A stretch of DNA of 64,000 nt from Eledone cirrhosa (taxonomy: Eukaryota). The DNA lies in the NCBI GenBank assembly GCA_964016885.1, contig OZ024754.1, positions 44,888,001-44,952,000 on the forward strand, given 5' to 3'. Position numbers and translations under genes: made by a program. Of this stretch, positions 1 to 64,000 are shown piece after piece; positions within the stretch are counted from its first letter, which is position 1; every line of letters begins with the position of its first letter. The notes beneath the pieces were generated by a model. The model ran no database searches and was not told the origin of the DNA. It was given only the letters and a program-made list of their open reading frames with translations.

Positions 1-396
1 AAATGTAGACATTCTAAAAATATCCCCCAAGGTATATCTGGTACATTAACAAGTCTGCCAATTTAGCACCATTGTAATAATTAACTTTATAAAAAAACAA
101 CTCTTCCCTGACTGTATTCTGACCAGATCTGAGCAGATGTAAATCAACATACTTCATCAGATGGAAAATATTGCTAGAGCTTTAATTAGCCAAGAAAAAC
201 TTGATCAGGTTTAATCTGACAAGTGTCAGCATCTGTCTTAACGATCGATACATATAAGGAATGTTGTTGGTGGGGGTGGGGACACAGGTACTGTTGTTGT
301 TGTTGTTGTTGTTTCAATGTTATTAAATTAACTTTTGAGATTGTCTGATTAAATCACCCCCACTCTGCTTATAAAACTTCAAAACCTATGGTTTAA

Positions 397-30869
<30,473 letters not shown>

Positions 30870-32600
30870 ACCGAGCTGACCAGAACCTACCAAGTCTTCT
30901 TAACCTCGCAATCTTAAATTCTTCTGTTATCAGCAATTCTATTACACACACACACACACACACATTCACACATACACACACACACAAGCGCACACACACA
31001 CACGCACACACACACATATACATGCACACACACTCACTCATGCACACACATACATTCAAACATAAACACAAATACACATACATGCATCCCCCCCCCCACA
31101 CGCACATATATATATATACACATATATAGGTACATACACACACACACACACACACACGCGCTTTTTTTTTTATTTCTGTCGTTTTTTATGTCTAGTTACA
31201 TAGCAACAAAATATTATTTACATTGATATAAGCTTTGACCTTTCTTTGTTAAGGGTGGTGGGGTGGTGGGGTATTGGGGTATCGGTGGGGTATTGGTGGG
31301 GTGGTGGGGTATTGGTGGGGTGGTGGGGTGGCTTAAAGGGCAGGGATTGTGTGTGATCTAATGTGCGTAGTATGTGGTCTTCTTTACATGAGTTTCTGTG
31401 TTCTATACACAGGTGTGTGTGTGTGTGTATATATAAGTATATACACAGGTGTGTGTGTGTGTGTGTATATGTAAGTATATATATATATTTATCTGTATGC
31501 ATATTTAAGTATATATATATATATATTTGTGTGTGGGTATATATAAGTATATATATTTGTGTGTGTGTGTGTGTATAAGTATATGTATATGTGTGTGTGT
31601 GTATAAGTATATTTCTGTGTGTGCATAAGTATATATATTTGTGTGTGTGTATAAGTATATGTATGTGTGTGTGTGTGTGTATAAGTATATTTCTGTGTGT
31701 GTATAAGTATATGTATGTGTGTGTGTGTGTGTATAAGTATATGTATGTGTGTGTATATAACAATACAGCACCTCTACGACTCTATCAGGAGTTAGGCACC
31801 ATACCATATATATATATATGACCCATGCTAGCGTGGAAAATGGACGTTAAACGATGATGATGATATATATATCATCACTGTTTTACGTCCATTCTTCCAC
31901 TCTAGCATGGGTTAGACGGGTTGTCCTGTTGTGGGACCAGGTCAGGTGACCTTGCCTTGCTCATATGGGAATATATATATATAATCATCATTATTACCAG
32001 TTTTACTTCAAGTTCTCTATGCTAGCATGGGTTGGATTAACATTTTTGAGGCAGTATTTTACAGCCAGATGGGCTTTGTGGCACCTACTCGTTTAGTTGC
32101 CTATGACATGCTGGGATACCTATTTTAAACTGGGTACACTTACATATATACACACACACATATGTATGTATATTCAGTATTGGTGTGTGGGTGTATGTGT
32201 GTATGTGCACATGTGTGGGTGTATGTGTGTATGTGCACATGTGTGGGTGTATGTGTGTATGTGCACATGTGTGGGTGTATGTGAACAACACAGCGATGAT
32301 GATTTGATATATGTTCTAAAATTTCTGTAGATTGCTTTGTGTGTGTGAATATATATATATATATATATAGGTATGTGTTTGTGTACAAGGTAATGTGTAT
32401 GTATGTAGATAGAAGGTAACAATAATGTGTGTGTGTGTGTGTGGTGTGTGATGTGGTGTGTGTGTGTTTTTGTATGCGGGAGAGTTGCTCCTGAATGAAA
32501 TTCTTTCATGTTTTAAAATGGAGGCCATAAATCTGAATGAAAAGAGAAAAATCTAGAAAAGACTAGACACAACAACAACAACAACACCATTAGTAACACC

Positions 32601-32631
<31 letters not shown>

Positions 32632-32919
32632 CCATTAGTAAGACCACCACCACCAACAACAACAACAACAACACCATTAGTAGCATCACCACCACCAACA
32701 ACACCATTAGTAACACCACCACCACCACCACCACCACCATCAGCAATATTAGGACACCACTAAGAACATTAGTATCACCACCAAGAATACCATTAGTAAC
32801 TCCACCACCAACAGCAACTACACCAATAAAACCATTAACTCCATCACTATCACCAACTACATTCTAACAATACCAGTAACATCTGCAATAACGATGACAC
32901 AATAACAATACAAACAGAA

Positions 32920-34232
32920 CACCACCAACACCAACAACACCACCAACACTACCAACACTACCAACACTACCAACACCACCAACACCACCAACAACACCAA
33001 CAACACCACCAACACTACCAACACTACCAACACCACCAACAACACCAACACTACCAACACTACCAACACCACCAACACCACCAACACCACCAACACCACC
33101 AACACCAACAACACCACCAACACCACCAACAACACCAACACCACCAACATTACCAACACTACCAACACCACCAACACCACCAACACCACCAACACCACCA
33201 ACACTACCAACACCACCAACACTACCAACACTACCAACACTACCAACACCACCAACACTACCAACACTACCAACACCACCAACACTACCAACACTACCAA
33301 CACCACCAACACCACCAACACTACCAACACCACCAACACTACCAACACTACCAACACCACTACCACCAACACCACCAATACTACCAACACCACCAACACT
33401 ACCAACACTACCAACACTACCAACACCACCAACACTACCAACACTACCAACACCACCAACACTACCAACACTACCAACACTACCAACACCACCAACACTA
33501 CCAACACTACCAACACCACCAACACTACCAACACTACCAACACTACCAACACCACCAACACTACCAACACCACCAACACCACCAACACTACCAACACCAC
33601 CAATACTACCAACACCAACAACACTACCAACACTACCAACACCACTACCACCAACACCACCAACACTACCAACAACACCAACACTACCAACACTACCAAC
33701 ACTACCAACACTACCAACACCACCAACACCACCAACACCAACAACACTACCAACACTACCAACACCACTACCACCAACACCACCAATACTACCAACACTA
33801 CCAACACCACCAACACTACCAACACCACCAATACTACCAACACCAACAACACTACCAACACTACCAACACCACTACCACCAACACCACCAACACTACCAA
33901 CAACACCAACACTACCAACACTACCAACACTACCAACACCACCAACACCACCAACACCACCAACACCACCAATACTACCAACACCAACAACACTACCAAC
34001 ACTACCAACACCACTACCACCAACACCACCAATACTACCAACACTACCAACACCACCAACATTACCAACACCACCAACACCACCAACAACACCAACACTA
34101 CCAACACCACCAACACTACCAACATTACCAACACTACCAACACTACCAACACCACCAACACCACCAACAACACCAACACCACCAACACCACCACCACCAC
34201 TACCAACAACACTAACACCAACAACATCAACA
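32920..34232. repeat. 9-bp satellite CCAACAC(T/C)A, ~1.3 kb
   Basis: Direct reading. Confidence 0.95.
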
Positions 34233-34430
34233 AAATGACTGTGCCAAATGAAATTTCTTTTCATTCTTTCTTTCTTACAATATATCTTTCTTCCATTCTC
34301 TTTCTTACTCTTTCTTTAATTCTATATTTCTTTCTTTTCAATCTTCTATACTTTCCTTCTCGACCCTTTTTCTTCCTTCTTTAATTTTCTTCCTTCCTTT
34401 GTTTCATTGTTATATAGATATTATTATTAT

Positions 34431-34466
<36 letters not shown>

Positions 34467-34544
34467 TGTTGTTGTATTCCTTCCTCTCCTCTTCAGTTCA
34501 TTCCAGTGAGACATGAATATATATTATATAACATGAATATATAT

Positions 34545-34581
<37 letters not shown>

Positions 34582-35058
34582 AATATATAACTTTTCTTAT
34601 GATAATATATACACATATATATACAATTTATAGATGTATATATTTATATAACATATATACTATCATAAGACATGTTAATATATATATATATATAGTATAA
34701 AGTGTCGGGAGTCCGATGGCTTATCTCTTGCCGTTTCAACAGACATCTTTTTCTGCCCCCCCCCCCCCCCCTCTACACTAATGTATCTAGATCTGTTGCC
34801 TAGCAGCAGAACTTTTTAGCAAGAGAATACAACGAAAATAAAGATTAAAAATAATCAAAAAACAATTATTTAATTAATTAAATAAATGAATGAATAAAAA
34901 AATTAGAATGAAATAAAAATAAAATAAAATGTTTGTTTGTTCTTTATAGTCTCCATTGACACAGTAAGTCATCTTTTAACCATTTACACCAGTGATTCCC
35001 ACCACACAGGGGAACGATTTGAATATTTAACTTGTTACCATTTACATTACTCTATTTA

Positions 35059-35225
35059 CCGTATTTCCCGGCCTCGAAGACGCTACTTTTCCCTAAAATA
35101 AGTCTAAAAAATCTACCATGTGTCCCGGAGGCCAAAGGTTGTTTATTATTTTTTTTTTAATTTTTGGTTGTCAAAATCAGTGTGGGTCCTCGGGGACGAG
35201 GCGTCTTCGGTGCCAGGTAATATGG
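35059..35225. mobile_element. Tc1/mariner/pogo-like MITE nested in a piggyBac-MITE fragment
   Basis: TA|CCGTATTTCCCGGCCTCGAAGACGC...GCGTCTTCGGTGCCAGGTAATATGG|TA; the flanks rejoin into the piggyBac-MITE end sequence. Confidence 0.65.
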
Positions 35226-35269
35226 TAAACTATTATATTTTCATGGTGAATATTCTCTCGAGTTTCATG

Positions 35270-35398
35270 AAACCTGTGTAGAGTGTAACAGGAACCTGTG
35301 TAGAGTGTAACAAGAAACGGTGTAGTGTGTAACAGGAACCTGTGTAGTGTAACAGGAACCTATGTAGTGTAACAGGAACCTATGTAGAGTGTAACAGC
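35270..35398. repeat. ~20-22-bp tandem repeat AACCTGTGTAGAGTGTAACAGG, ~6 copies
   Basis: Direct reading. Confidence 0.85.
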
Positions 35399-36657
35399 AA
35401 CACAGTTAGAAATGTTAGTTTCCTTGTACTGCAAAGATCTGATTCTCTTGTAGACTATTCTTAGAATATAGTCTTATAATCCCACACACTCCCTGATCGT
35501 TATAAAATATATACACCATCTTCACCACCATCCCCATCCCCACCACCCCCACCCCCACCGTCAACACCCCCACACCGCCACCATCATCACCACCCCCACC
35601 ATCGTCACCATCATCATCACCAACATCATCACCATCAACACTGCCATCACCACCACCACCATCATCACCATCATCATCACCAACATCATCACCATCAACA
35701 CTGCCATCACCATCATCACCATCATCAACACCGCCACCATCATCACCACCACCACCATCATCATCACCATCAACACCACCATCATCATTACAACACATCG
35801 TACTTAAATTACATAACAGAAAGCTGTTGCTGCACAGCAACAACAACAACAGCAGTCCTTGTATCATCTGCCTAGAAACCTGGATGATGTAAATAGATGA
35901 AAAGTAGCTGAACCAAGCACTTATAGACATATCATACATAGCTATAGTGAGGGGGGGGGGTGACTTGGTTCTATCTATCTTTCTCTCTATGGACTGCTAT
36001 TGAGCTTTGTTAGTGTTGTTATTATATTTTGTGTTCAAAGATAGATATATTGGTAAATATACTTTAACAGTTAGTTATGGAGAGAGAAAGACAGACAGAC
36101 AGACAGATACCTAGCTAGATAGATAGATGGGTATGTAGATATATATATATATATGTACATAGACAGATAGATTGACAACAACAACAACAACAACTGTGTC
36201 ATCAGCATTACAACAACGACGATACTGAAATAATATCAATGTCACATTTACATGTAATAAACTCACTAAATAGTATCAACACCACCACTACCACCAGCAC
36301 TACTTCTATTACCAGCACTACTTCTATTACCAACACTACAACCATTGCTGCCCCCCCCCCGCTACCACTACTACTACTAATACTAATACTACTACTACCA
36401 CCACTGCTACTACTACTACTGCAGCTGCTACTATACTACCACCACCACCACCACTACTACCACCACCACTTCTACTACTACTACTACCACCACTACTACT
36501 ATTACTACTACCATTACTACTACTACTGCTGTCAGTTCCCTCCACCAGTATTTACTGGCAGTAGACCACAAGTTCTTGTTATCGCAGCATGAAGCAGTTT
36601 TTAACAAATAAAGTATCACAGCGATATACAATTATTTTACAAACGTTAGTATCAGCT

Positions 36658-36729
36658 TCCCAAGTGGTCTAGTGGTTAGGATTCCGCGCTCTCACCGCGG
36701 CGGCCGGGGTTCGATTCCCCGCTTGGGAA
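36658..36729 (+). tRNA. tRNA-Glu(CTC)
   Basis: 72-nt cloverleaf: acceptor TCCCAAG/CTTGGGA, anticodon arm CCGCG-CTCTCAC-CGCGG, T arm CGGGG-TTCGATT-CCCCG, A and B boxes, TTTT terminator just downstream. Confidence 0.96.
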
Positions 36730-37034
36730 ACAGCTATTTTGCTTAATCCTACAACTAGTTATAGTTTCGTTGTATTTCAACAAAGAAGGGTTTTTTTATT
36801 AAATAATTGTTTTTATTTAATACACTGAAATAGCTGCCATTTCCGACTTTTTTCTGTGGTAATTTGGTATTTTTTTTCGAAAACTTGGGCATTGAACACT
36901 TGTTGAGTCCCATCCCTTCAGGTTTCATGCAGAAAAGGTGAAAGAGTGCGCGTGTGGTGCAAATGAATCGAGCTCGGCGGGTTTTGAACACAGAACCGGA
37001 AGAAATACTGCAAGTCATTCTAGACCAACAACAG

Positions 37035-37455
37035 AGAATACTATGCTGTGACACTCTTTCCAGCGGCAACTGGGTGTATTTGGCGACAGACCCTGGCTTC
37101 GTTGCTTGACAAACTGAAGATCGCGAGCTATTGAAGTATCGGTCGCTTTCTGATAGGTTTGTCGTTGAACCTGTCACGATGGTGTCTCTGGCGTTCTTGG
37201 ACCCCTCCCTACTCACTGCTATTGAGGCCGAGTTGGTCATCTGCAAGAATGAGTCCCGAGATTTGGAGTGGTTTCTTGTCAAAACTGTTACGGTAGAGAC
37301 CTTTGGCGTTCTTGGAACCCCGAAACATCCCCTTCTCACTTCTATCGGGACAGAGTTGGCCACCCACAGGAGCGATCCCCTAAGAATTTGAATGACTATA
37401 TCAACACATCTCCGTTGCTACTCTTCTGGGTACGCTTCCTCCAATCTGTCTGATA
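37035..37455 (+). mobile_element. Decayed C-terminal (restriction-like endonuclease) region of a CRE-clade non-LTR retrotransposon
   Basis: Conceptual translation CCDTLSSGN...A*QTEDRELLKYRSLSDRFVVEPV...VETFGVLG...LLTSIG...E*LYQHISVATLLG resembles the recalled CRE C-terminal pattern (DT...AExRKxxKY...PVAVETxGxxG...WLxQRISxAxxRGNA); contains stops and frameshifts. Confidence 0.6.
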
Positions 37456-37530
37456 GGACCATAAGGCGGCTTGCACTAGGGGTACTATATGCATGATCTC
37501 CCACACTATCTAGTATTCTTTTTCTTGTTT

Positions 37531-37562
<32 letters not shown>

Positions 37563-37916
37563 CAATTTGCGATTGTCACAATTCCTATTTATATATAAGA
37601 AGTATATTGTACATTGAGTGAGTATGTGTAGACACTAGGTTGGGTTTTTGTTAGTCTTAAACTAGATTCCTATTTCATCGTCTGTTTTACATGCACCCAT
37701 GCAGCAGTAAATATTATCTCAACCCCACCCTACAAAAAAGCTGAGACTAGGAAGTGAGCTACCGTGTGGCAGGCCGTGGGGAAGGAGAATATGATATTTA
37801 TATCTTCATTGCCTCTACATTTCACCCATCCATCAACTCATAAATAACTTGCTATGTTTAACGTTAATAGAAAGAATAAAAGGTATATAGTTATTAAGCA
37901 TCTTCGTCTGTCAGCT

Positions 37917-37988
37917 TCCCAAGTGGTCTAGTGGTTAGGATTCCGCGCTCTCACCGCGGCGGCCGGGGTTCGATTCCCCGCTTGGGAA
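37917..37988 (+). tRNA. tRNA-Glu(CTC), identical second copy
   Basis: Identical to 36658-36729, with the same short flanks (TCAGCT 5', AYAGCTATTTTG 3'). Confidence 0.96.
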
Positions 37989-38477
37989 ATAGCTATTTTG
38001 TTTCATATTATGAAATTATTCATAGATGTTTCTACGACAGAGAAGTTACCTCTCGTGCTATATCTACGGAAACTAAATGTTTTTATTTCTTCTAACAACA
38101 AGATTCTATTTTCTATTTGTGTCCAGGATTAGCCAATGTATTATTTTTCTGCTTGTTTCCATCGTCCTCTCCAAGTTTCTTTCCCCTCAGCTCTCAATTT
38201 TTTTTCTCATTTCCATACTTCTCAGAGCTGTTCCTCTCCCCACTCCTCGCAAGAACCCGGTCAATCGTCTACCCTTACTCTATTTGGCGGGTATCTCTAC
38301 ATTTCCTTGTAATCAGTGTTTATATATGTTAGAAACCTAACACACAGGGTAACAGACCACTGGATCAGCCATAATATACTATACAACAGGGGTCTCATTC
38401 AATGACTAAAGGGGCCATTATAACTGGGGAAGAAACGCAGCGAGCCAAAAGTGAGATAAGGGGGTGAGGATTGTGAT

Positions 38478-39361
38478 TTTGGTTCCTTTGTGTTCGGACC
38501 TGGTGTACATGAGAGATGGGGAGGGCGGGGGACACGGAAGCGATGACAGTGGAGGTTTGGTTCTTCTGTGTTCGGACCTGGTGTACATGAGAGATAAGGA
38601 GGGCGGGGGACACGGAAGTGATGACAGTGGGGGTTTGGTTCTTCTGTGTTCGGACCTGGTGTACATGAGAGATAAGGAGGGCGGGGTACACGGAAGTGAT
38701 GACAGTGGGGGTTTGGTTCTTCTGTGTTCGGACCTGGTGTACATGAGAGATATGGAGGGCGGGGGACACGGAAGTGATGACAGTGGGGGTTTGGTTCCTC
38801 TGTGTTCGGACCTGGTGTACATGAGAGATGGGAGGGCGGAGGACATGGAAGCGATGACAGTGGGAGTTTGGTTCCTTTGTGTTCGGACCTGGTGTACATG
38901 AGAGATGGGAGGGCGGGGACACGGAAGTGATGACAGTGGGGGTTTGGTTCCTCTGTGTTCGGACCTGGTGTACATGAGAGATGGGAGGGCGGGGGACATG
39001 GAAGTGATGACAGTGGGGGTTTGGTTCCTCTGTGTTCGGACCTGGTGTACATGAGAGATGGGAGGGCGGGGGACACGGAAGTGATGACAGTGGGGGTTTG
39101 GTTCCTCTGTGTTCGGACCTGGTGTACATGAGAGATGGGAGGGCGGGGGACACGGAAGTGATGACAGTGGGGGTTTGGTTCCTCTGTGTTCGGACCTGGT
39201 GTACATGAGAGATGGGAGGGCGGGGGACACGGAAGTGATGACAGTGGGGGTTTGGTTCCTCTGTGTTCGGACCTGGTGTACATGAGAGATGGGAGGGCGG
39301 GGGACACGGAAGTGATGACAGTGGGGGTTTGGTTCCTCTGTGTTCGGACCTGGTGTACATG
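38478..39361. repeat. GC-rich 77-78-bp minisatellite, ~11.5 copies
   Basis: Unit GGTTCCTCTGTGTTCGGACCTGGTGTACATGAGAGATGGGAGGGCGGGGGACACGGAAGTGATGACAGTGGGGGTTT. Confidence 0.95.
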
Positions 39362-41348
39362 TGTGTGTGATTTTACACTACCGACATTTTCATTTCCACA
39401 ATTATGCTGAATATTATTGTAGACATAAAATATTTTAGTTTATTATTCACTCTAAAGAAAACAAAAAGGGATTACGACAAACAGTGTCAGCTATAAAGAA
39501 AATTTAAGGGAAAACCTAGTTGGACAGATTTGGAAAATCTTTTTTTTTTTTTACTTATTTTAATACTAAGTTTGCCCCCCCCCCCCCTGACATTTTTGGA
39601 AATATTTAATCATTGAGCTAATAATTACTTCTCCTCACGACGGGTGTAATTTCAGTTAATTTAAATTTCTCGGCTCAGTACATTATATAAATTAGTACCG
39701 ACCTTACCTGTGTGTGTGTGTGTGTGTGTGTGAGTGTCTGAGTGTGAGTGTGTATGTATATGTGTGTATATGTGAGTCAGCTGGCTCACTGCCTGCTTGT
39801 TAGTTATATTACTTAGTAATCAACTTTGAAGACAGGTAAATGGAAAGGTAAGCGTGCTGACTCATTTGATATTTAGTGACTTGTGGTGGTGGTTGTAGTG
39901 TAGTGGTGGTAGTAGTGTAGTGGTGGTAGTAGTAGTGTAGTGGTTGTAGTATAGTGGTGGTGGTAGTTGTAGTATAGTGGTGGTAGTAGTGGTGGCGGTG
40001 GTGGTTATGTAGTGGTGGTGGTGGTGGTATGGTGGTAGTAGTAATGGTGATAGTAGTAGTGGTGTGGTGGTAGTAGTAGTGTTGGTGGTGGTAGTAGTAG
40101 TGTAATGGTGGTAGTAGTAGTTGTTATTACTGTTGTTGTTTCTGTTGTTATTACTGTAGTTAATTAATTAGTTAATTTATGGTAGTAGTAGTAGTAGTGA
40201 TGGTGGTGGTAGCGGTGGTATTGGTGGTAGTAGTGGTGGTATTGGTGGAAGTGATAGTTGTGTGTGTGTGGATGGTGGTGATTGTGAGGGGGTATTGGTA
40301 TTCCTGTTATTGCTGTTGCTGTTGCTGTTGCTGTTAGTGGTGGTGGTGGTGGTGGTGTTAGTGGAGATAGTTTGGTTAATGGTTCGGTATAAAGGGGTGA
40401 AGGGGGGGGGGGTGCAGGTAGGTGGTGGTAGTGAGGAAGTTAAGATAATAGCGACAACTATTGACTGTGGGGTGGGGATGGGGTAGATGATACCGGAAGT
40501 AATGACGGGTGGATTAGGTCAAACGTGATTATGAATGAAGCTGATTCACGGTAGCCTTTGGTGGTTATGGTCGTGGTGGTGGTGGTGGTGGTTATGGTGG
40601 TGGTGGTCGTGGCTAGAGTGCTGATGGTGCTGGTACTGGTGGTGGTGTTGGTACTGGTGGTGGTGCTGGTGCTGGTACTGGTAGTGGTGGTGTTGGTACT
40701 TGTGGTGGGGATGGTGGTGGGGTTGGTAAATACATCTTTAGCAATACAAATCTGTGTATACGTGATGCATGGAGGCTTGCCTCTGTGCGCACGCGCGCGT
40801 GAATCTGTACATATGCGTGTGTGTCCGTGTGTGTTCATATGCGTGTGTGCCCGTGTGTGTTCATATGCGTCTGCGCTCGTATACGTGTGTGTCCGTGTGT
40901 GTCCGTGTGTACTCGTATGAGTGTGTACGAGAGTCGACAGAAAAGTTGATAGTCTGACCAAGATACTCTCATGGAATGACCAAATGAGGCTTAAATTTCA
41001 ACATTGTCCCTGGAAAAAAAACAATGCAGTTATTAATAAGAAGAGTTGAAATCAATACATGCAAGATTTCACAGCTCTAGCATCACTCTTTCGCAATCAA
41101 CCTATGAACGTTTCAGCCGACCCTCGTATATTAGAAGACAATGGCTTTATGAAACATCGGGGTCCAAACAAAATTCTTGCTGAAGATTATAAGAAAAACA
41201 CTTCCCTGGACAAGGTATCAGTCTCTCCCCTTTTCTGCCCCGTCCACCTCGGTGGGATTTGAACACAGAACGTAAATTACTGCAACTAAATACCACAAAA
41301 CATTTTGTCCGACATTCTAACGGTTCTGAAAATCGATTGCCCTCCATC

Positions 41349-41675
41349 CGGGGGTGTAACTAGAGTGTGGCCAGCATGGCACATGAAGGAGGCACCTCTT
41401 AGACTAGGAGCACGTGCCATGGGACCACATCAAGGGGGAGCTACTTGGACTAGGAACACGTTCTATTAAAGTGAAATAAACCTCGTCAGAGAGTGAAAAA
41501 AGAAACCCCTTCAGATGTATGATCTGTCTCTATCATGGCTGAGAACCCTATGGTGGCTGGATCATGAAACCATTTATATAAAATTATTAGGTCTCCATGG
41601 GTAGAAATACAGTGCTGGGAAGGGGCGCAATTTCACTGCTTGCCATAGGTGGTATTTCCCCTAGTTATGTCTCTG
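41349..41675. mobile_element. hAT-like MITE
   Basis: Degenerate TIRs CGGGGGTGTAACTAG / CTAGTTATGTCTCTG with an 8-bp duplication CCTCCATC / ACTCCATC (7/8). Confidence 0.6.
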
Positions 41676-42520
41676 ACTCCATCCCTAATATAAATAAAGA
41701 CAGTCTATTTTTATATATTTATATATTCTAACACTATTTCCCAGCGCTTTTATGTACGATCATATTTTTGAGATGTATGTCTAAATTGTACAAATATACT
41801 AACTGCAACATTATCTCAACTAAGTGTACTTCGAAACACATTCAGGCATGTATGAACTATAAATAAACACGTATACACACACACACACGTACATATGCAC
41901 GAACACGTACAGATGTACACATACACAGGTATACGTACACACATATACGTACACACATCCACACATACACCTATGCTTCTTAAATGTTATAAAAATCCTC
42001 CCCCAAAACAACACACTGGTAAAATGACTTATGAATAAATATCAAGTTTGAAAGCGATCCACTCATTATTTCTGGTACTTTATTTTATCGACCCCATAAG
42101 GTTGAAAAGCAAAGCTAACATCAGCAGGATTTGAACTTAGAAAGTAAAGGGCCATAACTCTACATAGCAAATCATGGGTGTCTGTCGCTCTACCAATTAC
42201 TGAAAATCCACCGCAGAATAATGGCATAAAAACACCAACATGAACGGAGAAAACGGAAATATAGACAGGGTGTACACGAAATAGCAATCATCAGCTGCCA
42301 GTTGGATGTTATTGCAGTTTCGTACGCCTGGAACAGAACCTCTGGTTCCAACAGCGGGCAGTGTTGTTAAACTTCAGTTTTACCTTGTTTAGATAATATC
42401 TTAAATACCATATAAACAGGAATGTAAATAAAAACTATAAATAATCCTGCCTAGTTTAAAAACGAAGTAGTCAAACAAGGACAGGAAAATATATGTAAAT
42501 AAAAAAAGAATATATAATTG

Positions 42521-42604
<84 letters not shown>

Positions 42605-42606
42605 GA

Positions 42607-42675
<69 letters not shown>

Positions 42676-42959
42676 GCAATTGTATTTTCTATTGTGCTTT
42701 CATGTTAGCTACTTTAATAGATCATGAAAATGTTTTTCTAAACATGAATTCATTCAATGTTTATCGAATTGTCTGCTAAGTATTTTCATTTATTTCCGAG
42801 ATATTTATTTCTATTATAACTATTATAACTATACAGGAGATATATTGAGTTAATGGTGTAGTATTAGATTTTGTTTAACCCCTGGTCAGCCATGGCCGAG
42901 CAGCCCTTAGATCAAAGACATCCACACCTTGATCAATCTTCTCTTGCGTCCTTTACTAA

Positions 42960-43325
42960 TTTAAGAATAATCATTTGATGAATACGAAAGGATACGCTCG
43001 TGAATACAAGTGGCCGAAATGGGGTTCCTCCGAAGGGTCTCTGGAACAACGTTACTCGATAAAGTGTGTAGCTGTGAGATCAGTGAGTCGCTCCAGGTAG
43101 AGCTGCTACTTCTCTGAATTGAGAGATCACAGCTCTGATACAACGGACATGTAGATAAAATGTCTCAGGAAAGAATCGCTGGACAGATTTTACAGGGAAG
43201 AGACCCAGAAGTAGATCTCGGCAAGATGGTTGGATAACATTCATGAGCTTGGCTGGTCACGCTTGGGGGTCCAGTCGGATCAGTTGGAGATGGTTGCTTC
43301 TGACAGGACCCACTGGAGGGAGTGT
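42960..43325 (+). mobile_element. Old RTE-like LINE 3' fragment; relatives at ~3100-3330(-), 16740-17000(+), 27030-27250(-), 30430-30690(-)
   Basis: Degenerate WYGHV.KM...RPR.RW...ASDRT.W motifs with frameshifts. Confidence 0.6.
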
Positions 43326-43662
43326 TTCTACTATTGTGTTTCTACTATTAGAGTTCTTACGGGGTCGATAAAATAAAGTACCAGTAATACACTGGGATAA
43401 TTGCTGGCCTTGTGCCAAAAATAGAAACAATTATATTAAAGTTTCAGTCTGAAGGTTTGGACTGTATTGTATTCTTTTGGTGTTAAAGGAGTTTTGGGGA
43501 CTTCTTTTGAATAGGTGCGAACTTCCGCCGGAGGGAAGGATAAGATGTCCCATCTCTGATACAGGATCTCCTTCATTGGTTCCATATCTCTTGTTGGTTT
43601 GTATGATAGGTTCTACATCTTTTTTATGTGTCTGTATTTATAGTTTAAAACGATATACATAT

Positions 43663-44661
43663 ATATATTCCTACGGACTATGTGTAGGCTTCTACATAAC
43701 CTGGACATTATTTTCACAATTTGTAGAAAACTTATAATGAAACGATCGTTTGGAAAGAGAGATGTATTTTAATTATGTCTCATATAAAATAATACAACTG
43801 GCTATCCGCAAAATACGTATAGTTAGCACCCCAAACGTATAATTGGGATTATACTAAGGTATATCCTAATGTTTGTTGAGTGAGACGGAAACCGGTCGTA
43901 GTATTGCTTAAAGCTTTCTCTGTTAATGTATTAAATATTATACTCTTGATTTGGCCAGGGATGAATATTTCCAGATACTTTTTAGGTATGACTTTCCGTA
44001 TTTATTCTTTGTATGTAATATTGATTGTTCTTCCGGTATCTTATCTCTGTTTTTAGCCTAAGAAAATACCTATATGCGTGTATAAATAATACACGCATAT
44101 ATTTATTTTTTTATATCCAATTGAGTTCTTCACGCATGGTTAAAATTATTGAAAGAATTAATTGACCCGCGTGCATATTATTTTATTCTTTTATGTTTTG
44201 CGATGCTCTCCCCTTTCCGCTTGAAGGCAGTGTCAGATTTCTCATTGAGAGACTGCTGGAATTTCAAATTTGGCGGTCATTCTAGCACGGAAGGGTACCA
44301 TCGCTGAACATTAATATCGGTAAGGTTTTTTTTTTATATCGATATTTGTCGGACATCCACTGATGATTTATAAGTGCCCACCTACATATATTCCTACGGA
44401 CTATGTGTAGGCTTCTACATAACCTGGACATTATTTTCACAATTTGTAGAAAACTTATAATGAAACGATCGTTTGGAAAGAGAGATGTATTTTAATTATG
44501 TCTCATATAAAATAATACAACTGGCTATCCGCAAAATACGTATAGTTAGCACCCCAAACGTATAATTGGGATTATACTAAGGTATATCCTAATGTTTGTT
44601 GAGTGAGACGGAAGCCGGTCGGAGTATTGCTTAAAGCTTTCTCTGTTAATGTATTAAATAT
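43663..44661 (+). mobile_element. Partial-tandem (about 1.4 x 723 bp) hammerhead-bearing element, retrozyme/PLE-like (family C)
   Basis: Near-identical direct repeat 43663-43938 / ~44386-44661; GAAACGATCG at 43739 and 44462; ends in (TA)n; a diverged 3' end recurs at ~45885-45975. Confidence 0.65.
44356..44477 (+). ncRNA. Type I hammerhead ribozyme motif (family C) with minimal palindromic stem III and enlarged stem II
   Basis: tcca-CTGATGA-t-ttataagt[~77 nt]acttataa-t-GAAA-C-GATC-G-TT/tgga. Confidence 0.75.
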
Positions 44662-45573
44662 ATATATATATAGTAATAATAATAAATTTGAAGACTAAAA
44701 TCCAAAGAGGGCTCAATAAGGATAAATATATATCAAATATATAAGAACCGTAGAGCAAATATTTATTAATCTGTTATTTTAATAAATATATATATATGTT
44801 TTGGTTGACGTCGTCTCCGAACATTTTTGTTTTTACATGTAGGTATGTGTGTGCTCTTGTTATATACGTATTTATTTATTCTGGCAATATTACACAAATA
44901 TGACCCTCCCCAAGTATAACAATATTTATTTATTTATATACATTTATTTAATTATTTATTTATTTGTATATACGCACACACACACACACATATTTATATG
45001 CGCGTGGTTTTGTATACCTATGGCAAGTGTTTTCGCGTATGCTTGTGTATGTACGATTTTGCATGCGTGTATGTATTTATTTATTTTCTATTACCTCTGT
45101 ATTGTATTTTATTTACTTTATTCTTAACTCTGAAGCGGAGATTCATTCGGTTTCTTAGTTAGAATTTTAGTCTACGACTTCAGTTATACCATTTACGTGG
45201 TTTTGTCTTTGCGTGCAATTGTTCTCCACGCCCCACATATGACGTATTATCTTCGTTTTTTCTGTTCATTGCCAGACAACGTCTCTATGAACCACCTAAG
45301 AGAACATTAGTCTACGACTTCTTTTATACCATAAACGTGGTTCTGTCTTTGCGCGTAATTGGTTTTCACCGCTCCAAATAATTGTTTCTACTTTAGGCAC
45401 AAGGCCAGCAATTACCCAGTGCATTACCGCTCCAAATAATGACGTATTATATTCGTTTTTTCCCGTTCTTTGCCAGGGAATGTCTTCACGAACCAAAGTA
45501 TCGTCTTCCTGTCTTCCTCCGGTTGCAACGTTTTTTGAAATATCCACTTCTGCGTTTACAGTTTGATTTTGTT

Positions 45574-45624
45574 AGTTTCAGAAGATCCCGTTAAGGGTGA
45601 AAGCAGCGATTCTTTGCTTAAACT
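45574..45624 (+). ncRNA. Hammerhead ribozyme-like motif (family D) with a U4A core substitution
   Basis: agttt-CAGAAGA-t-ccc[gttaa]ggg-t-GAAA-gca[gcgattctt]tgc-TT/aaact: all three stems are perfect, with one core mismatch. Confidence 0.6.
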
Positions 45625-45664
45625 TTAATCTGTTATTTTAATATATATATATATATATATATAT

Positions 45665-45830
45665 AACTAAGGAATTGTGGTAAGGAACCAGATGGACCAT
45701 AACACACCAGAGTACTCAATACTTAGGGTAGTAGAGTGGGAAATAGGAAAAAGTATGACCCCGACGGCAGAGCTCAAGCCGTTTCGACGGCTATTTCTGG
45801 ACTAGTCCAGAAATAGCCGTCGAAACGGCT
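45665..45830 (-). mobile_element. Palindromic TA-flanked insert (family B), copy 1
   Basis: Perfect 54-bp palindrome 45777-45830 centred on GGACTAGTCC plus a ~110-nt tail shared with 58227-58430 and 58547-58700. Confidence 0.65.
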
Positions 45831-45831
45831 A

Positions 45832-45887
<56 letters not shown>

Positions 45888-45998
45888 CATAATACTTAAG
45901 TATATCCTAATGTTTGTTGAGTGAGATGGAGTTAGTCGGAGTATCGCTTAAGGCTTTCTCTGTTTATGTATTGTATATATATATATATATGTATCTAT

Positions 45999-46035
<37 letters not shown>

Positions 46036-46262
46036 CGTGTGTTTAATGGTAGCTATGGAGCTTCCATAGGCGGTATGCCAGTTGAGCACTCTATGTTCTT
46101 ACAGAGCAGAGTGTGATATAATATAAAAAAACGAAAAATCAGTGAGTCTAGATGCATCACTGATTTTTCGTTTTTTTTAATATTATATATACATATATAT
46201 ATAATATATATACATATATGTATGTATATACATATATGTATATATATTCGTTTTTTTTATAT

Positions 46263-46302
<40 letters not shown>

Positions 46303-46691
46303 TGTATGTATATACACACACACATATATATAATATATATATATGCTGTTTGTGTGAGAGACAGCGACTGTGTGTATATGTATGAGAGAGAGAGAAGGAG
46401 GAATAGATTGTGTGTAGGTTGGTGTATGAGAGGGGGGGGGTAGGTTGGTGTATGAGAGAGAGGAGCGAGTAGGTGGGTGTATGAGAGAGAGAGAGAGAGA
46501 GAGGAGGGGGAGTAGGAGGGGGTATGAGAAGCATAAAAAACAGAAATACAATAAACACAGTTTTAGGTTTGTTTTTATAGTTGTTCTGTTTCATTGAGAA
46601 TTGTAGGAAGAAAAATGAGGTAAAATGAAATAGTTTACCTGGCGTTGTTGGTGAGTCATAGAGACATACACAGCTGTTGGTTGGACTGTGA

Positions 46692-47161
46692 GACAGGGCC
46701 TGTGTGGGGGTCTAGGGGGTGTAGAGTAGACAGGGTCTGGATGTGTGGGCGTCTAGGGTGTGTAGAGTAGACAGGGTCTGGATCTGTGGGCGTCTCGGGT
46801 GTGTAGAGTAGACAGGGCTTGGATGTGTGGGGGACTAGGGTGTGTAGAGTAGACAGGGCCTGGATGTGTGGGGGTCTAGGGTGTGTAGAGTAGACAGGGC
46901 CTGGATGTGTGGGGGTCTAGGGTGTGTAGAGTAGACAGGGCCTGGATCTGTGGGGGTCTAGGGTGTGTAGAGTAGACAGGGCCTGGATGTGTGGGGGTCT
47001 AGGGTGTGTAGAGTAGACAGGGCCTGGATCTGTGGGGGTCTAGGGTGTGTAGAGTAGACAGGGTCTGGATGTGTGGGGGACTAGGGTGTGTAGAGTAGAC
47101 AGGGCCTGGATGTGTAGGGGTCTAGGGTGTGTAGAGTAGACAGGGTCTGGATGTGTGGGGG
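46692..47161. repeat. G-rich 41-bp minisatellite, ~11 copies
   Basis: Unit AGGGCCTGGATGTGTGGGGGTCTAGGGTGTGTAGAGTAGAC. Confidence 0.95.
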
Positions 47162-48661
47162 AAAGACTCGCGGGCCGCAGGTTGCCCTTGACTGGTAGTG
47201 TATGTCTATGTGTGTGTGTGTATGTTTGTGTGTATATGTGTGTGTGTATGTATGTGTATGTTTGTGTGTGTATATGTTTGTGTACACCCATATACACAGT
47301 TGTCTACATGGTACACCCATATACACATATACTGTCATACCCACATATACCCAATCACACGCACACACATACTTAACCTCACACACACATGTACATATAT
47401 ACCTACATATTTATCTACATACATACATGAATACATACATGAATACATACATATCTACATATATATTTAACAACATACATACTTATATACATACATATTT
47501 ATCTACATACATACATGAATACATACATGAATACATACATATCTACATATATATTTAACAACATACATACATATATACCTACATATTTATCTACATACAT
47601 ACATGAATACATACATGAATACATACATATCTACATATATATTTAACAACATACATACTTATATACATACATTCATACACACATATATACATACCTACAT
47701 ATATTCAGATGTATGTATTCATGAATACATACATTTTTACCAACACATACATTCATACCTACATACAAACATACACGTATATCTATGCATACATACATAT
47801 ATATATACTTACATACATACATACATACGTACATATATATATATACATACATACTTACATACATTCATACATATATACATACATACATACATACGTACAT
47901 ACATGGTGGTGGCTGCCAACTCGTTTTCGAGTACGGCCACTACTTTAAATCCATGTAGGAGAACCCCTACCGATGCGCTGAACGTATATACATACATACT
48001 TACACACATACATACATACATACTTACATACATACATACATATATACATACATACATACTTACATACATACATATATATATATACATACATACTTATATA
48101 CATACATATATACATACATACATCATATATACATACATACTTACATACATATATATATATACATACATACACACACAGTCATTCAGAAATACAAACACAA
48201 ATGCGTTTCTTTCTGTTGTGTGTCACACACAGGTAGCGAATTAAATTGATTGATTTGGACAGGTTATGAAAAGTTTAGAAATGTTCGCTGTGACATTAAC
48301 CTTCTCACCTTCCTTTCCTCTCTCCAGGTCACCTTCTATTGATTCACAATATACGTGAAATCTTTATGTACTGTCAGCAAGGTACCGGGGAATCTCTATA
48401 GGCTAAATCCCCTCCCCCCATAGCCTGCGGGAGATTAAGGTAAGGTGAGGTCTGTGACTTGGTATAGGAGACCTTTGTGTAGGGTTTGTCGCACTTGGTG
48501 GTGAATTGATGGTCGTTTGTGTTTTTATTTCTGCCCCCCATCGTTCTCTCTGTTTTCTTTTTTTTTCTTCCTCTCTGAGGGTATTACGTGGCCGTAAGGG
48601 CCTCGGGTGGCCCCAAAAGTTTGAGAACCTCTGCTCTACAAACACACACACACATTATATG

Positions 48662-48722
<61 letters not shown>

Positions 48723-48992
48723 TCTTTTACCGGTTCCAGCCATCCGGCTGAGGCCATGCTGGGGCATCATATTCGTTATTCAATTTAATGAGAATATCTG
48801 CGGCGTTCCAATGGTGGCGGACAAACAGAAAACACTGAAAAATTCCATATATTAAACAAATTCCAAAACTGGATGTAATTAACAATATTTACCATACATT
48901 ATAGGAGTCGTATTTTACTATAGGTTTCACCGGAAAACATTTGAAAGAAAATATGTTTATCTCTCTCTCTATATATATATATACATATAGGA

Positions 48993-49203
<211 letters not shown>

Positions 49204-49224
49204 TATATATATATATATACACAC

Positions 49225-49256
<32 letters not shown>

Positions 49257-50011
49257 TCATACACACACACACATATATATATATTCATTTTGTCTTTACC
49301 CCAAATTCTCCGTTGTCTATCTGTCGTAGACATTCCTGGAATTCCCGCTATCTCGCAGTTACCGTAACCTCATTACATTATATCTTCGTTAGATATTTCC
49401 TGCTTACTTTGAAATTGGTAACTTTAGCAAAGATTTAGCATAATTTTGGTTTTAGAGTTGTTTTTGAAGATAGATCAACATTGAACGAGTGTGTTGCTGA
49501 TTGTTGGCTGATTACAGGCTTTTAACTTCTTATTGTTTGTTATTCTGGGAAATTATATACACACACATGCACATGTATACACATAGGTACATGTATACAC
49601 ACACACATATTCACACACTTGCACAGTTATGCAGACACAAACACTCATATACACACAAACATGCACATGTATACACACATACACACACGTACGGACGTAT
49701 GCACTCATATACATACATATCTTTCTAAATATGTTATATGTATGTGTTCGCGCTTGTACACGTATATATGCATATACGTATGTACGCACACACATATATG
49801 CATATAAACATACCTACACACACACATACATATATATATATACCCACCTTCAAAGAAATTCTACACACACACATGTATGTATGTATATATAGTGCAGTCT
49901 TTCCTCACTTTAAAAAAAATCTTCACGCGCATAAATTGTACGATAGCATTAATTGATAATTATTAATGTCATATCGTACAATGGGCATACTCGATAACGA
50001 GGACACAGCCA

Positions 50012-50075
<64 letters not shown>

Positions 50076-51168
50076 AGTATCTACTATGCGAAGCCGAGAA
50101 AATCCACAAATCAAGGTAGTACGTTTTTTTTCTCAGTTTTTACCCACCTCTCCCTTTTTGAGAACTAAACCCCGTCATTTTTCTTAAATTCCCGGACATT
50201 GTTCCAAATATTGAGACGCGCAGAACGTTTGCACTATATTCTTTAGATTACGATTGAAAATCCCAAGAAATTCCATTGGAATCTCACGTTTGAAACATAT
50301 AATAATGGAAATATTGGATAGAGTGGAATATTGAGATATCTCGGAAGCTGTTGAACCACAAAACAATATTAGGTCGATTATTTGCAATCTAAAGAGTTTC
50401 ATGAAATAGACAAAATTAACAATTAAATAAAAAATCGATAATGAATACATTTGAAATAAAGAAGCAACAAAACAAAGACATTTTTTTTCGCTCAAAAAAT
50501 ACAAATATTTTTATTGATTATGTTTCAAGATTTGAAAGACAAGTTGGCAGGAATGTAATATTTTAAAAGGGAGTGGGAGGTAGGGAGTGGGGGAAGTGAT
50601 TAGCCTCTCACACGATGATGATGATGATAATCATCATCATCATCATTATCGACTAGTAAACAAAGATTATTAAATACAAAGTGTTTCAAAAAATGTGATA
50701 TAAATGTCCTGTTTCCTAGGTTGTAACATTAAAATATCGTGAATTAGTGTTATTAATGTTGACAAATTTCAAGAAATAAATCTTCTGTTACTCAGCATTA
50801 AGACTCCTCAGTCTCGTTGTCCTAGACGACGTAGTTTCTGGGAGATTTACATCTCAAATTGTTCGAAACACTTTGTATTTCCACATAAAATAATAATGAT
50901 AATTCAGAACGCTAGTGCTACTACTTATAAGGTTTTCTTTTCATAGGCACAAGGCTATATATATTTTTTTGAAGAAGGGGTGTGTGTAATCGATGTAATC
51001 GACCCCAGTATATGACTGGTACCACGGAAGGAAGAAAGGCCAAAGTGGACCTGTGCGGAATTTGAACTCAGAACGTAAAGAGGTGTATCTAAATACCACA
51101 AGGTATTTTGTCCGACGTTCTGTCGACTCTGCCGCCATCCAACCTCCACCGATGATAATGATAATATT

Positions 51169-51204
<36 letters not shown>

Positions 51205-51737
51205 ATAATAATAATAATATAATCGAGTATCACTATAAGGCTACACATTTTTTGGGGGAGACATGTAAAAACGATCATATCAACACCGGTATTTCACTGG
51301 TGCTCTTTTCTGTTTATCGACCCCTTAAAATGATGAAAGGCAAAGTCGACTTCGTCGGGATTGGAACTAAGAACATAAAAACGTAAATACAGAAAGGTAT
51401 TTCTGTCGAGAAGGCCCTATATTGTAGTTTTATGGGGGAAAAAGGAATAAAATGAGACGTGAGGATGTTTATGCCTTTCTCGAGGGCATTAGCTGCGGTA
51501 GTGAAGCCGGAAGTTGAATCAAAGTCATGTAATCCATTAAGTTTACCGTACACCTAGCTTAACACCTCGACACTTTAAGGCCGCAGATTTATAGCGATGA
51601 TAGTGGGAAACGAGATTATGGGATGATGTTTATATTGTTTCTTAAGAACATCTTTGATATAAACGAGCAAAGGGGAAAATGACAACAACCGGAAATCAAA
51701 CCCGGTTCGCCGGAAGCTATACTTAGTTTCTGTAAAG

Positions 51738-51825
<88 letters not shown>

Positions 51826-52964
51826 TATACGGCGTTCTTCGGAAGATTTCATTAAAGTTTAATATCCAAATAGAGATTATATGATTTGATTTGATAATCT
51901 GTTTTCGTTTCTCTATAAACATTTGTATTTGTTATGAATGAAAAATGGATCAAAAATACTAACTATAACTTTGATAACAGACATCGTTATCATCACCATC
52001 ATCATCATTAACAAGAACAACAATAACAATAACATTCTGGAGTAACAAGAAGATAGAATTAAGAATATTTTCTAACATTGGTAGAATGCCAAAAAAAAAA
52101 AAAAAAGAAATTATTTAGGAAGATTTTTTTTCGTATATATATTTAATTTAATCTACACCAGTATTTGACTGGTACCTATTTTATCGATACGCCCGGAAGA
52201 AAAAATATGGCAAAATCGATCATGGTAGGATTTCAATCGAGAACAAGGGGCCATACTAAGAACTGCAAGACTCATTTATTTATCACCCTACCATTGTTTT
52301 GTGTTTTTCAAAAACTTTCCACCATTTGTTTAATATTTGGCGCGAGACCACACATTTATAGGGAAGGAATTTAGTCAATTTATTCGACCCAGTGCACAAC
52401 TGGTACCATTTAAAAAAAAATCATACTTGGACGATGGAAAGGCAAGGTCAACTCTGACGAAGCAGTCAGTACGGGACTCCATACGATTCAGTTGTATCAA
52501 AAAATTATTAACCCGTCTGTCAGAGTAAAGAGGTGACATTATCTCTTATTGGCACCACGAGACAACACATTGGTGGAGCTATATCATCGATTTAGTATAC
52601 CCCACCCCAACCACTTCATGGCTGGGTCCTATTTTCTTTAATTGATCCTTGGAAAGATGACAGACAAACGACTTTGGTGTAATTTGAACTCAGAACATAA
52701 CATTAAAGACAAAAACAAATACCGCAAGTTATTTATTTCGACACCTTACTATTAAGCTACCTGGTATAATTCATATACCAGTTGATGTCTAATCTAGGGA
52801 ACTGGCCACATATTGGGGTGCTAGAAGTGAAGACGTTAATATCAAGCTAGTCTGGACGTGGACTTAAGTTTCTCTCTCAACCTAAGGAAAGTAGAAAGGT
52901 CAAGTTAAAATGCAGAACAAGGACGCAACGTTTCTGTCGCCCGTTTTACCAATCTTAATATAAA

Positions 52965-53180
52965 TATTGGTTTCAGATTTAGGCACAAGGTCAGCAATGT
53001 TTGGGGAGGGGAAAGTCGATTAAGTCGACACCCAGTGTATTACTGGTACTTTATTTTATCGACCACGTAAGGACGAAAGAGAAAGCTAACCTCGGTGGAA
53101 TTTGATTTTAGAACGTAAAGGGACGTAACTTAGCCACGAAGCATAGTGTCCGATGCTCTACCGATCCTGCCAATCCACTA
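52965..53180 (-). mobile_element. Full-length copy of the same SINE with a ~16-bp target-site duplication
   Basis: Flanks TACCAATCTTAATATA / TACCAATATTAATATA. Confidence 0.75.
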
Positions 53181-53639
53181 GCCTACCAATATTAATATAG
53201 AATAAATATTAATAATAAACATACAAAAATCTATAGAAGAACCGTATTGTTTGAAAAAGATCAATAATGTAATTGATTCTATATTTCTGAAGAAAAAAAA
53301 CATATTCCTCTAAAACAACAAAAAACAGACAAACAACAAACAAACATCTGTACTAAAAAATATGTTATCACTCATGTAAAGAATTGCTGTAGGTGGAGAT
53401 TGTAGGAATGAGAATGTGATACATTCATGCCTTTCTCAAAGACATTAACAGTGTGAAGAGAATAAAAGTGAAATGAACTGCAGTCCATTTAGTCTACAGT
53501 GAAACCTCCACAAAAGGCGTGCACCTACATTAATGACTGGTATTTGCAAATGTGTATTTAGTTGAACAGTAATAACATAATAGTATTGCTGGTGTTCAAG
53601 TGGTTAGTTAACTGTAGTGTTTTATAACTAGAAAAGCAA

Positions 53640-53681
<42 letters not shown>

Positions 53682-54064
53682 CATAATATGTATATATTTG
53701 ACAATATATGTAAATATATATGACGCAATATATATATATATATATAAATATATGTATATATATGACGCAATATAATATATATATATATATACAAGCGCAT
53801 AAAAAATGGGACGAAGGTAAGGTCTCCTATTTAACCTAACAATGGTTAAATACCTTAGAAATGCCCATTAATTAAAGTGAAAAGAGAAACTCCCACAAAG
53901 CTCATAACACCATCTTCTTGCTCCACAAAGAACAAAAGAATTAAGAAAATAAAGATCAGTTTACATTGGCAAAACCATCACAAAACAGCATAAGTTCCTT
54001 CATTAACCCTCATTACTTAAAAATTCAGTGAATTTCAGTATAAATCTCGTTTCCTCATATTTAA

Positions 54065-54295
54065 CCCTTTAGCCTTTAAACAGAACATATGCGGCCAGAA
54101 TTCTCTCACCTTCTTCTGTTCAAATCGACCGTAACTAGCCACTCATACTGATGTTAAGGTATTGTTCTCAAAATAAATTACATCAAAATCTCGTAGATTC
54201 GATATTATGTGAAATATGTGAGATATTATGTGAAATAAAGCCTTTACCACAAAAATACAATATTATATATATAGAGTAATGCACATACTAAAGGG
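54065..54295 (+). mobile_element. Unexpanded piggyBac-like MITE downstream of the RhoU stop
   Basis: TTAA|CCCTTTAG...CTAAAGGG|TTAA. Confidence 0.8.
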
Positions 54296-54524
54296 TTAAA
54301 TCTAACAATATCTCGTCCTTTTGTTTCTCCATAACAAATCTCGGTCATTAAACCGCTGAAGATCAAGCAGGACCTTATCAGAACATACATCTTTCCTATT
54401 ATATTCACACACGATAGCGTATAATTTGCGTTAAACCATATATCTTATCGTTACTTATACTTCAAAAGGTACGAACACCACCTCTAGAACATATCTTCTT
54501 TCGTTTATATTCACACACACAAAC

Positions 54525-54574
<50 letters not shown>

Positions 54575-54906
54575 ATGTATATTATATTATATATTATATA
54601 ACAATATTTTGTATATTTACCCTTAAAAAATAAATCTCCTCCAAGATAGAGGAAGAACGAATCCGTTTTTGTCCATTTTACCACAAGTTCATACGTTGTA
54701 ACCCCAGCCTCCCCAACAAAGGAAGAAAAGGAAAAAAGTAATAATTAAAAAAAATATAAACACACATCGGTCCTCTCTCTCCTCTTCCACCATGTTACTC
54801 TCTATCCCCTTCCTCCCTCCCTCTCTCTCTCACACACACACTCACTCCCTTTCACACATACAGGCACAGGGTTTCTCTCACACGAGTTCTTTTTTTGTTT
54901 GACTTT

Positions 54907-55377
54907 CTAAAACACACAGAAAAACTTTTTCCATCCCTTTTTCCTTTTATGAGGTGGTACATCTGGGTTGATCTTTTTTAATTTCGATTTGCCCGAAGGC
55001 ACATTAGGTAGAGTCGGTTTACCAAGGTTCAAAGCTGAAATGATTGCACTGTCAAAAACCTCTTTCAGGTTCTTTTGTGTCAGCGCCGAGCACTCGATGT
55101 ACAAAGAGGCCCCAATTTGACAGGCGAGGCGATGGGCGTCAGTTTCCGCAATTGGGGCCTCTTTGTAGCGAGCCAGTTCAATGAGGATTTTCACATCATT
55201 CCTGAGATCGCACTGAGTACCGATTAAGATGATAGGAGTTTTAGGAGAATGTTTTCGCACCTCTGGTAACCATTTGTCAAGAATGTTGTGGAAGGATGAA
55301 GGACAGACCACGCTGAAGCAAAGCAGAAAGACATCTGTGTTTGGGTAACAGAGAGGACGCAGCGAATCAAAATCGTC
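54907..55377 (-). CDS. RHOU: RhoU/RhoV (Wrch1/Chp)-family atypical Rho GTPase, last coding exon
   Basis: AG acceptor at 55379-55378; 157 codons DDFDSLRPLCYPNTDVFLLCFSVV...IILIGTQCDLR...YIECSALTQKNLKEVFDSAI...KKGWKKFFCVF*. The TQxD G4 variant and WKKFFCxx tail are diagnostic of RhoU/V. Confidence 0.93.
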   Translation of the reverse strand, partial: DDFDSLRPLCYPNTDVFLLCFSVVCPSSFHNILDKWLPEVRKHSPKTPIILIGTQCDLRNDVKILIELARYKEAPIAETDAHRLACQIGASLYIECSALTQKNLKEVFDSAIISALNLGKPTLPNVPSGKSKLKKINPDVPPHKRKKGWKKFFCVF

Positions 55378-56183
55378 CTAAATTGGTGAGAAAAAGAAAA
55401 AGAAGAAAGAAAACCATTAGCGAAAGATAAATAATAATAATAATAATATTTATGTTTATTTGAACAGCCTTATAATTATTTTATTTGCAGAAATATTTCT
55501 ACAACGCAATAAGGAAGAAGAAAACGAAAAGAAATAAAACGAAAGAAGAAATTAAAAAACGAAAGGTTGCCTGTGTATTTAGGGTTCATATTGATACCAC
55601 CAGTATTTCATTGAATCACATACAATATATATAATATATGTTTCTCCTTTGCTATCCTGTCTCGATTTTGTACTGCTGAAGAAGGACGTTATTTAAAGAA
55701 GATTTGGTTACTATTTCTAGCAGATCAAGCGATCATTGTAGTTAAAATTTATATAAAACATCAGACAAAATGCATTCTCCAGTGTTTGAATGAATAAATT
55801 GCTATGATGTTCAATAGAAAATCATATTAGACATTATAATCAGCAATTTGAGAGATAAAAGAAGAGAAAACAGCCCCATAGTTACATTTCTCGCTGTTCT
55901 AACTTCAAACACAGCTGATGTCAACTTTACCTTTCATCTCATATTAGTTCGATAAAAAGAATTGTGTGTATTGAGTCGTGTTAGTTATACGTGGTCTCAG
56001 AAAATAATATAAACAAAATGCCGAGATATTAAAATAATATGAAAATAACCGAAAAGACGATAGATGTCGTCTTGTAGGATTAGGTTTTAGTGTAGTTCTG
56101 TATAAATAATTGAGGTATGAGAGATAGGTAGATATTTATGTAGATAGAAGGACAGATAAATAGATAGTTGGATAAGTATCTAC

Positions 56184-56216
<33 letters not shown>

Positions 56217-56624
56217 GAGAGGGAGAGAGAATAATAAGCAGATTATTTCTAAGTTTGGCACAAGGCCACCAATTTAAAGGGAGGGGAAAGTCGATTAAAT
56301 CGACCTCACTGGGTTACTGATACCCGTAAGGATGGAAGCCAAAGTAGACAGTGCCATTTCAACGCAAAAGGTCAAACGTCGCAAAGGATTTTGCTTGACG
56401 CTCTACCGATTCTGGCTATCTATCAACCTCTTGTTTTGTATAATAATAACTTCTACTTTAGGAAATGCCAGCAGTTTTTTAGGTGAGGGCAAAGTCGATT
56501 ATATTGACCACAGTGTATTACTGGTACTTTGTTATCGAACTCAGACCTTAAAGGACCGTAACTCTATGCCACAATGCAGGGTGTCCGACGCTCTACCGAT
56601 ACTGCCAACCCGCCACACTTTTGT

Positions 56625-56815
56625 ATAATAATTGTTTCTACTTTTTGGCACAAGGCCAGCAATTACCCAGTGTATTACTGGTACTTTATTTTATCGACCC
56701 CGTAAGGATGAGAGGCAAAGTTAACCTCGGCGGGATTTGAACTCAGAATCGCAAGGGTCGTAACTCTATGCATCAAAGCATGGCGTCCGACCCTCTACCG
56801 ATGCTGCCAATCCAC
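56625..56815 (-). mobile_element. tRNA-derived SINE, representative of the most abundant family
   Basis: A box TGGCAGCATCGG, B box GAGTTCAAATCC, core TTTGCCTTTCATCC...GTCGATAAAATAAAGTACCAG, tail TGGCCTTGTGCC...TAGAAAC. Other copies at ~3845-4060, 4265-4432, 5930-6050, 22128-22290, 42066-42200(-), 43358-43435, 50935-51145(-), 51290-51390(-), 56250-56620(-), 57755-58035, 63365-63480. Confidence 0.85.
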
Positions 56816-58188
56816 AATGATAGCTTTTCTTATACTGTGATTGAGGTTTAACAGAAATATTTAACCTTTCTATCAAAACGTCAAGACGATCGCAATAAGG
56901 TTTATCATGGGTTGACCAGCAGACATTTTACAACACACACACACACACACATAGAGACAGACAGACAGACGTACACACACATTGAAATAAACGGGGTTCA
57001 TTTTCCTTTGTTATGGTAAAAGAGGTTTATTAAAAAACCCCAGAAAATGATAGAAAATGTGAAGGGAATACAAGTGGGAGGTGGAATTGATGGAGAGGTA
57101 TAACACAGGGTGGGGGGTGATAGACGATGGAAGGATGGAGGAGGAGGAGGTGGAGGAGGAGAAGTAAGTGTTAAGAGAAGTTAGACGCACATGCTTTTAA
57201 AATATATTGAGTGACAAGGTAGGCCAGTAAACGAAAACAAACTCAATCAACACATGTCACCCCCTCCAGTCACCCCCAGTCACCGCTTCCCCCCGTCACC
57301 CCTCCGGTCACCCCTCTGTCATCTCCTGTCAAATGTCCTCTCTACGTTAGACCACATATCACTTCAGTATCCTTGACACCCTCTACGCTACCCAGGTGTT
57401 CTACATGTGTTGTTATTCATTAAACCAGTTAGACCTGAAACCAACGAAGGAACCTCTACGTAGTTGTTCGACATGCTAAAAAAAGCAGCCGAATTTCCCT
57501 CAAAACGTACCTTACCGTGACAAGAAAAAAAAAAGTACCCATCAGGGAGAAAAGGGTATTAGTTAATATATGCATGTTTAATCTTGGCTGGCATAGAACA
57601 ACAATAACAACAGCAACAACAACAATAACAACATCAACAGCAACAACATCACCACAACAGAATCAATATCACAAACACAGCTCAATAAGCAAGGCGATAT
57701 ATTGTCTTTCGATCTTCTAGAAATAGCAGCCAAATCCACTTCAAATTAAAATTACTGGGTCGATAAAATAAAGTACCAGTAACGTACTGAGGTTGATTCA
57801 ATTGAATTTTCCTTCCGAAATTATTGACCTTGTGCTTAAATCAGAAACCGTTAATTTTCTAGATTGTGGCATAGAATTATGGCCCTTTACGGTCCGAGTT
57901 CAAATCTCGCCGGGGTTAACTTTAACTTTCTTCTTTACAGAGTCGATAAAATAAAGTACCAGTAATGCACTGGGGCCGATTTAATGGACTTTCTCCTCCC
58001 GCCCAAATTGTTCGCCTTGTGCCTAAATCCCAAGCCATTAATTTCACACGTGTCACACGTTCATTTCATATATTGCGACGAGAAGTCAATATTTGTGACA
58101 CATTGTCACACTTAATTAAAGGCTTAAACTTTCTCAAGGACTTTCTAAACCATCAGCATGTCAAGAAACAATATAGATAGATATATTA

Positions 58189-58226
<38 letters not shown>

Positions 58227-58231
<5 letters not shown>

Positions 58232-58428
58232 AACAAGTATGACCCGACGGCAGAGCTCAAGCCGTTTCGGCGGCTAATTCTGGACTGAATTCAGTCCAGA
58301 ATTAGCCGTCGAAACAGCTTGAGCTCTGCCGTCGTGGTCATACTTGTTCCTATTACCCACTCTACTACCCCAAGTATTGAGTACTTTGGTGCGTTATGGT
58401 CCATCTGGTTCCTTACCACATTTGCTTC

Positions 58429-58430
<2 letters not shown>
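58227..58430 (+). mobile_element. Family B insert, copy 2
   Basis: ~60-bp near-perfect arms centred on GAATTC (58287-58292), then the family tail; TA flanks. Confidence 0.65.
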
Positions 58431-58487
<57 letters not shown>

Positions 58488-58546
58488 GTATATATATATA
58501 TATATGTGTGTGTGTGTTTGTGTGTTTGTTTATACATATATATATA

Positions 58547-58700
58547 TAGGAAAAAGTAAGACCCCGACGGCAGAGCTCAAGCCGTATCGAGGGCTATTTC
58601 TGGACTAGTCCAGAAAGATTACCCACTCTACTACCCTAAGTATTGAGTACTCTGGTGCGTTATGGTCCATCTGGTTCCTTACCACAATTCCTTCGTTATA
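58547..58700 (+). mobile_element. Family B insert, copy 3 with most of the right arm deleted
   Basis: Left arm and centre are retained and join directly to the tail at ~58620. Confidence 0.6.
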
Positions 58701-58701
58701 T

Positions 58702-58752
<51 letters not shown>

Positions 58753-59013
58753 TATGTGTGTGTGTGTGTATGTGTGTGTAAAATAATATAGGTGCGCAAT
58801 TATTTTAATTTTATTTTATTTTACTTATTTTCTGTTACTTTATTTTAAATGTTTTTCATAATTTGTCTTATTTAAGAGAATGCTATTGTTATCGTCATTA
58901 CTAGATTGACTCATACTGTCCACACACACACACACACACACACAATATGTATACATATATATATATATAAGTATACATATATATATTATAAATCGTCTTC
59001 TCTCTCTCCCTCC

Positions 59014-59051
<38 letters not shown>

Positions 59052-59196
59052 GAGAAAAGAAATATCAGTTTAACATAAATTTATTCCGTTACACGTGTTT
59101 CGCCAGTGGTTCGACACAAAACCCTTAGACTATGTAACTGTAGGTTACGACTCATTACGTTACTGGTTTACGTCTGCAATAACTGCGATCAAATTA

Positions 59197-59258
<62 letters not shown>

Positions 59259-59449
59259 TAATAAAAACAATGAATAAAAACAAAGAAACAGTTCCTTATA
59301 TTAAAAAATTCATCATTTTACGATCGTTTCTAGGATATATATATGTGTGTTGGTGTGTATATCATATAGATCTATGTAAAAATTTTACAAACTATCAGGA
59401 AATATACATACCTACACATATATATGCTGTCTTCAGAAATAAAAAATAA

Positions 59450-59521
<72 letters not shown>

Positions 59522-59630
59522 TTATATATATATTTATATATATATATATATAATTCAAGATTACAAAAGAATAACATACACACATTTCACTACATACACA
59601 CATTTCATTCATACATACACACATTTCACT

Positions 59631-59661
<31 letters not shown>

Positions 59662-59892
59662 CACACACACATACATATATACACACACATATTCGATCTT
59701 AGATAACAAAATACAATAGACGTCTTGGCGACTGTTAACCTAAATTTTCCAACCAGATAATTATCTTTGAATACACGCTGCGAAGGTCTACCACATTGAA
59801 TATCTATATTTATATCTCTATGTATGTATGTATGTATGTATGTATGTATGTATGTATGTATGTATGTATGTATGTATATATATATATATATA

Positions 59893-60486
59893 TGTCAGGT
59901 CACCAGTTGGTGTATCCCAGTACAACCTGTCTCATGGTCGGGTCGTTGGCGACTAAACTGGCAACCCCACCAAGGTTTCTTGGTGAGGAGGGTGACTTTG
60001 GACATCCTGCAGGACTAAAAACAACCTGTCAAAGGGCAAAGGAGCTCTTAAGAGTCAATGGCCATCCAAAATTACCGGGAGAGATGACCCCTTAGCCTTT
60101 GTCAAGGCAGAATTCTAGGAGAAGGAAAACTCTGATATAACACCTGCAACCCTGATGGTATCCAATGATGTTGACTTGTTCTTCTTTTTGGTAAATATCA
60201 TCTTGGTTAAGAGAGTGGGACTGACTTTGTGCAGTGCCTTTGCTCACTATAAAAGCTTCACGGCACAGGCATTGCTTTATATCTGGAGATCTCTCTGCAC
60301 TTGTCGTCACATGGTATCATGGGCCCAGCACTATGTGTCAATATTTGTCACAAGTGTAGTGTTTGTACCAGAGTTTTTAAGTCGTTGGCTGGACTAAAAA
60401 GTCACACTCGTTCAGCGCATCGGTAGGGGTTCTCCTACATGGATATAAAGTAGTGGCCGTACTAAAAAACGAGTTGGCAGCCACCA
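59893..60486 (+). mobile_element. TA-flanked dispersed repeat resembling a LINE 5' UTR; its terminal ~80 bp recurs inverted at 47905-47985
   Basis: Shared end CGTTCAGCGCATCGGTAGGGG...GTTGGCAGCCACC; internal CTAGGAGAAGGAAAACTCTGA motif recalled from invertebrate LINE 5' UTRs. Confidence 0.45.
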
Positions 60487-60490
60487 TATA

Positions 60491-60535
<45 letters not shown>

Positions 60536-60620
60536 GTGGTTACACAACAGTTAGACTGAGTGCTCTACCACTACGGATATTACCTTCCAATGTTCTACCA
60601 CTATATATATATATACGTAC

Positions 60621-60702
<82 letters not shown>

Positions 60703-61074
60703 CATGTATACGATACATATTTGAGGACCATGTAATCTCTGCCCTCATTTTTATATTAAATACTTTTTGTGGTTGATCCTCCCACGACTCGCTAAAAAAA
60801 GTTTCTTATCTGAAAGAACCAGTTTTTTGAAATATTTAGATATGTCTTTTTAAAGAACCCTCGGGGAAACAGACTAAACCTGTCACACAAATCTGAGGTC
60901 TTGCACTGTTAAATTCCATGATCAATCACTATTGCATTGATCTGATCGATCGACATGATCCTAGATGTCATTCGCTTCCTGAGTGGGGGTGGACCTTGTC
61001 AAATCGGACCTAGGAAACAATGTTTCCATTGGTCTTTCCATTGCTGATACTATCTACTGGTCACAACTCCAGGT

Positions 61075-61203
61075 AGAAGGAGCAATGTGAAATAAAGTGT
61101 CTTGCTCAAGGACACAACACATCACCCGGTCTGAGAATTAAACTCGCAATCAATCTCACGATTGTGAATCCAACTCTCTAACCACTAAGCAACGTGGCTT
61201 CAT
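61075..61203 (-). mobile_element. Second tRNA-headed SINE family (GTGTCCTTGAGCAAGACACTT core); also ~2615-2745 and ~9440-9725
   Basis: tRNA-like head GCTTAGTGGTTAGAGAGTTGGATTCACAA followed by the conserved core. Confidence 0.7.
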
Positions 61204-61400
61204 AGTTACACCCCAATAACAACAACAACATAACTACTACTACCACCACTACCACCGCCACTGCCACCGAGACCACCACCACCACCACCACCAATAATAT
61301 CAACTTAATACAACCAGGTAGTCAGTGTCATCTATCAATGGAGTGAACCAAGTTGAAGGCTGAGAGATTAAAGATAATCTCGTCTGTTACACAACACCTC

Positions 61401-61451
<51 letters not shown>

Positions 61452-61625
61452 AATCTCCTTACTTCGATACACTCCAGTTCTCACCTTGACATTGACTTTT
61501 AACTCACTTACTAACACACCATATATATTATATTCAACAATCCGATTACTTTGGCGGCTCTGTACATGTATGCTGAATACACACACATACACACATACAT
61601 AATACAATATATATATAATTGGTGA

Positions 61626-61968
<343 letters not shown>

Positions 61969-62085
61969 ACAGTAATGTATTAACATATCGCTCTATTGAG
62001 TGATTTGTGATTGCCTCAAACAACTCGATTAGTACCTGCTATATGGTAGCTACGACTTCGATATATACCTAATATAATTACAAAT

Positions 62086-62124
<39 letters not shown>

Positions 62125-62827
62125 CTTTGATAGGCGAAGACGACCACTCACGGTGAATTTGCGACAATCAACAAAACAAGGTATTGATAGATGCAATTGG
62201 TCATTGGAGGACTGCCTCATGTGTCTCAATATGCTGGAGCTTCTAAGCAGGGCCTATGAGAGGTGGGTACAGTCGGTACTTTGTTCCCCCCCCCCCCCCC
62301 CCAAAAAAAAAAACCATGCAACATCCATTTTGAGAAAAATCTTTGCCTGATTCAGGCCCCAAAGTGGGTCTTCTACCGCCTTGTAAAATTTCTGTTGGAG
62401 GTCCTGGTGGGGGAATCTTTATGTAATATAACGTGAGTCTGAATATTTGCAATGTTACTATGTTGAGTGTGAACGTCTGTACTTTGTATGAACGTCTGTA
62501 CTTTGTATGTTCAGCAGGTACTCACACACAAACACACACACACACACACATACAAACACCATCTCCCCCACATCTCATAACTATCTCACCACCGGCTCCA
62601 CCACCGCCATCACCATCACCACACCGCCTCCACCCCCACCCTCCATTTCCCAACTATTTCCACACCATCTCCACACCCTCAACAAACCATCTCCCCACAC
62701 CACCTCCCCACCGTTTCTGCACCATCCTTTGTAATTCTATCGGTCTCCAAATAAAATCTAGGTTAGGAATCTTGGAAAGAAGAGAGGGAACGAGAGAGAG
62801 AGAGAGAGAGTGAGAGAGAGAGTGAGT

Positions 62828-62859
<32 letters not shown>

Positions 62860-62997
62860 CTAAATAAAGAAAGTTACAGAGAGTTGTATATGTAATTATA
62901 TGTAGATAGAAAGATTTAGGTGTGTATCATAAGCTTAAGTTAATATATGATGGGTATTCTAGGGTGATATCCTGATAGCGGCTCTATAACACACACA

Positions 62998-63064
<67 letters not shown>

Positions 63065-63516
63065 AGTGTGTTTGTAAGTGAGTAAGTGTATGTGTGTATA
63101 GTAATATTAATTTTTCACGCCCAGAGATTCTGTGGTGTTAATCAAACAAGAGATAAATTACCCCCCCCCCCCCCCCCACACTCTCTTCTCCTCTGGATAA
63201 GTCATCGGTTTATTCCTATATGGCAGATACCTCCACCCCTGGGAGGTATTAAAGTTGGCATTGCAAGACAACGAATCCTTGGTAATTTCATAGTACAGTA
63301 CTACGATAAGTGATGCCTCTCCCCTTCCTGGAACACTTACCAGGAGCTACATAGGTACTATAGATAGTGGATTGGCAGAGTCGTTAGAACGTCGAATAGA
63401 ATGTCATGTTCTATTTGTTAGGAATCTTTACGTTATGAGTTCAAATTCCATTGAGGTCAACTTTGGCTGTCATCATTTCAAGTTCTTCCACCCTCATTTC
63501 CTCTCTTATAGTATCC

Positions 63517-63572
<56 letters not shown>

Positions 63573-63772
63573 AAGTACTCCCTCTCTCTTCCATCCTTCT
63601 ATTCCAATCAGTTCTAAGGAACTAAATAATATACGCTACCCTCCTGTAAACACAACACAAAGAAAAGCCGTTAACCTACAAAGACCCTGCCCTAACACGC
63701 CAAACCCAGCCCTAACCCCCCAAACTCTGTCCCAACCCCCAAAGATTGCCCTAATCACAAAAGGCAACTCAC

Positions 63773-63831
63773 CTGTCCAGCAGTATCACAAAGCTGTAGG
63801 CTGACCGGCTTGTTGTTGACGGACACAACCA
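63773..63831 (-). CDS. RHOU: RhoU/RhoV GTPase, penultimate coding exon (G3 box); exon 1 lies beyond the window
   Basis: tttacag|TG GTT GTG TCC...GAT ACT GCT GGA CAG|gtgagt encodes VVSVNNKPVSLQLCDTAGQ; 59 nt; phase-0 join to the last exon across intron 55378-63772. Confidence 0.92.
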
Positions 63832-64000
63832 CTGTAAACAGAGAAATATAGAGAACAGTCTATTGTTACATTTATCGTGTTGTGAAGTTTTATGAAAGAT
63901 AAACTGTAATACAATATCTTGAATGAAAGAAAGTGGTGATAGCTAGAGAGACAGACAGACTGATAGACAGGCAGATAAGGCAGATAGATAGACAGGCAGA

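What the first reader, a model, noticed from the sequence alone, without database searches (positions are those of the whole stretch)
43663..44661. 723-bp partial tandem with a dimer-type hammerhead: candidate circular-RNA retrozyme
Seen: ~276-bp direct repeats 723 bp apart and no credible ORF in the unit. The second copy has a complete hammerhead (44356-44477, predicted cut after 44473, GUU). The first copy is 5'-truncated and keeps only GAAACGATCGTT. Stem III is the self-complementary ACGATCGT. Established: minimal hammerheads with palindromic stem III cleave as dimers, and more-than-one-unit insertions are expected from reverse transcription of circular or tandem templates. Inference: a ~723-nt monomer/circRNA, larger than the few-hundred-nt units typical of animal non-LTR retrozymes.
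Basis: partly seen in the sequence, partly recalled or inferred. Interest (0 to 1): 0.8.

Follow-up and report, generated by a model that had tools for sequence, protein, structure and literature searches.

The report
Long-armed hammerhead in Penelope-dependent retrozyme
This is a 1.4-unit insertion of a multi-copy, protein-free 723-base repeat carrying a hammerhead motif (predicted to cut its own RNA) with an unusually large two-hairpin arm; it was likely pasted into a TA microsatellite by a Penelope-type retrotransposon enzyme, possibly from a circular RNA, which makes it a variant of a known kind of element.

Summary
Confirmed: two 276-bp repeats (274/276 identical) lie 723 bp apart between (TA)n tracts; no ORF; a type I hammerhead motif at 44356-44477 (0 of 200 shuffles). 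Reads show a diverged multi-copy family in four organisms, so it is not a local duplication. No listed variant falls in the core, and variants in stem II keep or repair pairs. Three corrections. (1) The motif is not minimal: stem II carries a 77-nt two-hairpin domain and Rfam misses it. (2) Its U·U junction, GUU site and TA target match Hydra-clade Penelope hammerheads. (3) Copy 1 lacks the catalytic strand, so a cis dimer would cut at 43750, not 44473; this locus alone probably cannot release a monomer. The insertion crosses the predicted cut site twice, so the template was a circle or an uncut tandem RNA. No RNA run was available to decide. 723 nt lies within published retrozyme sizes (51-972 bp), and the retrozyme-Penelope link is in print. 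The scan has already reported similar long-armed families on other DNA of this genome and in another genome, though not this sequence. Verdict: new variant of a known kind; cleavage and circles untested.

The parts
43644..43668 (.). 5' flank: AT-rich, short degenerate (TA)n tract at the 5'-truncation junction
   Evidence: sequence
43663..43938 (+). Repeat copy 1 (pseudo-LTR-like, 5'-truncated inside the stem II domain); keeps the 3' half of the hammerhead
   Evidence: 274/276 identical to copy 2
43739..43754 (+). Half-hammerhead of copy 1: GAAA, palindrome 43742-43749, predicted cut 43750|43751, 3' strand of stem I
   Evidence: the cut is predicted
43939..44355 (+). Non-coding body of the 723-bp unit, predicted to be structured (z -4.6, 0 of 100 shuffles); repeated in the genome with 8-15% differences in listed contigs
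44356..44477 (+). Complete type I hammerhead motif: 4-bp stem I, CUGAUGA, U·U junction, 8-bp stem II base, GAAA, palindromic stem III, GUU site (cut predicted 44473|44474)
44376..44452 (+). 77-nt domain inside stem II: hairpin A 44381-44411 and hairpin B 44413-44451 on a three-way junction
   Evidence: pair probabilities 0.79-1.0; pair-keeping family variants
44386..44661 (+). Repeat copy 2; its 3' end lies 188 nt downstream of the predicted cut and is the inferred start of reverse transcription
   Evidence: the same end in a third fragment; the RT start is inferred
44659..44671 (.). 3' (TA)n tract, the inferred target
   Evidence: sequence
45878..45978 (+). Third, diverged (85%) 5'-truncated fragment of the family, ending within a few bases of the same 3' end, (TA)n on both sides

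Best explanation
This is a 1.4-unit insertion of a multi-copy 723-base non-coding repeat with a long-armed hammerhead motif, likely written into a TA microsatellite by the enzyme of a Hydra-type Penelope-like retrotransposon from an RNA that is predicted to cut itself in pairs and likely closes into a circle. Steps: (1) Shown: repeated family, no ORF, hammerhead motif, TA flanks, one shared 3' end, variable 5' truncation. (2) Inferred: tandem copies elsewhere in the genome are transcribed, and neighbouring palindromic stems III pair to form double hammerheads that release 723-nt monomers. (3) Inferred, about even odds: monomers are ligated into circles, in which the lone motif is predicted to fold into an inactive form. 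(4) Inferred: a GIY-YIG/RT protein supplied in trans nicks (TA)n DNA, starts cDNA at an internal site 188 nt downstream of the cut, and here copied 999 nt, crossing the cut site twice before stopping. (5) Inferred: this particular insertion has only one catalytic strand, so it is probably an end product rather than a source of monomers. I put the broad reading (non-autonomous Penelope-dependent element) at about 0.85, and the version with a circular template at about 0.5.
For: Family: flank depth 7.5 against 3,391-23,857 in the body and up to 82,106 in the repeat in run X1; raw reads of X8 cover the unit but not the unique 5' flank (the tool warns depth is not copy number). 2,122 reads of X9 were laid, 1,258 of them under 90% alike, plus contigs from organisms B, C and D. 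3'-biased depth and a third fragment with the same 3' end fit 5'-truncating reverse transcription. Selection on the fold: 0 of 36 listed variable positions fall in the 45 positions of core and stems, 12 fall in the 77-nt domain (P about 0.004 if uniform; only 40 of 75 rows were shown). Variants turn U·G into U-A, U·C into U-A and G·A into G-C, and C-G into A-U (52% of reads on one side; 15% substitution plus 34% inserted T on the other; unphased). An organism B contig matches 44330-44557 with 3 differences, none in the core. 199 reads of a subfamily diverge exactly at the first base of stem I. Hydra link: U·U junction in 14 of 25 and GUU site in 10 of 25 Hydra families, nearly all targeting (TA)n (PMC8557442 Files S1, S2); two more short-armed U·U hammerhead motifs lie at TA-flanked ends in this window. 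U·U is compatible with cleavage: axolotl HHR_Amex2 cuts 22% in 1 h as a monomer and better as a dimer (PMC7229834). Unit-length template: both repeats share an allele at 43716/44439 that 349 of 359 X9 reads lack. Dimer dependence: the active monomer lies 6.4 kcal/mol above a fold that sequesters the core (p 0.61-0.95), while the two palindromes pair with p 0.99 in the locus transcript. Internal RT initiation and AT-rich cutting are shown for an anole Penelope-like protein (PMC11167929).
Against: No RNA evidence of any kind. No autonomous partner was found: no genome is held, no Penelope RT or GIY-YIG motif in the window, and three short terminal words gave 0 hits in the Craig supplement. (TA)n is also the target of Naiad and other clades, and Hydra stems III are 3-4 bp with 1-3 nt loops, not this palindrome. 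Even the cis double hammerhead is +7.1 kcal/mol above the free ensemble, and its 4-bp stem I has p near 0. For the anole element, uncut RNA is the main substrate and no reads end at the cut. 8 of 9 frog retrozyme dimers did not cleave in vitro. That the tandem junction 43938|43939 is shared by other copies is inferred from depth only; no joint row shows it. One of the two differences between the repeats (43891) sits at a site polymorphic in the family (62% G), which fits two templates as well as a new mutation. Gene conversion could also explain the shared alleles.
Confidence: 0.5

Rival explanations
1. Same non-autonomous Penelope-dependent element, but the template is an uncut linear tandem transcript. 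The hammerhead only trims the 5' end, or acts mainly as a fold that the RT protein binds, and no circle is needed.
For: The anole element uses uncut RNA, and ribozyme mutants insert normally in vitro. Crossing the cut site twice is equally explained. In a partial tandem the cis dimer is predicted to cut only the upstream site, which would trim a 5' end. Metazoan Penelope hammerheads cleave poorly.
Against: Alleles shared by both repeats and rare in the family point to recent copying from one unit. The core looks conserved in a non-coding family. Circles are documented for coral, mussel and axolotl retrozymes.
Confidence: 0.33
2. Two stacked 5'-truncated ends of a longer protein-coding Penelope-like element; the 723-bp unit is only its 3' UTR plus pseudo-LTR and has no life of its own.
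For: Penelope-like elements insert into or next to earlier copies (review PMC6765202). Depth is far higher at the 3' end. Related subfamilies share only parts of the repeat, for example 44535-44607.
Against: There is no TA tract between copy 1 and the body. Same-strand read depth carries across the junction (501 at 43899, 193 at 43959, 167 at 43979, 101 at 43985) and steps down about one read length from the fragment end at 43841; all 193 reads at 43959 differ from this locus, so they come from other loci. Two independent insertions would not be expected to share rare alleles.
Confidence: 0.11
3. A local tandem duplication of an old repeat fragment, with a dead or chance hammerhead.
For: The repeats are 99.3% identical. 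G10.1-C11.1 is absent. The predicted ground state is inactive. Rfam has no hit.
Against: 0 of 200 shuffles give the motif. Family variation avoids the core and keeps pairs. U·U is a recurrent Hydra-clade feature. The 3' end matches that of an independent fragment.
Confidence: 0.06

Closest known systems
Metazoan non-LTR retrozymes (Cervera and de la Pena 2020, PMC7229834, parts 2-3 of 6 read; Li, Clavereau and Pollet, bioRxiv 10.64898/2026.07.22.740005, parts 1-3 of 5 read)
   Same: Non-coding, low GC (34%), type I hammerhead, head-to-tail repeat, predicted self-paired RNA, multi-copy; U·U at the base of helix II with a 2-bp helix III as in axolotl HHR_Amex2; size inside 51-972 bp.
   Different: Only one complete hammerhead at this locus; larger than the 170-400 nt circles shown by northern blot; 77-nt branched domain in stem II; no RNA shown.
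Hydra-clade C-terminal EN+ Penelope-like elements and their hammerheads (Craig et al. 2021, PMC8557442; passages, section 11, File S1 Hydra sheet and File S2 read)
   Same: U·U junction (14 of 25 families), GUU site (10 of 25), short stem I, motif near the 3' end, (TA)n target, pseudo-LTR partial tandem.
   Different: No ORF. Their stem II is 3-7 bp with a 3-10 nt loop (longest loop 2 in the whole file 35 nt), here 8 bp plus 77 nt. Stem III here is a full 8-nt palindrome. No sequence match was shown.
Minimal hammerheads of metazoan Penelope-like elements (Cervera and de la Pena 2014, PMC4209133, parts 1-2 of 4 read)
   Same: Helix I of 4-5 bp, helix II of 7-8 bp, palindromic helix III, predicted dimer dependence.
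   Different: Lacks the conserved G10.1-C11.1 pair; the long domain would escape short-spacer descriptors (7-17 nt in PMC8557442).
Non-autonomous Chlamys elements such as MRC1 (PMC8557442, passage read)
   Same: Non-coding Penelope derivatives that form pseudo-LTRs and head-to-tail insertions.
   Different: Green alga; most Chlamys lack canonical hammerheads.
Poseidon element of Anolis carolinensis (Frangieh et al. 2024, PMC11167929, parts 1-2 of 4 read)
   Same: Model for AT-rich cutting and RT initiation downstream of the hammerhead cut.
   Different: Autonomous; initiates about 85-92 nt after the cut (my subtraction from their numbers), against 188 nt inferred here.

Membership tests
Type I hammerhead ribozyme | CUGANGA, GAAA and NUH core in type I order with stems I-III | tested here: met
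Type I hammerhead ribozyme | G10.1-C11.1 pair at the base of stem II | tested here: not met
   U·U here and in an organism B contig; no T>G place at 15% or more in X9. Natural precedents exist, so this is a usual, not an absolute, feature.
Type I hammerhead ribozyme | Match to an Rfam hammerhead model | tested here: not met
Type I hammerhead ribozyme | Loop I-loop II tertiary contact | tested here: inconclusive
   only short complementary words were found; no covariation data
Type I hammerhead ribozyme | Self-cleavage | not testable with these tools
   needs an in vitro assay
Metazoan non-LTR retrozyme | Non-coding, multi-copy, GC below 50% | tested here: met
Metazoan non-LTR retrozyme | [quoted passage not shown] | tested here: not met
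   one complete and one half motif at this locus; other loci could not be read. This copy is therefore not filed as an active retrozyme.
Metazoan non-LTR retrozyme | Highly self-paired monomer | tested here: met
   circular fold z -4.7, 0 of 60 shuffles; 67% paired against 61% in shuffles
Metazoan non-LTR retrozyme | Expressed as linear and circular monomer RNA | not testable with these tools
   no RNA holder listed
Hydra-clade Penelope-like element | ORF with RT and C-terminal GIY-YIG endonuclease | tested here: not met
   so at most a non-autonomous dependant
Hydra-clade Penelope-like element | Partial tandem forming pseudo-LTRs, hammerhead near the 3' end, (TA)n target | tested here: met
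Hydra-clade Penelope-like element | Inverted 5'-truncated arm or 30-40 bp tail (optional features) | tested here: inconclusive
   no inverted arm at this locus; reads were cut at the terminal TA repeat, so end variants were not seen
Hydra-clade Penelope-like element | Terminal sequence similarity to an autonomous partner | tested here: inconclusive
   0 hits for four short exact words in the Craig supplement; no genome to search

The most novel reading that the evidence does not exclude
The two-hairpin domain in stem II is a selected module, such as a loading site for the Penelope RT or a tertiary brace. It works with a built-in switch in which the palindromic stem III locks the catalytic strand in monomers and circles and frees it only on dimerisation. 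The element would then be a 723-nt animal circular RNA replicon copied round more than once by a Hydra-type reverse transcriptase, with a hammerhead architecture that standard searches miss.
Probability: 0.22. Interest if true: 0.65.

Novelty: new variant of a known kind. Interest (0 to 1): 0.35.

Why it matters
How Penelope-like elements make their more-than-unit insertions, and what their hammerheads are for, is still open: a circular template was proposed in 2014, while the one reconstituted system uses uncut RNA. A young, short, non-coding family with a defined 3' end is a convenient substrate to test this. The long branched stem II also shows a class of hammerheads that Rfam and short-spacer descriptors miss. 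But the element type, its Penelope dependence and its size range are in print, this copy is probably not a source of monomers, and no activity is shown.

Tried and rejected
No genome was held, so copy number, tandem arrays and the autonomous partner could not be searched. Rfam: no hammerhead; only weak miRNA-type hits to an AT-rich hairpin at about 44050-44120. Sequencing runs: no RNA holder listed, which says nothing about expression. Metagenome scans: 0 hits for an exact and for a gapped pattern. Viral contigs: 20 matches to a looser pattern; 0 of 20 had both stem I and stem II of 4 bp or more, so I took them as chance. The second lay was meant to show the tandem junction and the 3' end as loose ends, but the tool cut reads at the terminal TA repeat. 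A second GAAA-palindrome at 43888 has no CUGANGA, and the matching positions vary widely in the family: rejected as a working ribozyme. The same palindrome on the minus strand at 59330 fails the stem tests. One organism B contig stops aligning exactly at 44473 with 7 letters left over: too little to read as a cut-site end. No target-site duplication can be told apart in TA flanks. Searches for a branched stem II in print (octopus and cephalopod terms) listed no paper whose title or abstract describes one. Lunse et al. 2017, the main paper on Penelope hammerhead variants, is not held and was seen only as cited in PMC6765202; supplements of PMC4209133 were not read and those of the bioRxiv preprint are closed, so any of these may show long stems II.

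Full report
Observation. The window is animal DNA rich in microsatellites, with exons of an EML-type WD40 gene and a Ras-family GTPase. Earlier scan notes call the genome octopus-like (not checked by me). Two 276-bp repeats, 43663-43938 and 44386-44661, lie 723 bp apart with two mismatches. The element begins in a short degenerate TA tract and ends in (TA)6; no TA tract separates copy 1 from the body. The longest ATG ORF in the doubled unit is 49 aa. A third fragment, 45878-45978, is 85% alike, ends within a few bases of the same position and is flanked by (TA)n.

The hammerhead. 44356-44477 holds a type I motif: stem I of 4 bp, CUGAUGA, a U·U pair in place of G10.1-C11.1, an 8-bp stem II base, GAAA, the palindrome ACGATCGT and a GUU site. 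A descriptor allowing long spacers finds it once in the window and in 0 of 200 shuffles (written after seeing the motif). Between the strands of stem II lie 77 nt that fold into two hairpins with pair probabilities of 0.79-1.0. Copy 1 starts inside this domain and lacks the 5' stem I strand, CUGAUGA and the 5' stem II strand.

It is a family. No genome was held, so I used public runs. Seven of 10 listed runs hold part of the stretch, from four organisms and four studies, none on record as RNA; the best holders may be the source sample. In X1 the unique 5' flank has depth 7.5, the body 3,391-23,857 and the repeat up to 82,106; X8 raw reads from another study cover body and repeat but not that flank. 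These depths are not copy numbers, but they exclude a single-copy sequence. In X9, 2,122 reads were laid on 44330-44690: 33 at 99% or more, 236 at 95-99, 595 at 90-95, 1,258 below 90. One organism B contig matches 44330-44557 with 3 differences.

Selection on the fold. One search showed 40 of 75 difference rows, at 36 positions. None lies in the 45 positions of core, stem I, stem II base and stem III; 12 lie in the 77-nt domain, 21 downstream and 3 upstream (P about 0.004 under a uniform spread). The 35 hidden rows and the lower depth over the 3' core weaken this. Five of the 12 are in loops. The other seven touch five pairs: U·G to U-A (57%), a U·C mismatch to U-A (60%), G·A to G-C (97%), C-G to A-U (52% on one side; 15% substitution and 34% inserted T on the other; unphased), and the hairpin A closing C-G, which becomes U-A or opens into a larger loop depending on alignment. 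A subfamily of 199 reads departs from the window exactly at the first base of stem I.

Which Penelope clade. Following a lead from earlier scan notes, I read File S2 of Craig et al.. Of 25 Hydra-clade families, 14 have the same U·U junction and 10 the GUU site; nearly all insert in (TA)n; one is from an octopus, though its motif lacks U·U. Their stem II is 3-7 bp with loops of 3-10 nt. A relaxed scan finds two more U·U motifs with short stem II in this window, at 45579-45619 (one core mismatch) and 61868-61906, both just upstream of TA-flanked ends; 25 shuffles gave 2 hits in all and none with a short spacer. The U·U pair does not prevent cleavage: axolotl HHR_Amex2 has it and cuts 22% in an hour as a monomer and much better as a dimer. 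No partner sequence was found, so the Hydra link rests on motif style and target.

Mechanism. As a monomer the motif is predicted to sequester its catalytic strand against the palindrome (p 0.61-0.95), with the active fold 6.4 kcal/mol higher; in a transcript of the whole insertion the two palindromes pair with p 0.99. In the nested double hammerhead, the core of the downstream unit cuts the upstream site. Here that is 43750|43751 (+7.1 kcal/mol over the free ensemble, against +12.4 for a monomer cut at 44473). The second cut needs the core missing from copy 1, so this locus probably cannot release a 723-nt monomer in cis. These energies omit tertiary contacts and proteins. Read backwards from its 3' end, the insertion crosses the cut site after 188 nt, again after 911 nt, and stops 88 nt later. 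A cut linear monomer would need two template jumps; a circle or an uncut tandem RNA needs none. Both repeats carry an allele at 43716/44439 that 349 of 359 X9 reads lack, which points to recent copying from one unit and mildly favours a circle. Against this, the anole Penelope-like protein prefers uncut RNA, 8 of 9 frog retrozyme dimers did not cleave, and one difference between the repeats sits at a family polymorphism. That the tandem junction is a family feature is inferred from same-strand depth across it (501, 193, 167, 101 reads at 43899, 43959, 43979, 43985); one contig crosses it by only 18 letters.

Comparison and novelty. Animal non-LTR retrozymes and their circles are described (PMC7229834), a circular template for Penelope tandems was proposed in PMC4209133, and a 2026 preprint argues that retrozymes are non-autonomous Penelope derivatives with units of 51-972 bp. 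The element works like these. This copy fails that preprint's test for an active retrozyme (two complete motifs) and, lacking an ORF, is not a Hydra element itself. A branched stem II of this size appeared in no title or abstract listed by my searches, but Lunse et al. 2017 was not available and some supplements were not seen. The scan's notes report similar long-armed hammerhead families in this genome and another; look-ups by this sequence found none. Those notes are unchecked leads, not support. Verdict: real feature, new variant of a known kind, interest 0.35.

Noticed in passing
window 45574-45656 (+): Second hammerhead-like motif with a U·U junction, short stem II and one core mismatch (CAGAAGA), just before a (TA)n end; its terminus resembles that of the studied element (77% over 35-40 nt) and recurs at 44766-44797.
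   Followed up: partly
window 61737-61928: Small head-to-head insertion between (TA)n tracts: a 127-bp near-perfect palindrome whose arms end about 65 nt apart, with an intact U·U hammerhead motif at 61863-61911; a second copy lies at 29486-29730. Fits the two-armed footprint in earlier scan notes.
   Followed up: partly
window 44668-44950: A different, very high-depth repeat directly after the element's 3' TA tract (depth up to 1.2 million in X1); reads show an inverted arm at 44769.
   Followed up: no
window 43356-43434: Extremely abundant SINE-like repeat (depth about 1e7 in X1), four near full-length and several partial further copies in the window; resembles cephalopod SINEs from memory only.
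   Followed up: no
window 45660-45830 and 58227-58702: TA-flanked repeat with an internal palindrome and inverted arms, three copies in the window.
   Followed up: no
window 738-26215 (+) and 54910-55377 (-): Exons of an EML-type WD40 gene (Pfam PF23409 on one exon, just under the cut-off) and a Ras-family, Rho-like GTPase exon.
   Followed up: partly
window 36658-36729 and 37917-37988: Two identical tRNA genes 1,259 bp apart, anticodon read by eye as CUC.
   Followed up: no
window 11099-12343 (-): Open frame with a PHD-finger hit whose C-terminal part looks like the end of an RTE-type LINE protein (recalled, not tested).
   Followed up: no
window 38478-39438 and 46621-47243: Tandem arrays of 77-78 bp and 41 bp units.
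   Followed up: no
window 43985-43993 and 44320-44335: Splice-donor-like words in the body of the unit; Penelope elements can carry a 5' UTR intron. Seen by eye only.
   Followed up: no
reads laid on window 44535-44607: A related family shares only this stretch and then continues with other sequence (211 X9 reads; a 229-nt tail in an X4 contig). A place to look for the autonomous partner.
   Followed up: no
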